A stretch of DNA of 64,000 nt, taken from positions 1-64,000 of the forward strand of contig JAEOTB010000037.1 in the NCBI GenBank assembly GCA_016840065.1, given 5' to 3'. The notes beneath the pieces were generated by a model that was given only the letters and a program-made list of their open reading frames with translations, ran no database searches and was not told where the DNA came from. Shown in pieces: positions 1 to 64,000 of this stretch. This DNA comes from Candidatus Hermodarchaeota archaeon. GTDB lineage: Archaea > Asgardarchaeota > Hermodarchaeia > Hermodarchaeales > Hermodarchaeaceae. Numbering within the stretch: position 1 is the stretch's first letter; every line of letters begins with the position of its first letter. A program made the position numbers and the translations under genes.

Positions 1-94
1 CCCAACCAATAGGATTTGAGTATAACAGAATTCTTTTTAGTCGAAGACAAAGGTTGCTATCCATTGTAAGATTACATTATGTGAGTGTGATCAT

Positions 95-1351
95 GTGACA
101 AAGGTGAAGTTTCCCTATGGCTCAGACGAAATTCAACTAGGAATTCCAGAGCGAAACCTGTTAGGTATTTTAGACGCAAAACCTGTCTCGGGAATACCAA
201 ATCCCGCCCAAGCAGTTAGAGAAGCCGTTTTGAATCCCATTGGAACACAACCTCTAGTAGAGATTGCAGAACAAGGTCAAACTGTGGCGATTGTCGTCGA
301 CGACCACACAAGGGGGCTGCCATGCTCAATTCTGGTAAATCCTTTACTTGAGCAACTTCAGAAGGCAGGTATCAAGGAAGAGGATATTTCTATCGTATTT
401 GGTACTGGAACACATCGTGCCACAACGCCTGAGGAACAAGAGAAACTACTTTGCGACGTTAGTTGCAGAACATTGAAGGTTGAAGTACACGATTGCGACA
501 GCGGCGACTTGGTACAAGTTGGGAACACTACCTTCGGAACAGAGGTGGAAATTAGCAGAGCATTTCACGATGCTGACCTTCATCTACTAACTGGTGATGT
601 TGGTTTCCACTATTATGCGGGCTTTGGCGGTGGACGGAAGAGTGTTCTACCTGCAGTGAGTGGTCGTCAGACTATTAACAAGAACCATGGGATGCTAACA
701 CATCCTAAGGCTACAACAGGAAACCTTGAAGGTAATCCCATTCATTTGGACATGATGGAGGCTGCCCGGCTAGCACGGGTTGATTTCATAGTGAACTTTG
801 TCCGCAACTCGCAGAAAGAAGTAGTTGCTGCTTATGCTGGTGACCTTGAGCAAGCGTTCATGCGGGGAGTAGAACAGGTAGATAAAATGGGACGCGTTCC
901 TGTCAAAGAAAAAGCAGACATCGTCATCACTAGCTCAGGTTATCCAAAAGACATTGACCTTTACCAAGCGACGAAAGCACAGGTACATGCCTTGGGGGCT
1001 GTTCGCGATGGTGGTATCATCATTAGCCTATTAGAATGCCGTGAGGGTATTGGGCATAAGGTCTTTGAAGAATGGGCGCATAAATATCGCTCGCTGGAGG
1101 AGCTGACCCAACAGGTTCAGAACAACTTCATTATGGGCGGCCACAAGATATTCTATGTGGCTCAAGCAGCATCGCGAGTGAAGCTCTTTCTAGTTTCAGC
1201 GCTTGATCCGAAAGAGACCCAAGAATACTACTACATGACACCATTCAAGACCGCGAATGATGCACTACAGGCTGCCTTTAATGAGATGGGGCGAGATGCG
1301 ACCGTCTGGGCGATGCCTCACGGAACCCAAGTTCTTCCCACCGCTACCTGA
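95..1351 (+). CDS. larA: Nickel-pincer lactate racemase family protein (LarA)
   Basis: DDHTR, GTGTHR, FHYYAGFGGGRKS and GYPKDIDLYQ motifs of the LarA family. Confidence 0.85.
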   Translation: MTKVKFPYGSDEIQLGIPERNLLGILDAKPVSGIPNPAQAVREAVLNPIGTQPLVEIAEQGQTVAIVVDDHTRGLPCSILVNPLLEQLQKAGIKEEDISIVFGTGTHRATTPEEQEKLLCDVSCRTLKVEVHDCDSGDLVQVGNTTFGTEVEISRAFHDADLHLLTGDVGFHYYAGFGGGRKSVLPAVSGRQTINKNHGMLTHPKATTGNLEGNPIHLDMMEAARLARVDFIVNFVRNSQKEVVAAYAGDLEQAFMRGVEQVDKMGRVPVKEKADIVITSSGYPKDIDLYQATKAQVHALGAVRDGGIIISLLECREGIGHKVFEEWAHKYRSLEELTQQVQNNFIMGGHKIFYVAQAASRVKLFLVSALDPKETQEYYYMTPFKTANDALQAAFNEMGRDATVWAMPHGTQVLPTAT

Positions 1352-1389
1352 CACCAAACATAACCAGGTTAGAAAACTTCTGTGCTAAA

Positions 1390-2571
1390 CTAGAAAAGGA
1401 AGCCGAACGGTGGGATAAGCAGTACTGGCAGAATAAACGAGAGAACACCAATGATTTTCCTACTCGTACTAAGGGGAGATACATCGTCGATGGGCCCTGG
1501 GTGTCGACCATAGGAAAAGAACCAAGCTAGCAATGCCATGAATACCTGCCCAACCAAGAAAAGAATCGCGATAGCAATGTAGGATACTATTTTGTGATAC
1601 TTATGACCGAACAAGGCACGGGCGACATGACCTCCATCAAATTGCCCGATGGGGCAGTAGTTAAATCCAGTTATTAAGAATCCAAGCCAACCTGCGATGA
1701 AGATAGGGTGTGCTAGAATTTTACCATTTATGCCTATGAATGAGGCGATGAATGTGATAAGCAGTGGATCGGGGATAGCCGATAATCCAAGACCCAGTGT
1801 TCCCAAATACGCCTCCAGCCCCGGGGATACAGGAGGGCTAAGCATCAGACCAACGACAACAGCAACAAAAGAAATCAGAAGCCCCACAACAGGACCACCA
1901 ATACCGAGGTCGAAGAGGCTGTCCCTTGTGGGAGGAGGAGTTCGTTGGATGATGATGGCACCAAAGGTTCCGTAGAATAATCCTGGGATGAAATATGGAA
2001 GAGATGTTTCCATACCGTGTCTGCGGCTAGAGAAGATATGCCCTAATTCATGAATTCCAATGATTGATAGGATAGCTGTAGTATAAAGAACCATTACAAG
2101 TATTATTGGGAAAAGGTTGGTAGGAAAACCCAATGTGTACAGTTGAGCAGGGCTACTGGCGAAAGACCAACCGGCTAAAAGAACAGTTACAACTGTGGCT
2201 AAGAAGAGCGCTAGGTTCACACGGTAGCTCCCCTTTTTTCGTGGTGGAGGTGCTGGCACCAGAATAATGACTGTCTCGTACTCGCCAGTTCCCTCAAAGA
2301 GTTCCATTCGACGAAAGACAGCAAGCATTTTGTATGGTTTAAGCCGTTCAGATAATCGGGCTGAGCGTTGTTTGATGTCAGCGTCTTTCTCTATGATGAA
2401 TCGTGGTATATTATCGCGTGGATCGACGTAGACATGACTGACTGTGAACTCTTCTTTGACAATATCTCGGAGCTCTAGAAGTATTGTATCCAGACTTGAG
2501 GACATTGTTTTGGGTTCTTCTGATGTTTCTGGGGCCTGATTCGAACCTGACTGACCGTTCTCTTCGAACAC
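1390..2571 (-). CDS. Site-2 protease (peptidase M50) membrane metalloprotease
   Basis: HELGH zinc motif, NYCPIGQFDGGH motif, multiple TM segments. Confidence 0.9.
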   Translation of the reverse strand: MFEENGQSGSNQAPETSEEPKTMSSSLDTILLELRDIVKEEFTVSHVYVDPRDNIPRFIIEKDADIKQRSARLSERLKPYKMLAVFRRMELFEGTGEYETVIILVPAPPPRKKGSYRVNLALFLATVVTVLLAGWSFASSPAQLYTLGFPTNLFPIILVMVLYTTAILSIIGIHELGHIFSSRRHGMETSLPYFIPGLFYGTFGAIIIQRTPPPTRDSLFDLGIGGPVVGLLISFVAVVVGLMLSPPVSPGLEAYLGTLGLGLSAIPDPLLITFIASFIGINGKILAHPIFIAGWLGFLITGFNYCPIGQFDGGHVARALFGHKYHKIVSYIAIAILFLVGQVFMALLAWFFSYGRHPGPIDDVSPLSTSRKIIGVLSFILPVLLIPPFGFLF

Positions 2572-2707
2572 AGTGATTCACCGACAGCGCTTAGATGCTC
2601 AGCTGTGAATATTCCTCATAAAGTTTTCCAAATCGACACCTATGTTTTGAGGAGTATGAAGGTAGATTTTTAGGTGATTCAGACGAATTCTGAATATACT
2701 GGTTCAT

Positions 2708-3202
2708 ATGACTCAGTTGCGCGGCTTCAATGTAAGAAAGGCGGATGACTCGGATATCCCTCAGGTAATGCAAATTAATCTAGAAACATTACCAGAGAAC
2801 TATCCTGAATTCTTCTTTAGAGACCTCCTCAACAAATTCCCTGAAGCCTTTATCGTTGCTGAATTAGAGGGTAAACTCGTCGGATATATAATGTGCCGGA
2901 TGGAGGGAGGCATCTCTAATTTCGGCATTAGCTGGGTTAGGAAAGGTCACATAGTTAGTGTGACGGTTTTACCTCTATATCGGCGGCGAGGTGTGGGTTC
3001 CCAGTTGATAACCCATGCAGTCATGGCAATGACAGATTGCTATGATGCAAAGGAGGTCATACTAGAGGTGCGGGTTTCTAATGTTGCAGCCATTGCGATT
3101 TATAACAAGCTCAAGTTCAGTTGTATTCGCACTATCCGCTCATATTATCGCGATGGTGAAGACGCCCTTCTGATGGCAATTCAAACAGCGAAAACCGAAT
3201 AA
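2708..3202 (+). CDS. ard1: N-alpha-acetyltransferase (Ard1/RimI, GNAT)
   Basis: LPENY, GHIVSV, RRRGVG, EVRVSN and YYRDGEDA motifs. Confidence 0.9.
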   Translation: MTQLRGFNVRKADDSDIPQVMQINLETLPENYPEFFFRDLLNKFPEAFIVAELEGKLVGYIMCRMEGGISNFGISWVRKGHIVSVTVLPLYRRRGVGSQLITHAVMAMTDCYDAKEVILEVRVSNVAAIAIYNKLKFSCIRTIRSYYRDGEDALLMAIQTAKTE

Positions 3203-3295
3203 ATCCAATCATATATTATGAGCTTAAGACGCTGTCCATAGGGCAATTCAAGAAATAAACTGTTCTAGCATAATAGCTATGAGACAAATGATATA

Positions 3296-4516
3296 ATGGC
3301 GGGATTGAAAATGACACCAAGTAAAAGTCCTACTCAAACCCGTATTGAAGTCGCTGATGAGGAACTCCACAAAGTTTTTCACATTTCTAAGAAAGAAGTT
3401 GCTTTCGCAGGAGTGCTACTAGCCTTCTATATTGTTACACTTCTCTTTCTCAGCGACAATGTTCTTTTGCTAATTGTTGCCGGAATGAGCTTCTCATTAT
3501 GGTTAACATTTCGGGCTTCACACTGGGCTATTGACGGACTAGAGACACTAGGTATTTACGCAGGAATCAGTGCATACACGATTGGTGTCCTTTCAAGTCT
3601 AGCCTCTAATACACCTGAGGCAGTCATAAGCGCTCTAACAGCGTTACGCGGTATCGTCACTGTTCAACCTGATCTAGTTACTATTGCAGTGCTAAGTGTT
3701 GTTATGGCCGCAGGGTTCAATATCATTCTCCTCGGATGTGTTGTAGTAATCGCTGCCCGGAAGGAAGGGCTTCTGAAAGTACCAATAGAAGTCATAAAGG
3801 ATGATGCAGATCTCATCAGATGGACTATCGTAGCAATGGCGTTACTCTTTGCGTTAGGCTTGCTCCACTACATCAACGCCATTATCATAGCAATCGAAAC
3901 TGCAACACCGGTAGTTAGCATCCCTCTTCCTGCAATAGCAGGTTTTATGATGGTTCTCTCATATGTCATCTATGCGGCATATTCTGTCTCAAAAAAGTCT
4001 CCAAGTACACAGGATATCATTCAGCCACATCGCAGTAAACGGACTTCAGTGCTATTAGCTGTGATCGGCTTTGTTGGGATTTTCATCGCAGGTTTCATTT
4101 TAACGGACGCGATTGAGCGAATATTTCACTTTGTGCCCTTCAGCGCATACGGTGTAGGTCACGAACAAGAACTAGCAATAATGGCGATGATTATAGGAGC
4201 GGCTGGCGCGATTCCTGAACACGGTATTGCCCTTATTGCTGCTGCAAAGGATAAAGCAGGTATCGCCATTGGGAACACCCTTGGAGGCACAACTCAAGTG
4301 CTTCTCCTTATCATTGGCGGGGTTTCTCTTGCCCTATATCCGTTCGGTGGCCTACCTCTCTCCGCAGCGGTTCTTCTACAATTCGCAACAGCAGCAGGGA
4401 GTCTATGGTTCCTAAAACGAGCAATGACAGATGATCAGCGAGTAGATATCTTCGAAGGCGTGATGATTTTACTAATGCAAGCCTTCGTTTTCGTCTTAAT
4501 CCTAACTCCCATTTGA
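3296..4516 (+). CDS. Ca2+/cation antiporter (CaCA family)
   Basis: Two alpha-repeat motifs (SNTPE; GAIPEH...GNTLGG) and about 10 TM segments. Confidence 0.75.
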   Translation: MAGLKMTPSKSPTQTRIEVADEELHKVFHISKKEVAFAGVLLAFYIVTLLFLSDNVLLLIVAGMSFSLWLTFRASHWAIDGLETLGIYAGISAYTIGVLSSLASNTPEAVISALTALRGIVTVQPDLVTIAVLSVVMAAGFNIILLGCVVVIAARKEGLLKVPIEVIKDDADLIRWTIVAMALLFALGLLHYINAIIIAIETATPVVSIPLPAIAGFMMVLSYVIYAAYSVSKKSPSTQDIIQPHRSKRTSVLLAVIGFVGIFIAGFILTDAIERIFHFVPFSAYGVGHEQELAIMAMIIGAAGAIPEHGIALIAAAKDKAGIAIGNTLGGTTQVLLLIIGGVSLALYPFGGLPLSAAVLLQFATAAGSLWFLKRAMTDDQRVDIFEGVMILLMQAFVFVLILTPI

Positions 4517-4613
4517 ATTTATGAAAATACGTTGCAAGCTAATTCGGCAAAACCTTAAAATGAGTTCATGGGAAATCCAGTCTAGTAATTAACCGTTTCT
4601 TAGGGGAAAGCTT

Positions 4614-5327
4614 GTGTCTTTAGAGACTATTCAGGGTAGCTTGGTTCAGATGGCTTCAACCATCCTAAACCGCCTGGGTTTACCAGCTCCAGCTAATCTA
4701 TCCCCTGGTTTGGATTTGACTAAGTACAATCCCTGCAAGCAAGTAGTTATTGTTCACCTAGATAACTTTGGGTTGCTTGAAGTTGCGATGCACAAACCTC
4801 AATTCCTGTTGAAGGAAAGCAAAACAATGCTTGCTCTAGAAACAACAAACGGTTATGCTGCAAACGTAACAAAAGAACTAGTTCATGGGAATTTAACTGA
4901 GCCATTTAATCTGCTTTCGTTTGTAGTACAGCAGGGAAAGAATGCAGTGGTTGTAGATCGGGAGGAACAGCGAAGCACCGCAGGAACCGCTACATTCACA
5001 CCTGCCGACACCGATATGCGGGTCTACATTGAAACTGCCAAGCTGTTGAATAGGTCGGATTTGCTCCTCATTCACTTTCTTGACTACGATAAACTCCTTC
5101 AACAGCATTCAACTCGTCCACCTCTGGAATTAGCTCAGAAACTCCTGCACAGAACTGACCGATGGCTCCTAGGATTCTACAAACAAGCAGTTCCAAACAC
5201 ACTCTTTCTTGTCCTCGGAAACAAAGGACAAAGAGATTATGGGATAAAATACGAGGACAAGTATGAGCAGTGGGCGAAGGCTAACCTGCCTATCTGCTTA
5301 GTTATTTACAAGGGATCAGTAGGTTGA
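4614..5327 (+). CDS. Hypothetical protein with a degenerate alkaline-phosphatase-superfamily-like motif
   Basis: VIVHLDNFG and IHFLDYD resemble AlkP-superfamily strands; the metal ligands are incomplete. Confidence 0.4.
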   Translation: MSLETIQGSLVQMASTILNRLGLPAPANLSPGLDLTKYNPCKQVVIVHLDNFGLLEVAMHKPQFLLKESKTMLALETTNGYAANVTKELVHGNLTEPFNLLSFVVQQGKNAVVVDREEQRSTAGTATFTPADTDMRVYIETAKLLNRSDLLLIHFLDYDKLLQQHSTRPPLELAQKLLHRTDRWLLGFYKQAVPNTLFLVLGNKGQRDYGIKYEDKYEQWAKANLPICLVIYKGSVG

Positions 5328-5333
5328 TGTACA

Positions 5334-5690
5334 ATGACAGCTAAAACTGATAAACAAGATACAGAAGAGCCCCTGGCACATATTACCGATCCAATCGCGA
5401 CGATTCTTTTCGTGATATTCGTTGGAAGCTTGGGATATCTACTCACTGCCAGCATGGTAGGGCTATATCCGTGGATGCCAGTAATGAATGCTGTTTGGTT
5501 CATCCCGACATGGGATGCGGCCATCACTGTCCTCTCCCTACTAACGATTATGTTCTTGTCATTAATCGGCGGTCTTGTTAAAATGCGCTATTCGATAATT
5601 CTAGTAGGTATTGTTTTACTTGTCGCGGTCTTTATTATCACCTTCTTCACAATGTTTTTCTTCACCTTCCTATCAGCCCCAATGCTCTAG
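5334..5690 (+). CDS. Small membrane protein (3 TM)
   Basis: Three hydrophobic segments; tight operonic spacing. Confidence 0.65.
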   Translation: MTAKTDKQDTEEPLAHITDPIATILFVIFVGSLGYLLTASMVGLYPWMPVMNAVWFIPTWDAAITVLSLLTIMFLSLIGGLVKMRYSIILVGIVLLVAVFIITFFTMFFFTFLSAPML

Positions 5691-5756
5691 CTAACCACAA
5701 GACGATAAAACTAAAAACAACCACCGCTACCGAAGAATGAACGGGAGCAAATATCA

Positions 5757-6737
5757 TTGACATTAGCAGAACTCTTGGATAAGGATTCGCTGCGTTTTCT
5801 GCTCTTCGGCGGGAAAGGCGGCGTTGGTAAAACAAGTAACGCAGCTGCAGCAGCCCTTTGGGCAGCCGAACACGGCAGAGAGGTACTTGTGTTAAGCACT
5901 GACCCAGCCCACAGCCTAGGTGATAGCTTTGCCCAAGACCTTAGCGGTGGCGAGGCAGTCCAAATCAAAGGCGTGAAGAACCTTTTCGGGCTTGAGATTG
6001 ATCCGCGGAAAGCCTATGCAGAATACCAGCAAATGGCCCAGCAACCAGAGATGGAAGGAATGGGTGAGATGGGCGGAATGATGGGTCTAGGCGACTTGAC
6101 AGATATGACCGCCCCAGGTGCAGACGAAGCGCTAGCATTCTCCAAAGTTCTTGAATATATTCAAGAATGCGAGTACGATCTCGTGGTCTTTGACACTGCG
6201 CCTACCGGTCACACACTCCGTCTGCTTGGTCTTCCTGAAATGCTGGACAGCTTCTTTGGGAAGCTCATCAAGTTTCGCTTGCGCATGGGTAACATCTTTG
6301 GCAGAATAAAATCCGCTTTTGGTCGTGGTGACTCCGAACAAGATAATTCTCTTGAGCAAATGGAGAAGTTGAAGGAAAACATTTCTGCGGCACGAATTGA
6401 GTTAAGCGACCCTGACCGAACTCGCTTCGTCATTGTCATGATTCCAGAGGCGATGGCTGTTGCCGAAACAGAACGGCTACTTCAAGCACTTTACGAGTTT
6501 CAAATACCGAGTAGCCATATAATCACAAACATGGTTTTCCCTGAAGTACCTGATTGTACCTTCTGTAAATCCCGTAAAGAAATGCAGGAAAAATACCTAG
6601 ACCAGATTAGGGAAATCTACGATGATTTCACAATCACAGAGGTTCCCCTATTTACCCATGAGGTCCGTGGGCTCCCAACACTTCGACGCCTTGGTGAACT
6701 CTTAGCCACTGGTACACTACCTGAACTTGGTGAATAA
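5757..6737 (+). CDS. GET3/TRC40/ArsA family ATPase
   Basis: GGKGGVGKT, STDPAHSL and DTAPTGHT motifs, Met-rich insert, C-terminal CTFC (CxxC). Confidence 0.92.
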   Translation: MTLAELLDKDSLRFLLFGGKGGVGKTSNAAAAALWAAEHGREVLVLSTDPAHSLGDSFAQDLSGGEAVQIKGVKNLFGLEIDPRKAYAEYQQMAQQPEMEGMGEMGGMMGLGDLTDMTAPGADEALAFSKVLEYIQECEYDLVVFDTAPTGHTLRLLGLPEMLDSFFGKLIKFRLRMGNIFGRIKSAFGRGDSEQDNSLEQMEKLKENISAARIELSDPDRTRFVIVMIPEAMAVAETERLLQALYEFQIPSSHIITNMVFPEVPDCTFCKSRKEMQEKYLDQIREIYDDFTITEVPLFTHEVRGLPTLRRLGELLATGTLPELGE

Positions 6738-6739
6738 CC

Positions 6740-6856
6740 ATGAAACGAAAAGAGAAACAAATCCTGATGTTCTTCCTAATGTTCCTAATTATAGGGAGCC
6801 TCTTCGTCACCGTAGCCCTAATCGCCTTCACCATGCCCCCAGCCCTTATCCCCTAG
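6740..6856 (+). CDS. 38-aa single-TM microprotein (MKRKEKQILMFFLMFLIIGSLFVTVALIAFTMPPALIP), below the ORF-track cutoff
   Basis: ATG 2 nt after the GET3 stop; basic N-terminus then a hydrophobic helix of about 23 aa; TAG at 6854-6856. Confidence 0.65.
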   Translation: MKRKEKQILMFFLMFLIIGSLFVTVALIAFTMPPALIP

Positions 6857-6933
6857 ACCAAGAACACAACAAAACTTATTAGGCAACACAAAGAGCACCT
6901 AACCATCAAAGAAGCTAGACAGAGGAACCTAAA

Positions 6934-7140
6934 TTGACGTTTAGATGCACAAAATGCGGCAAAGAACTAACATGCCCCTACTGCTCAACGCCTATTGCCA
7001 GTATGCAGCCCACAAACCGTTGTGTAGTCTGTGGAAAACCATTTGCCACAATCCTACCCAGCTCCAAATGCCCAAGCTGTGGAGCCAGAATCATGATGAA
7101 AGTTAGGCCCCAGATCGTTAAGAAACTTCGACCAACCTAA
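6934..7140 (+). CDS. rpo12: RNA polymerase subunit Rpo12 (RpoP)-like protein with an extra inserted zinc ribbon
   Basis: FRCTKCG...KCPSCGARIMMKVRP matches the Rpo12/Rpb12 pattern; four CxxC pairs. Confidence 0.7.
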   Translation: MTFRCTKCGKELTCPYCSTPIASMQPTNRCVVCGKPFATILPSSKCPSCGARIMMKVRPQIVKKLRPT

Positions 7141-7219
7141 GCGAAAAACCATGCAACCCTTTTGATTCTGGGCGTAAGCTTTTAAAGGTTTAAGTCTAAA
7201 TCCCTAATTACCTAACCAA

Positions 7220-7546
7220 TTGAGGTCAAACATGTCTTTCGACGAGATTTGTTCTATTTGTAGTCTACCCAAAGACATCTGCCGCTGCCAAGAGCTAGCA
7301 AAAAGCGAGCAGCGGATTAAGGTGCATACAGAGCGTAGAAAGTGGGGTAGGGAGGTAACTTTGGTGTCTGGTATTGATTCCCGAGAGATTTCCCTGTCCG
7401 AATTAGTGACTAAGTTGAAGAATAAACTTGCTTGTGGCGGGAGCGCTAAGGATGGCGTGATTCTCCTGATGGGTGATCACCGTCATAGACTTAGGGAAGT
7501 TCTTGCGGAGCTTGGTTTCCCAAGTGATAATATCGACATAAGTTAA
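7220..7546 (+). CDS. sui1: Translation initiation factor aIF1/SUI1 (probable start ATG 7232)
   Basis: CSICSLPKDICRC, RKWGREVT, KLACGG and GDHR motifs. Confidence 0.93.
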   Translation: MRSNMSFDEICSICSLPKDICRCQELAKSEQRIKVHTERRKWGREVTLVSGIDSREISLSELVTKLKNKLACGGSAKDGVILLMGDHRHRLREVLAELGFPSDNIDIS

Positions 7547-7676
7547 TCCTTCAACTCTGCATATCTAGGCTTCTAATCCAGTACTATGCACCTGCTAGGG
7601 TGAACCTGAATCAACCTACTCTATGCAAGTCAGAGGAAACCTTTTTGTGTTAGAATTATCCTCAACGTGAATCCGT

Positions 7677-7771
7677 GCCGGGATGGTGTAAACTGGAAAA
7701 CACCAGGCGCACTGGCAGCATTGAAGCCTGTGGAGCTTTAGGTTTGAGTTCAAATCTCAGTCCCGGCACCA
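7677..7771 (+). tRNA. tRNA-His(GUG) with a 21-nt intron at position 15/16; CCA encoded
   Basis: Acceptor GCCGGGA/TCCCGGC; after splicing the D-arm is GTGT-AATGGCA-GCAT; anticodon arm GAAGC-CTGTGGA-GCTTT; T-arm TTGAG-TTCAAAT-CTCAG; directly upstream of hisS. Confidence 0.88.
7692..7712 (+). other. Non-canonical tRNA intron (HBh' motif) ACTGGAAAACACCAGGCGCAC
   Basis: H GTGT(7686-89)/GCGC(7707-10); bulges AA^A and AC^T; h' CTGG/CCAG. Confidence 0.8.
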
Positions 7772-7774
7772 CTT

Positions 7775-9313
7775 TTGCCGCAGTGGCTACTGAACTCTTA
7801 TGCTTTGATGGTGTCTGAAATGGCTGGGATTAGGCGAGACAGGGAATTTGCGATCGGAGGATTCCGGGATTTCTATCCTGAACTCTATGGTAAAATCGAA
7901 ATGATTCTTGACGTTTTCCGCCGAATTCCTAAGTTGTTCGGGTATGTGGAGTACGAATGTCCCACGGTTGAACCCTTGAAATTATATCAGCTGAAATCGG
8001 GCGAAGGTTTGATTGCAGAGTCCTTTAGAGTTACCGACCGAAAGGAGCGGGAACTCGTACTTCGCCCTGAAACAACTCCATCTCTTGCTAGGATGTTAGC
8101 TGCACAGCAACAGTTTTACCCACGACCCATTAGGTGGTTCTCCATTTCACGTGTTTTCCGTGATGAGACACAGCAGCGTGGCCGTGTAAAGGAGTTCTGG
8201 CAGCTTAATGTTGATTTATTAGGGATTGAAGATGTGGCTGCTGATGCTGAAGTAATCAATGTCCTTGCTGATATCATCAAGGCTATCGGTTTTTCTTCGA
8301 CGGATTTTGTGATTCGTATCAATGACCGCCGCCTCGTGGAGAGTTATATCAAATCCCTTGGGCTCACAAACTTTACTGGTATTATCCGCACGTTGGATCG
8401 CCGGGATAGGATTCTGCAAGAATTGATTGAGGATAGTCTTAGTAAAGAAAAGATGAAGGCTAGGCAAGTAACAGAGGTCGCTCTTTTACTGCGTCGCTAC
8501 GCAAAGGGTGACAAAGAAGCGCTAACAAAATTACCGCGCAAGAAGAAGATAAGAGAATTAGCGAAGAATCTACCTAGTATCATTCAGAAGGCGATGATTG
8601 AGGCGTTAGAGGACATAGGTTTATCCAGAGAATTGGCTTTGAAGCTCTTCGAGTTCTCTACCATTTGTGGTAATCCAAGAGACGTCCTTCGATTCATGAA
8701 TGAGTTAAACCTCAACCCAGAAACGCTGCAAAGCCTTGAGCCACTCCGTCAATTGGCTTCACACCTAGAAGAACTAAATATTGATGATTGCTGTGAATTT
8801 GATGCCAGCATCGCTCGTGGACTAGACTACTACACAGGAATAGTTTTTGAGGCCTGGGATAGAAGTGCAAACATACCGCGCGCCATCGCTGGTGGTGGCC
8901 GGTACGACGACCTAGTTGATGTTTTTGGAGGTCAACGTCTTCCAGGAACTGGTTTTGGTTTTGGTGAAACAGTCATCTTAGCCCTTGCGGAGGAGAAAGG
9001 AATTCTTCCTCCAGCAAAGCCTCCAGCCTCGATATACCTTGCACCTGTCTCTACAAAGCAACTGCCTAAATGCCGCGAGCTAGCAAGCCAGTTACGCCAA
9101 AAAGGAATACCTACTCTGTTAAACGGATACTCTTGGTCCTTATCCAAACACCTAGATGCTGCTGGCAAACGAAATATCCCCCTAGTCGCAATAGTTGGAC
9201 CCCGTGAACTAGCTAACGAGGCTGTCAACGTTCGCGATATGATCTCAGGCGAAGAACGACAGGTAAAAATCGATGAATTATCCAGATTTGTGAAAGGTTA
9301 CCTGGTTCGCTGA
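7775..9313 (+). CDS. hisS: Histidine--tRNA ligase (probable start ATG 7820)
   Basis: GFRDF, LRPETT, FRDETQQRGR, RGLDYYTG and GGGRYD motifs; anticodon-binding domain. Confidence 0.96.
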   Translation: MPQWLLNSYALMVSEMAGIRRDREFAIGGFRDFYPELYGKIEMILDVFRRIPKLFGYVEYECPTVEPLKLYQLKSGEGLIAESFRVTDRKERELVLRPETTPSLARMLAAQQQFYPRPIRWFSISRVFRDETQQRGRVKEFWQLNVDLLGIEDVAADAEVINVLADIIKAIGFSSTDFVIRINDRRLVESYIKSLGLTNFTGIIRTLDRRDRILQELIEDSLSKEKMKARQVTEVALLLRRYAKGDKEALTKLPRKKKIRELAKNLPSIIQKAMIEALEDIGLSRELALKLFEFSTICGNPRDVLRFMNELNLNPETLQSLEPLRQLASHLEELNIDDCCEFDASIARGLDYYTGIVFEAWDRSANIPRAIAGGGRYDDLVDVFGGQRLPGTGFGFGETVILALAEEKGILPPAKPPASIYLAPVSTKQLPKCRELASQLRQKGIPTLLNGYSWSLSKHLDAAGKRNIPLVAIVGPRELANEAVNVRDMISGEERQVKIDELSRFVKGYLVR

Positions 9314-9328
9314 TTTTGTGAATGAAGT

Positions 9329-9919
9329 TTGGTAGGGAGAGAAGAACACTTTAATAAGCGTAGGATATCTTATCCTACACTTGATTGGCAGGAAGCAGGT
9401 TCTTTGCGCAACAAATCATTATTGATTGCAATCACATTCACCACTTACATTCTACTTGCTCAATGTCCAAACATACTCTTTACAACATCAACAATATCTT
9501 CAGAAAGGACTGCTGGAAATATCGCGTTAATTATCGACTACGGGAATTCGACACAACAAGTCTTCACTGGACTTTCGGGTTTGACTGCATTCGATGTACT
9601 CAACAATTCAGCAAGCATAGTCTACCTTGAACATGGCTTCGGTAGATTCGTGACTGCAATCAACGGAGTCGTCAACAATGCTAATGCTAATGGGCGTTAT
9701 TGGCAATTCTGGGTAAATGATGAATTATCTCCAATAGCAACTGATTTCTACGAGCTTGCTGATGGTGACCGAATACTTTGGAAGTATTGTTCTCCAGAAA
9801 ACGCTTTCACAGGTTCTCCATTTAACAACTCCAGCTTATGGATTGGATTATTACTAATCACATGTTTCGTCGGTCTGGTGATTGGTATAGCGTTTTTTGT
9901 CAATCGGAAATTAAGGTGA
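9329..9919 (+). CDS. DUF4430 (transcobalamin-like) exported protein with C-terminal anchor; true start probably downstream
   Basis: FGRFVTAINGV...YWQFWVN...L.DGD.I.W.Y pattern; N- and C-terminal hydrophobic segments. Confidence 0.75.
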   Translation: MVGREEHFNKRRISYPTLDWQEAGSLRNKSLLIAITFTTYILLAQCPNILFTTSTISSERTAGNIALIIDYGNSTQQVFTGLSGLTAFDVLNNSASIVYLEHGFGRFVTAINGVVNNANANGRYWQFWVNDELSPIATDFYELADGDRILWKYCSPENAFTGSPFNNSSLWIGLLLITCFVGLVIGIAFFVNRKLR

Positions 9920-10626
9920 AAATAATGCGGTCAAAACCATTCATCATACTAAGCTGTGGTTTCTTACTCCTACTTCTAGGTGGTAATATAATGTCAGCCT
10001 CTGCCCAGAGTACGGCACAATATTCGGTCAATGTGACTCCTTCGCCTTTCGTTACACCTGTTCTGAAATGGACCATAACTAATGTCACTGAAAGAGCTGT
10101 GGGATGGGGATGGGGTGGCGATCTCTTCTGGCAAGCCCAGCCCGGGCAGCTAGTCGTATTTGAGATCTATGAGTTTCGTGACGATGAATTACATGGATTA
10201 TTCACTATTGGCAATCTGACACTTCCCACTAACGATTCCCGAATCGCGGGAGAATTGATGTTCAGTATTTGGCCTTGGTTTACAGGTCTTGTATCTCACC
10301 TTGACTGGGCAGCCGTGGACCAAGCCGCCACCGATTCAGCAACAGGCTGGATGGAAGGCAATATCGAGATTCATACTTCAGCCACAGAAAAGACTTACAC
10401 TTACCACCAAGGTAGTTTTGGAAATCAGAACACGACACTTGTCTACGATAAGAATACAGGAGTCTTACAAGCCGCCTATACAGAGTTTTTCCTTGCGGAG
10501 GATTACCATCTAGGGCTACAACTCGCACAAACTTCATTGTACTTGACACCTCTTGCACTAATCATTTTGGCAGGATTCGGAATCATCGGATTCGTCGTTA
10601 TGGTTGTTGTTCGCTGGCGAAGATAA
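9838..10626 (+). CDS. Exported protein with C-terminal membrane anchor (true start probably near 9925)
   Basis: Signal peptide MRSKPFIIL...SASA; C-terminal TM followed by RWRR. Confidence 0.65.
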   Translation: MDWIITNHMFRRSGDWYSVFCQSEIKVKIMRSKPFIILSCGFLLLLLGGNIMSASAQSTAQYSVNVTPSPFVTPVLKWTITNVTERAVGWGWGGDLFWQAQPGQLVVFEIYEFRDDELHGLFTIGNLTLPTNDSRIAGELMFSIWPWFTGLVSHLDWAAVDQAATDSATGWMEGNIEIHTSATEKTYTYHQGSFGNQNTTLVYDKNTGVLQAAYTEFFLAEDYHLGLQLAQTSLYLTPLALIILAGFGIIGFVVMVVVRWRR

Positions 10627-11245
10627 GGGACTGAGAGTTTTGACTAATATCGAAGAAGGAAAGCCCCCAACACAACGGAATGATTCAACAACCATTGCAC
10701 TGACAGCTGTGTTTGCAGCAGTAGCAGTAGGCGGAAATTATGCACTAGCTGGGGTGCCTAACGTAGAAATTTCCTCAGTGATGGTGTTTCTAAGCGGCTT
10801 TCTTTTCGGCTCGATAATCGGTGCCCTCACAGGTTTAATATCAATGACCATCTTTGAGGTATGGAATCCTTGGGGCCCATTTATTCCATCTATTGGGGTG
10901 GCAGTAATTGGTTGTACAATTCTCATCGGAATTATTGGTGGTATTACAGGAAAAAATCTGTATTACGAGGAATTATATGGCTCTAAGTGGGTTTTAGGAC
11001 CAGGTATAATAGGTGTAACCTTAACCCTATTGTATGACCTTGTCACAAACTTCGCTTCAAGTGCCACCTGGGGAATGTCTTTCAGCACAGTATTGGTATT
11101 CGGGCTCCCATTCATGTTAATTCATGTAATAAGCAATGGAATACTATTTGGTATGCTGACCCCACCAATTGTCAAGATTGTCGGAAATCTCAATTTAAGA
11201 ATTAATAACCTCGACAAACAGGCAAAAACTAAGAGTAGGTCATAA
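10604..11245 (+). CDS. ECF transporter S component (CbrT-like, probably cobalamin)
   Basis: AVFAA...PNVE motif, YDLVTN, HVISN; adjacent to a DUF4430 gene. Confidence 0.75.
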   Translation: MLFAGEDKGLRVLTNIEEGKPPTQRNDSTTIALTAVFAAVAVGGNYALAGVPNVEISSVMVFLSGFLFGSIIGALTGLISMTIFEVWNPWGPFIPSIGVAVIGCTILIGIIGGITGKNLYYEELYGSKWVLGPGIIGVTLTLLYDLVTNFASSATWGMSFSTVLVFGLPFMLIHVISNGILFGMLTPPIVKIVGNLNLRINNLDKQAKTKSRS

Positions 11246-11265
11246 GATTGGAGTATTGAAGTGAC

Positions 11266-11895
11266 TTGGAGGAAATTCCACTGAAACTGTTATCAGCCCT
11301 TGATGTGGATAGTAGACCAGGACCACCAACACAATTCAAGTCTTGGCATTTGCTAGCAGCCATCCTTTTGTACTGGAAAGCTGAACCGCCAATTGGGCGA
11401 TATCAACTAGGTAATGAGCTGGGATTAGGTGGAGGGAGTGTTCGGTCACTTGTCAAGTTCCTTCGCAAGCGCGATTTCATTCAGCCAGTACGGCGACGTG
11501 GGCACCAATTATCTAGTGAGGGGCAGAAATACATCAATGAGCTATCCCAAGTGCTAATCAAGATAGTGAAAGCACCTCAAAGTGAGTTCACGGTGGATCA
11601 GTATAATTTCGGTTGCCACCTTAGAGACAGAGCCCATTTAGTGACTGATGGAGTACGCCAGCGGGACGCTGCCCTGCGAGCTGGTGCAAGTGGAGCCACG
11701 ACCCTAGTTCAAGGACCAGACCCTGAAACCTTGATTATGCCTGTAGAACATCCTGTTTCTCGGGCAGAAGCAATCTCATTACTTGAACCCTATAGCCTTA
11801 GAGAAAAGGATGTGCTACTAATTGGAAGCGGCCCCTCTTGGGTCATAGCGAGACTAGGTACACTCGCAGCATCGATTACACTATTGGATGTGTAG
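11266..11895 (+). CDS. DUF4443/DUF2111-like archaeal HTH protein
   Basis: PIGRYQL...LGLGGGSVR HTH; DGVRQRDAALRAGASGATT motif. Confidence 0.7.
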   Translation: MEEIPLKLLSALDVDSRPGPPTQFKSWHLLAAILLYWKAEPPIGRYQLGNELGLGGGSVRSLVKFLRKRDFIQPVRRRGHQLSSEGQKYINELSQVLIKIVKAPQSEFTVDQYNFGCHLRDRAHLVTDGVRQRDAALRAGASGATTLVQGPDPETLIMPVEHPVSRAEAISLLEPYSLREKDVLLIGSGPSWVIARLGTLAASITLLDV

Positions 11896-11955
11896 TGTCT
11901 ACCTACTCAAGCTCAGATTTATTAGGTTGTGTTGCCTTTTTTCTAGTGAAACGAA

Positions 11956-12318
11956 ATGGGATGGAGATATTTCATCAAGCGGCTATTGGTCTTCTCGATT
12001 GTTTTTACAGTAGGGGCGCTACTCATTATCCCGTTTCTCCTCGGCGGGTGGACCCTCTGGAACATCATCTTAGCCCTCTTTTGTGAGGGAGCAATATTAC
12101 TGATTTTCGGAGCGCTCCTAGGTACGAGTTTTGTTGAAGGCGTCAGTTATCGCCGATTTGGAACGAACCCTCCAGTCACGCGTGATACAAGACGACACGC
12201 TGCTTCTCGGTGGCATGAACAAGCACTGAGCAAGGGTGCGCTCCTTTTAGCAGGCGGAATCATATTGGCTATCGCCCTTGTGTTGCTGATGATGTATCCA
12301 TACATCTCACCGGTGTGA
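11956..12318 (+). CDS. Small membrane protein
   Basis: Three hydrophobic segments. Confidence 0.55.
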   Translation: MGWRYFIKRLLVFSIVFTVGALLIIPFLLGGWTLWNIILALFCEGAILLIFGALLGTSFVEGVSYRRFGTNPPVTRDTRRHAASRWHEQALSKGALLLAGGIILAIALVLLMMYPYISPV

Positions 12319-12343
12319 CCTTAAACAAGAAAGTCTCACAAAT

Positions 12344-12922
12344 CTAGTCTTCTGATGAAGGGGTATCACTACCAAGGTGAGAGAGGACTAGTTGAGCTAG
12401 GCGTTCAAATGCGAGTCCTACATTCAAACCAGTTTTTGCACTGCTTTCAATAAATGTCATACGATGTTCTTTGGCAAATTGTGCGCCTTGCTCGGGGGCC
12501 ACCTTTGCAGGAAGGTCTGCTTTGTTCCCCACAAGGACGATTGGTATATTGTCACAAGCCTGTTTCACCTCCTCAACCCAAGATCCAAGACGTTCAAAAG
12601 AGAGAGGATTAGATTGGTCATAGACAAGAAGAGTGCCTTTTACACCACGGTAGTACAACTTTCGGATTGGTCCAAACCGCTCCTGACCTGCGGTGTCCCA
12701 GATTTGGAGCCTTAAGACCCTATCACCCATCTCGATATCCTTCACAAAGAAGTTGGTTCCGATTGTCATTAAATACCGAGGATTGTAGTAACCTTCTACA
12801 AATCGTACTGTGAGACTGGTTTTACCCACTTCTGCGTTTCCAATAACGGTTACCTTGGCGACATGAGTCCAAGGGCGCCTTTGTGCAGCTTCTTTTTCAA
12901 TAAATGACTCTGAAGGACACAT
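12344..12922 (-). CDS. Rab-like small GTPase
   Basis: GNAEVGKT, TIGTNF, LQIWDTAGQERF, YYRG, GNKAD and ESSAK motifs. Confidence 0.93.
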   Translation of the reverse strand: MCPSESFIEKEAAQRRPWTHVAKVTVIGNAEVGKTSLTVRFVEGYYNPRYLMTIGTNFFVKDIEMGDRVLRLQIWDTAGQERFGPIRKLYYRGVKGTLLVYDQSNPLSFERLGSWVEEVKQACDNIPIVLVGNKADLPAKVAPEQGAQFAKEHRMTFIESSAKTGLNVGLAFERLAQLVLSHLGSDTPSSED

Positions 12923-13077
12923 TATTATCCATCCAATGTTTTGCCCTCCTATCTAGTCAGAACACGTCTGACTGTCTTCTTTAAGACATCCTTAATAAAT
13001 AAAGTTCCTGTTTTTTCAATCTCGAGCTATCTCAACCAAAAGCTGAAGAACCGCAAACACATATCGAGTATGCAGAG

Positions 13078-14853
13078 GTGTCCACTGTGAGTAGGGACGC
13101 GTTTAGAACAGTAGAGTTTTGTCAAACACAGCGAGGACAGATTATTCAGGGTCTGCGAAACAATCTTTGGGATGTTGTTGTAATCGGTGGTGGCGTGACC
13201 GGGGCTGGTGTCGCTTTGGAGGCTGCGGCTCGGGGATTGAGTGTTGCTATTCTTGAGGCGCGCGACTTTGCCTCTGGAACCTCCAGTCTTTCCAGCAAGT
13301 TAGCTCATGGTGGAATCCGGTATATTGCTCAGTTCGAATTGGGACTCGTTAGAGAGGCAACCACAGAACGTAATTGGCTTCGAGACAAGGGTTTACCACA
13401 TTTGACCCGGGCGCAGCAGTTCATCGTTCCTGCATTCAGGGCGGGGAAGGTCGGTGATCGGGAACTTCCCAAGAGCAAAGATGGACTCGGGAAGATGCGT
13501 TTTGCAACTTTCTTATACGATTTGTTATGTGGCTTCAAGAATTACGGGAAACGCCAAATCATTAAGGACGTTGAGAAAATCAAAGAGATGGAGCCTGCTC
13601 TTGAAGCTACGCGCCTAAAGGGAGCTGCTTTCTATTATGACTGTAATATCGACGACGCACGACTAGTTGTAGAGACCCTCAAGGAAGTAATGCAAAAGGG
13701 GCAAGCCATAGCGCTGAATTATTTGAAGGTAGTCGAACTATCCTATGACTCTTCAGGCAGAGTTAATGGAGTGCATGCTATTGACAGAGCTAGCCTCAAA
13801 GAAGAGAAAATTTTTGTTAGGGGAAGAGTAGTGGTCAACACTACTGGAGTCTGGGCTGACGACATCTTATCTCTGAATCAGGACTCTCAACCAAAGGTGA
13901 TTCGCCCCACAAAGGGTGTTCATATTACCTTTCATCGCAGCGATTTACCAGTAAATCGCGCATTCGGTCTGAGATCAATTGATGATGGCCGCTTCTTTTT
14001 CGTTTTACCTCGCAACGATTGGGTTGTCGTAGGCACAACTGATACTGATTTCTCTGGAGACCCAACTGAGTGTTTTTGTGACCGAGAGGATGCGGATTAT
14101 CTATGTAACACGATTTCAGCACTTTTTCCGGACGCAAAAATTAGAGATGCGCAGCTACAGGGTTCATACGCTGGACTGCGCCCGCTTGTTGCAGAACCAG
14201 GTAAACCAGAAAGCAAGGTTTCTCGTAAACATGTGATATTAGAACGTGATGATGGATTGTTTAGCCTCCTTGGAGGAAAGCTCACGACTTTTCGAAAAAT
14301 GGCTGAAGACCTACTCCTCAAACATATACGAAAAATAAGGAAAGATGTGGGTCTACCAAAGTTCTCCTCTCAAAAGAATCTAACCAAGATTGTTTACACT
14401 ATTGCCATAACCAAGGAGGAATGGCAGGAAGCGCCTGAGGTTACATGCTCTAAGTTGCATCCACGAATCATTCACCACCTCTTTGAGCAATATGGTCGTG
14501 GTGGATTGGAGATTCTTCAACGAGTACAACAAGAACCTGAACTAGGTAAACGAATTCTGGACGACCCTGCTTACCCTGTAGAAGTGAGTCCTTGGATTAT
14601 CTGTGAAGTGGATTATGTGGTTCGACACGAGGCGCCGCTCCATCTAGAAGATGTGCTTTGCCGCCGAATGGAAATCAGTTGGCTTGTTCGCCCTGATTAC
14701 CAAGGACAAATTGCTGTAAAAACAGCATTACGAATGGGGAAGATACTCGGCTGGTCAAAGGCTAGAATCCGAAAAGAGATTAGAACCTACCTTCAAACCA
14801 TCAAGAATAATAGTTTCTTCTTCAAGGGAAAGATTCCCATTCCAGACTTCTAA
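13078..14853 (+). CDS. glpD: FAD-dependent glycerol-3-phosphate dehydrogenase/oxidase
   Basis: IGGGVTG, GTSSLSSKLAHGGIRY, DDARL, GTTD, AGLRPL and GGKLTTFR motifs. Confidence 0.92.
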   Translation: MSTVSRDAFRTVEFCQTQRGQIIQGLRNNLWDVVVIGGGVTGAGVALEAAARGLSVAILEARDFASGTSSLSSKLAHGGIRYIAQFELGLVREATTERNWLRDKGLPHLTRAQQFIVPAFRAGKVGDRELPKSKDGLGKMRFATFLYDLLCGFKNYGKRQIIKDVEKIKEMEPALEATRLKGAAFYYDCNIDDARLVVETLKEVMQKGQAIALNYLKVVELSYDSSGRVNGVHAIDRASLKEEKIFVRGRVVVNTTGVWADDILSLNQDSQPKVIRPTKGVHITFHRSDLPVNRAFGLRSIDDGRFFFVLPRNDWVVVGTTDTDFSGDPTECFCDREDADYLCNTISALFPDAKIRDAQLQGSYAGLRPLVAEPGKPESKVSRKHVILERDDGLFSLLGGKLTTFRKMAEDLLLKHIRKIRKDVGLPKFSSQKNLTKIVYTIAITKEEWQEAPEVTCSKLHPRIIHHLFEQYGRGGLEILQRVQQEPELGKRILDDPAYPVEVSPWIICEVDYVVRHEAPLHLEDVLCRRMEISWLVRPDYQGQIAVKTALRMGKILGWSKARIRKEIRTYLQTIKNNSFFFKGKIPIPDF

Positions 14854-14906
14854 TTGCAAAGGCTTATTTCAAGGTTGTACTTATCATCCTAGGAGGGATT
14901 CAAAAA

Positions 14907-15485
14907 ATGAGCCCGCGTAGACTATTTCGAACAGACTGGCTTTGGGCATTAATCACCATAGTCCTAACAATCAGTGCAGTCGTTTCCTTGTTTTGGGTCG
15001 CGAGTATTGATGGCTACCGCCCTGAACTCCTCTGGGATATGATTCCTCACGCACTATCAGGGGCAGCCATTTGCGCTTTTTTCCTAAACTTCAACGTCAG
15101 CCGATCTAGAAAGAGGTACATTGCAATACTGCCCTTAATCTTGCTGACCATAATACCTGCAGTCATCATTACACTCTTTTTAGGGATAATTTGGGAAATG
15201 ATTGAGGTTGGACTGCCATGGTTAGGCTTCTTCGCTTACGATATAGGGAACATCATTCGTGATATAATCGCCGACATAATTGGTGCTGTCTTCACAGCAA
15301 TAATATACTTCTATCATTTTGAAGCATTAGAGGAAATTCAAAAACCAGACACCGAAACCAAACCAACTCAGGGGCAAGACTCTAGTCAAGTACCAGGCAG
15401 AGACACAATGAACTATTGTGATAACTGTGGTTCAGTAATGCCTCCAGGAGAACGTACCTGTGACAATTGTGGTGCTAGGGGATAA
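14907..15485 (+). CDS. Membrane protein with C-terminal zinc ribbon
   Basis: Four TM segments with H...WE...D pattern; terminal CDNCG...CDNCG. Confidence 0.65.
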   Translation: MSPRRLFRTDWLWALITIVLTISAVVSLFWVASIDGYRPELLWDMIPHALSGAAICAFFLNFNVSRSRKRYIAILPLILLTIIPAVIITLFLGIIWEMIEVGLPWLGFFAYDIGNIIRDIIADIIGAVFTAIIYFYHFEALEEIQKPDTETKPTQGQDSSQVPGRDTMNYCDNCGSVMPPGERTCDNCGARG

Positions 15486-15515
15486 TTAATACCCAAACAA
15501 GTAAACTATCCTGCC

Positions 15516-16604
15516 GTGGATTCTATGACAGAAAAGGATGTTTATAGAAAACTTCAGGAACATCTCGACAGCCTGCCCGTAGGATTTCCCGCAACAAAAT
15601 CTGGAGTAGAGATACGAATCTTACGCCATCTTTTCACTGAAGAAGAAGCAAGGATGGCATGCCACCTTACACCCTTCGCAGCTTCAGCTGAACAAATCGC
15701 TCAGAAAAGTGGACACACTCCTGCTGAAGCGGAGAAGCTGTTAGAGCAGATGGGACGAAAGGGCCTCATCTTCACCTCACGCAAAGGAGGAAAGAGTACC
15801 TATCGAGCGGCTTGGTTTGCAATCGGAATATTCGAACACCAAGTTACTCGATTGACAAAGGAATTCTATCAAGATGTCGAGCAGTATATCGAAGAAGGCT
15901 TACGTGATGAAATAGTCTCAGCTCAAACACCACAACTGCGCGTGGTACCCGTGGAAACAAGCTTTGACTCCAAGATGGAAATAGCCCCATACGACTCTGT
16001 CAGAGAACTCATCAAACAGCAATCAAAACTGGTCGTGGCTGAATGTATATGCCGTAAGGGTAGCAAGCTAAAGGGCGAGGGGTGCGGCAAACCCCTAGAA
16101 ACCTGCCTCGTCTTTAGCACAGGGGCTTTCTACTACCTAGAGAATGGACTAGGACGGGAGATATCCCAAGAAGAAGCACTAGAAATTATAGACAAAGCCG
16201 AGGAAGCAGGTCTTGTATTGCAACCAGGTAATGCCCAGAAAACATTCAATATCTGCGCCTGCTGCGGAGATTGCTGCGAGATCCTAAAGAACCTCAAGAA
16301 ATTCCCCAAGCCCAGTGAGATGGTTGCCAGTAACTATTATGCCCAAATAGACGCAGACTCTTGTTCATCTTGTGAGACCTGTATTGACCGCTGTCAAATG
16401 GACGCTATTACTGTTCCTGACACGGCAGTAGTTGACTTGGACCGATGCATTGGCTGCGGACTGTGTGTGACCACTTGTCCAAGCGAAGCAATCACTATGA
16501 AGCAGAAAGAAGAGAGTGAATTAACAGTCCCACCAGCAACTGGTACTGACCTCTATATCAAAATCGGAACCGAGCGGCAAGAAAAAGCCCAGAAAGGCAC
16601 CTAA
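15516..16604 (+). CDS. 4Fe-4S ferredoxin-domain protein with N-terminal HTH
   Basis: CICR, CACCGDCC and two CxxCxxCxxxC motifs. Confidence 0.85.
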   Translation: MDSMTEKDVYRKLQEHLDSLPVGFPATKSGVEIRILRHLFTEEEARMACHLTPFAASAEQIAQKSGHTPAEAEKLLEQMGRKGLIFTSRKGGKSTYRAAWFAIGIFEHQVTRLTKEFYQDVEQYIEEGLRDEIVSAQTPQLRVVPVETSFDSKMEIAPYDSVRELIKQQSKLVVAECICRKGSKLKGEGCGKPLETCLVFSTGAFYYLENGLGREISQEEALEIIDKAEEAGLVLQPGNAQKTFNICACCGDCCEILKNLKKFPKPSEMVASNYYAQIDADSCSSCETCIDRCQMDAITVPDTAVVDLDRCIGCGLCVTTCPSEAITMKQKEESELTVPPATGTDLYIKIGTERQEKAQKGT

Positions 16605-16801
16605 CACAAACCCCACCAATCTTGTACTCAATTCCTACCATCTCACATGATACAATTCATTTGACTTAACAAAGAATGGAGTAAGCAATAATACTGACAC
16701 CAGAAATAAGAGCTTTTAAATAGGAGCAGTATGTTATATTTTCTGGTCAGTTTCGGGGAAACGGAATGGGAACCGAGCTGATTACATTCACCTATACGTG
16801 A

Positions 16802-17980
16802 GTGGAGAAAATAGGAAAAAATAAATCAAAACAAGCAATAGCTCTACTGTTTGTTGGAGTTTTCTTCGCTTCGTGGATGCCTTCAGTCTACAGCATCAGT
16901 CTGGGACAGCATCTACTGCAATTGGGGCTTCAACCTGTGATACTCCAATTCGGAGAAGACACCACACTCAGCAAGACGACAACCATACTTGAAGAAAACA
17001 TTGAAGATGTCCGCGTCGAAATAGTTGAAACGCGGGCAGAGTTAGACCACCAGCTTTGGCTATCCCGCCAGGAAATCTTCTATGTAGCTCACGGAACACC
17101 AGAAGGCTTCCAACTAGGAGAAGAACTGGTGGACTGGGATATCCTGAAAACCGAAATTGCAGAAAGCCATAGAGGAACAGAACACTACATCGCGGCCTGT
17201 TACTCTACAAACGCCCTCGTAGAAAACAAACCCATCGTCACATACAACGACGAAATCGATGCCACCGTCGCAGCCTACGGGATGCTCTACGGTCACGCCA
17301 CTTTGAATGGTGACATGAAGCGCAAGTTTACCTATCATGTCCTAACTTTGAAAGAATCATTTATGCGCAGTTATGGAATTGCCCCAGTTGAACCACTATC
17401 AGGTCATTACGAGCCTGTTGATGAACAATACGAAATGTTTGGGATTCTTTGGGACTTAAGAGACTATTACACACATAAACGAAATTACGACCAACCGTCA
17501 AAACAAGAATATTTCTGGGATCAAGGACGAAACCTCGACGACGAATTCGTCATCGATCCTACTACTACAGATACAATGCCAGGGTTCGAAACTCACGGGG
17601 CGGGTTATTGCGGCGCATATTTTCAACCTCAATCTTTGCTTGATGCTATGGCAGCCGACGCCACTGGTGATGTGTGGGCTGCGGCTGGGTTTGCAGCAGT
17701 AATGAGTATACTCGGTGTTCTTTCTGGTCCATTAGGTGCGATATTTGCGGTACTCTGTGCAGTTGCAATGGCTTTATTTGTCGCACTAGGATTAATTGCC
17801 AAAATCCACTTGGACCTCATTGCGCATCAGCGAGACTCTTGGGTCGGTAACGGCGGCTACATGTTTAACTACTTCACTGACACAGGGGTTATTGCCACAA
17901 AATGGGGAACATCAATTTGGCACTGCTCAGTGTCGGGTATACCATCATTTCCAGTATATTTCAGTGACAATACATACTGA
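16802..17980 (+). CDS. Secreted protein with a clan-CD-like peptidase dyad (H97/C133) and a long hydrophobic hairpin; probably continuous with 17992-18531
   Basis: Signal peptide; IFYVAHG and YIAACYS; hydrophobic stretch at about aa 291-335. Confidence 0.55.
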   Translation: MEKIGKNKSKQAIALLFVGVFFASWMPSVYSISLGQHLLQLGLQPVILQFGEDTTLSKTTTILEENIEDVRVEIVETRAELDHQLWLSRQEIFYVAHGTPEGFQLGEELVDWDILKTEIAESHRGTEHYIAACYSTNALVENKPIVTYNDEIDATVAAYGMLYGHATLNGDMKRKFTYHVLTLKESFMRSYGIAPVEPLSGHYEPVDEQYEMFGILWDLRDYYTHKRNYDQPSKQEYFWDQGRNLDDEFVIDPTTTDTMPGFETHGAGYCGAYFQPQSLLDAMAADATGDVWAAAGFAAVMSILGVLSGPLGAIFAVLCAVAMALFVALGLIAKIHLDLIAHQRDSWVGNGGYMFNYFTDTGVIATKWGTSIWHCSVSGIPSFPVYFSDNTY

Positions 17981-17991
17981 ACGGTGGATCT

Positions 17992-18531
17992 ATGCACCCA
18001 GAAGCAGAAGCACTCTGGGTGGAAGACGAACCAGTTCCACCCCCTCCACCACCTCCACCACCCGGCGATGACCCGCCACGTCCACCACCCGGCGGAGGCG
18101 GCTGTCCGATTCTCTCTGTAAACGATGGGAACAACTACATCTCAGAGGGTTTACTGGATATCCACGCAGCTGATGATGTCTTCCTAGGACACTATCTAAA
18201 GACTACCCCAGAACGTATAGACAACTGCTATCTACTCCGATTAACCGAGCACCCACAGACCATTTCTCACATCGATCAAGTGCAACTAGTAGCAGTATTA
18301 TCAAATGGACAACTTCATAAGATGTCATTAGTTTCAGCAGTGCATTCAGCACACGGTAACGTAAAACAACTACTGCTCTTGGAAGATGATATCCGCGTAG
18401 ACGCCTTGGGTGCTGACCACAACAACGGAGTCAGTGAGGTTATTGACTTACAGTTTGTAGCCCCAAGTGGATTAGATATCGTCGGGTTTTTCTTCTTCAT
18501 TGAAGGCAACAACGCAATCTCTAAAACATGA
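17992..18531 (+). CDS. Pro-linker plus GGGGCP-initiated beta-rich domain; probably the frameshifted C-terminus of the upstream ORF
   Basis: Poly-Pro linker at the start; frame open from 17968, overlapping the end of the upstream ORF. Confidence 0.55.
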   Translation: MHPEAEALWVEDEPVPPPPPPPPPGDDPPRPPPGGGGCPILSVNDGNNYISEGLLDIHAADDVFLGHYLKTTPERIDNCYLLRLTEHPQTISHIDQVQLVAVLSNGQLHKMSLVSAVHSAHGNVKQLLLLEDDIRVDALGADHNNGVSEVIDLQFVAPSGLDIVGFFFFIEGNNAISKT

Positions 18532-18559
18532 ACACAGAAGCATCATTATTAGAAAGCAA

Positions 18560-18601
18560 GAGCCGTTTTCGATTAGAACTCGGCTCACCCTTTCTTTTTT
18601 T
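18560..18601 (+). terminator. Hairpin plus T-tract terminator
   Basis: GAGCCG...CGGCTC stem followed by CCCTTTCTTTTTTT. Confidence 0.55.
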
Positions 18602-18638
18602 AGGTATAAGTTGAATCTATTCTTGATAGGCGAGCAAC

Positions 18639-19766
18639 ATGAGATTGAATAGACGAAAAATAGTAACGATTCCAATCACCGTCGTTTTGGTGATTTTCCT
18701 CATATTCGCGACAATTCAGATGTACTGGTACTTTCAACCTACAAATCCCGTGCTGCCCCCAGACGAGTGGACCTTAATAACAGTTGGTCAGCCTGACCTA
18801 GGGTGCGAAGGATGGGAGCAAGCAGCCTATGTCTACAGAGGAACCCGAGATGGAGTCTTCTTCATTCGAGCAGTGTGGAACGAGTCGCGTCAGAACCTTC
18901 GGCAAATACTTGGGTCTTCGGATACTTATACGGGATCAGAAGGGGTTGTGCAAAAGAATGTGTCTTACTATGAACAGAGATACGTTTACGTTCAGATGCA
19001 GACTCCCTCGGAGGAGTACGAAATCGTGGTCGGTCAGTTTCCTTTCACAACTGCTGAAGTCGAGTTTCTATGGAATCTGAGGCAGGTCTACAAGACAGGT
19101 GATGATTACACAGTGATTGTTGGAGTAGTACCAGATACAGAAGGTCCAGAACCACCCGAATCAGTCGAGAATTTCGAGATATTATCTGTCGAATCAGGTT
19201 ATGAAACATATAGTTCAAATGACTTCTATCTTACAGGCAACCTGCCACCTGCAACAACAACACCTTTGATAGATGGTTTTCCAGAGGATTGGGAGGAGCT
19301 CACCAAGCTTCAGATACTCTATAATTGTACGCCTCCTAGACCTCTAGTGCCCCAGTCGTTTACTTTATCTCGCTTTGGCGACTGCCTGTCTCTGATGTTC
19401 GCCTTACAGGGGAATTACTCAGCGGCATACCAGCGTTTCCCTCAAGCAACCCTGAATTCGCTTTCGCAGGCATTATTCTATGCTAGCTCGTCACTAAGGC
19501 GAGAGAGCTATTCACTATATCTCCACGCGGATCGTGTAGATGAGCAATTAGATGTAACAGCTTCGCTCCTACATTCTTGGACTGAAGATAGTGTACTGTA
19601 TTCGCAGCGAATAGATCTCCACAATTCCATGTTCGCAGTTAATACTACATTTGAAGTTGTATTACCTGAATCAGTTTGGCAGGACTTGGTAGGGGTGGCC
19701 GCAGACCAGATTCATGTAACCCCAATCGTTGAAATCGTTTACCTTTGGCCTTTACTCCTAGTGTAG
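18639..19766 (+). CDS. Membrane-anchored exported hypothetical protein
   Basis: N-terminal basic residues plus TM, then an acidic soluble region; no recognised motifs. Confidence 0.65.
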   Translation: MRLNRRKIVTIPITVVLVIFLIFATIQMYWYFQPTNPVLPPDEWTLITVGQPDLGCEGWEQAAYVYRGTRDGVFFIRAVWNESRQNLRQILGSSDTYTGSEGVVQKNVSYYEQRYVYVQMQTPSEEYEIVVGQFPFTTAEVEFLWNLRQVYKTGDDYTVIVGVVPDTEGPEPPESVENFEILSVESGYETYSSNDFYLTGNLPPATTTPLIDGFPEDWEELTKLQILYNCTPPRPLVPQSFTLSRFGDCLSLMFALQGNYSAAYQRFPQATLNSLSQALFYASSSLRRESYSLYLHADRVDEQLDVTASLLHSWTEDSVLYSQRIDLHNSMFAVNTTFEVVLPESVWQDLVGVAADQIHVTPIVEIVYLWPLLLV

Positions 19767-20101
19767 ACTCATTAAACCATCAGCCAATGACATTAATCTC
19801 TATTATCAAGAACGGTTCCAAGCGACAACAACCCCAGACCTCGAAGATGTCCTAGATATCAACATGCTTTTAAAAACGGATTATCATAACCTTCAGGACA
19901 CACCAAATACTAAACAGCTTCCGAGCCAAACACCCAGAACTACATCCATCTACTCAAATAAGCAGGCTACTAAGCAGATGGCTATCTGGCACTATCCCGC
20001 CAGCAGTTGAAACCGCCATAAAATGCGGTCATCTAAAACTGACTAGAGAAATGCTAGAAAAGTACCCTAGACTAAGGTCGTACCTACCCAGAGAGGATTA
20101 G
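19762..20101 (+). pseudogene. Frameshifted 3' remnant of a gene
   Basis: Start-less 75-codon frame 19874-20101 (KRIIITFRTHQ...YLPRED*) joinable to an upstream open frame at TTTTAAAAA (19868-19876). Confidence 0.35.
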
Positions 20102-20129
20102 AAAGACACAATTCTAAAAGTCGATAAGT

Positions 20130-20170
20130 AAAAAAAAGAGGAGAGCCTCCCGCGAAACGCGAGAGGAATC
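20130..20170 (-). terminator. Hairpin plus T-tract terminator for the acyl-CoA ligase gene
   Basis: CCTCCCGCG-AAA-CGCGAGAGG stem; the A8 run on + reads T8 on -. Confidence 0.55.
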
Positions 20171-20188
20171 CCACAAGAGAAGAAAGGA

Positions 20189-21937
20189 TTAGGCTAGACC
20201 CCGCTTGGCGAGTTCCTCAGCCCGCAGCACACGCCGTAGAACCTTTCCGACAGACGTTTGGGGCAGTTCGGTGCGGATCTCGATTTCCTTCGGTCGCTTG
20301 TATCGCGTCAGTCGTTTCTCAGCCCAGGCAACTAATTCCGCAGGTTTAGCTGTAGTGCCAGGCGCCAAAACCACATAAGCCTTGATGGTCTCACTACCAG
20401 GCTTGTCCTTCACTGGAATGCCGATGACCGCTGCTAAGATGATTTTTGGATGCTCGATAAGAATGTCCTCGACCTCCCGAGGATAAATCTTGAAGCCCCC
20501 AGAAATAATCATGTCCTTCTTGCGATCAGTTATGACAAAATAGCCTTGTTTATCCATGTGTCCAATGTCGCCAGTTAGGAAGAAGCGTTTACCTCCGATT
20601 GTGCGCATGACCGCCTTCGTTTCTTTCTCCATGCCAAAGTAGCCTTTCATGACTTGTGGACCATGGATGGCAATCTCACCTGTTTCGCCTTGCTTCAACT
20701 CGGTCTTGCCTTTCTCGATATCCATGATCTTGAGAATTGTGTCGCTGATTGGGAAGCCGATACTCCCGAATTTCCGGTCTCGCAGATTAGATGGGTTAGC
20801 AGTAGCCATCGGAGCCGTCTCTGTCAAACCGTATCCTTCGAAGAGGATAGCGCCTGTCGCCTTCTCAAACTCCCTTGCAGTAGCGGGTGGAAGAGGTGCT
20901 GCACCAGAACCACATGCCTTGATGCAACTCAAATCAAACTTCGAGATATTGGCATGATATGCAATGCCTGCGTAAAGTGTCGGAACAGCATGCAATATTG
21001 TACCTTTGTTTTTCTCAATAGCCTTGAGTAGATCAGTAAGAGGAGGTTTACCAGCGCGGGGGTCAGGGATGCAGACCAGCTTAGCAGCATAGTAGACAGA
21101 AGCAACCATCGTCAAGGTTAACCCGTAGCTATGATACCATGGGAGAGCTCCGATGAAGACCTCGTTACCGTACTCTAGCTGTTTGGCTTTCCCACCACCC
21201 TTTGGTTTAAGCCACACCCATTCATGTATCTGGATGACGTTGGAGTACATGTTGTAGTGGGTCAGGCTTGCGCCCTTGGGAACTCCTGTGGTTCCTCCTG
21301 TATAGAGGATTAAAGCCAAATCGGTTTTAGGCCTGATGCTCACTTTGGGAGGTTTGGCCTCGTACTTTTCCATTATCTCCTTGTAGAAGATTGTTTTGTC
21401 TTCCTCGTAGAATGGAGACTTTGGTATCTTTCCGAAAAGACCGCCTATGAGGCCTTTAGCTCCTGAGAGGAATGGCTTGATGTTGCACACTATGACTTTC
21501 TTGACTTTGGTACCTTTGATTGCTTCATAGCATGCGGGAGTGAACTTGGGGTGGTCGAAGACAAAGACAGCTTTTGCTCCAGAGTCCTTGAGTTGATGCT
21601 TAAGCTCAGGGGCGGTATACTGTGGATTCGCCGTTACGCAGACAGCGCCAGCTTTCAGGATACCGAAGAAAATTGGTGGATAATGGGGTGTGTTCGGTAG
21701 AAACATCGCGACTTTATCACCTTTTTTGATACCAATGCTGTGGAGGTAATTGGCGATTTTATCCGCGGCCTCGCGGACTTGCGCGTATGTTCTTGGTGGT
21801 CCGTAGATTGTGTAGGGATTATCTGGCGATTTGTCAGCTGCTGTGTCGAGGAGATGGAAGAGGGGCTTTGATGGGTAGTCTATTGTTTTTCTGACCTGTT
21901 TTGGCCATTTGTGTTTATGCCATAGTTGTTCTTTCAT
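20189..21937 (-). CDS. fadD: Long-chain fatty acid--CoA ligase
   Basis: YTGGTTGVPKG, EGYGLTE, TGDIG, DRKKDMI and VGKVLRR motifs. Confidence 0.92.
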   Translation of the reverse strand: MKEQLWHKHKWPKQVRKTIDYPSKPLFHLLDTAADKSPDNPYTIYGPPRTYAQVREAADKIANYLHSIGIKKGDKVAMFLPNTPHYPPIFFGILKAGAVCVTANPQYTAPELKHQLKDSGAKAVFVFDHPKFTPACYEAIKGTKVKKVIVCNIKPFLSGAKGLIGGLFGKIPKSPFYEEDKTIFYKEIMEKYEAKPPKVSIRPKTDLALILYTGGTTGVPKGASLTHYNMYSNVIQIHEWVWLKPKGGGKAKQLEYGNEVFIGALPWYHSYGLTLTMVASVYYAAKLVCIPDPRAGKPPLTDLLKAIEKNKGTILHAVPTLYAGIAYHANISKFDLSCIKACGSGAAPLPPATAREFEKATGAILFEGYGLTETAPMATANPSNLRDRKFGSIGFPISDTILKIMDIEKGKTELKQGETGEIAIHGPQVMKGYFGMEKETKAVMRTIGGKRFFLTGDIGHMDKQGYFVITDRKKDMIISGGFKIYPREVEDILIEHPKIILAAVIGIPVKDKPGSETIKAYVVLAPGTTAKPAELVAWAEKRLTRYKRPKEIEIRTELPQTSVGKVLRRVLRAEELAKRGLA

Positions 21938-22065
21938 GTTATCCTTTGCTCCATATTTTTTTGATTATTGTAAAGCAGAAAGTAGGTTCTTATTGTAAAC
22001 TTCTTGTTGATTTACCTTTTGGCGTTAACAGAAAATCATGATTTCACTAGCTGAAGACCAGTTTT

Positions 22066-22767
22066 TCACCGCCGCGGTAGTAATTCTAGTCTTCGGCTTC
22101 CCTCTCGGATGACTAGACGAGACATTTGTGATTGATATTCATCTATGAAGCAGCGGACAAGATCGGGTTCATGATAACTCAGTTGACGCAGCGCCCAGCC
22201 TACCGCGCGTTGAATGTAGAATTCCTTATCCCCGATGTGTGGTCTTATTGCTTCTAGAATCCAAGATGCGTACTCTTTCCGATACTGTCCCTTTAGACAC
22301 AAGTCTACGTATGGCACTATTGCCATACGGCGCCGCCAGATGTGTTCACTTTCTCCCCAGAAACTAAGGATTCGCTTTAGTTTTGGGTTGCTGATGAGAA
22401 GTTTGCTTACACCCCAGGCTAGAGGGTCTGTTAATGCCCAAGTATCGATATCATTAATCCATGAATCGATTAGTTGCAAAGTATCATGTTCTGGCATTCC
22501 GCGTTTTATGAACTGTAGAAGTGCCTCTTCAGCCGCTCTCCGGACATCAAAAACATGAAAATTCCATAGCGCTAACAAAAATCGTGAGAAGTTGTCTTGG
22601 TGGACTTGCTTTGAATACTGTTTGGCAATTCGTCGAATCACTGGCAGCCTAACACCATAGAACTCTAGATTGGAGGTTTTCAGGTACCGTCTGACAACAT
22701 CAGCTTGTGCGGAGCTTCCTTGATTCTTAAGGTCGTTGACAAGTACTTGTACGAAATTGTCCACCAT
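22066..22767 (-). CDS. alkD: DNA alkylation repair protein (AlkD family)
   Basis: YGVRLP, WALTD, WRRR and YIQRAVGWALR motifs. Confidence 0.85.
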   Translation of the reverse strand: MVDNFVQVLVNDLKNQGSSAQADVVRRYLKTSNLEFYGVRLPVIRRIAKQYSKQVHQDNFSRFLLALWNFHVFDVRRAAEEALLQFIKRGMPEHDTLQLIDSWINDIDTWALTDPLAWGVSKLLISNPKLKRILSFWGESEHIWRRRMAIVPYVDLCLKGQYRKEYASWILEAIRPHIGDKEFYIQRAVGWALRQLSYHEPDLVRCFIDEYQSQMSRLVIREGSRRLELLPRR

Positions 22768-22860
22768 AATACAAGCATTTGTACTATAAATAAAATAAAT
22801 ACGACTACTCTAATGCTATACTATCTTTGAAAATAAGAAAGAGGAGACCTGAGCAATTGC

Positions 22861-23880
22861 TCAGATCTCAACTTGAAGATCAAGTTCTCTCACTAGTTCT
22901 TTGTATCGATTTCGTACAGTAACTTCAGTTACGTGGCTAATCTCAGCAATTTCTCGTTGGGTGCGCCGTTCGCCTTCCTTAATAGACGCGATGTAGAGGG
23001 ATGCTGCGGCAAGACCTGTGGGGTCCTTACCAGCAGTAATGCCTTTGGCTCTTGCTGCTTTGATAATTTCTGCGGCATGCTGTTGAACGACACTGCTTAG
23101 ACCTAGTGCTTGTGAAAAACGTGGGATGAAATCAGTTGGAGAGGCGATTGGGATACGTACTTCTAATTCACGTAGTAGAAGCCGATAGCAACGACCAAGT
23201 TCCTTACGGTTTATTCGAGAATGGAGGGCGACTTCGTCCAATGTTCTTGGAACATGTCGGAGTCGACATGCTGCGTACACGCAAGAGGCGATCATGGCTT
23301 CAATACTTCGACCACGGATTAAGCGTTGTTCGATGGCGCGGCGGTAAAGAATAGCAGACGCCTCTTTTACTGGACGTGGCACGCCTAGCTGGCTGGTGAG
23401 GCGGTCTAGTTCACTCATTGCATATGCAAGGTTTCGGTCGATACTAGAATGTACACGCGTACGAATTTGCCATTTCCTAAGGCGATATATTTGAGCTCTT
23501 CTGTGGGGGGCAAGTTTCTTTCCATAGGCGTCTCGATTACGCCAGTCAATCACAGTACTAAGACCCTTGTCATGAACTGTGTATGTCATAGGACTGCCAA
23601 CCCGGCTTCGTTTGTCACGTTCTTGGCTGGTGAATGCACGCCACTCAGGTCCTTGGTCGAGAAGGCGAGTGTCGAGGACGAGGCCGCAGCTGGTACAGAT
23701 GATTTCGCCGCGAGTTGGATCACGGATGACATCACTATCACCGCAGTCCGGACAACGACGAGTTGCTTCAAGATGGGCTAATGAATCAGGACCAACTTCT
23801 TCAAAGGGAGTTTCTTCAACCAATCTATCAATCCTTCTTTTTATTGCGTCTTCCTTAAGACGCGGGGTTGGAATTATCAC
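22861..23880 (-). CDS. tfb: Transcription initiation factor IIB
   Basis: Zn ribbon, DQGPEWRAF, two cyclin repeats, VTEVTVRNRYKEL. Confidence 0.97.
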   Translation of the reverse strand: MIIPTPRLKEDAIKRRIDRLVEETPFEEVGPDSLAHLEATRRCPDCGDSDVIRDPTRGEIICTSCGLVLDTRLLDQGPEWRAFTSQERDKRSRVGSPMTYTVHDKGLSTVIDWRNRDAYGKKLAPHRRAQIYRLRKWQIRTRVHSSIDRNLAYAMSELDRLTSQLGVPRPVKEASAILYRRAIEQRLIRGRSIEAMIASCVYAACRLRHVPRTLDEVALHSRINRKELGRCYRLLLRELEVRIPIASPTDFIPRFSQALGLSSVVQQHAAEIIKAARAKGITAGKDPTGLAAASLYIASIKEGERRTQREIAEISHVTEVTVRNRYKELVRELDLQVEI

Positions 23881-24114
23881 TAATTAGAGAACTGAGTCCC
23901 TGTGTCTGGCAAGCGTTTTTTCTTGCCTTCTCTGTTCCTTCTTTTATCGAATACTGGAACAAGAATGAGCTGTTAATGATGGATTTTTTCCCCGCTTTTT
24001 TGGCGAAACTTTTATAAGTCTCTCACATTGAATGCGGCTTTCCAGACTTTTAAATCTTATTACCTAGACCTCTCGTTGGGGATTAAATTGAGGGATACTA
24101 TTCACTTCAACTAT

Positions 24115-25122
24115 TTACTTGTCAGTTGTGATTTCTGCACCATCTTTGGTGACAAGGAATGTGTGTTCTGCTTGTGATACATGGCACCCCTTTGAATCTG
24201 CAAGAACACTGTATTGGCGTAGAACCCCCTTCTGTGTGAGTTCTCGTAACCCCAGAGCAAGAGGGCGTTGAATCTGTTTGGAGAGATAGCGGCGGCTGAA
24301 TGGAAGGCTCTTGAATTCACGAGCCACGAGTTTTACAATTTCACGAGCACAAAGATTTCGGATGGGTTTACGTACAGGCTGGAGACTAAAGATGTAGTAT
24401 TGTCCAGTGTCGTGAACACTTCCCGTACCTGTACTAGCAAAGGTTTCCAGAGCATAGGCTTCACCTTCTTCCAAGGTCGTACCGTGTGGAACTGCTATAT
24501 TCGGAAGTGTCTTTTGACCATGAAGGACATACTCGTCTAGTTGATGTCCACTAAGTTCACGGATAGGTCTGTATCCGTATCCTCGAATGGTGTCTTCGAT
24601 TATTTTCCCTAAATCCTTCGAGTTAGTCTTTGGTCTAACGAGTTCAAGGGCCTTGTTGAGTGCTTCCCTACTTGCTTCAAGAAGTTTTTCTAATTCAGGA
24701 TTGAAGCAGATGGTTAACGCTGTGTCAGCGATGTACCCGTCGATGTGAACCCCAACGTCAAGTTTTACGATGTCACCTTCTTTGATAACTGTTTCATCAA
24801 TCTCAGGACTTGAGTAATGCGCAGCGACCTCGTTTATCGAGATGTTTGTCGGGAATGCGATACCTCCACCTAGTTCGAGGATTCGTGTCTCTGCAGCTTC
24901 ACACAAATCAAAGGCTCTAGCACCGATTTTTATTGCTGAAGCTATCTCATCTCTGACTTGACTAGCTATCTTTCCTGCTTGCTTGTATTTTTCTTCTGGA
25001 ACGACTTCTTCCGCTTCTTCTGGTTCTTGCGCAGCAGGTTTAGTTTCGGTATCGGTTTGTTTTTCACTAGATCCTGCAGAGGAACTAGTTGTTTCTTCTT
25101 CGGAGGGCAAAGGTCTTGTCAT
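24115..25122 (-). CDS. map: Methionine aminopeptidase type II
   Basis: AFPTNIS..AAHY, DVGVHIDGYIAD, SGH, ETF and QAEHT motifs. Confidence 0.95.
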   Translation of the reverse strand: MTRPLPSEEETTSSSAGSSEKQTDTETKPAAQEPEEAEEVVPEEKYKQAGKIASQVRDEIASAIKIGARAFDLCEAAETRILELGGGIAFPTNISINEVAAHYSSPEIDETVIKEGDIVKLDVGVHIDGYIADTALTICFNPELEKLLEASREALNKALELVRPKTNSKDLGKIIEDTIRGYGYRPIRELSGHQLDEYVLHGQKTLPNIAVPHGTTLEEGEAYALETFASTGTGSVHDTGQYYIFSLQPVRKPIRNLCAREIVKLVAREFKSLPFSRRYLSKQIQRPLALGLRELTQKGVLRQYSVLADSKGCHVSQAEHTFLVTKDGAEITTDK

Positions 25123-25245
25123 TGTAATCTCTCAGCTTCTTTCTCGCTGAGCAAAATAAGGCACGACTCTTAAAGGTTACTTCTAAGAAAATAATGCACG
25201 AATCAAAATGCGCATTTTCTCATTCTTTGACCAGAACAATTTTAG

Positions 25246-25653
25246 GTGTTTGCGAATATAGAAAGTATCGAGGATGCTATGTCTGCAACAGCCAAACAGC
25301 TACAAGATCTCCTTCGACAAATGGAAGGAACAGCACCAGGAATTGAGGCAAGCGCCATAGTTACCACACAAGGCCTACCAATAGTGGCTGCAATGCCTCA
25401 AACTGTTAATGAGGCGATAGTAGCTGCTATGACTGCAGCTCTTCTTGGTGTCGCGGAACGAGCCCTAACCGAGATTCCCAGGGGGAAGCTTCAGCAAGTC
25501 ACAATCGAGGCAGAGCAAGGCTACATCATATTGAAGGGCGCAGGAGACAATGCAATTCTAACTTCTCTAGTGAAGAAGACCGCCAATCTAGGGATGGTTT
25601 TTCTAGCTTTGAAGCGTTTCAGTAAAGAGATTGAAAAAGTACTGCAAGGTTGA
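25246..25653 (+). CDS. Roadblock/LC7 (MglB-like) protein (probable start ATG 25279)
   Basis: IEASAIVTTQGLPI...AAMTAA...LGMV pattern. Confidence 0.9.
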   Translation: MFANIESIEDAMSATAKQLQDLLRQMEGTAPGIEASAIVTTQGLPIVAAMPQTVNEAIVAAMTAALLGVAERALTEIPRGKLQQVTIEAEQGYIILKGAGDNAILTSLVKKTANLGMVFLALKRFSKEIEKVLQG

Positions 25654-25842
25654 TAGCTGTTCAGCTCTAGCTTCTAATATTCAATTATTACGAATAAGAA
25701 ACAAAGAAGCAGCAGCTCAGTTCGCCCGTCGACCATCATTCTTTTACGTCCGTGGTACTCAGGTTTTCCTCATTGCTGCCGAATATAGTTATGAAACAAG
25801 TTACTTAAGGCTTGTTTCGGTGTGTAGTGTAGGCGGCGAATA

Positions 25843-26379
25843 ATGGATTCTAGAGTCAAGCCACTTTTCGCTTCATCCTACTTTGCAATCTCTAATACAC
25901 TCCAGGTATATCAGGTAGTTTGTTATGACTATGCTGATCCAGATGGATACTACGAACGGATATTACAAGATTCAGACGCATTCAAACAGGAAGTAGAGAA
26001 CCTCTGTACAAACATGCAAGGATTTCTTGATGCAGAGCAGGTGTTCATCAATGGTCAGCGCGTTGAGCAGAAAATTCTTCACGTGGACATTGGGTTGCGC
26101 GGCGCTGCTGATGTACCCTACCTCAAGTGGGTGATTTTCTTCCAAGGCCAGGTTCAACCAGGTATAAACACTCTTGCCAGTGATGTTGAGGAGGAAGTCT
26201 CTGAATACGATATAGAAGTACTATATCTTTGGCCACCAGAAACCCAAATCAATAAAGTTGTAACCCCTATGGATTTCGAGATACGAGGACCACTTCTTCT
26301 CGTCTGGTCGAGAAAAGGAGATGTCGTTGGTGGATACGAAGAGGTGAGTTTCGAGTTTCTATCTCCCAATATTCCATGA
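25843..26379 (+). CDS. Hypothetical protein
   Basis: Long ORF with protein-like composition; no recognised motif. Confidence 0.6.
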   Translation: MDSRVKPLFASSYFAISNTLQVYQVVCYDYADPDGYYERILQDSDAFKQEVENLCTNMQGFLDAEQVFINGQRVEQKILHVDIGLRGAADVPYLKWVIFFQGQVQPGINTLASDVEEEVSEYDIEVLYLWPPETQINKVVTPMDFEIRGPLLLVWSRKGDVVGGYEEVSFEFLSPNIP

Positions 26380-26416
26380 AGGAGAAGAAACATAGGGTGA
26401 TAAGAACTGGCTCGTA

Positions 26417-27346
26417 CTAGTTAATCATGTTCCCGCAGTGGTAGCACCATTTACTTCGAGGAGGAACGCTACCACCACAGTTCGGACATTTTCCTGGATG
26501 TGTGACTTTAGAAGAGGAACGAGTAACCCTTGACGATTTTGGAGAAGCCTCCCTACTAATGGAGGTGGAGGATACGCCTAGAAGTGCGCGAAGCCCAGCT
26601 ACTACTTGGCTTATCTTTGATAACTCCTGTTCGAGATTTTGTTGCCGTCTAGTGACCCGACTTTGAGGAAGTTCATCTAGTTTTGCTCGAACCCCGAATG
26701 TTTCCTTATCAAACTCAAGTTGCTGTTGACGAGCTTCTAGCTCACTTAGCCAGTGTTGTGCTTTAACACGCTCTACCTCTAATTTCTGAACAATATCGGC
26801 AAGTTTGTCCCGGTATTCAGCTACCAAGCGGTCATAAACTGATTGTTCTACTTCTCCTGACTGATACAGGGTTTCAAGCTTTTGAAGACGTTCAGCGTGA
26901 GTTATGTGCTCTTGTTCTAGCTGTTCAAGAGGTGTGCTTGCTTTGCCCTCAAACTCCTTAATTTCTTTAGTAAGGCGCTCTATTTTTGCCTTGATTTTCT
27001 CTAACCTCTTCTTGGCAGCAGCTTCAAGCAACTCTCCGACTAACTGCTTTACTCGTACTGTTTCCATCTCTTCTTCAAGCATATCCCTTTCAGAAAGTAG
27101 TTTTGCCATTTTTCCTCGAAGAATTAGTGCTGCTTCTACTACTTGAGGCATCGGCTCAATTGCGGGCTGGGTTTCAGGTTCCGCTTCACGTGAAGATTGT
27201 CTGCTGGTTGACGGAGTAAAACTTTCATTAGATATCGGAGATTTCGGAGAACCACTTATCGGTTCTCCACAATAGGAGCAGAACTTGGCACGTGATTTGA
27301 GTCTTCGCCCGCAATGATCACAAGTACGTCTTGGCATATCACTCAT
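26417..27346 (-). CDS. Coiled-coil protein flanked by two zinc ribbons
   Basis: Terminal CxxC..CxxC ribbons; central heptad-rich region with a SHOCT-like SGEV..SVYDRL motif. Confidence 0.75.
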   Translation of the reverse strand: MSDMPRRTCDHCGRRLKSRAKFCSYCGEPISGSPKSPISNESFTPSTSRQSSREAEPETQPAIEPMPQVVEAALILRGKMAKLLSERDMLEEEMETVRVKQLVGELLEAAAKKRLEKIKAKIERLTKEIKEFEGKASTPLEQLEQEHITHAERLQKLETLYQSGEVEQSVYDRLVAEYRDKLADIVQKLEVERVKAQHWLSELEARQQQLEFDKETFGVRAKLDELPQSRVTRRQQNLEQELSKISQVVAGLRALLGVSSTSISREASPKSSRVTRSSSKVTHPGKCPNCGGSVPPRSKWCYHCGNMIN

Positions 27347-27414
27347 CCCTGAACAGTTCTAATCGATACTTGCAGAAAACAAGGCTAAAAAGTTCGCCTT
27401 GAGTGCAAATCTCC

Positions 27415-28719
27415 TTAAAAGAAGATGTAGAAGCCGAAGAATTGGAGAACACTGAAACATGTTGCAGTCAAAATACTAACACTAAGATTATCATCAACAA
27501 GATGGAATGGGAATAGTTCAATGAAACAAGCAAGAACAGTACAAAGCAGAGCGGAAAGAGGAGTAATGATAAAGAGAAGAACCAAAAAGGCGAGTGAGAA
27601 ACCAGTTAAGCTGCCCTCCACGGTTTTCTTCTGATTAAAACGCCACTTATGGCGGCCAAAAAGAAGGCCAGCAACTGTTGAGAAAGAATCCCCTATTAAG
27701 AAAGCGATAACACTAGCGGATGCGATGAGGGGGAAGGGAAAAAGGAAAGAAAACAAAACAAGAGGAACTGCAACACCTGCAGCGAAAAAGAGTGGGGATA
27801 GAACAAAGCCCCCGATTTCATCCTCTCGTCCTGCTGCGTGGACAACTTTGGAAATTAATGGAATACGAATCCCATAGCTTCTGAGCAATTCAGAGGCAAA
27901 AAACAATAAAGAACCACTTGCTATTACCGAGAGTATTGGCAGATGCCAAGAGATATCGCTAAGCCAGAGAAAGGGGATAACCACAGCACTTGCGTGGAAT
28001 AGTTGTCGGACGATTTCTTGTCCTAGCCGTCGAGGGATATAGACGCCAACTGAGGGGCTAGTAATAATAGGAATTAATGCTCGGAGATCAGGCGTAGTTA
28101 CTACATGCTGCACATGACGTCGTGCCACCCTATCTGGGCGAAAACCAACAGGCAGATGAGAGTACTTGAAAAGCGGAATGTTATTTCGATCGTTTGCTAT
28201 CGCAACAAGCTCGTAATCAGTGAATTGTTGCGCTTTGATTAGATGCTTGATGTATTCGACTTTGGTTTGCCCTCTGGAACCAAGAGCTGAGATGTGACCA
28301 GTAAGGAGGTTATCCTGAATCTCTAGACGTAACCCAAAGGCGAATTGGGCACCAACGATTCTTGATAGACGACTGACCACAAAATCAGGAATTCCAGAGC
28401 TTATTAACACAATAACATGACCTTGCTGCCTCAGAAGTTTTATTGTTTCAAGGGCTCCCCGAACTAGATCAGACTGGCCAGTCATACGTAGCAACCATTC
28501 CTTGGGAACACCGCGCAACAACCGATAGGAATATCTCATTAAGGAGGTGACCTCCATAATTCGTGCCTCATATAGGATGATAAGAATACCGAGGGCGAAG
28601 GATTTGATAATACCAAGACGGGCCATTATTTGGGAAAGCCAAAACCCTCTGATGATGACCCCGTCAACATCAAATACAATAACTCGCGTCTGCTCTGCCT
28701 GTGCCATACTATCTATCAT
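27415..28719 (-). CDS. HAD (SerB-like) phosphatase fused to a CTP-dependent dolichol/phytol/DAG kinase-type membrane domain
   Basis: FDVDG, ISSG and K motifs; then RQLFH, GDSFSTVAG..FGRH, KKTVEGS and DDNL. Confidence 0.8.
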   Translation of the reverse strand: MIDSMAQAEQTRVIVFDVDGVIIRGFWLSQIMARLGIIKSFALGILIILYEARIMEVTSLMRYSYRLLRGVPKEWLLRMTGQSDLVRGALETIKLLRQQGHVIVLISSGIPDFVVSRLSRIVGAQFAFGLRLEIQDNLLTGHISALGSRGQTKVEYIKHLIKAQQFTDYELVAIANDRNNIPLFKYSHLPVGFRPDRVARRHVQHVVTTPDLRALIPIITSPSVGVYIPRRLGQEIVRQLFHASAVVIPFLWLSDISWHLPILSVIASGSLLFFASELLRSYGIRIPLISKVVHAAGREDEIGGFVLSPLFFAAGVAVPLVLFSFLFPFPLIASASVIAFLIGDSFSTVAGLLFGRHKWRFNQKKTVEGSLTGFSLAFLVLLFIITPLSALLCTVLACFIELFPFHLVDDNLSVSILTATCFSVLQFFGFYIFF

Positions 28720-28898
28720 CCTGCCTTCGCCTTTTATCAGTATCTTTCTTATAATAATGGATATTGACTCTTTTTCACTAATTTTGAATTATGCAAGAAT
28801 AGTTTCAGAACTCGTGTGGAAGAAGGAAGGTTTAAATTTAAACTAGTAAGAGTGAACAGGAGACGAGTCAGAAAATATGGAATTAAGGAGAGAACCGC

Positions 28899-29579
28899 TT
28901 GAAGATTTTAGTAACAGGACCTCATCTGTCAGGAAAAAGCACTCTAATTCAGCAGCTAGTCAAAGGCAATGTAATCAGCGTCGAAGTCGATGGCGCGACC
29001 GTAGGGCTTGATCATGGAATTGCAGAAGTTCTTGGGATACCAATAAGGCTTTTTGGAACTCCCGGATTAGCCCGATTTAAAACGCTCCGTCGTATTCTCT
29101 CGGAGGGTGCTGATGGTTTACTCTTTGTAGTAGATGCAAGCAATCCAGACGACGATGCAGAGGCACGTTATATCTGGACAGAAATTAGCGATATGATGCC
29201 TACAGTCCCCTGTATCATCACAGCGAATAAACTTGATTTGAGAAAGGCAAGAGCTCCAGACAGGCTTCGTGATGATTTGAGTTTCATGGTAGGGATTCCT
29301 GTCATCCCGACTAGTGCTTTAGAAGGTGTCAATGTCGAGAGGGTTTTGGCATCGATAGTGATGCTCGTGGTTTATGAGTGGAGCCCCCTACTACGTGCCT
29401 TTGAGGAGGCGGGCGGAAAGGGGTTCGCGGCATTAACAAAGCGCTTAGGGATAAAGGAGAAAAAACTACGAAGTTATTTACGCTGGTTTGAACTTAGAAA
29501 AATGGTTGCTATAGACTGGGAGAAAGGGATTGTGAAGCTACCGTCGGGTATAACCAAGCTTCTTGGGCAATCGGTCTAG
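28899..29579 (+). CDS. Small GTPase (MglA/ATP_bind_1-like) with C-terminal winged helix
   Basis: GPHLSGKS, TVGLD, GTPG..RF, NKLD and TSA motifs; HTH-like tail. Confidence 0.8.
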   Translation: MKILVTGPHLSGKSTLIQQLVKGNVISVEVDGATVGLDHGIAEVLGIPIRLFGTPGLARFKTLRRILSEGADGLLFVVDASNPDDDAEARYIWTEISDMMPTVPCIITANKLDLRKARAPDRLRDDLSFMVGIPVIPTSALEGVNVERVLASIVMLVVYEWSPLLRAFEEAGGKGFAALTKRLGIKEKKLRSYLRWFELRKMVAIDWEKGIVKLPSGITKLLGQSV

Positions 29580-30399
29580 TAAACTTATAAATCATCAGAG
29601 TATCAAACACAAAATTAGATTTTACATGACCACCACAAGCACAACATGGGATACTCTGCTCAGAGTCATAAACGAGCAGGGGATTGTTCATCTAACGCTC
29701 ATAGATCCTGATCCTCACAAACAAACACCCGAAGATGCTGCCAATATTGCTAAACTAGCCGAGCAAGCAGGATCGAATGGAATTATGGTTGGAGGCTCCA
29801 CTGCCTTTGGCATAATTGATGAGACACTTCAATCGATTAAACAACAGGTACAGATTCCTGTCATCCTATTTCCTGGAAATGTCTCAGGGCTCTCACGCTT
29901 CGCTGATGCAGTTTTCTTTATGAGCCTGCTAAATTCCCGAAACACATACTGGATTACCGATGTACAGACTTTAGGGGCCCGATACATCAAGGAATTCGAC
30001 CTTGAACCGATATCTATGGCCTACTTGATTGTAGACCCTGGCGGAACTGCAGGATTTGTTGGAGACGCTCGACTATTACCTCGACATAAACCCGAAATTG
30101 CCCTTGGCTACGCGCTTGCCGCTCAATACATGGGCTTCAGTTTTATATACCTTGAAGCGGGTTCTGGTGCTGATAATGCCGTTCCTCTTCCTATAGTGAA
30201 GACTGTTTCTAAGTATATTGATATCCCACTTGCTGTAGGGGGTGGAATTACTACAGCTGAAGAGGCTGCGGCAGTGGCTACAGCGGGAGCGGATATCATT
30301 GTTCAGGGAACTATTGTTGAGAAAACCCTTCGAAAAGATGGTGGTAAGTCCTTATCCAATACAATCAAAGCTATTCGTAAAGCAAAAGAAAAACAATAG
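29563..30399 (+). CDS. Geranylgeranylglyceryl phosphate synthase (probable start ATG 29626)
   Basis: LIDPD, MVGGS, ILFPG, FMSLLNS, YLEAGSG and VGGGI motifs. Confidence 0.93.
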   Translation: MGNRSSKLINHQSIKHKIRFYMTTTSTTWDTLLRVINEQGIVHLTLIDPDPHKQTPEDAANIAKLAEQAGSNGIMVGGSTAFGIIDETLQSIKQQVQIPVILFPGNVSGLSRFADAVFFMSLLNSRNTYWITDVQTLGARYIKEFDLEPISMAYLIVDPGGTAGFVGDARLLPRHKPEIALGYALAAQYMGFSFIYLEAGSGADNAVPLPIVKTVSKYIDIPLAVGGGITTAEEAAAVATAGADIIVQGTIVEKTLRKDGGKSLSNTIKAIRKAKEKQ

Positions 30400-30437
30400 C
30401 ATCGCAATAGATTAAGAAAGAGCGTTGGCTTATTTGA

Positions 30438-30728
30438 TTACCCACCACCTAGTGGGGGAAATATTGCTACAACATCACCGTTTTCAAGTGTAGTGTGTAC
30501 ACCATCTATTAACCTGATATGGCGTCCATTCACGAGAACATGAAAATAGTGTTTGAGTGACCCATCTTCTTCAAGGAGCATTTTCCGGAATTCGTCATCG
30601 AAACGTTCCACAAGAAATTCGATTAATTCTTCTATATTCAGAGCTTCTACTTGTATTTCCCTTTCCCCTGCAAGCATACGGAGAACTGTGAATAGACGCA
30701 CCGTTACAATCGGTTTTGTTCTAACCAA
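30438..30728 (-). CDS. Ubiquitin-like MoaD/ThiS/SAMP protein
   Basis: Beta-grasp pattern, LVNG, C-terminal FPPLGGG. Confidence 0.9.
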   Translation of the reverse strand: MVRTKPIVTVRLFTVLRMLAGEREIQVEALNIEELIEFLVERFDDEFRKMLLEEDGSLKHYFHVLVNGRHIRLIDGVHTTLENGDVVAIFPPLGGG

Positions 30729-30815
30729 TATAATTCACATCGAAGCATACCGTAATAATAGGAAAAACCTTTTCAATCGTTCGCAGACTCGCTAATAGTT
30801 GAAGGTGCATTCAAC

Positions 30816-31598
30816 ATGGAACTCTTCGATACTCACTCACATATTGAAATGCCAAGGCTTTATCCTACAGCTGCAGCAATTGTGAAGCGCGCAAGAGAAG
30901 CGGGAGTTATCAGTGTCGTAGTAAGTCCAATCGAGCCAAAATTCTTCTCGAAGGCACTTGATTTAACAGAACGGTTTCCAGGGTTCATATGGACCACACT
31001 CGGTCTTCATCCACCAAGGACAACCCCTAGAACAGTCAAACAATGTATACGCCTAATCCGCGAACATTCCGAGCGTATTCTAGCCATTGGAGAAGTTGGG
31101 CTGGATTATTATTGGGTTAAGGAAGAAAACAAACGCGAGTTCCAGCGACGCCACTTCGTTGAATTTATACGGTTATCCAAGGAACTGGAGCTCCCCTTAG
31201 TAGTCCATTCTCGCGAAGCTGAAGCCGATGCAATCCACATACTAAAACAAGAGCATGCGACAAGAGTGCAACTTCATTGTTTCAACAACCTAAGTCTTGT
31301 TGCTGAAGCGGCTTCCCAAAATTGGTTCATGAGCGTGCCTACTAGTGTGGTTTCTAGACGGAGAATGCAGCAAATAGCTGAAGCGATGCCACTAGCAAAT
31401 ATGCTACTAGAGACTGACGCGCCATGGCTCGCACCAGAATTTCGTCAACAAAACGAACCCGCCAATCTTCAATTTGCAGTAACAAAAATCGCAGAACTCC
31501 AAGGAACAACAGAAGAGTCTGTTGCCAAAATTACCACGGAAAACGCACTAGAGTTTTTCCGCCTGGAGGTTCACGAAGGCAAGGTTCAGCGTCGCTAA
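30816..31598 (+). CDS. tatD: TatD family nuclease
   Basis: DTHSH, GLHP, IGEVGLD, VHSR, HCF and ETDAP motifs. Confidence 0.93.
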   Translation: MELFDTHSHIEMPRLYPTAAAIVKRAREAGVISVVVSPIEPKFFSKALDLTERFPGFIWTTLGLHPPRTTPRTVKQCIRLIREHSERILAIGEVGLDYYWVKEENKREFQRRHFVEFIRLSKELELPLVVHSREAEADAIHILKQEHATRVQLHCFNNLSLVAEAASQNWFMSVPTSVVSRRRMQQIAEAMPLANMLLETDAPWLAPEFRQQNEPANLQFAVTKIAELQGTTEESVAKITTENALEFFRLEVHEGKVQRR

Positions 31599-33421
31599 CG
31601 TACAGTTAATGTTTTGCTTATATTTCGAGGGTAATCAGGATCAATTTTTTTGAAGACCGCCAAGTGATAAGCTAATAGTTGTAGAGGAACAGCTTGAAGA
31701 ATAGGACTTAGATATTGGCTAGAAGAGGGGACGGTAAGGTAATCAGTATCAGCGACATAACGACGAAGCAACGAATTTTCCTCTGCCGTAAGGATTATCC
31801 TTGCCCCACGGCACTCAACCTCGGAAAGATGATTGACGAGATGCTCTGCATCATTGGGTGCAACTGTAAAAATGATAGGATATCCTTGACTAACAATGCT
31901 AAGTGGGCCGTGCTTGAATTCACTGGAATACATACCATCAGCTACGATATAGCAGACTTCCTTGATTTTTAGGGCACCCTCTAGTGCCACACCATGAGTG
32001 AGACCATACCCTAATACATAGAAGTGCGGAAATCGGTCTAGATAAGGTGCGAGACTGCGAGCATTCACAGTTGTTGTGGCGATAGTCTGTTCCAGAAGAG
32101 TAGGTAGCTTGGTTTGGAGTTCATCAAGAAGCACATTACCCTTATCTTTTGCGAGTGTACCCTGCCGCATTCCAATCCTTGTAGCGAGGAATGCGAAGAG
32201 GGTAACTTGGCTTGTGTATGTCTTGGTGGCAGGGACACTAATCTCAAAGCCGCAGCCTAAGGGGAGATAGATATCACTAAGATGTGTTAGTGTTGATCCC
32301 AAGACATTGATTATGCTAAGGATTCGTGCTTTGCGCGCTTTACAATGATGTACCACGTCGACTATGTCTTTGGTTTCTCCACTCTGACTTACACATACAA
32401 CAACATCTCCCTCACCAACAGTATTTCCAAATTGGGAGATGAACTGACCTCCAACAACTGGAATCGCAGGTATGCCAGCTAAATCGTTGAAATAGTAACT
32501 TCCTACTGATGTGGCATGAAAGCTAGAACCACACCCTACAAAGAATACACGCTTGGCATCAATAAGTGCATTCTCGAAATTCGTGATATAAGGTTCACGA
32601 ACCGCGTTAAAAAGACTTCGAACACTACTCACCTGCTCATGAATTTCTTTAAGCATAAAATGAGGATAGCCGCCCTTCTGGGCTACTCGAATATCTGCAT
32701 CTGAAACATAGGGTTTCCGTTCCACAACAGAGTTGTCGCTAATCTTTCGGATTTCGATGCTTTCAGGGCTTAGGATCAATAATTCACCGTCGTGGACGTT
32801 AAGGATGTTGCGAGTGACTGGTAAAATACTAGGGAGATCACTACTTACACACGTTTCCCCCTCACCAATGCCCGCAAAAAGGCTTGAACCCATTTTTACC
32901 GCATAGACTTTGTCATCATCCTTGTGCATAATAGCGAAGGCGTAATCCCCTCGCAAGTCACTACAACCCTTTCGAATCGCCTCGACCATATCACCGATTT
33001 TATCATAATACCGTTCAACAGCATGCACACATATTTCGCCATCATTCATGCTCCGGATGTTATGTCCCTCATCAGTATACTGCTCACGCAGTGGTAGGTA
33101 ATTTACAATGTTACCGTTATGTGCACCTGCTAAATCTTTATCACAATCGAAGTGAGGTTGAGCATTGATTTTACTTGGTGCACCAAAGGTGGCCCAACGC
33201 AGTTGGGCGATTCCTTTGTGACCAGGCATCTCTGCAAGACGTAACTTCTCTGCAACCTCCTCGATTCTTCCCTTATCTTTTCTTAGTAGAATTCTACTTT
33301 TGTGGACTGTTGCAATACCAACTGTGTCATACCCCCGATATGTGAGCTTTTCAGCCCCTTCAACTAGAATCTGACCAATATCTTTACGTCGATTAGAGGT
33401 AATAGCAAAGATTCCGCACAA
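31595..33421 (-). CDS. glmS: Glutamine--fructose-6-phosphate aminotransferase
   Basis: N-terminal CGI, RGYD, SQSGET, KHGP and PRNISK motifs. Confidence 0.93.
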   Translation of the reverse strand: MCGIFAITSNRRKDIGQILVEGAEKLTYRGYDTVGIATVHKSRILLRKDKGRIEEVAEKLRLAEMPGHKGIAQLRWATFGAPSKINAQPHFDCDKDLAGAHNGNIVNYLPLREQYTDEGHNIRSMNDGEICVHAVERYYDKIGDMVEAIRKGCSDLRGDYAFAIMHKDDDKVYAVKMGSSLFAGIGEGETCVSSDLPSILPVTRNILNVHDGELLILSPESIEIRKISDNSVVERKPYVSDADIRVAQKGGYPHFMLKEIHEQVSSVRSLFNAVREPYITNFENALIDAKRVFFVGCGSSFHATSVGSYYFNDLAGIPAIPVVGGQFISQFGNTVGEGDVVVCVSQSGETKDIVDVVHHCKARKARILSIINVLGSTLTHLSDIYLPLGCGFEISVPATKTYTSQVTLFAFLATRIGMRQGTLAKDKGNVLLDELQTKLPTLLEQTIATTTVNARSLAPYLDRFPHFYVLGYGLTHGVALEGALKIKEVCYIVADGMYSSEFKHGPLSIVSQGYPIIFTVAPNDAEHLVNHLSEVECRGARIILTAEENSLLRRYVADTDYLTVPSSSQYLSPILQAVPLQLLAYHLAVFKKIDPDYPRNISKTLTVR

Positions 33422-33516
33422 GCCGTTTGACTCCTTATGTTGCTTTGACAGGCAAGGGAGGTTTAACAGTTTTTTCTATGTTTCACCAGAAAAGGATAGA
33501 GAAGAGTGCGCCTTCC

Positions 33517-34149
33517 TCATGTTTGTGCTATTCGCCGCAATGCAATTAGACCATCTCGAATCAACGCATATCGTTTAGCATGACCAGTTAGATAATCATG
33601 CAGCGTGGAGAAGTCAGAACTTGTGCGGAGTGTTGATATGGCGTCTAGGGCGTTTATTGGTGTTAGTGTTTGAAGACGTGCTGCTCGGCGAAGAAAGAGA
33701 GTCGCTCTATATGCGTCTTCTCGACCAAGCCTCTTCCTGATTCTTTCAGGCACAGAAGACCTTGCAACACGGAATTGTTCTGAAAGATTGTCCGGGTTCT
33801 CGATTAGGGACAAGCAAGCAGAGAATAATATTGTATTTGCCATTATGTCAAATTCCCACCAATGCGTAGGTTGTCCTTGCACAGCTAGGTGGAGGGAGTT
33901 TGTTATGCATAGCTGGCTAGTAGCTCTTTTGTCTAGGAGGTAAAATAGGTCGCTAGCTTCTAGTAGTAACCCAGCAGCTCGTGTGTATCGTTCTTCACGC
34001 CAATAGAACTCGGCGCTTACAAGAGTGGCGACCAACGCATCTGATAGCTTACTCACGTTTCGGAGACGCCGGCTGTCCTGTAGATATTTCCCTAGTTTCG
34101 AATAAGCCACTTCTGAAGTCGGTGAAGACAACAAACCTCTAAGTCGCAA
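33517..34149 (-). CDS. Helical hypothetical protein; natural start may be ATG 34198, separated by a 1-nt frame break
   Basis: Long ORF; SD-like GGAGTGAG before an out-of-frame ATG. Confidence 0.55.
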   Translation of the reverse strand: MRLRGLLSSPTSEVAYSKLGKYLQDSRRLRNVSKLSDALVATLVSAEFYWREERYTRAAGLLLEASDLFYLLDKRATSQLCITNSLHLAVQGQPTHWWEFDIMANTILFSACLSLIENPDNLSEQFRVARSSVPERIRKRLGREDAYRATLFLRRAARLQTLTPINALDAISTLRTSSDFSTLHDYLTGHAKRYALIRDGLIALRRIAQT

Positions 34150-34318
34150 CTCAGCTTCGGAGACATAGGACTGCTGCTGATTATTGATTTTTTGCCATAA
34201 CTCACTCCAGAATGCTTGCAGAGGAAAAACCCCGTTATCTTCTAACCGTATTATATATTGATTTTTTGCTCTTAAAAAGGGGAAATCCTCAAAGAATTAT
34301 CACAAAGGCAGGAGTTAA

Positions 34319-34330
34319 CCAAACCTTTTT
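34319..34330 (+). promoter_or_regulatory. Putative BRE/TATA-like promoter of the MoxR operon
   Basis: AAACCTTTTT 38-47 nt before the ATG; similar A-rich/CTT/T-or-A-rich boxes precede 4614, 6934, 7677, 14907 and 30816. Confidence 0.4.
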
Positions 34331-34367
34331 GTTGGCTCATTAACTAAAACCAGGTGGCGTTTGTATA

Positions 34368-37300
34368 ATGGTTTCAAAGAAAACCATCTTCTCGATTCTT
34401 TCCTTGACGGTTATTGCTATTTTGGTTCTCTCATTTATAATTCCGCCGCTATTACTGCCCCCAATTCCCAGGGATGAACCCTACGAGGATGTCCCACCAT
34501 TCGGAGCGGGTGTAGTAGTAAACACCACAGGCGATGACGCCCTACTCATTAACATCACTATTGATGATGTTCCCTTTGATTTACCGTGGGATATTAACCC
34601 CTTTGAAACCTTTGCATTGGTCTCCCCAAATGACCCACCCCGATACTGGAAAAGGACCGCCTACGACACATACTCCTACATCTCGGGCTCAGGCTCAAGC
34701 TGGGGAAAGGATAACTCCACAAGGGTTCCATTAGCAGAACGTGCAAGTGCAGGTGATACAGTCTACACTGTCTCGATGAACATAACACATGGTCTCGGTG
34801 GAGACTTGGAACTATATTCTCTTTGGCCTAACCCTTGGATTATTCCTGATTCTGTGACTTCCCCCTACTTACAACTCCCCTACACTCTTGAAACAGATCA
34901 GTATGGTAGCACGATACTTAATGGACGGTTCGATTCCAATGGTACTTCTGAGCTAACCTATCAAGTTACCTACGATTCCACGCTTAACTGGACTGAAATT
35001 AGACCACAGGCAGTGTCAGCCAGCAACACACCCTCTAGCTTTAGCCTTTACCAAACCCAAGGATTAGATCAGCTAAGTACGCCTACTTCAAATGATATTC
35101 AGAACAGGCTTGACGCTATTCTAGCTGGGGTTCCAGACAATGCCTTTGAAGAGGCATTCGCCATCCTAGAATACTTCAAGGAAACCTTCACCTTTGATCT
35201 TTCTGCGGAGAGACCTGGATCTTCTGAATGTGTCGAATGGTTTCTATCAGGAGGGACAGGAATCGGTCAGGATTTCGCAACAGCCTACACCATGTTTCTT
35301 CGGAAACAGGGCATAGCTGCACGCCCTGTTTTTGGAGCCGCTCTGGGAGTCCTAGATGGTAGTCAGCGGAGTTTACAGTTCATGCATTTACATTTCTGGG
35401 TGGAAGTTTACATCCCGATTAGTAGCTCAGAGGGTTATTGGCTACAGTTTGACCCTACTCCTCTGCCAGGTTTTATCACAGGAACCCCCCCGGCAAGAGA
35501 CCCTTATGTTGTTAGCACATATTACGATCTTGCCATTGATGTTCCTACTCCCATCGTGGACCGAGGCGTCCAGTTCCAAGTACAGGCCACACTCACAAAG
35601 GATGGCTTGCCAGCTCCAGGTGAGACTGTAGAGTTCTGGGATGATACAGAAAATTGGCTTCTAGGCACCAACACCACATCTGCAACAGGAGATGCTTCAG
35701 TTACATTCACTTACAATAACTCGGCGATTGTGGGGGTACACATTCTTCGCGCATATTCACACGGAAAGAACGACTATGGTGGAATCGGGCTTCATGGTGC
35801 CGCTAATCTCACTTTCTTTGCTTCACCCCTAGAGCTTAACCGCACTTCGCAAATCCTGTTTAATGGCACCCTTACGGATGCAGTGAATGGAAGGGGAGTC
35901 TCTCAATATGAGACAATGTTGACTGAAGTCGATATCTACATCAACGCTCAAATAGCTGCTAGCGAATTCACTGATCAAGATGGAATATACACCACTTTCT
36001 ATTCTATCCCCCAGGACCACCATCCGCTTGGAGTGGCAACTGCCTTTGCTTCATTTAGTGTGCCCGGCGTGATTGATCCAGTTGTGAGTCTTCCTCAGGT
36101 GCTGAACATCACAGCTCGGTCCAAACTCTCCATTCAAGCAGTACCCAATGCTGCGCGCGCAAATAGTAATGTGAGCATTTCTGGGCAATTACTTTTCGAA
36201 AATGATACAGCGATACCTGGAGTCACTGTTCAGATATTTTGGAACGGAACACCTCTAGGAGGAGTCATCACAGATGGTAGTGGGAACTTTCTCTATGAAC
36301 ATAATGCGACATCTCTTGGTCAGGTGACCGTTGAGGCACAATACCTTGGTGGGGCGAATGTTTTTGGCTCAAGAGGAACCGTTCCAGTTGTTATCCATGA
36401 CGATGGCACAATCGTAGTCTTCGTTGACGACGATGACGGGGACGACTTAACACAGCGCGGAAACTGGGTTCAGTTTACTGGTTGGGTTGAGAACTCGACT
36501 GGACAGCCTCAAGGAGGTGTCACTGTCAACCTCTTCTTCAACGGGAGCTTCATCGTCACGACCACAACGAATGCGAGTGGCGGTATTGATTACTGGTATC
36601 AAGTACCAACAAGTCAGCCAGTTGGATTATTAGAAGTAACTGGTGATGTGGTCAGTTCTACCTTGCAGGTTGTGAGCACACTAGACTATTTGAGTATCAA
36701 CTCGACAACCCAGCTGATTAGCCTCCAATTCAATGCGAGCCAAGCCCGTGTTGAGGAGGGTATCGTTTTCACAGGTCACCTTGTAGACGATCAACTCGGG
36801 CAAATTTCTGGTGCAAATATATCTGCTGAACTATCTTATGACACTACAGTCATCTCATTAGGCTGGACTCTCACTCAGGCTAATGGTGTTTTTCAATTCA
36901 TTTCTACACTGCCAGCAAGCATCCCTGCAACTGTTTCGTCTGTAAACTTCAGTGCAAGTTTTAATGGTGATGTCTTTTACGGAACCAGTAATGCGTCCCA
37001 AACGCTGGATGTTTTCGTGAATGTTACATTGATAATTGACGTAGATAATGGACCTCACCCAGGAAGAACCAGTATCAGTGTTAACGGAACCTTGAGGGAC
37101 AGTTTTGGACGATCCCTGTCAAACCGTGAAATTCTCTTAATATTCAGCGGAGAAGTAGTATTTTCAGGGAGTACAAACAATCAAGGAAGAGTAAGCTTTA
37201 CACTTCAACTACCATCAGGGTTACCTCAAGTTAGTAGCTATCCCGTTCAGCTTCAGCACAATACAGTCATACTAATTGAATCAAATCAAGAATTAATCTT

Positions 37301-37802
37301 AGTCGAGGCAGAAATAATAATGCAATTTCCAATCCCTATCGGATATATCATACTCTTAGCAATTTTAATCATCGGAGCTATTATAGCAGTTATTATCTAT
37401 CGTCGGCTTAGAGGTCGAGGTCCCCGAGGGTCTAGAGGAGGCCCCTCAGTTGACGCGGCATCAATGTTAACTGAACTCCGCCAACTCCTCAGCGACCAGA
37501 AGTACCGGGAGAGCATCCTCTACGCCTTCCGGATGTTTGAAACAATCGTTCAGGGTAAACTTGGAATTTTCCGAGATCCAAACATGACGCTGCGCGAATT
37601 TGCCAACCTGACGACTGCCCAAGGAGGGTTAGATACGACAAGCATGCAGGTCTTTATCAGAGGAGTGGAAGAAGCCAAGTTCAGCGATCACCAAATATCC
37701 TACCAAACATGTTTAACGACGCTCAATGCGTTTGCGAACAACTATAATGTACTTACTGGCGGTTCTCTCCGCTTTGTTACAAGTCAAGAGACGCCGCAAT
37801 AA
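34368..37802 (+). CDS. Large membrane-anchored transglutaminase-like protein with Ig-like repeats and a DUF4129-like C-terminus
   Basis: YWKRTAYD, DFATAY..LR..GI.AR, HFWVEVY and FDPT motifs; repeated GxL.D...G.P strands; TLREF tail. Confidence 0.85.
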   Translation: MVSKKTIFSILSLTVIAILVLSFIIPPLLLPPIPRDEPYEDVPPFGAGVVVNTTGDDALLINITIDDVPFDLPWDINPFETFALVSPNDPPRYWKRTAYDTYSYISGSGSSWGKDNSTRVPLAERASAGDTVYTVSMNITHGLGGDLELYSLWPNPWIIPDSVTSPYLQLPYTLETDQYGSTILNGRFDSNGTSELTYQVTYDSTLNWTEIRPQAVSASNTPSSFSLYQTQGLDQLSTPTSNDIQNRLDAILAGVPDNAFEEAFAILEYFKETFTFDLSAERPGSSECVEWFLSGGTGIGQDFATAYTMFLRKQGIAARPVFGAALGVLDGSQRSLQFMHLHFWVEVYIPISSSEGYWLQFDPTPLPGFITGTPPARDPYVVSTYYDLAIDVPTPIVDRGVQFQVQATLTKDGLPAPGETVEFWDDTENWLLGTNTTSATGDASVTFTYNNSAIVGVHILRAYSHGKNDYGGIGLHGAANLTFFASPLELNRTSQILFNGTLTDAVNGRGVSQYETMLTEVDIYINAQIAASEFTDQDGIYTTFYSIPQDHHPLGVATAFASFSVPGVIDPVVSLPQVLNITARSKLSIQAVPNAARANSNVSISGQLLFENDTAIPGVTVQIFWNGTPLGGVITDGSGNFLYEHNATSLGQVTVEAQYLGGANVFGSRGTVPVVIHDDGTIVVFVDDDDGDDLTQRGNWVQFTGWVENSTGQPQGGVTVNLFFNGSFIVTTTTNASGGIDYWYQVPTSQPVGLLEVTGDVVSSTLQVVSTLDYLSINSTTQLISLQFNASQARVEEGIVFTGHLVDDQLGQISGANISAELSYDTTVISLGWTLTQANGVFQFISTLPASIPATVSSVNFSASFNGDVFYGTSNASQTLDVFVNVTLIIDVDNGPHPGRTSISVNGTLRDSFGRSLSNREILLIFSGEVVFSGSTNNQGRVSFTLQLPSGLPQVSSYPVQLQHNTVILIESNQELILVEAEIIMQFPIPIGYIILLAILIIGAIIAVIIYRRLRGRGPRGSRGGPSVDAASMLTELRQLLSDQKYRESILYAFRMFETIVQGKLGIFRDPNMTLREFANLTTAQGGLDTTSMQVFIRGVEEAKFSDHQISYQTCLTTLNAFANNYNVLTGGSLRFVTSQETPQ

Positions 37803-37838
37803 GATGTAGAAAACAAGCTAGTTGGAGGCAACTTGTAG

Positions 37839-39242
37839 TTGTCAGAGAGTAGCGATGACAGTTCTGGTCCACCAGTAGCAGAAGTGAAAAAGAAAGGAAA
37901 AACCACGACAATCATCGTGTTTTGTTTCGTGTTCATCATTGCTTGGATGCCACTGGTGATCAGTATAACTGGTGTCGGTGATGTCGATACTATGAGCTAC
38001 TCCATGTACAGCGATGGCTACAATGGCTGCTCCCAACTTAGAAATACCCTCCAAGGAACAGGAGGATTTGAGGTTCATCCCTTAATCAGCTCACTTAGTG
38101 TTGTTAATGGGATTAACCGAAATAGTGTCCTCTGCGTTTTAGGCCCAACACTCGACTTCTCGATTATTGAGGCGTCCGCGCTCATCGACTTCTTTGTGAG
38201 TGGCTCATGTCTAATCATCGCTGATGACTTCGGTAGTGGAAACCGAATTCTTGATAACCTAGCACTTCTTATCCCTCCACAATATTTTCCCTCAGAACCG
38301 TTTGGGTTCACTTTAAGGTCTGCTGTTCGTTTTGAGCAGCGTCTTCTTCTTGACGCAGGATCAAATGATGATGGGAAACCTCTGCTACCTGCGATCACAA
38401 GCTTCAACGACGGTGGAGCCATTTTCCAAACAACACAAAGAGTGGTAATGAATTACGCCACAGGAATCCAAGGAATCGGAGGGAACTTCACAGTAATCGC
38501 CACTTCCTCTCCTAACTCTTGGGTCACCTCTGATTGGAACAATCCAGCATATGACCCTGAAAGAGGTGACACTGCAGGGCCCTTTACTCTGATAGGGGTT
38601 CTGAGTGTTGCTAATGGATTAATTGTACTTGTTAGTGATCCTAGTATCTTCATCAATGATATGATAGATCGTGCTGATAACAGAAGTTTCGCGTTGGAAT
38701 TATTCACCTACCTTGCCGAACAGACAAACACGAACACGATTATAATCGATCATAATCATTTGTCTTGGAGTCCTCTATCACCTGTACTTTATGTTGGTCT
38801 AGTGATGGGTCAGATAACCTATTTGTCAACGAATTGGCTGCTAGCACCTTTGGCACCGATAATGGCGATTTGGATGGTGAGAAAGTGGGTTACATTTGGG
38901 CGACCGAAGGAGGAGGAACCTAGCGAGGTGTACAGGCTCAGGGGACAGACAGCGTTCAGAGCTGAGTTAAATCGCTATCTTCAAAGCGAGCAATATGATG
39001 ATGCAATTCAGGTGATGTATACTCAACTAAAACGAGAACTTGTACGGCGGCACAGTCTTCGAGGATTCGATATATCAAGACTTCTAGCGGCGAGGTCAGG
39101 TTCTCTCCCTGAACGAGAATTATCACTCCTGAAAGACGATTTGGAAGCTTTGGAAAAAGCAACAGGAGCAAGGCGGCGCATTGACCGCAGCAAGTTCCTC
39201 GACCTATTTTGGAGAATAAAACGAATTAGAGAAAAATACTGA
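37839..39242 (+). CDS. DUF4350-like membrane protein of the MoxR operon
   Basis: IIADDFGSGN and SDPSIFINDM motifs; operon context. Confidence 0.75.
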   Translation: MSESSDDSSGPPVAEVKKKGKTTTIIVFCFVFIIAWMPLVISITGVGDVDTMSYSMYSDGYNGCSQLRNTLQGTGGFEVHPLISSLSVVNGINRNSVLCVLGPTLDFSIIEASALIDFFVSGSCLIIADDFGSGNRILDNLALLIPPQYFPSEPFGFTLRSAVRFEQRLLLDAGSNDDGKPLLPAITSFNDGGAIFQTTQRVVMNYATGIQGIGGNFTVIATSSPNSWVTSDWNNPAYDPERGDTAGPFTLIGVLSVANGLIVLVSDPSIFINDMIDRADNRSFALELFTYLAEQTNTNTIIIDHNHLSWSPLSPVLYVGLVMGQITYLSTNWLLAPLAPIMAIWMVRKWVTFGRPKEEEPSEVYRLRGQTAFRAELNRYLQSEQYDDAIQVMYTQLKRELVRRHSLRGFDISRLLAARSGSLPERELSLLKDDLEALEKATGARRRIDRSKFLDLFWRIKRIREKY

Positions 39243-39340
39243 GAACAACTGAAATATCACAATGAAAACTGATTATCATTGAAAAAAATAACGAGAAGTT
39301 TTTGTGTATTGAATAGAGAAGTAATGAAGGATGTAAGAAT

Positions 39341-40383
39341 ATGAGTGAACCTCCATCAACCCCAACTCCCCCTCCTCCAGCAGAACCTGCACCCCCTCCA
39401 GTAGAATCATCTGGAATGACAATAGCCGAAGTCCGTAGCCACGCTACACGAATACTCGACGAAGTAAACAAACTAGTAGTCGGGAAGCGCCACTTACTTC
39501 AGAATATACTGATTGGTCTGCTCAGCGGCGGGCACATCCTGCTAGAGGGCGTTTAAGGAACGCTCGGCAAAAAGGTGTTCCCGGTATTGCCAAGACGTAT
39601 GCAGCTAATACATTCGCGCAAGCTGTTGGTTGTTTGTTCAAACGAGTCCAATTCACTCCAGACCTCTTACCTGTTGACGTGACTGGGCATTCAATCTTTA
39701 ATCCTAGCTCCGGTGAGTTTTCTCTCCGAAAAGGTCCAGTCTTTACAAACGTTCTCTTAGCTGACGAGATTAACCGCTCCCCGCCAAAAACCCAATCGTC
39801 TCTACTTGAAGCTATGCAGGAAAAGCAAGTTACTATCGAGGGAACGACACTCCCCCTGCCCCACCCATTTATGGTTCTAGCGACACAAAATCCAATCGAA
39901 CTTGAGGGGACCTATCCTCTTCCCGAAGCGCAAGTTGACCGTTTTCTCTTCAAACTTCACGTCGATTATCCTTCTGAAACAGAGGAGGTAGAAATTCTTC
40001 GTCGGAGACATATCGGAGTAGGAAGTCGGGTAGACGCTGTAGTAAACCCGAACATCATTTTACGGATGCAGAGTACAATAAGAGAAGTGTTTGTCGAACC
40101 GCACATTTTGAACTACATAAGAGACATAGTCGTGCGGACTCGGAATGACCCTCAAATCCTCATCGGCGGCTCCCCACGTGCCTCAATTGTTCTCTTAGAA
40201 ACCTCGAAAGCCCACGCCGCGTTACAAGGCAGAGACTTTGTAACACCAGACGACATAAAGATGCTAGTACGCCATACCTTGAACCATCGCTTAATTCTGA
40301 AACCTGAAGCAGAACTTGAGGGCGCTTCGGTCCACTCTGTAATCGATCGCATACTCCGTCAGATTGGAGTACCGGGAGCATAG
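39341..40383 (+). CDS. moxR: MoxR family AAA+ ATPase, spliced join(39341..39545,39572..40383), 338 aa
   Basis: After splicing: [14 protein letters not shown] (Walker A), [17 protein letters not shown] (Walker B), ATQNPIE and DRF. Confidence 0.9.
39546..39571 (+). other. 26-nt BHB/BHL-type mRNA intron AGGGCGTTTAAGGAACGCTCGGCAAA
   Basis: h' GGGCGTT/AACGCTC; H TGCT/GGCA; bulges AG^A and AA^A; exon-exon helix; excision restores frame and Walker A. Confidence 0.85.
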
Positions 40384-40389
40384 ACCCAA

Positions 40390-41712
40390 ATGTTCAGCGA
40401 GAGAGGCCGTACTGTTCTTCTCATCGGAATATTCGTACTAGTCGGGGGTTTCGCCTTCACAAACTACTTCCTGACACTCCTAGGTATCTTCCTAATTGTA
40501 GGATCAGTTGTAACCTCACCATATTTCCAACTTACAATGCCCTTAGAAAGTTTACAGGTCACACGGGAAATAGACAAGGCTAACTTCTTTCAGGGAGACT
40601 TCATCCACATCAAACTCGCAATAAGAAACACTGGACGAAGTCGGATTGACTCCATACGTATCTTCGATGTATATCCTGATATTTTCAGACTAGTTCTGGG
40701 GAAAAACGAGCTAGTCACACGAATCGACGCAGGACAAACAATAAAGTTTTCCTATATTATGCAGGGAACACTCCGGGGAAAATATACAATTGGACCCACG
40801 AAGTTCCAGATACATGACAGGCTTGAGTTCAGGTTCGAAGAGCTATCGGCAGAAAACCTAGATGAGATATTGATTTACCCAAGTTACCAAGACGCGCGGA
40901 TTATGGAATCCCTTGCTGCACGGCGAAGGGTAGGTTACGCATTTGGTATTCATAAAACTCGGCAGAAAATGGGTTCAGAGGATTTTGTAGGTATTCGTCG
41001 TTTTGTGAGTGGTGATGAATCTAGAAGGATAGATTGGAAAGCAGTAGCGCGTACTCACAAATTAATGGTGCGCGAGTACGAAACAGAGCGAAACATGAGA
41101 GTCTTCATAATTTTGGATTGTGGAGATACGATGAGTGCGGGAAAGGCTGAGAACAGTAAACTTGAGTATGCGATTCGTGCAGCACTTCTCCTTGCGAAAG
41201 CTGCGATGGAGCGTAAGGACAAGGTGGGGCTACTGGCCTGGTCTACCAGCCAAGATACCTATCTTAAACCTAGTCTTGGGGAGGGCCATTATTATCGACT
41301 CCTCGACATCTTGGCTGCTATAGAAGCAGGAGGAGAGTTTGATTTAGCTGCTGCAGTACAATTCGTCGCAGCGCATGTAACACAGCAGAGCTTCTTCATC
41401 ATCCTTTCAGATTGTGAAGCAAATAGAGCCCAGCTTGAGAAGGGTGTCAGATTGATTCGCGGTCACAAGCACCACGCTATAATTATCGCGCCTTTCGGTC
41501 CATGGTTCGAAATAGAGGATGTATACCTTTCACCAGTTGAACGTGCATTGGGTGAGGCAATAGTATACAAATTACTTGAAGAGCGCCGTGCCCTCTCACA
41601 GAGCTTCCGACGCGTAGGAGTTCCAATTATTGATGTGGGTCCTGGTGACATTTTACCGACACTACTAAGTGAATACCTGAAGGCAAAGAAGAAGGGAGTT
41701 GCACAAATCTAG
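40390..41712 (+). CDS. DUF58 (vWA-like) MoxR partner
   Basis: DFVGIRRF..GD..RRIDWKA.AR..KL.VREYE motif; LDCGDTM. Confidence 0.9.
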   Translation: MFSERGRTVLLIGIFVLVGGFAFTNYFLTLLGIFLIVGSVVTSPYFQLTMPLESLQVTREIDKANFFQGDFIHIKLAIRNTGRSRIDSIRIFDVYPDIFRLVLGKNELVTRIDAGQTIKFSYIMQGTLRGKYTIGPTKFQIHDRLEFRFEELSAENLDEILIYPSYQDARIMESLAARRRVGYAFGIHKTRQKMGSEDFVGIRRFVSGDESRRIDWKAVARTHKLMVREYETERNMRVFIILDCGDTMSAGKAENSKLEYAIRAALLLAKAAMERKDKVGLLAWSTSQDTYLKPSLGEGHYYRLLDILAAIEAGGEFDLAAAVQFVAAHVTQQSFFIILSDCEANRAQLEKGVRLIRGHKHHAIIIAPFGPWFEIEDVYLSPVERALGEAIVYKLLEERRALSQSFRRVGVPIIDVGPGDILPTLLSEYLKAKKKGVAQI

Positions 41713-41760
41713 ATAGGTGGTTAGCATGGAGGTGAAAACAGCATTTCGCGAATAACTCTT

Positions 41761-42963
41761 TTGGCGCTTCGGGGTGTAGCTGTCGTATCGTTCATAGTCT
41801 TTACTATGATTATTTTCTTGAACATCGATACTCAAGTCTGGAGTTCGCAGGTTCTAGTTACGTTTGCCATAGAGGCCCGGAACTTCATAAGCACTCTAAT
41901 CTCAATTCTTTCCTGGTTATTTGGACAATTACTTGGATGGTTATTTGGTCTTGGACATGAAGAGCTGACACAGATTTATGAGGCGACCAATGCATACTTC
42001 GCAGCACTGGGGTTTGGTAGTGTTCGAACCCTTGACCAAGCCATCCCAGCATTTCTCAGCAGCCTCTACTACCTCGGTTTTCAGCTACTCTTTCTGGCAG
42101 CGATCCTTGCAGGCATATTATCCCTATTCCGAATCAGCGGGCGGCTCACATCAATGTGCTTTGTCTCAATGATAGGGCTAGCCATGCTCGGAGCTGCTGC
42201 CCCCTCACTAACATTTCTAGAAACCTCCACCAGCTTCTTTGGAGCCAACTGGAGTGCAGATTCGAGCATCTTCTTAGATCCCGGAGCATTCTTTACTTCC
42301 ACAATTTTCCTTGTATCGATAATTTGTTACATCTATCTTGAAGCATCATATCAGGTTGTTTATTTTCACTCGCTTCTTGAGCCTCCCTCCATTAGAGAGG
42401 TACAACTCCGACGTCAATTATCAAGGCTCCGAGCTGATGCAGAACGAGAGGTTCCAGTCAGGAGTGACGAAGAGATTCCTGTCCCCAAGGTACTTCAGCG
42501 GATGTTGGGTTCCGAAGCCTTTAGGGTGATGCGGGAGGTTATTGGAAGGAAATTACTGCGCCGCGAATGGCTAATTGAATTAGAAGAGGCTCATGAAATT
42601 CGGCGATTAAATTCCTTTGTAGATAATTTGTTTCGAGTTGACGTTGAAGCAGAGTTGACCTTAACTGCTCGTGCAGCTACTCCCTCGCTCTCAAAAATGG
42701 CGGTTCTCTCACTTGTTTCCACCGTGCTTCGTTTTGCAGGTATCATCGTTGTTGCCTACTTGTCCTTTTATCCACTTTTCTTCATTGGGAGCATTGCTCC
42801 CTCGGTCATAATAGAATCTATCGATTTCCAATTCCTTACTGAAAAAATCATTATCCTCCTTCTACCCTTGTGCTTACTCTTTCCTCTTGCTTCAACTATT
42901 ATCAGTCGTCTCCGTCAACGTAATTCCCAATCAGAGGACACTACAAGTCAATCACAACAATAG
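41761..42963 (+). CDS. Polytopic membrane protein, last gene of the MoxR operon (natural start may be ATG 41726 with a 1-nt frame break)
   Basis: Multiple TM segments; SD-like AGGTGG before ATG 41726. Confidence 0.65.
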   Translation: MALRGVAVVSFIVFTMIIFLNIDTQVWSSQVLVTFAIEARNFISTLISILSWLFGQLLGWLFGLGHEELTQIYEATNAYFAALGFGSVRTLDQAIPAFLSSLYYLGFQLLFLAAILAGILSLFRISGRLTSMCFVSMIGLAMLGAAAPSLTFLETSTSFFGANWSADSSIFLDPGAFFTSTIFLVSIICYIYLEASYQVVYFHSLLEPPSIREVQLRRQLSRLRADAEREVPVRSDEEIPVPKVLQRMLGSEAFRVMREVIGRKLLRREWLIELEEAHEIRRLNSFVDNLFRVDVEAELTLTARAATPSLSKMAVLSLVSTVLRFAGIIVVAYLSFYPLFFIGSIAPSVIIESIDFQFLTEKIIILLLPLCLLFPLASTIISRLRQRNSQSEDTTSQSQQ

Positions 42964-43420
42964 CTCGTTGTGATGCACTTTCAGCAACAGATACAGCTAG
43001 TTGGTGTACATTTGGGAACTCTTGTTTTAAAACCGACCCTAACTTTGTAGCAAGAATCTTTGCTAACTCTTCCGCAGTTGTTTCAATAACGTCTAGTACT
43101 AAGACATCCTTTGTCGGAAAGGAGTATTCCCTTTCAGGAGTTTTAACCTCGGTATGTTCTCCTCTAGTTGAGATTTTAATTTGAGAGGAGTGGGCTGGTA
43201 GAAGGAGCCGGTGGTCCCATTCTTTACACAATAATCGTAGATGCTCCTTTACGACACGGAAATCAACAACCATTCCTTGAGAGTCGATTTCACCACTTAT
43301 CCGGACTGAGACTTGGTAATTGTGCCCATGCAGTCGTTCACATTTACCTCCTTCACTAACAAAATGGCCTGCCGAGAAGTCGATGCCCGATACTTCTATC
43401 AAAGTCTCTTTAATCATCAC
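42941..43420 (-). CDS. queD: 6-pyruvoyl/6-carboxy-tetrahydropterin synthase family protein
   Basis: FSAGH, CERLHGHNY, GMVVDF and TTAE motifs. Confidence 0.88.
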   Translation of the reverse strand: MMIKETLIEVSGIDFSAGHFVSEGGKCERLHGHNYQVSVRISGEIDSQGMVVDFRVVKEHLRLLCKEWDHRLLLPAHSSQIKISTRGEHTEVKTPEREYSFPTKDVLVLDVIETTAEELAKILATKLGSVLKQEFPNVHQLAVSVAESASQRAIVVIDL

Positions 43421-43464
43421 TATTCACAACTGATTCTTTATACATCTATTTTGGTCTAAAGGGT

Positions 43465-43500
43465 AGAAAAAGAGGAGGGGAGCGCCCACCAGGGGCGCGG
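43465..43500 (-). terminator. GC hairpin plus pyrimidine tract after the thermosome gene
   Basis: GCGCCC-ACCA-GGGGCGC next to a purine run on + (C/T run on -). Confidence 0.45.
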
Positions 43501-43502
43501 TT

Positions 43503-45173
43503 TTACATCATTCCTGGAGGCATACCACCCATTCCTGGAGGCATACCACCCATTCCAGGGGGCATACCACCGGGACCACCAGGAGGAGCTGCACTTCGTT
43601 TAGAAGCTATGACATCGTCGATTCGGAGAATAAGAGCAGCTGCCTCTGTAGCTGAACGGAGCGCGTGTGTTTTCACTCGTAAAGGTTCAATGACACCTGC
43701 CTGTAGCATATCCTTGGTTTTTCCTTCGAAGACATCCACACCGATATTCGTCTTGTTTGAACCGTGATCAGAGCGGAGTTCAACGATTATATCTATTGGA
43801 TCATGCCCAGCGTTCTCTGCTAATGTCTTGGGAATGATTTCCACTGCGTCAGCAAATTTCCTCACTGTTATCTGATCGCGTCCCTTGAGAGAACGGGCAT
43901 ACTCACGCAGGCGTGTTGCTACTTCGATTTCAGGCGCGCCACCACCTGGTACCACTTTGCCATCCTCAATGGCATCTCGAACAACGCAGATAGCGTCACG
44001 GAAGGCTCGCTCAGCTTCGTCAACAACTCTCTCAGTACCGCCACGAAGGAGGATACACACAGATTTTGGATCAGTGCATTCAACGACGAAGACCATCTTG
44101 TCATCACCGACTTTGCGCTCCTCTACGAGACCGCACTCACCTAAATCTTGAGCAGTCAGGTGAAGAACTGAAGAAACGGTACGCCCACCAGTAGCCCGGG
44201 CAAGCGCCTCCATATCGCTTTTCTTGATGCGACGGACAGCTAGAATACCTTCTTTAGCGAGGTAGTGTTGGACTTTATCATCAATACCTTTCTGGCAGAA
44301 AACCACGTTTGCACCTGTTTCCTTAATCTTATCTGCGATGTTTTTCAACATCCTTGCTTCCTCTTCGAGGAATGCCTTCATTTGTTCAGGATCAGTGATT
44401 CGGATTTCTGCATCCATCTCTGTCTTCTCGACTTCCAACGAAGCGTTGAGAAGTGCAATCTTGGCACCCTTAATCATCGTTGGCATTTCTGAATGGACAA
44501 CTTCTTTATCAATAATCAAACCCCGAATAAGTTGGGTCTCATCGAGTGAGCCACCCTCCTTCTTCTCCACCTTGATGTGATCGATGTCTGCAACAATTCC
44601 TTTCGGAGTTTTTTCAGCTATTTGCAGCACTGCATCAACGGCAATGGGACTAAGAGAGTCCACCTCAGAAAAGACTAGCTTGCTAGCCATCGAAGTGTTC
44701 ACAATTTGTAAGAGCTTTTCCCGGTCTTCCATTGAACAGGGAATACTCATACTTTCAAGAACTTCATCAGCTTTCTCAACCGCTTTCCTGTAACCAGAGA
44801 TGATTACAGAAGAATGGATGTTCAATGTCAACATTGTTTGCGCTTGCTTGAGAAGTTCACCACAGAGAATAACAGCGGTAGTGGTACCATCACCCACTTC
44901 AGCATCTTGAGCTTTTGCGACCTGCACTAGCATTTTGGCTGCTGGGTGCTGCACCTCAATCTCGTCGAGGATTGTAGCGCCGTCATTAGTAATTGTGACA
45001 TCTCCTAGGCTATCCACTAGCATCTTGTCTTGACCACGAGGTCCAAGTGATGAGCGGATAGCATCAGCCAAGGCGCGAATGGCCATGATGTTGTTATAGC
45101 GGGCATCCCGGCCGCGAGATCTTTCAGTACCTTCTTTCAGTATGATTACAGGTACTCCGGATAACTGAGACAT
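43503..45173 (-). CDS. ths: Thermosome (group II chaperonin) subunit
   Basis: [19 protein letters not shown] and LRIDD motifs; GGM tail. Confidence 0.97.
43509..43571. repeat. 3 x 21-nt tandem repeat encoding the GGMPPGM chaperonin tail
   Basis: CATTCCTGGAGGCATACCACC twice plus one variant copy. Confidence 0.9.
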
Positions 45174-45353
45174 TTTTATGGTTCCTCAATTAGCTTGAAT
45201 CGGTTCGGCAATCCTTGCACTTCAATAAAAGTCTTACGTAACTGCGACGAGGAAATGCTAATTCAGACTTCAATCTTGTACGTAGTAGTTAGCAATGACC
45301 CTCGATACATTATGTTGTCTTGGATTAGATAGTCCACGACGCCAGTTTCTTGT

Positions 45354-45956
45354 TTACAATTCGCTAAGAGATTCAAATTCCCAATCGGGGAATATATTGC
45401 GAAGCAGTTGCACGACTCCTCGAGACAGAAATACTATTTCCATCATAAATGCCATTGCAAGAATCTCAATCCATGCTTTTAGAGAAATCCCGAGAGCTAT
45501 AACAAACCCAGTGGCAGCATCTGGAGGCCAGCCGAATAATGGCATTACATTCACGAAGAGCCAGATGGTGAAGAAGCATTCAGGGATGTAGCTGACTGTT
45601 ACTGCTACTAGTGGGCGCTTTACATAGCGCTGGATGATACCGCAGAATCCTCCGGTTAACGCCTTCCCAAAAGGAAGAGCGATTAGACCAAAAACGCCTA
45701 GTTGTCCATGAGTAAAACCGAATGCGAATCCAGGATAAATCCCGACAATGGCTCCTGTAATTAAACCGACAAGTGGTCCACCAGGAATCGCAGCGAGGAA
45801 CGTTCCAACATGAGAGAAGTCTAGATCGATTCCTGGCGCTATAGAAGGTAGGAACTCGATAGTTATGATGGCTAGAGCTGTACCTAATGCAGCCATAATC
45901 GCGATATAAGCTATTGCCTTTGATGTGAGACGTCTTTCTGTCTTCAGCTTTGGCAT
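45354..45956 (-). CDS. ECF-type S component membrane protein
   Basis: AIMAAL, LDFSH and GP..G motifs; about 5-6 TM. Confidence 0.7.
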   Translation of the reverse strand: MPKLKTERRLTSKAIAYIAIMAALGTALAIITIEFLPSIAPGIDLDFSHVGTFLAAIPGGPLVGLITGAIVGIYPGFAFGFTHGQLGVFGLIALPFGKALTGGFCGIIQRYVKRPLVAVTVSYIPECFFTIWLFVNVMPLFGWPPDAATGFVIALGISLKAWIEILAMAFMMEIVFLSRGVVQLLRNIFPDWEFESLSEL

Positions 45957-46008
45957 GGCGTTTCCTCCCGTTGAGAGTTATCTTTGGTTTGCTCTCCCTA
46001 TTTAAGAG

Positions 46009-47502
46009 ATGCTACTCATCAAAGTGTATGAGTTGTTTGTAGAGTTAGGGAAAGTTATATCTGATTGTTTACCCGCGACTGAAGAGAGGTTGACTTCCAT
46101 GCCTACTTTTCGCCATCCATTCCTCCCCAATGCAGATGAGCAGCAGAAAGAAATGCTCGCCAAGCTGGGTATAACTACCGTCGAAGAGCTGTTCAAAGAT
46201 ATTCCTTCGAAATTCAAGTTTAAGGGAAAAATGAAAATCCCTGTAGGACTATCTGAAACAGAGGTCCGCCGCCATATTGAGAAACTTTTAGAGAAAAATT
46301 CAAACCCAGCTTCTTTTCTTAGTTTCCTAGGGGGTGGAGTCTGGCCTCATATGATTCCTGAGGTGGTTCATTCAGTCACAGGTCGTACTGAATTCTATAC
46401 AGCCTACACACCATATCAGGCCGAGATAAGTCAAGGTATGCTACAAGCACTCTTTGAGTACCAGAGTCTTATAGCGGAGCTTGTGGATCTTCCAGTAGTA
46501 AATGCTTCAATGTACGACTGGGCAAGCTCGCTAGGAGAAGCGGCGCTTATGACGCGACGCCTTACAAAGCGCTCCGCCTTCCTCATCCCCGAGTTCATCG
46601 CACCTAATCGGCGAGCAGTCCTAACTACTTACACAGCGCCAACTGATATTAAAATAAAGAGTGTACCCAGCGACCCAGTTCAAGGTAAAACTGATTTAGA
46701 GCAACTAAAGGAGAAGATGAACAGCAATGTTGCGGGCATTTATATTGAGAACCCCGCATATTTAGGATACTTGGAGCCAGATGTCGATGCAATTGCCGAA
46801 ATAGCACATGACTCTGGTGCATTGTTTGTTGTAGGTGTAGATCCTATTTCATTGGGGATTATTCGTCCCCCAGGCAATTATGACGCTGATATTGTAATCG
46901 GGGAGGGGCAGCCACTAGGCAATAACGTATACTTTGGTGGATCCCTGTTGGGTCTATTTGCCTGTAAGGATGACCGGAAAATATTGCGCCAGATGCCTGG
47001 AAGACTAATTGGATTGACCACCACAAAAGAGGGAGACAAAAGGGGATTTGTGATGACATTGCAAGCTCGAGAACAACATATACGGCGTGAGCGTGCAACA
47101 TCGAACATCTGTTCAAATCAAGCCCTTTGTGCTGTAGCAGCAGCTGCTTACCTTTGCACCCTAGGACCCACAGGGCTTCGGAAATTAGGAGAACGGATAA
47201 TGCAGTTGCGGCATTACACTGAACAAAAACTATCCCGTGTTGAAGGGATTCTAGCACCACGGTTTCAGGCTTCACACTTCAAGGAGTTCGTATTTTCACT
47301 TGACGAAGCCACAGCCAAGCGATTCTCTATTCAAAAAATGATGGCCAAAATTAGCCAAGAGAGAATTCAAGGTGGAATTCCATTGAACAAGGAGTTCCCC
47401 AAGTTGAAGGAATCCGCGCTAGTTTGCGTCACTGAACTCCAAACTAAGGAGTCCATCGATAAATTTACCGCGTCAATTCAGCAAATCCTGGAGGTGAACT
47501 AA
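46009..47502 (+). CDS. gcvPA: Glycine dehydrogenase subunit 1 (probable start ATG 46098)
   Basis: FYTAYTPYQAEISQG, NASMYD and REQHIRRERATSNICSN motifs. Confidence 0.96.
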   Translation: MLLIKVYELFVELGKVISDCLPATEERLTSMPTFRHPFLPNADEQQKEMLAKLGITTVEELFKDIPSKFKFKGKMKIPVGLSETEVRRHIEKLLEKNSNPASFLSFLGGGVWPHMIPEVVHSVTGRTEFYTAYTPYQAEISQGMLQALFEYQSLIAELVDLPVVNASMYDWASSLGEAALMTRRLTKRSAFLIPEFIAPNRRAVLTTYTAPTDIKIKSVPSDPVQGKTDLEQLKEKMNSNVAGIYIENPAYLGYLEPDVDAIAEIAHDSGALFVVGVDPISLGIIRPPGNYDADIVIGEGQPLGNNVYFGGSLLGLFACKDDRKILRQMPGRLIGLTTTKEGDKRGFVMTLQAREQHIRRERATSNICSNQALCAVAAAAYLCTLGPTGLRKLGERIMQLRHYTEQKLSRVEGILAPRFQASHFKEFVFSLDEATAKRFSIQKMMAKISQERIQGGIPLNKEFPKLKESALVCVTELQTKESIDKFTASIQQILEVN

Positions 47503-47505
47503 CTA

Positions 47506-49044
47506 ATGACCGAGTTCCGTCAAGCGCGTTGGAAAGAACCACTAATTTTCGAGCGATCGACCCCAGGAACCATAGCTTATTCTTTGCCCACGGTCGAAAG
47601 AGAAGTGCAGGCAGCTTTACCTAAGCCGATGGAGTCTATTCCCAAGAGCTTGAGGCGTCGGACACCGCTAGAACTCCCAGAACTTTCGGAACCAGAGGTC
47701 TTGCAGCACTTTGTTCGTCTTTCACAGATGAATTACTGTGTGGATTTAGGGCTGTATCCATTAGGCAGCTGCACGATGAAATATAACCCTCCAATTAACG
47801 AGCGAATCGTACAAAATCCTAATTTCTCCCTTCTACACCCACATCAAGATGACTCGGATATTCAGGGGATTTTACAGATTCTCTACGAGTTACAGCAATG
47901 GCTTGGAGAGATTACAGGAATGAATCAAATCTCTCTTCAACCCGCAGCAGGCGCCCATGGCGAATTTGCGGGAGCTCTTATTATCAGGGCATACCATGCG
48001 GAACATGATGAACTAGCAACAAGACGAGAAATTATTATTCCAGACTCGGCTCATGGAACTAATCCTGCCAGTGCAGCAATGGCTGGTTTTGACGTTGTTG
48101 TTGTTCCCTCAAACAAAGAGGGGCAGGTGGATTTGCAAGCACTCAAGTCTGCCGTGTCCGAAAGAACCGCTGGATTGATGTTAACTAATCCTAACACCCT
48201 TGGTCTCTTCGAACAAAATATCGAGTCTATCGCGAAAATCATACATGACGCGGGAGGGCTCCTCTATTATGATGGCGCGAATCTAAATGCTACTCTAGGA
48301 CGTGTGCGCCCAGGGGACATGGGATTTGATATTGTACACTTAAATCTCCACAAGACCTTTGCTACGCCTCATGGCGGCGGCGGACCTGGTGCGGGACCAA
48401 TAGGCGTTAAGGAATCATTATCACCATTCTTACCCATTCCAATCGTTTCCTATGATGGAACTAGGTATTATCTTGATGAAGAACGTCCAAAGACAATCGG
48501 GCGCGTTCATGGGTTTCTGGGTAATATCCCTGTACTGGTGAAAGCATATGCCTATATTCTGCAAATGGGAAGAAGAGGGTTGAAAGCTGTAGCAGAGCAC
48601 GCTGTCCTTAATGCAAACTATATCATGAATAGCCTAAAGAATGTAAAAGGCTACTCTATCCCTTTTGCACCAGATACTTGGCGAATGCACGAAGTAGTGA
48701 TTAGCGCAAAGCCCTTACTACGCGAGACAGGTGTTAGTGCTCGTGATGTAGCGAAAGCACTCCTAGATCGCGGACTTCATGCACCAACATTCTATTTCCC
48801 AGCGATTGTTGATCAAGCGCTTATGATTGAACCAACAGAAACCTTCAGTAAGGATGAATTGGATCGCTTCATAGAAGCACTCAAGGAAATCTCGAATCTC
48901 GCTTATGATAATCCTGCCATGATTCTCAAAAGCCCCCAGCATACAGCAACGAGTCGCTTACATGAGGCCAAGGCAGCTCACCCACGTACAATGGCACTAT
49001 CTTGGAGAATGTACCAAAAGCGGCTAAGGTCAAAACCCAGTTAG
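47506..49044 (+). CDS. gcvPB: Glycine dehydrogenase subunit 2
   Basis: PLGSCTMKYNP and HLNLHKTFATPHGGGGPG motifs. Confidence 0.96.
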   Translation: MTEFRQARWKEPLIFERSTPGTIAYSLPTVEREVQAALPKPMESIPKSLRRRTPLELPELSEPEVLQHFVRLSQMNYCVDLGLYPLGSCTMKYNPPINERIVQNPNFSLLHPHQDDSDIQGILQILYELQQWLGEITGMNQISLQPAAGAHGEFAGALIIRAYHAEHDELATRREIIIPDSAHGTNPASAAMAGFDVVVVPSNKEGQVDLQALKSAVSERTAGLMLTNPNTLGLFEQNIESIAKIIHDAGGLLYYDGANLNATLGRVRPGDMGFDIVHLNLHKTFATPHGGGGPGAGPIGVKESLSPFLPIPIVSYDGTRYYLDEERPKTIGRVHGFLGNIPVLVKAYAYILQMGRRGLKAVAEHAVLNANYIMNSLKNVKGYSIPFAPDTWRMHEVVISAKPLLRETGVSARDVAKALLDRGLHAPTFYFPAIVDQALMIEPTETFSKDELDRFIEALKEISNLAYDNPAMILKSPQHTATSRLHEAKAAHPRTMALSWRMYQKRLRSKPS

Positions 49045-49105
49045 GCTGAATTCCTAGTAATACCTCAAACAGCAGATACAACCTATTAGAAGGGGTTCAG
49101 TAGGG

Positions 49106-49837
49106 CTAACCGCGTTTCTTACGTCCAGTTCTCTTAGGAGCTATCAACCCAACTTTACGACCTGGCGGAGTAGTACGCGCTACCGAACTCGGACCACCTG
49201 GGCGCTGCTTGGCCCCGCCGCCGTGTGGATGCGAACACGCGTTCATTGCTACTCCTCGAACTTTCGGATAAGTGTGACCCTTGGCTCGTTTCATTTTGTG
49301 TTTGCTGCCTGCCTTAACGAAGGGTTTCTCGAGGCGTCCACCACCAGAGACTACCCCTATACTCGCTCGGCAAGTGGAACTAAATGCTCTAGTTTTTCCG
49401 GAGGGAAGACGTACAAAGGTTTTACCATGACCTCGGGTCATAATTGTGGCGTATGTTCCCCCAGCCCGAACGAATTTCCCGCCATCGCCTGGCTGTCCTT
49501 CGATATTGAAGATTGGAGTACCTTCAGGAATCTTGCCCAAGGGGAGTATGTGACCTGCCCGTACACCAGCTTTTGGACCTATGCGAATTTGTTGACCAAC
49601 TGCTGTGCCTTCAGGCACCAGAGCTAGATATGTATCTCCGCTCTCTAACCGAAGGAGGGCAATAGGACAACCTCGCCCAGGCTCATGTTGCAGATCCTCT
49701 ACGATTGCGTTGAGATAGCCCTTTCGATCCATTAAAACGAGAGGAGGGTACTTCACTGCGCCGCGTCTGCGGTGAGTAAGCGCCCTAAAGGTAGGACTTC
49801 CACGACCCCGGCGTTGCACGTATATTCTTTTACCCAT
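49106..49837 (-). CDS. rpl2: 50S ribosomal protein uL2
   Basis: MGKRIYVQRRGRG; VRGVAMN..HPHGGG. Confidence 0.97.
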   Translation of the reverse strand: MGKRIYVQRRGRGSPTFRALTHRRRGAVKYPPLVLMDRKGYLNAIVEDLQHEPGRGCPIALLRLESGDTYLALVPEGTAVGQQIRIGPKAGVRAGHILPLGKIPEGTPIFNIEGQPGDGGKFVRAGGTYATIMTRGHGKTFVRLPSGKTRAFSSTCRASIGVVSGGGRLEKPFVKAGSKHKMKRAKGHTYPKVRGVAMNACSHPHGGGAKQRPGGPSSVARTTPPGRKVGLIAPKRTGRKKRG

Positions 49838-49855
49838 TTTTTATTCCTCCAACTA

Positions 49856-50122
49856 CTAGAAGAGTCCTAGCTTGACTGCCAAGTCAGCTGCATTGTGTTC
49901 AGGAGCGAGTTTAACCAAGGCTTTCTTCCGCCCCTGCGGCGTAATCATGGTGTTAACCTTGATTACTTTTACCTCGTATAACTCTTCAATTGCTTGTCGA
50001 ATTTGACCCTTTGTAGCGGTTCTGCGAACTAGGAATGTCAAGCGGTTCTCGCGCTCTACAATCTCAGACGCTCTTTCGGTAATCATCATCCGAATTATTA
50101 CACGATACGGATCCACTTTCAT
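49856..50122 (-). CDS. rpl23: 50S ribosomal protein uL23
   Basis: TERA..ENRLTF; VNTMITPQGRKKA. Confidence 0.96.
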   Translation of the reverse strand: MKVDPYRVIIRMMITERASEIVERENRLTFLVRRTATKGQIRQAIEELYEVKVIKVNTMITPQGRKKALVKLAPEHNAADLAVKLGLF

Positions 50123-50922
50123 TCACTTCCAAAGAGACCTTTTCCTAGTTGTGTAATGGCGGATTTCGTCCAAAGTGTTAATCTGCCTGGATGCGTGCCT
50201 GGAGCAAGCAGTTCAGCATTCAACTTTGTTACATATTCTATGTTAACACCTGAAAGGTTTCCTGCTGCCCTCCGAATCCCTTTGTCTTCAGATATCACTA
50301 TAAGTGGTCCTACGGGACGCCGATACTTCCGACCTCTCCTTCGTGCTGCGCCGCCTCGAATTTTGACTCCAGTTTTGGATCTAAGGACATCGCCCCAAAT
50401 GCCGAGTGCTTCAAAGACAGCTTTCACCTCAACAGTTGTTTGGAGTCCCTGTAATTTATCCTCGACTACGAGAGGAAGTTCCTCAGAAGTGAAGATATGT
50501 CCCCGAGCCTTCACTAGATCACTTCTCGCTGTAGCAGCGATAGCGGAGCGAATGGCTAAACGCCGTTCCTTTTTATTGATCCGTTCTAAGGGGTTCTTCG
50601 CTGACTCAGGTGGGTGGGTGCGCCTCCCACCAACGGTCGATGGCGCAAATGCTGCATGTTGAGCTGATTGATATCCGCCACCTTTTCTGCGAGGAATTCG
50701 TGACCGTCCATGACCAACCCCCCAACTCTCAGCACTGGTTCTCTTGCCAGCCCTTGGATCAACACCCTTTCGTTGATAGCCTGCAGATTGTTGTGCTAAC
50801 ACTGCACGTCGGATTATATCGCGTCTTAATGGCGTTTCAAATATTGACGCGAGTTTCACTGTTCCCTTACTTTCGCCATCCAATGAGAGAACTTTCACGC
50901 TAGCCATTTCTCTTGCCTCCAC
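50119..50922 (-). CDS. rpl4: 50S ribosomal protein uL4
   Basis: SAESWG, INKKERR and LAPGTHPGRLT motifs. Confidence 0.96.
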   Translation of the reverse strand: MEAREMASVKVLSLDGESKGTVKLASIFETPLRRDIIRRAVLAQQSAGYQRKGVDPRAGKRTSAESWGVGHGRSRIPRRKGGGYQSAQHAAFAPSTVGGRRTHPPESAKNPLERINKKERRLAIRSAIAATARSDLVKARGHIFTSEELPLVVEDKLQGLQTTVEVKAVFEALGIWGDVLRSKTGVKIRGGAARRRGRKYRRPVGPLIVISEDKGIRRAAGNLSGVNIEYVTKLNAELLAPGTHPGRLTLWTKSAITQLGKGLFGSE

Positions 50923-50927
50923 TTCAT

Positions 50928-51941
50928 CTATTTCTTGGGCTTGGTGCTGATGTACAGAAGGTCTGGGGCCTTATCGGGAATTGCTGATGGCCGTATTGGA
51001 GCACGAAGACGAACAAGACGTTTTGCTGGTCCTGGAATGGACCCGTCAATTATCAAGGAATCTGAACGAAGTGTTCCGTAATGTGGGAATCCTCCAGATG
51101 GTGTGATGTCATCGCTTTTCTCACCGATTCTAAAGATGAACTTGTTATATTCGGTTCGCTGATGGTAACCCATCTGGCCACCTCTAGGACAGGTATACAT
51201 GATGCGTCCAGGAGTCCATGGACCTAGAGTACCAACCGCGCGTACTCGCTTCCGAGACTTGTGAGGAAGTTTCGCAACTCCGAACCGTTTTACGACACCT
51301 TGCCAACCCTTTCCTTTGGTTATTGCGGTCACATCAACATACGTCCCAGGTGTGAATAAGTCGCGAACCCGGATTTCTTGACCCAAGAGCTTCTTTGCAT
51401 ACTCAATCCGCTCAGGGATTTCGCCGCCAGCTACCGCGCATTCAATAATTTCAGGTTTCTTTCTACTGACCCCTGCTTGTCGCGGCTGAGTAGTTAGGAG
51501 AACCCTAATTTCATCAAACTTGTCCTGCATCTTTGTGAATTTTTCAAGCGCAGCCTTAGCGTCATACTTGTCTGGCCATTGAAGTAGTCGTTGGAAATCC
51601 TTTGGCATCTTTTCCGCCCAGCATTCGCTAGCCACTCTTAGTTTCTGTTCGATTAGCCGATATCCACGGATAGCTGCTACTAGCATAGGCGGTGTATCAA
51701 CAATAGTCACCGCACGAGAGATTTCCCGCCCATACCAAGGGCTCGTTGGCCTATTATCAGTAACAATAACGTGAGTCATCCCCACCTTATACCCTGCAAA
51801 GCCTATGATTTTAGGGTCTCCCGACTGGCTTGGCCAAGTACGTATCCGCCCTGTGATTCGGGTTGCACGCTTGCGAGGGCGGTGGGTAAGGCTTCCATGG
51901 CGCGGAGCGTGTTGCTTACGATGACCCATTGACACCAACAC
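50928..51941 (-). CDS. rpl3: 50S ribosomal protein uL3 (probable start ATG 51929)
   Basis: PRHGSL, GYKVGMTH, TKGKG and GQMGYHQRTEYNK motifs. Confidence 0.97.
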   Translation of the reverse strand: MLVSMGHRKQHAPRHGSLTHRPRKRATRITGRIRTWPSQSGDPKIIGFAGYKVGMTHVIVTDNRPTSPWYGREISRAVTIVDTPPMLVAAIRGYRLIEQKLRVASECWAEKMPKDFQRLLQWPDKYDAKAALEKFTKMQDKFDEIRVLLTTQPRQAGVSRKKPEIIECAVAGGEIPERIEYAKKLLGQEIRVRDLFTPGTYVDVTAITKGKGWQGVVKRFGVAKLPHKSRKRVRAVGTLGPWTPGRIMYTCPRGGQMGYHQRTEYNKFIFRIGEKSDDITPSGGFPHYGTLRSDSLIIDGSIPGPAKRLVRLRAPIRPSAIPDKAPDLLYISTKPKK

Positions 51942-52170
51942 CTAGAGTGCTTGATTTTTGCATTCAGAACTCGGTTTAATTGTATAGTCCCCGAGTGACT
52001 GCCTCGAAGCTGACCACATCATTTAAGCTTTTCGACAAGAGAACGAGTGATACACTGCTTCAAGAGATTGTACGAGTAGCAATTACTCAAATATACTCCT
52101 TCCATTCCAAGACCAATATTGCTTTAAACATCGATTATTAATCAAAATGAGCACAGTCCAAAAAGCATGA

Positions 52171-52290
52171 GCCGGGATAGCCCAGTGGTACGGCGCGGGC
52201 CTTGAGTGGCGAAGGTAACAAGTTCCTCCTTTTCCCCTGCTAGCCCGTGACTTTATAGTCTCGGGGGTTCAAATCCCTCTCCCGGCGCCA
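52171..52290 (+). tRNA. tRNA-Ser(UGA) with a 35-nt intron at 37/38; CCA encoded
   Basis: Acceptor GCCGGGA/TCCCGGC, G73, anticodon stem CGGGC/GCCCG, spliced loop CTTGAG^A, long variable arm GAC-TTTATA-GTC, T-arm GGGGG-TTCAAAT-CCCTC. Confidence 0.9.
52207..52241 (+). other. Canonical-position tRNA intron with a degenerate central helix
   Basis: Bulges AG^T and CT^A; h' GGCGAAGG/CCTTTTCC; H CTTG/CCTG has only 2 of 4 pairs. Confidence 0.7.
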
Positions 52291-52394
52291 CTCTCAACGA
52301 CTCGTTGTGCTTGTTTACAAATCTGCTAAACATTGAATATATAATTACAAATTAATCGCGAAATATCAGTCATTAAGCTGGGATTGGGTGTAGA

Positions 52395-52820
52395 TTGTTG
52401 CAGTTTGAATATTTCGATGATATCACTTCGGATCAAATGTTTCGAGCCTATGGACAGGATTTACCAGAGGTATTCAAGCACGCTGCAATGGCAATGTTTG
52501 GAATAATGTTCGATTTAGAAGAAGTACAAACCGAAGCGGAAATAGAGGTAGAGGCAACAGGAGCCTCCGAGGAGATGCTCCTTTATGATTGGCTGTCTAA
52601 CCTGCTATTCGAATTCGAGGTCAAGTACGTGTTCTTTGCAGACTTCAACGTCACAACTATCGAGCGTGATGAAGAAGGAAACTTGTACCTTGTTGGATTA
52701 GCAAGTGGAAGTCTTACGCCTCAGGAGCGGCGAACCCACGTCAAAGCGGTCACCTTCCACAGATTCTGCTTGGAAAAAATTGATAACAGGTATGTGGCTA
52801 CTGTAGTTGTGGATGTCTGA
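52395..52820 (+). CDS. Archease
   Basis: FEY.D.TSD, LLYDWL and VKAVTFH...VDV motifs; upstream of rtcB. Confidence 0.92.
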   Translation: MLQFEYFDDITSDQMFRAYGQDLPEVFKHAAMAMFGIMFDLEEVQTEAEIEVEATGASEEMLLYDWLSNLLFEFEVKYVFFADFNVTTIERDEEGNLYLVGLASGSLTPQERRTHVKAVTFHRFCLEKIDNRYVATVVVDV

Positions 52821-52846
52821 ACGAACAAACACGATGGTGATAGAAG

Positions 52847-54295
52847 ATGAAGGAGAAACTGAAACAACTAGACGAGTTTCGCTACTGGCTCGACAAGACA
52901 GCCCGCCCCAAGATGAGAGTAGGCGCGATGTTATTTGCTTCACGCAAAGTTATACAACAAATAGAAGATAGCGCGGTTGAACAATTAACCAACGTCGCCT
53001 GTCTACCAGGTGTTATTGAGCCAGTTTTAGCCATGCCAGACGCACATTGGGGATATGGCTTACCAATGGGCGCAGTCGGGGCCTTTGACGCTGAGGAGGG
53101 CGTGATATCAGCTGGGATGACCGGTTTTGATATCAACTGCGGTGTCCGGTTAATTCGTACTAATCTAACTCAGGCTGAAGTTAAGCCCAAACTTCGTCAG
53201 CTCATGGAGGAATTGTTCAGGCGCGTGCCTGCTGGCGTCGGCTCTAGAGGTAAGATTCGCTTGAGCAATTCCGAGTTGGATGGTGTTTTACAGCTTGGTG
53301 CTCGATGGGCAGTCGAGAGTGGTCGCGGAGTTGACGCGGATTTAGAGCACTGTGAGGAAAGGGGCAATATGGAGGGTGCCGCAACCGGCTTGCCAGAGCT
53401 TTCAGAGCGGGTACGAACGCGTGGAAAACCTCAGCTGGGCACACTCGGTGCCGGTAATCACTACCTTGAAGCCCAAGTAGTTGATGAGGTGTTTAATGAA
53501 GAGGCAGCCTCCCGTTTTGGTTTAGAAAAGGGGAAAGTGGTTGTGATGTTACATTGTGGATCTCGCGGTTTCGGTCACCAAGTGGCAACTGATTACCTGA
53601 AGAGTATGGAGGTGGCTGCGCGGAAGTATAAAATTTGGTTGCCAGACAGACAACTCGTCTGCGCTCCAACCACATCGCCAGAGGGGCAAGCCTACTATTC
53701 CGCGATGAAGTCAGCCGTGAACTACGCCTTCTGCAACCGGCAAGTAATGACTCACTGGATTCGGGAAGGCTTTGAAACTGTCTTTGGGCGAGACTGGGAA
53801 AAACTAGGTCTTCACCTAGTTTATGATGTTTGCCATAATATATGCAAGCTAGAAACCCACGAGTTACACGGTGCAAAAAGGCAACTCTACATTCATCGAA
53901 AAGGTGCTACTCGTGCTTTTGGACCCGGCAACCCGCTTATCCCCCCTCACTACCAACCCGTTGGACAGCCAGTACTGATTGGTGGCTCTATGGGCACAGC
54001 CTCTTATGTACTAGTTGGTACAGAGCAGGCAATGAAAGAATCGTACGGTTCTACATGCCATGGTGCTGGACGCGCTATGGGTCGAAAAGCAGCCACAAGG
54101 AGATTTCATGGTAGGGAGATTCAACGTTCGCTTGAGCAATCAGGTAAAGTGATAAAATCTCATAGCGCCAAGCTACTCGCTGAAGAAGCGCCCAAGGCTT
54201 ACAAGGATGTCCACATGGTGATTGACGCAGTCCACGGAGCAGGAATTTCTCTGAAAGTCACGCGCCAGATTCCAATGGGCACTGTCAAAGGCTGA
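52847..54295 (+). CDS. rtcB: RNA-splicing ligase RtcB
   Basis: PDAH.GYG, DINCG, GNHY, HCGSRG, HRKGATRAF and HGAGR motifs. Confidence 0.97.
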   Translation: MKEKLKQLDEFRYWLDKTARPKMRVGAMLFASRKVIQQIEDSAVEQLTNVACLPGVIEPVLAMPDAHWGYGLPMGAVGAFDAEEGVISAGMTGFDINCGVRLIRTNLTQAEVKPKLRQLMEELFRRVPAGVGSRGKIRLSNSELDGVLQLGARWAVESGRGVDADLEHCEERGNMEGAATGLPELSERVRTRGKPQLGTLGAGNHYLEAQVVDEVFNEEAASRFGLEKGKVVVMLHCGSRGFGHQVATDYLKSMEVAARKYKIWLPDRQLVCAPTTSPEGQAYYSAMKSAVNYAFCNRQVMTHWIREGFETVFGRDWEKLGLHLVYDVCHNICKLETHELHGAKRQLYIHRKGATRAFGPGNPLIPPHYQPVGQPVLIGGSMGTASYVLVGTEQAMKESYGSTCHGAGRAMGRKAATRRFHGREIQRSLEQSGKVIKSHSAKLLAEEAPKAYKDVHMVIDAVHGAGISLKVTRQIPMGTVKG

Positions 54296-54305
54296 CCTTA
54301 GAGAA

Positions 54306-55193
54306 ATGTCATCTAGAACATCAATTCGAACACTACCAAAGAACCTCTCCATAGCTATTCCAGCCTCCTTCATTGATGTTTATTCGAACCTATCTCAAAA
54401 AACTGATCAGATTGGTCGAATTGCCCGGGCAGCCGCTATCAATCGAGTTAGTGAAATTCTTGTTTTCCCAGATGTATCCAGCAAGAATCAAGCGCCCCAA
54501 CGACGGCTTATAACACGAATTCTTGAGTATCTAGATACCCCCCAATATCTTCGGAAACACCTATTCGGTAAACACCCCGATCTAAGGCGGGTTGGACTAC
54601 TTCCTCCTCTTCGTACTCCGCACCATCCAACGGAGAAACGGGCAAGGAAATTATCAGAAGGCGAAATTCGTGAAGGATATGTTTTCCGAAAAGATGGCAA
54701 ACTAGTAGTTGATGTCGGTGTTGAGAAACCCCTTCCCTTTCTAAGGCCAGTATCTTCACGCATACCCTGCAGAGCTACTGTCTCAATCACGAGAAATCCC
54801 TATGGCATGCTTACAGCTCAGCCTGCTACACCACCAACTCCCGAAGTATATTGGGGTTACAAAGTACTAGATATAAAACAACCGTTAAGTGACTTTCTCA
54901 AAACAAATCGTGTTTATGACCTTATAGTAGCTACATCTCGCAGGGCAGCACAAATTAATGAAATATGGAAAGAATTACATTCACGTTGGCAGAAAGCAAA
55001 GCATGTTCTCGTTCTCTTTGGGAGTCACAACAAAGGATTAGGAGAAATCCTACAGCAAGAAGGGCACCAATTGGACACTCTCACAGATTTCCAAGTAAAT
55101 ACAGTACCCAATCAAGGTGTCGAAACCATTCGAACAGCCGAAGCAGTCTTTCTAAGCCTTTCTGTATTCAGATTATTAGAGCAGCGCTATTAG
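54306..55193 (+). CDS. SPOUT RNA methyltransferase (DUF171/SPOUT1 family)
   Basis: YLDTPQYLRK, LPPLRTPHH, YWGY and PNQGVETIRTAEA motifs. Confidence 0.9.
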   Translation: MSSRTSIRTLPKNLSIAIPASFIDVYSNLSQKTDQIGRIARAAAINRVSEILVFPDVSSKNQAPQRRLITRILEYLDTPQYLRKHLFGKHPDLRRVGLLPPLRTPHHPTEKRARKLSEGEIREGYVFRKDGKLVVDVGVEKPLPFLRPVSSRIPCRATVSITRNPYGMLTAQPATPPTPEVYWGYKVLDIKQPLSDFLKTNRVYDLIVATSRRAAQINEIWKELHSRWQKAKHVLVLFGSHNKGLGEILQQEGHQLDTLTDFQVNTVPNQGVETIRTAEAVFLSLSVFRLLEQRY

Positions 55194-55681
55194 TCCATAA
55201 CTTCGCCCTGAGCGATTAGTAATTCATAATCGCTAGTTCCATCGAAATACCCTAATTTTCGAGCCCGTACTGCTACTTTGTGATACCCAGGTCTTAAATG
55301 TGGAATATCTAGAGTTAACTCGTAAGGGCTAACTTCTATCTTCTCCACAGTAACTGTTTGAGAACCAAAAAAAACTTCGAGAAGAACACCTTTCAAAGGC
55401 GCGTTTTTTGGCAGACCAGTAACCACCGTAAGGGTTAGTTTCTCACCAGGTTCTGCGACAGCCGGTTCTGGACCAATTAAGCGCACATCAATATGGTTCT
55501 GCCAATAAATATAGCTTGTAGGGAGGAGGAACACAAGTAAAAGAAGAACAAGTACAACTAGACTGAAGAAAGCCTGTAACATAGTGAAGAAAGATAAGAA
55601 GACGAAAACTAGTATAGCATAGATTGTAAGACTACAGCACAATACAAGCCCAAGTCTAGCCTGCGGGTTACTAGAACTCAC
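55190..55681 (-). CDS. Two-TM protein with an Ig-like C-terminal domain
   Basis: Two hydrophobic helices followed by a beta-rich region. Confidence 0.55.
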   Translation of the reverse strand: MSSSNPQARLGLVLCCSLTIYAILVFVFLSFFTMLQAFFSLVVLVLLLLVFLLPTSYIYWQNHIDVRLIGPEPAVAEPGEKLTLTVVTGLPKNAPLKGVLLEVFFGSQTVTVEKIEVSPYELTLDIPHLRPGYHKVAVRARKLGYFDGTSDYELLIAQGEVMD

Positions 55682-55753
55682 AATTCTAGAAACGCTACAA
55701 GGAGTAAATAATTTTTCTATTTACTGCGATAACTTGGTTCGTTAGCTTCAAAG

Positions 55754-57112
55754 CTATAGTTTCGATTGAATGTGCTCAGCGACCCATAACCCTGTCACAG
55801 CAGCAGGGATAATTCCACGACTGAGACCCGCACCGTCTCCAGCGACATATATCCCTTCAATCGGGGTCTCGAAGTGGCGGTTAGTTTCAACCGTCATTGC
55901 ACTATACTTCACTTCTGGAGCATACAGAAGAGTAGTTCCAGAGTAGATACCTGGAATCATCTTATTCAACGTCTGAAGACCCTCAAGGATGTTGTCAATG
56001 AGCCTTTTGGGAAGTGCCATGGAGATATCTCCAGGAGTGACGTCTTTTAGAGTGGGTTGGATATTAGCACTAGCAATTCGCTCGTGAGTTGAGCGCCGAT
56101 GATTCTCAAGATCGGCCAGGCGCTGAATGATTGGTTTGCCACCACCCAAGAGAGTAACCTGTTGAGCTATGGATTCCGCGTAACGAGTTGTATCTTCGAC
56201 AGGCTCAGTAAGTTGAACACGTACCAAGAAGGCGAAATTAGTATTACCTGACTGGATGTTTGAGAAGGAATGCCCATTCACACACGCATGAGTTTCGTAC
56301 TGCTCGCGAACAACAAAGCCATTATGATTTACACAAAATGTACGAACTAAATCGTCATAATCTTGAGTATGAATAAGTATCTTCGGATCCCTCTGGATAG
56401 AACAGAGACTCTCCATCAGCGTTGCAGGTACTTCAACACGAACACCTAAATCGACTGGAGCATGGCGCGTTTGGATATTTAATTTCCCCATAACATTTGC
56501 CAGCCACTTCATCCCTGAGCGCCCCGGAGCAAGGAGGCATTTATCGAACTCGAAGCGTCCTTTGTGTGTTGTGAGATAACCTGGCTTGATGGTTTCCACC
56601 TTTATCCCGGATTGCATTTTCACCTTTTGTTTCCTTAAGTATTCCATGAGTGCAAGAATTATCGGGGTTGCGTTGTCTGTTCCGATTAAGCGCTGTTTTG
56701 CGGTAACAAATTTGAGTCCAGCTTCCGCAGCTCTTCGCTCCCAGACTCTGAACCGCTCGTCGGGAGTAAAGGATTCTTTTGGCGCACCGAATTTCAAGAA
56801 TATTTGATCAGCCTCTTCTATTAGTTGACGTGTTCGATCATGTTCTATGGCATCGAGCGTGACCTTAGGAAAACCGATTTCAGTAGAGAGATTTAGAAGC
56901 CCAGAAGATAGGAGTCCAGCGCCGCCAAAGCCACTAGTTAGATTACAGGGGTTGCACTTTGTGCAGAATGCTGTTTGCTGAGACGGACATGTGCGCTTGT
57001 CGGGCATTCTGCCAACATCTAGGATTGTAACTTCAGCGCTGCTGGCTAGCTTGTAAGCAGCGAAAAGTCCAGCTGGTCCGCCTCCAACTATTACCACACG
57101 CTTCTTCGGCAA
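55754..57112 (-). CDS. FAD-dependent oxidoreductase with Cys cluster
   Basis: GGGPAG, C...C..C.PC, GFGGAG, GVRVE and GDGAG motifs. Confidence 0.85.
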   Translation of the reverse strand: MPKKRVVIVGGGPAGLFAAYKLASSAEVTILDVGRMPDKRTCPSQQTAFCTKCNPCNLTSGFGGAGLLSSGLLNLSTEIGFPKVTLDAIEHDRTRQLIEEADQIFLKFGAPKESFTPDERFRVWERRAAEAGLKFVTAKQRLIGTDNATPIILALMEYLRKQKVKMQSGIKVETIKPGYLTTHKGRFEFDKCLLAPGRSGMKWLANVMGKLNIQTRHAPVDLGVRVEVPATLMESLCSIQRDPKILIHTQDYDDLVRTFCVNHNGFVVREQYETHACVNGHSFSNIQSGNTNFAFLVRVQLTEPVEDTTRYAESIAQQVTLLGGGKPIIQRLADLENHRRSTHERIASANIQPTLKDVTPGDISMALPKRLIDNILEGLQTLNKMIPGIYSGTTLLYAPEVKYSAMTVETNRHFETPIEGIYVAGDGAGLSRGIIPAAVTGLWVAEHIQSKL

Positions 57113-58356
57113 ATAGTATCAACTCGTTTAGGACCCGTTGAGATATAATCGATTTGGAGCCCCGTTTCTTCTTCAATTTTGGCAATATATGCTTTCGCCT
57201 CTGAACAAAGCTTTCCACCATCAAGAAGTGTTTCCCAACCCTCAAACTCGACGTAGATTGGTTCACAGGAGCCCATGTCATAGATCGGCAGACTTGTGAT
57301 ATTCTCACCTCGCCAACGATAACCCACACAAATCCTCAAGCGCTCTAAACCATTCAGAACATCTAATTTGGTAAGTGCTAGAGATGTTAAACCATTTATC
57401 ATGCTTGCGTAACGAATCATGTTGAGGTCTAGCCATCCACACCTACGCGGCCGCCCTGTTACTGTTCCAAATTCTTTTCCTATCTCTTGTAAATGAATGC
57501 CTATATCATCGTCAAGTTCAGTTGGAAAAGGACCCTTCCCGACTCGGGTTGTGTAGGCCTTACATATGCCTAATACTTGATCTATTTTTGTGGGACCAAC
57601 TCCTACACCAACACAAGCCCCTCCAGCAATAGGGTTAGAAGATGTAACAAAGGGGTATGTTCCATGATCAATATCTAAGAATGTAGCTTGAGCTCCTTCG
57701 AATAAGACATTCCGTTTTGCTTCTATAGCGTCATTGATAGTCTGGCTAACATTGCCCACATATCTCTGAAGCCCGGTACTCCAACGAGAACATTGCTGGA
57801 GTATCTCTTTTACGTCCAGCCTATGATCTACCTCTAGGACATATTGAAGGATTTTATTGGCTAGCCTGACATTCCAGCGCACTCTCTCTTCGTAAGTATT
57901 GTTAACAAGATCGTGTACACGAATCCCACGTCGCGATATTTTGTCGGTGTAGGTTGGACCGATGCCGCGTTTCGTTGTGCCAATCTTTCCTCTCCCTCGG
58001 GCTTTATCCCAACTACCATCAAGGATTGGGTGATATGGTAGAGTAACATGAGCTTTCCCACTCACAATAAGGTCCACATCAACCCCGCTTGTTGTGAGAG
58101 TGTTGATTTCCTTTATCAGAATCTCGGGATCTACTACGACTCCAGAACCAATGAGTACCTTATTTCCATAGAAAACACCGGACGGCACAAGCCTGAGTTT
58201 GAACACCTTTTCGCCCAATACAATTGTATGTCCAGCGTTCGTGCCTCCCTGATAACGAACTACAAAATCTGCTTGTTTTGAGCAGTAGTCTACAATCTTA
58301 CCCTTTCCCTCATCACCCCATTGAGTACCTACGATTATCACAGCCGGCATAAACAA
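57091..58356 (-). CDS. purA: Adenylosuccinate synthetase
   Basis: QWGDEGKGK, NAGHT and GTVTGRPRRCGW motifs. Confidence 0.97.
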   Translation of the reverse strand: MFMPAVIIVGTQWGDEGKGKIVDYCSKQADFVVRYQGGTNAGHTIVLGEKVFKLRLVPSGVFYGNKVLIGSGVVVDPEILIKEINTLTTSGVDVDLIVSGKAHVTLPYHPILDGSWDKARGRGKIGTTKRGIGPTYTDKISRRGIRVHDLVNNTYEERVRWNVRLANKILQYVLEVDHRLDVKEILQQCSRWSTGLQRYVGNVSQTINDAIEAKRNVLFEGAQATFLDIDHGTYPFVTSSNPIAGGACVGVGVGPTKIDQVLGICKAYTTRVGKGPFPTELDDDIGIHLQEIGKEFGTVTGRPRRCGWLDLNMIRYASMINGLTSLALTKLDVLNGLERLRICVGYRWRGENITSLPIYDMGSCEPIYVEFEGWETLLDGGKLCSEAKAYIAKIEEETGLQIDYISTGPKRVDTICRRSVW

Positions 58357-58415
58357 TCAATCCTCCTATTATAAGATACCAGAGGAAACATACAGTAAGC
58401 CTTGATCACTATTTC

Positions 58416-59780
58416 TCAAGTAGACCTGAATACTTTTAGTTTCTGCTTCCAATATCGGCATACCGCTTCAGTTGCTAATACAGCTCGACCAATATATTTT
58501 GAAGAGTCCTCAAAGAGTTGTTGTTGTTCACTTGGAAGGCTTCTGAAACACCTTCTAAATGTTTCGTTTGAAAGCAGCGCTTCCCTAAACAATATTCCAC
58601 GCTGATGGGCCTGCTGAGCTATTCGCTTTATTACTTCATGAGCATTAGCAACGCCGCTTCTTGCCAAGAGGATGTACGCTGGTTCAGCGAGTTCGAAGGT
58701 TGCGTTCGATTGTAAGTTTTTGCGCATACGCTGTGAATCTACCTCTAATCTCTTTAACAGAGAAGAACAACGTCGAGTAGAATAGAGAAAGGAGTTTAGA
58801 ATCTCTGCTAGGAGGTAACGATTGGCTGCAGAATCTGTTAGGTCTCTCTGATGTTCTGAGATTAGGTTAAGGTAGGCTGTGATGAGTCGAGGAAGTGTAG
58901 CCTTGTAGTGGGAAACGATGTTTTCCCAACCAATAGGATTACGTTTCTGAGGCATTGTTGAACTGCCGACTTGACGTTCAGTTGTTCCCTCAGAAATCTC
59001 GGCAATCTCAGTACGTTGTAATTGACGAAAGTCATTGGCGAGATCGGCTAAAGTACCAAAGCTGAGAAGGAGCTGACTGTAGTAATTCGCTAGCTCTTCT
59101 TGATTAGTTATCTGAGTTGGCGCATTGATTTGTGTCAGATTCAACAACTTGAGTGTTTCTGTCTCAATTTTTGCCGCATTGGCTAATAATCCAAGGCTAG
59201 CTCGAGTTCCGACTGCTCCTCCTATTTTGCCTCCAAAAGTTTCTGCAGCCAGCTTAATACGCCAAATTCCCATTCCCAATCGCTCTATATAATTAGCCAT
59301 AGAATACCCGAATGTGGTTGGCTCTGCGTGCTGTCCATGGGTTCGCCCTATTTGCACCGTTGACTTGTGTTGCAACGCTATTTGGATAAGCTGATTCATC
59401 GTTTCAACCAGCGCAGGCAATATCAGTTTTGCAGTGACATCCTTCAGAACCATTGCATGAGCATTAACCACTGTATCATAAGACGTTAGCCCGAGGTGAC
59501 AGAAAGGCTTGGCTTCTGGAGAAACCTGTTCTTTTAGTGCTTCGACTATTGCCTTGATATCGTGTTTTAATTTAGCTTCCAATTGTTGTACTCTCTGAAA
59601 CGTTACTTTCGATGCTGCTTTCTCATATTCTTTAGCGATTTTAGAAGAGCAAACACCCTGCTTTGCTAGTGCGTTGATGTAGGCGCACTCTACGTGGAGC
59701 ATATACCTCAGTAATGCAGCAGGAGAGAGATATTCCTCTAATTCGTCTACGTTGTATCTATAGTCTGTTGGGTGGATCAC
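58416..59780 (-). CDS. purB: Adenylosuccinate lyase
   Basis: RTHGQHA and GSSTMPQKRNP motifs. Confidence 0.95.
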   Translation of the reverse strand: MIHPTDYRYNVDELEEYLSPAALLRYMLHVECAYINALAKQGVCSSKIAKEYEKAASKVTFQRVQQLEAKLKHDIKAIVEALKEQVSPEAKPFCHLGLTSYDTVVNAHAMVLKDVTAKLILPALVETMNQLIQIALQHKSTVQIGRTHGQHAEPTTFGYSMANYIERLGMGIWRIKLAAETFGGKIGGAVGTRASLGLLANAAKIETETLKLLNLTQINAPTQITNQEELANYYSQLLLSFGTLADLANDFRQLQRTEIAEISEGTTERQVGSSTMPQKRNPIGWENIVSHYKATLPRLITAYLNLISEHQRDLTDSAANRYLLAEILNSFLYSTRRCSSLLKRLEVDSQRMRKNLQSNATFELAEPAYILLARSGVANAHEVIKRIAQQAHQRGILFREALLSNETFRRCFRSLPSEQQQLFEDSSKYIGRAVLATEAVCRYWKQKLKVFRST

Positions 59781-59813
59781 CTTTTTGACCTCCTATGATT
59801 TGCGATTCTTTTC

Positions 59814-60521
59814 TTAGCGTAATTCGAAGAGTGATTTTACTGGACATTTTAGAGCTTTCTCCACATTTACACGACCCTGCTTGTGTGAAAGAATCGAGAA
59901 TACTCCAACGACTCTTGCATTACCACGAGAAACAATCTCTGCCAAACACAATTGAGTCCTTCCAGAACGAATGATATCATCTACCAGCAGCACTTTGTCA
60001 CTAGGCTTGATGCTGTACCTAGGCAAGTATAGACTTTCGATATGTGCTGAATCGCGGATTAATTTTTCCTCAATAAACGCTGTCACACCGATGGATTTTG
60101 TCTTTTTTGCAAACAACGCAGCAGCTCCAAACTCGTTTGCGATTTGTGTGGCAATTGGGACTCCATTTACTTCTATCGTTAGGACTTTGGTGGCATCAAT
60201 ATCAACGAAATCGTCCCGCACTACTGCAGCAATCAACTTGAGCAGTTGTGTGTCATAGAGAATGTCTACCATTTTAGCAAAACCATCATGGATTGATATT
60301 CGGCGATTAACTTCTTCGATTAGAAATCGTTCTTTGAAGAGCTGGATAATAGACTCGGCACGTTCCAGTGAAGGAAGTACACGGCGTGTGATATATCGGC
60401 ATAGAACAGATGTAGGAAGACCGAAGATTGTTTCTAGTTCAGCATACTTTCTACTCCGCTTCAGGGTGGAGAGAATTTCTATTGCACTCAATCGCTTTGC
60501 TATTTCATCCACGTGTCTCAA
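59814..60521 (-). CDS. HTH plus PRTase-domain protein (PurR-like regulator)
   Basis: N-terminal HTH (YAEL..GLP.SVLCRY) and PRPP motif VDDIIRSG; located inside the pur operon. Confidence 0.8.
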   Translation of the reverse strand: MRHVDEIAKRLSAIEILSTLKRSRKYAELETIFGLPTSVLCRYITRRVLPSLERAESIIQLFKERFLIEEVNRRISIHDGFAKMVDILYDTQLLKLIAAVVRDDFVDIDATKVLTIEVNGVPIATQIANEFGAAALFAKKTKSIGVTAFIEEKLIRDSAHIESLYLPRYSIKPSDKVLLVDDIIRSGRTQLCLAEIVSRGNARVVGVFSILSHKQGRVNVEKALKCPVKSLFELR

Positions 60522-61810
60522 GCTTGGAGTATCCTCCGCATGTGTTGAATCCGCCTAGAAACAAGTTCTTGAGTGCCTATGTCTCGTCGATAGAATAATT
60601 TGCCTTGAATTTTATCAAGCGACTCGACCACTTGCTCGTGCGCCTGTTGAAGGTTGTTTCCTATACCAAGAAGGGCGATGCTTCGAGAAGAGGTGGTTAG
60701 AATCCGTCCGTTCTCTTGGTGAACGCTTCCATAGTATAATTCCGTCTTGACATCTCCGATAATTATTGGCTCTCCGCGTTTTGGCGCTGATGGATAACCT
60801 TCAGGAACTAGATACGAACATACTGTTGCCTTCTCTTCGAAACTAGCGCGTTTTAGTGTGCCATTGATTATACCCCAGCAGATTTCTACAAAATTATCCT
60901 GAAGCAGAGGGAGGACATTCATTGCCTCCGGATCTCCAAGTCGAACGTTGTATTCGATTATTTTTGGTCCTTGCTTAGTGAGCATGAATTGACCATAAAG
61001 GAAGCCTTTGTAGGGTTCTCCTGTTTCGCGTTTGATTGCTGCAACAGTCTGCTGCATTACTTGTATAGCAACCTCCACATCCCCTTCGCCAACGAAGGGG
61101 AGAGAGTGGTCTTCGCAGCTATAAGAGCCCATGCCTCCAGTATTGGGTCCAGTATCTCCGTCGTACGCACGTTTGTGATCCTGTACGAGCGGCATTGGTA
61201 TTACTTGTTTACCATCAACGAATGCCTGTAGCGTAAATTCTTCACCCTCGAGGCATTCTTCGATTATGACCTGTTCATGTTCTTTGAGAATCTGTTGACA
61301 ATATTGGAGCGCGTCATCCTCGGTTTGGAGATGTTCGCCAAACACTTTCACGCCTTTGCCCCCAGTTAGGCCGTCTGGTTTTACAACGAATCCCCCAATC
61401 TCTTTTAGATACGCTTCGATACCTTCTATGCTGCTAAATATCTTAAACCGAGGGTTCGCAGATATCCGATGTTTTTCTAGAAGTTCACGAGCAAAGCTTT
61501 TACTTGATTCCAATTGCGCTCCTTGAGTTTTTGGTCCGACACAGGGTACACCCTGGTCCGCAAGAACGTTGCTTATCCCCTTGGCTAAAGGTGCTTCTGG
61601 TCCTACGACCGCAAAATCCACTTTAGATGATAGTTCTTTGAGATGCTCAAAGTCTGTTAATTTTGAAAGCAACGTTTTCTTTGAAAGCTTTACAATGCCT
61701 GGGTTTTTGTGTGCCATCAAACTATAGAGTTCAGCGCCACCTTTCACTAGAGCTTTGGCGATGGCATGTTCACGTGAACCATGTCCTATTAGTAAGACCT
61801 TGTCAGTCAT
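60518..61810 (-). CDS. purD: Phosphoribosylamine--glycine ligase
   Basis: GSREHA, VGPEAPL, GPNTGGMG and RLGDPE motifs. Confidence 0.96.
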   Translation of the reverse strand: MTDKVLLIGHGSREHAIAKALVKGGAELYSLMAHKNPGIVKLSKKTLLSKLTDFEHLKELSSKVDFAVVGPEAPLAKGISNVLADQGVPCVGPKTQGAQLESSKSFARELLEKHRISANPRFKIFSSIEGIEAYLKEIGGFVVKPDGLTGGKGVKVFGEHLQTEDDALQYCQQILKEHEQVIIEECLEGEEFTLQAFVDGKQVIPMPLVQDHKRAYDGDTGPNTGGMGSYSCEDHSLPFVGEGDVEVAIQVMQQTVAAIKRETGEPYKGFLYGQFMLTKQGPKIIEYNVRLGDPEAMNVLPLLQDNFVEICWGIINGTLKRASFEEKATVCSYLVPEGYPSAPKRGEPIIIGDVKTELYYGSVHQENGRILTTSSRSIALLGIGNNLQQAHEQVVESLDKIQGKLFYRRDIGTQELVSRRIQHMRRILQA

Positions 61811-61834
61811 ATTTCTACATCTCCAATTTTTTCT

Positions 61835-63223
61835 TTACCTGCCAAGTTTGTATTTCACACCGTATTTTTCAACAAGTATTTCGCGCCCTGTTGTGACTGC
61901 CCCTAACCGAATAGCGTCTGGTAGAACCTTCTGGACGGCATTTGTTTGGATCTTTGAAACAGCGATTACAAAACCGATTCCCATATTGAATGTCTTGAAC
62001 ATTTCTTGATTAGTTATATTCCCTCTTTCTTGAAGGTAGGTAAAGATTGGAGGAATATCGGGCCAGTTATCCAACTTGTAACCCACCTTCGAGTTGAGCT
62101 GCTTCAGCTTGCGGATGCCTCCTCCAGTGATATGAGCTAGACCCTTTACAGGTACTTCCTCCAATAGCTGCATTATCTCCTTCACATATATTCGTGTGGG
62201 TGTGAGAAGCGCTTCGGAAACAGGAGTATTGTCGGAAAGTGTATCATCGAGTTTGGCCACTTTTCGTGCAAGAGTAAGTCCATTGGAGTGAATACCGCTA
62301 GAAGGGAGTCCGAGCAGAACGTCGCCAGCTGCGAGATCTTGTCCTGTTATCACTTTGTCCTTGTGTACAACACCAAGAGCTGTTCCAGCTAAATCGAACC
62401 CCTTTATTAGGTCAGGAAGCGTTGCGGTTTCTCCGCCGAGTATTGGAATGTTTGCTTGGCGAGCGCCTTCAAGTAAACCCTGAGCAATACCCTCTACGGC
62501 TTCAAGAGTTAATCTCTCATAGGCTAGGTAATCTACAAATCCAATTGGTTTCGCGCCAAGGCAGATAATATCGTTCACATTCATAGCAATACAATCAATA
62601 CCGACGGTATCGTATTTTCCAATCCTTTGCGCTAGGAGAACCTTGGATCCAACACCATCAGTTGCGAGTGCTAGTGCATAGTCTCCGAACTCAACTAGAT
62701 TTGCAAAATGTCCGAATTCAGCTAGAACTTTGCCGAAGGAAAAAGACTGCTTTGTGTATTTTCCTAGAATTTCGATAATTTTTCCTTCATGAACAAGGTC
62801 AACACCAGCCTTTGCATATGTGTCCACTGATTGCATCGGGGACAATCCTAGAATCCTAAGAGCTAGGTGGGCAGCATTGGCGCCGTTATCGATTCCAACT
62901 GTAGCAACAGGTACGCCGCGCGGCATTTGTGAAATAGAAAGCAAGGCGTCTAGCCCACCAAGCTTTGCAGAAACTGGAACACCAATTACTGGCTTTATGG
63001 TCAAGGAGGCGACAAAACCAGGAAGAGCGGCGCTTAGCCCAGCAACACAAATGAACACTTTCGCATCAGACTGGGCTACAATTTCCGTGACCTTCTGAGG
63101 CTCACGGTGAGCGGAGGCCACATGAAATACGTAATCAACTCCGTGCTCTTTGAGAACAGCTAGAACCTTGTCAACGATTTCTTGGTCGCTTTTACTTCCT
63201 GCCAGTATACATATTTCAGCCAT
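61835..63223 (-). CDS. purEM: PurE-PurM fusion
   Basis: GSKSD, SAHR and [10 protein letters not shown], then [26 protein letters not shown] and TFNMG in one frame. Confidence 0.92.
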
Positions 63224-63227
63224 TAAT

Positions 63228-63830
63228 TCATCTCCTGCAATTGATAATCCGCTTCTCGGTAATAATCATATCAACGGGTACATCGTGTTTTTCAGGGAAA
63301 GTATCATCAACGATTTGTAGCTCATAGGCGAGGGCTATGAATAAAGCAGAACTACCATGATGATATCTTAAAGTGGTGAGGAATCTATCATAAAACCCTG
63401 CTCCATATCCTGTTCGGAAGCCCTTTTCATCAAAGACCACGCCAGGAACTATTACTAAATCGGCTTCTGATGCGAGCTGTTCAAGAGGGAAAATCCGCCG
63501 ACTATCACGACGTGGTCGTAATATGCCATAAGCTCCAAGCTCCAATTCATCAACCGAGTAAATCTCTGAGTAAACAAGCTTTCTTCTCCTTCTTACTGAA
63601 ATGGGTACGAATACGCGTTTTAACCCTATCACACTTTCAATCATCGGAAGGGTGGAAACCTCACTTCCTTTAGCGACATAGAAGAGAATTACTTCACCTT
63701 GATTAAACTCTTGGAGCGAAAAGAGATTGTTACCAACCTGTTCGCTTCTTATCTCCACTTCCTCAAATCGAAGCTTATTCCTCTTTTGGAGAACTTCTTG
63801 TCGGATTCCGCTTTTACTTTTCAATATCAA
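63228..63830 (-). CDS. 5-formyltetrahydrofolate cyclo-ligase
   Basis: [21 protein letters not shown] and EKHD motifs. Confidence 0.92.
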
Positions 63831-64000
63831 CCACGCTGAAGCTTCATTGCTGTTAGTACGTTCTGTAAAACCGTCGCAACGGTTACTGGACCTACACCTC
63901 TTGGGACTGGAGTCAGATGAGAAGCTCGTCCTTCAACAGAACCTGAATCGACATCCCCCACTACCTTCCCATCTAGTCGGCTTAGACCAACATCGATGAT
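63827..64000 (-). CDS. folD: FolD C-terminus (partial, runs off the window)
   Basis: Own translation [18 protein letters not shown]...[16 protein letters not shown]. Confidence 0.9.

Follow-up and report, generated by a model that had tools for sequence, protein, structure and literature searches.

How does an Asgard archaeon make the AAA+ ATPase MoxR from a gene whose reading frame breaks just ahead of the Walker A motif? The DNA that we analyzed (64,000 nucleotides, here called the window) belongs to a MAG (84% complete, 5% contamination) and contains the sole moxR copy of the assembly, in a cluster with the order transglutaminase-like/DUF4350/moxR/DUF58-VWA. An earlier interpretation made from the letters alone (the sequence-only reading) had placed a tRNA-type intron at the break and had suspected an Asgard host. 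The host assignment was borne out, as a record from the same family is deposited as Promethearchaeota and GCA_016550505.1, which has the same moxR stretch as the congener G003, is listed as Hermodarchaeia (PMC10307638). The gene is split into a 71-amino-acid open reading frame (ORF) at 39341 to 39556 on the plus strand, ending in GHILLEGV and a stop codon, and a second frame. AAA_3 and lid domains, an intact Walker A, and the adjoining DUF58/VWA gene identify it as a member of the MoxR class, and an intron-free MoxR orthologue covers AAA_3 positions 1 to 131. The 26-nt insert that separates the two frames is a real feature of the gene. The locus is laid out as follows, in window coordinates.

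34368 to 37802, plus strand: transglutaminase-like/Ig-domain protein, upstream and co-directional
37839 to 39242, plus strand: DUF4350 protein, upstream neighbor
39341 to 39545, plus strand: moxR exon 1, 68 codons and the first base of a Glu codon
39546 to 39571, plus strand: predicted BHB-type intron of 26 nt, frame-shifting and stop-bearing, based on the sequence and on comparison with orthologues
39572 to 40383, plus strand: moxR exon 2, with Walker A, AAA_3 core, and AAA lid
40390 to 41712, plus strand: DUF58/VWA protein, the usual MoxR partner, intact

We consider it very likely that the moxR mRNA contains these 26 nt as an intron spliced by EndA and RtcB, like the one in cbf5. The moxR pre-mRNA is predicted to fold into a slightly relaxed bulge-helix-bulge (BHB), with two 3-nt bulges on opposite strands, located 3' of a 4-bp central helix, and with flanking helices. 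Its elements are the following.

39529 to 39538, plus strand: 5' arm of the exon-exon helix, with exon-1 third-position constraint
39540 to 39543, plus strand: exon strand of the central 4-bp helix, UGCU (UGUU in one lineage)
39544 to 39546, plus strand: bulge 1, AGA, invariant in four lineages and in a second Asgard family; predicted 5' cut after 39545
39547 to 39565, plus strand: intron hairpin, a 7-bp stem with a variable 5-nt loop
39554 to 39556, plus strand: in-frame stop in the loop that ends the unspliced 71-amino-acid ORF, TAA (TAG in one lineage)
39566 to 39569, plus strand: intron strand of the central helix, GGCA, invariant in four lineages
39570 to 39572, plus strand: bulge 2, AAA; predicted 3' cut after 39571
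39574 to 39583, plus strand: 3' arm of the exon-exon helix, more variable and weakened in one lineage

All four pairs of the central helix can form (U-A, G-C, C-G, and U-G), and the intron stem comprises 7 bp (39547 to 39553 with 39559 to 39565), with a possible eighth pair, U-G. The exon helix, with 9 of 10 pairs, lies beyond one C.A mismatch that turns the 3' site into a 1x4 loop, and the motif is therefore slightly relaxed. The coordinates, helices, bulges, stop in the loop, and 9-of-10 exon helix given in the sequence-only reading all agree with the sequence. The folding energy of an 81-nt stretch around the insert does not stand out (z = -0.77), and that of a 61-nt stretch does so modestly (z = -2.62).

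According to the proposed mechanism, a two-subunit EndA would cut past the second base of each bulge, i.e., after 39545 and 39571, and RtcB together with archease would join the exons, restoring the Glu codon ahead of Walker A and a MoxR of 338 amino acids; we infer cleavage, ligation, and intron circularization from the known chemistry of EndA. Deletion of 39546 to 39571 indeed yields an intact 338-amino-acid MoxR ORF. The same protein results from nine distinct 26-nt deletions (starts 39546 to 39554), so that the protein by itself leaves the boundaries unfixed. The intron-free congener G002 encodes a 338-amino-acid MoxR that is 94% identical without gaps, and its DNA is exactly that of the predicted junction. 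Only two of the nine deletions, which are equivalent, reproduce the G002 junction, and the BHB rule selects one of them. Thus, the prediction that cutting by the second-base rule removes 39546 to 39571 and gives 338 amino acids matches the DNA of a close relative. Scans of metagenome contigs, a collection that may lack near-identical records, matched neither the spliced junction nor the intron-bearing 3' junction. A full-length 338-amino-acid relative from one Logan run was considered as a spliced transcript and turned out to be an intron-free congener, 81% identical.

The sequence-only reading called for EndA, RtcB, and archease, and genes for all three were found in the genome. Of the two EndA-family genes, one (contig C85, 16767 to 17324) encodes an alpha subunit that keeps the catalytic Tyr, His, and Lys and has its nearest match in 3p1z, the alpha subunit of Aeropyrum (E = 6e-45), and the other (C10, 100109 to 100714) resembles a beta subunit. 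In the alignment, a K-P-K of the alpha subunit falls opposite K44-P45-R46 in the specificity loop of crenarchaeal enzymes, which is tied to broad substrate range. The host EndA is thus predicted to be of the two-subunit, broad-specificity type that acts on relaxed motifs, alongside an RtcB ligase. Three features of the window relate to this machinery.

7692 to 7712, plus strand: 21-nt insert in the D arm of a tRNA-Gln, with the same BHB layout at a non-canonical position; the same machinery is expected to act on it
52404 to 52817, plus strand: archease, the RtcB cofactor (Pfam match)
52982 to 54292, plus strand: RtcB RNA ligase, single copy (Pfam match)

The tRNA called Gln, which bears the D-arm insert, spans 7677 to 7771. 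An intron-bearing tRNA-Ser, archease, and rtcB adjoin one another at 52171 to 54292, 13 kb from moxR. Several tRNAs of the genome carry BHB-shaped inserts of 21 to 31 nt at non-canonical sites, and many tRNAs with such inserts are consequently hidden from ARAGORN. An Rfam scan of the window returned tRNAs only. Promoter and terminator scans stayed at shuffle level, with a bacterial consensus applied to an archaeal host.

A broken frame could also stem from a pseudogenizing insertion or an assembly error, and two circumstances would suit this explanation: the genome is a MAG, incomplete and with some contamination, and moxR is probably not essential. The insert occurs at the identical moxR site in four lineages of the genus, i.e., in this genome, in G003 (and three further assemblies), and in two ENA lineages, with exons that are 80 to 84% identical and with independent assemblies (NCBI, ENA, and Logan). 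Among these lineages, dN/dS is 0.02 to 0.09 for exon 1 and 0.01 to 0.06 for exon 2, at a synonymous divergence near 1, and the insert-bearing genes contain no stop other than that of the intron. Relaxed selection and further lesions, as expected of a pseudogene, were not found. Furthermore, in 54 kb of synteny with G002, the moxR insert is the only in-gene, frame-breaking gap of at least 8 nt. Since the insert stands at the same site in four lineages, the exons are under selection, and the insert is conserved together with its bulges and pairings, both an assembly error and a pseudogene can be set aside, and we give this explanation practically no chance. Within the window, the C-terminal repeat of the thermosome gene (43503 to 43575) shows in-frame 21-nt repeat-length differences between congeners.

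Conservation of the insert is high: it differs at 1 to 6 of its 26 positions, compared with 54 to 68% of synonymous sites (binomial P of 5e-4 to 1e-8). Both bulges and GGCA are unchanged across the four lineages, and changes fall in the variable loop or mostly keep the pairs. In the intron stem, a G-U pair has become G-C, a C-G pair has changed on both sides to U-A, and a pair is broken in one lineage. In the true register, 96% of cells pair, versus 38 to 50% in slid registers. Covariation in the moxR intron amounts to the one both-sided change, and 178 of 500 shuffles score equally high. On the exon side, the G-H-I-L-L-E codons that close exon 1 show no variation at their third positions (6/6 invariant), compared with 32/127 elsewhere, in a test whose region was picked from the structure. 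For G003, in which two pairs of the central helix are G-U, prediction on free RNA puts this helix at about 3%, versus 50 to 90% for the others.

The alignment of orthologues proposed in the sequence-only reading therefore came out mixed: presence and absence could be mapped and pairing was mostly kept, while covariation did not rise above shuffles. Taken as a whole, the comparative evidence supports a BHB-type mRNA intron with the predicted boundaries.

Ribosomes could also arrive at the same protein without any splicing. In translational bypassing, they would take off at GTT 39551 to 39553, directly before the stop, and land 26 nt further on at GTT 39577 to 39579. This genome has the matched codons, the stop after the take-off codon, and the hairpin that define such elements (PMC8211752), and GTT followed by TAA or TAG is kept in all four lineages. 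However, three of the four have GTG as their landing codon, so that the match exists in one lineage, and the inserts in moxR of the second family, tuf, dnaG, and EF-2 described below have no matched codon pair. Bypassing also leaves the invariant GGCA-AAA and the third-position constraint in exon 1 unexplained, and we regard it as very improbable. Splicing and ribosomal hopping would give the same peptide, and proteomics would thus not separate the two.

Two further translational routes are less attractive still. The gene might be truly split, so that an N-terminal peptide of 70 amino acids and a C-terminal ATPase with a start of its own assemble as two chains. Both halves are under selection, and in three lineages gene callers let an ORF of 268 to 269 amino acids begin at GVPG, on a GTG. 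This codon is GTT here, and the following start codon in that frame, TTG 39634, lies beyond Walker A. Since the break would moreover part the strand that precedes the P-loop from the loop itself and the conserved RNA structure would have no explanation, we consider a two-chain MoxR highly improbable. Alternatively, a programmed -1 frameshift could carry ribosomes through the insert, as the exon-2 frame is open across it in all four lineages, yielding a MoxR with about nine extra residues ahead of Walker A. Against this stand the lack of a slippery heptamer ahead of the stop, the placement of the extra residues at the P-loop entry, and the sister inserts of 28 to 32 nt, which would need other shifts and in some cases have stops in the frame needed; a frameshift is, to our judgment, extremely unlikely.

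The motif expected of an EndA substrate recurs at the same moxR site in unrelated sequence. In a second Asgard family, moxR carries AT-rich inserts of 30, 31, and 32 nt at the identical position, with unrelated sequence and the same AGA and AAA bulges; their central helices have 3 to 4 pairs, often 3 of 4. Close relatives within that family have an intact moxR. Two of its members, L258 and L259, show another 30-nt BHB insert with stops farther downstream in moxR.

Similar inserts also interrupt other genes of the lineage. The single-copy tuf gene (EF-1alpha) contains two frame-breaking BHB inserts of 31 and 29 nt (contig C10, outside the window, 75395 and 75552, minus strand) that are absent from 14 other tuf genes examined. 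In several sister-genus genomes, tuf lies at contig ends or is cut by them. The gene for DnaG, also single-copy, has a frame-breaking BHB insert of 28 to 31 nt in all 18 covered genomes of the family, each with a 4/4 central helix; in this genome it is located as follows.

C10, 107682: dnaG insert

Acetyl-CoA synthetase genes (acs) carry a frame-breaking insert of the same type, 30 to 31 nt long, in the genus (C113, 13591, and C105), which two sister-genus copies lack. One of two EF-2 homologues, a gene missing from this 84%-complete assembly, has a frame-breaking 30- to 31-nt BHB insert in its switch-I motif in 13 relatives. The hairpins of these EF-2 inserts are divergent, the central helix is 4/4 in all 13, and one of its pairs covaries (A-U, G-C, and G-U). 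Application of the second-base rule restores a conserved protein motif for the inserts of tuf, dnaG, acs, and EF-2. Translation factors are not plausibly dead across a family, which implies that some mechanism removes or skips the inserts, and the feature that they share is the EndA motif. The moxR insert would hence be one of several candidate mRNA introns in the genome and not an isolated case.

Intron 1 of tuf and the dnaG intron of the sister genus differ by one indel and one substitution and share the same six-base target; tuf intron 1 is closer to this intron than to the dnaG intron of its own genome. This near-identity suggests that introns move between mRNAs, possibly between species. 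Copies of the moxR intron with up to 7 mismatches were not found elsewhere in the genome, hence no tRNA donor emerged. On balance, it seems reasonably probable that in Hermodarchaeia and other Asgards, splicing via EndA and RtcB is routine for the mRNAs of genes that are unrelated to one another and include core genes (moxR, EF-1alpha, EF-2, DnaG, and Acs), and that mini-introns move between mRNAs and get lost.

A count of introns for the genome cannot be read from the motif. BHB geometry combined with ORF joining gave 227 matches genome-wide, compared with 189, 175, and 174 for controls with 2-nt, 4-nt, and mirrored bulges. The genome-wide scan of split genes that the sequence-only reading had suggested thus did not show enrichment of the true geometry, and as the motif-only scan fails to separate it from the controls, we give no number of introns; comparative evidence is needed to carry a case beyond chance. 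In a stricter genome scan, which overlooked the inserts of tuf, dnaG, and acs, the moxR site ranked first. Two further candidates with strong hairpins and ORF joining were noted at C85 7226 (minus strand, 31 nt) and C88 6322 (minus strand, 29 nt).

The moxR insert is absent from the congeners G002 and L254, from 14 of 14 covered sister-genus genomes, and from 13 more distant orthologues. The insert-bearing copies do not form one clade (p-AU 7e-5), and one of them is sister to an intron-free lineage with a support of 99/100. As the inserts are homologous, precise loss or allele exchange must have taken place at least once. In a 15-gene tree, the branching of G000, G002, and G003 differs between DNA and protein. 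The two intron-free congeners, G002 and L254, are not sisters and yet have the same codons ahead of the junction, a hint of intron loss via recombination with an intron-free allele. In the moxR region of G003 (contig C70, 14600 to 22700), the gene has as neighbors, on the opposite strand, ORFs of 847, 367, and 817 amino acids without Pfam match in the parts scanned, and the final 140 nt of moxR are duplicated ahead of DUF58; these surroundings are possibly an integrated element.

The same distribution bears on the suggestion, made in the sequence-only reading, that splicing gates production of the chaperone in a parallel to XBP1. In XBP1 and HAC1, an endonuclease cut is followed by a tRNA-type ligase, and the XBP1 intron measures 26 nt. 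There, the substrate of IRE1 is a pair of separate stem-loops instead of a BHB, and the process is regulated by stress. Such control, as an addition to splicing, would fit with an unspliced RNA that ends after 71 codons and with a central-helix strength, and so possibly an efficiency, that differs among lineages. However, the intron is missing from two congeners and the covered sister-genus genomes, its copies are not one clade, and introns are scattered across unrelated genes, some of them in a single genome; EndA, moreover, serves tRNAs too. Close relatives have a working MoxR with no intron in its gene, and nothing therefore supports a regulatory gate, which we consider unlikely. The match in length to XBP1 is coincidental, as the sister introns measure 28 to 32 nt. 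The intron is probably not a dedicated regulatory switch, and the scattered distribution is better explained by tolerated insertions: it would be one of several in mRNAs of the lineage, kept in shape because it must stay cleavable.

If these mRNAs are spliced, several protein genes of the closest prokaryotic relatives of eukaryotes have introns, those of single-copy translation factors among them, which bears on the origin of introns and of RtcB-based mRNA splicing. Protein genes broken by introns, with mRNA splicing as a necessity, would then be a genome-wide trait in archaeal relatives of eukaryotes. Asgard annotations would also hold false pseudogenes and false gene absences; a homologous N-terminal piece of moxR is recorded at NCBI as a "hypothetical protein." The moxR intron offers a good test case, as it is short, the enzyme pair is known, and alleles with and without it occur within one genus.

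In the publications consulted, splicing of the endonuclease type within a coding sequence of archaea is shown for one gene, cbf5 (PMC2738675 and PMC7714728), in agreement with the precedent named in the sequence-only reading. A literature search that covered few subscription journals found no publications on Asgard mRNA introns. Very probably, moxR is a new gene and Asgard a new lineage for a known mechanism, and a multi-gene pattern like the one seen in these sequences was not found in print. The BHB intron of the cbf5 pre-mRNA is described for Desulfurococcales and Sulfolobales in PMC2738675, which cites Watanabe 2002 and Yoshinari 2006; introns in other genes were predicted but unconfirmed (PMC2738675). 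In 2020, cbf5 was named as the only earlier mRNA case, to which a 5' UTR intron was added (PMC7714728).

The intron of cbf5 and that of moxR are both short inserts within a codon at a conserved functional motif, BHB-like, and cut, or predicted to be cut, past the second bulge base, with a hetero-oligomeric EndA and a patchy pattern of gain and loss among relatives. Splicing has been shown for cbf5 in these sources and is inferred for moxR. In contrast to cbf5, the present case concerns the gene of a MoxR AAA+ ATPase, the Asgard phylum, and a genome in which a number of unrelated genes carry such inserts. The BHB intron in the 5' UTR of Haloferax HVO_1309 likewise belongs to an mRNA processed by the tRNA splicing endonuclease, but it is untranslated, whereas the moxR intron breaks the reading frame (PMC7714728). 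Closer in phylum are the non-canonical tRNA introns of Asgards (bioRxiv 10.64898/2026.10.13.758758 and PMC11291895), which share the motif, the size range, and repeated gains; these papers treat tRNA genes, and the main text of the 2026 preprint mentions neither mRNA nor cbf5. Finally, T4 gene 60 and the mitochondrial byps (PMC8211752) also have an insert that forms a hairpin and in which a stop follows a codon found again downstream, as in this genome. Unlike in these elements, the codon match in moxR is not conserved and is absent from the sister inserts, and the features that are conserved are those of the BHB.
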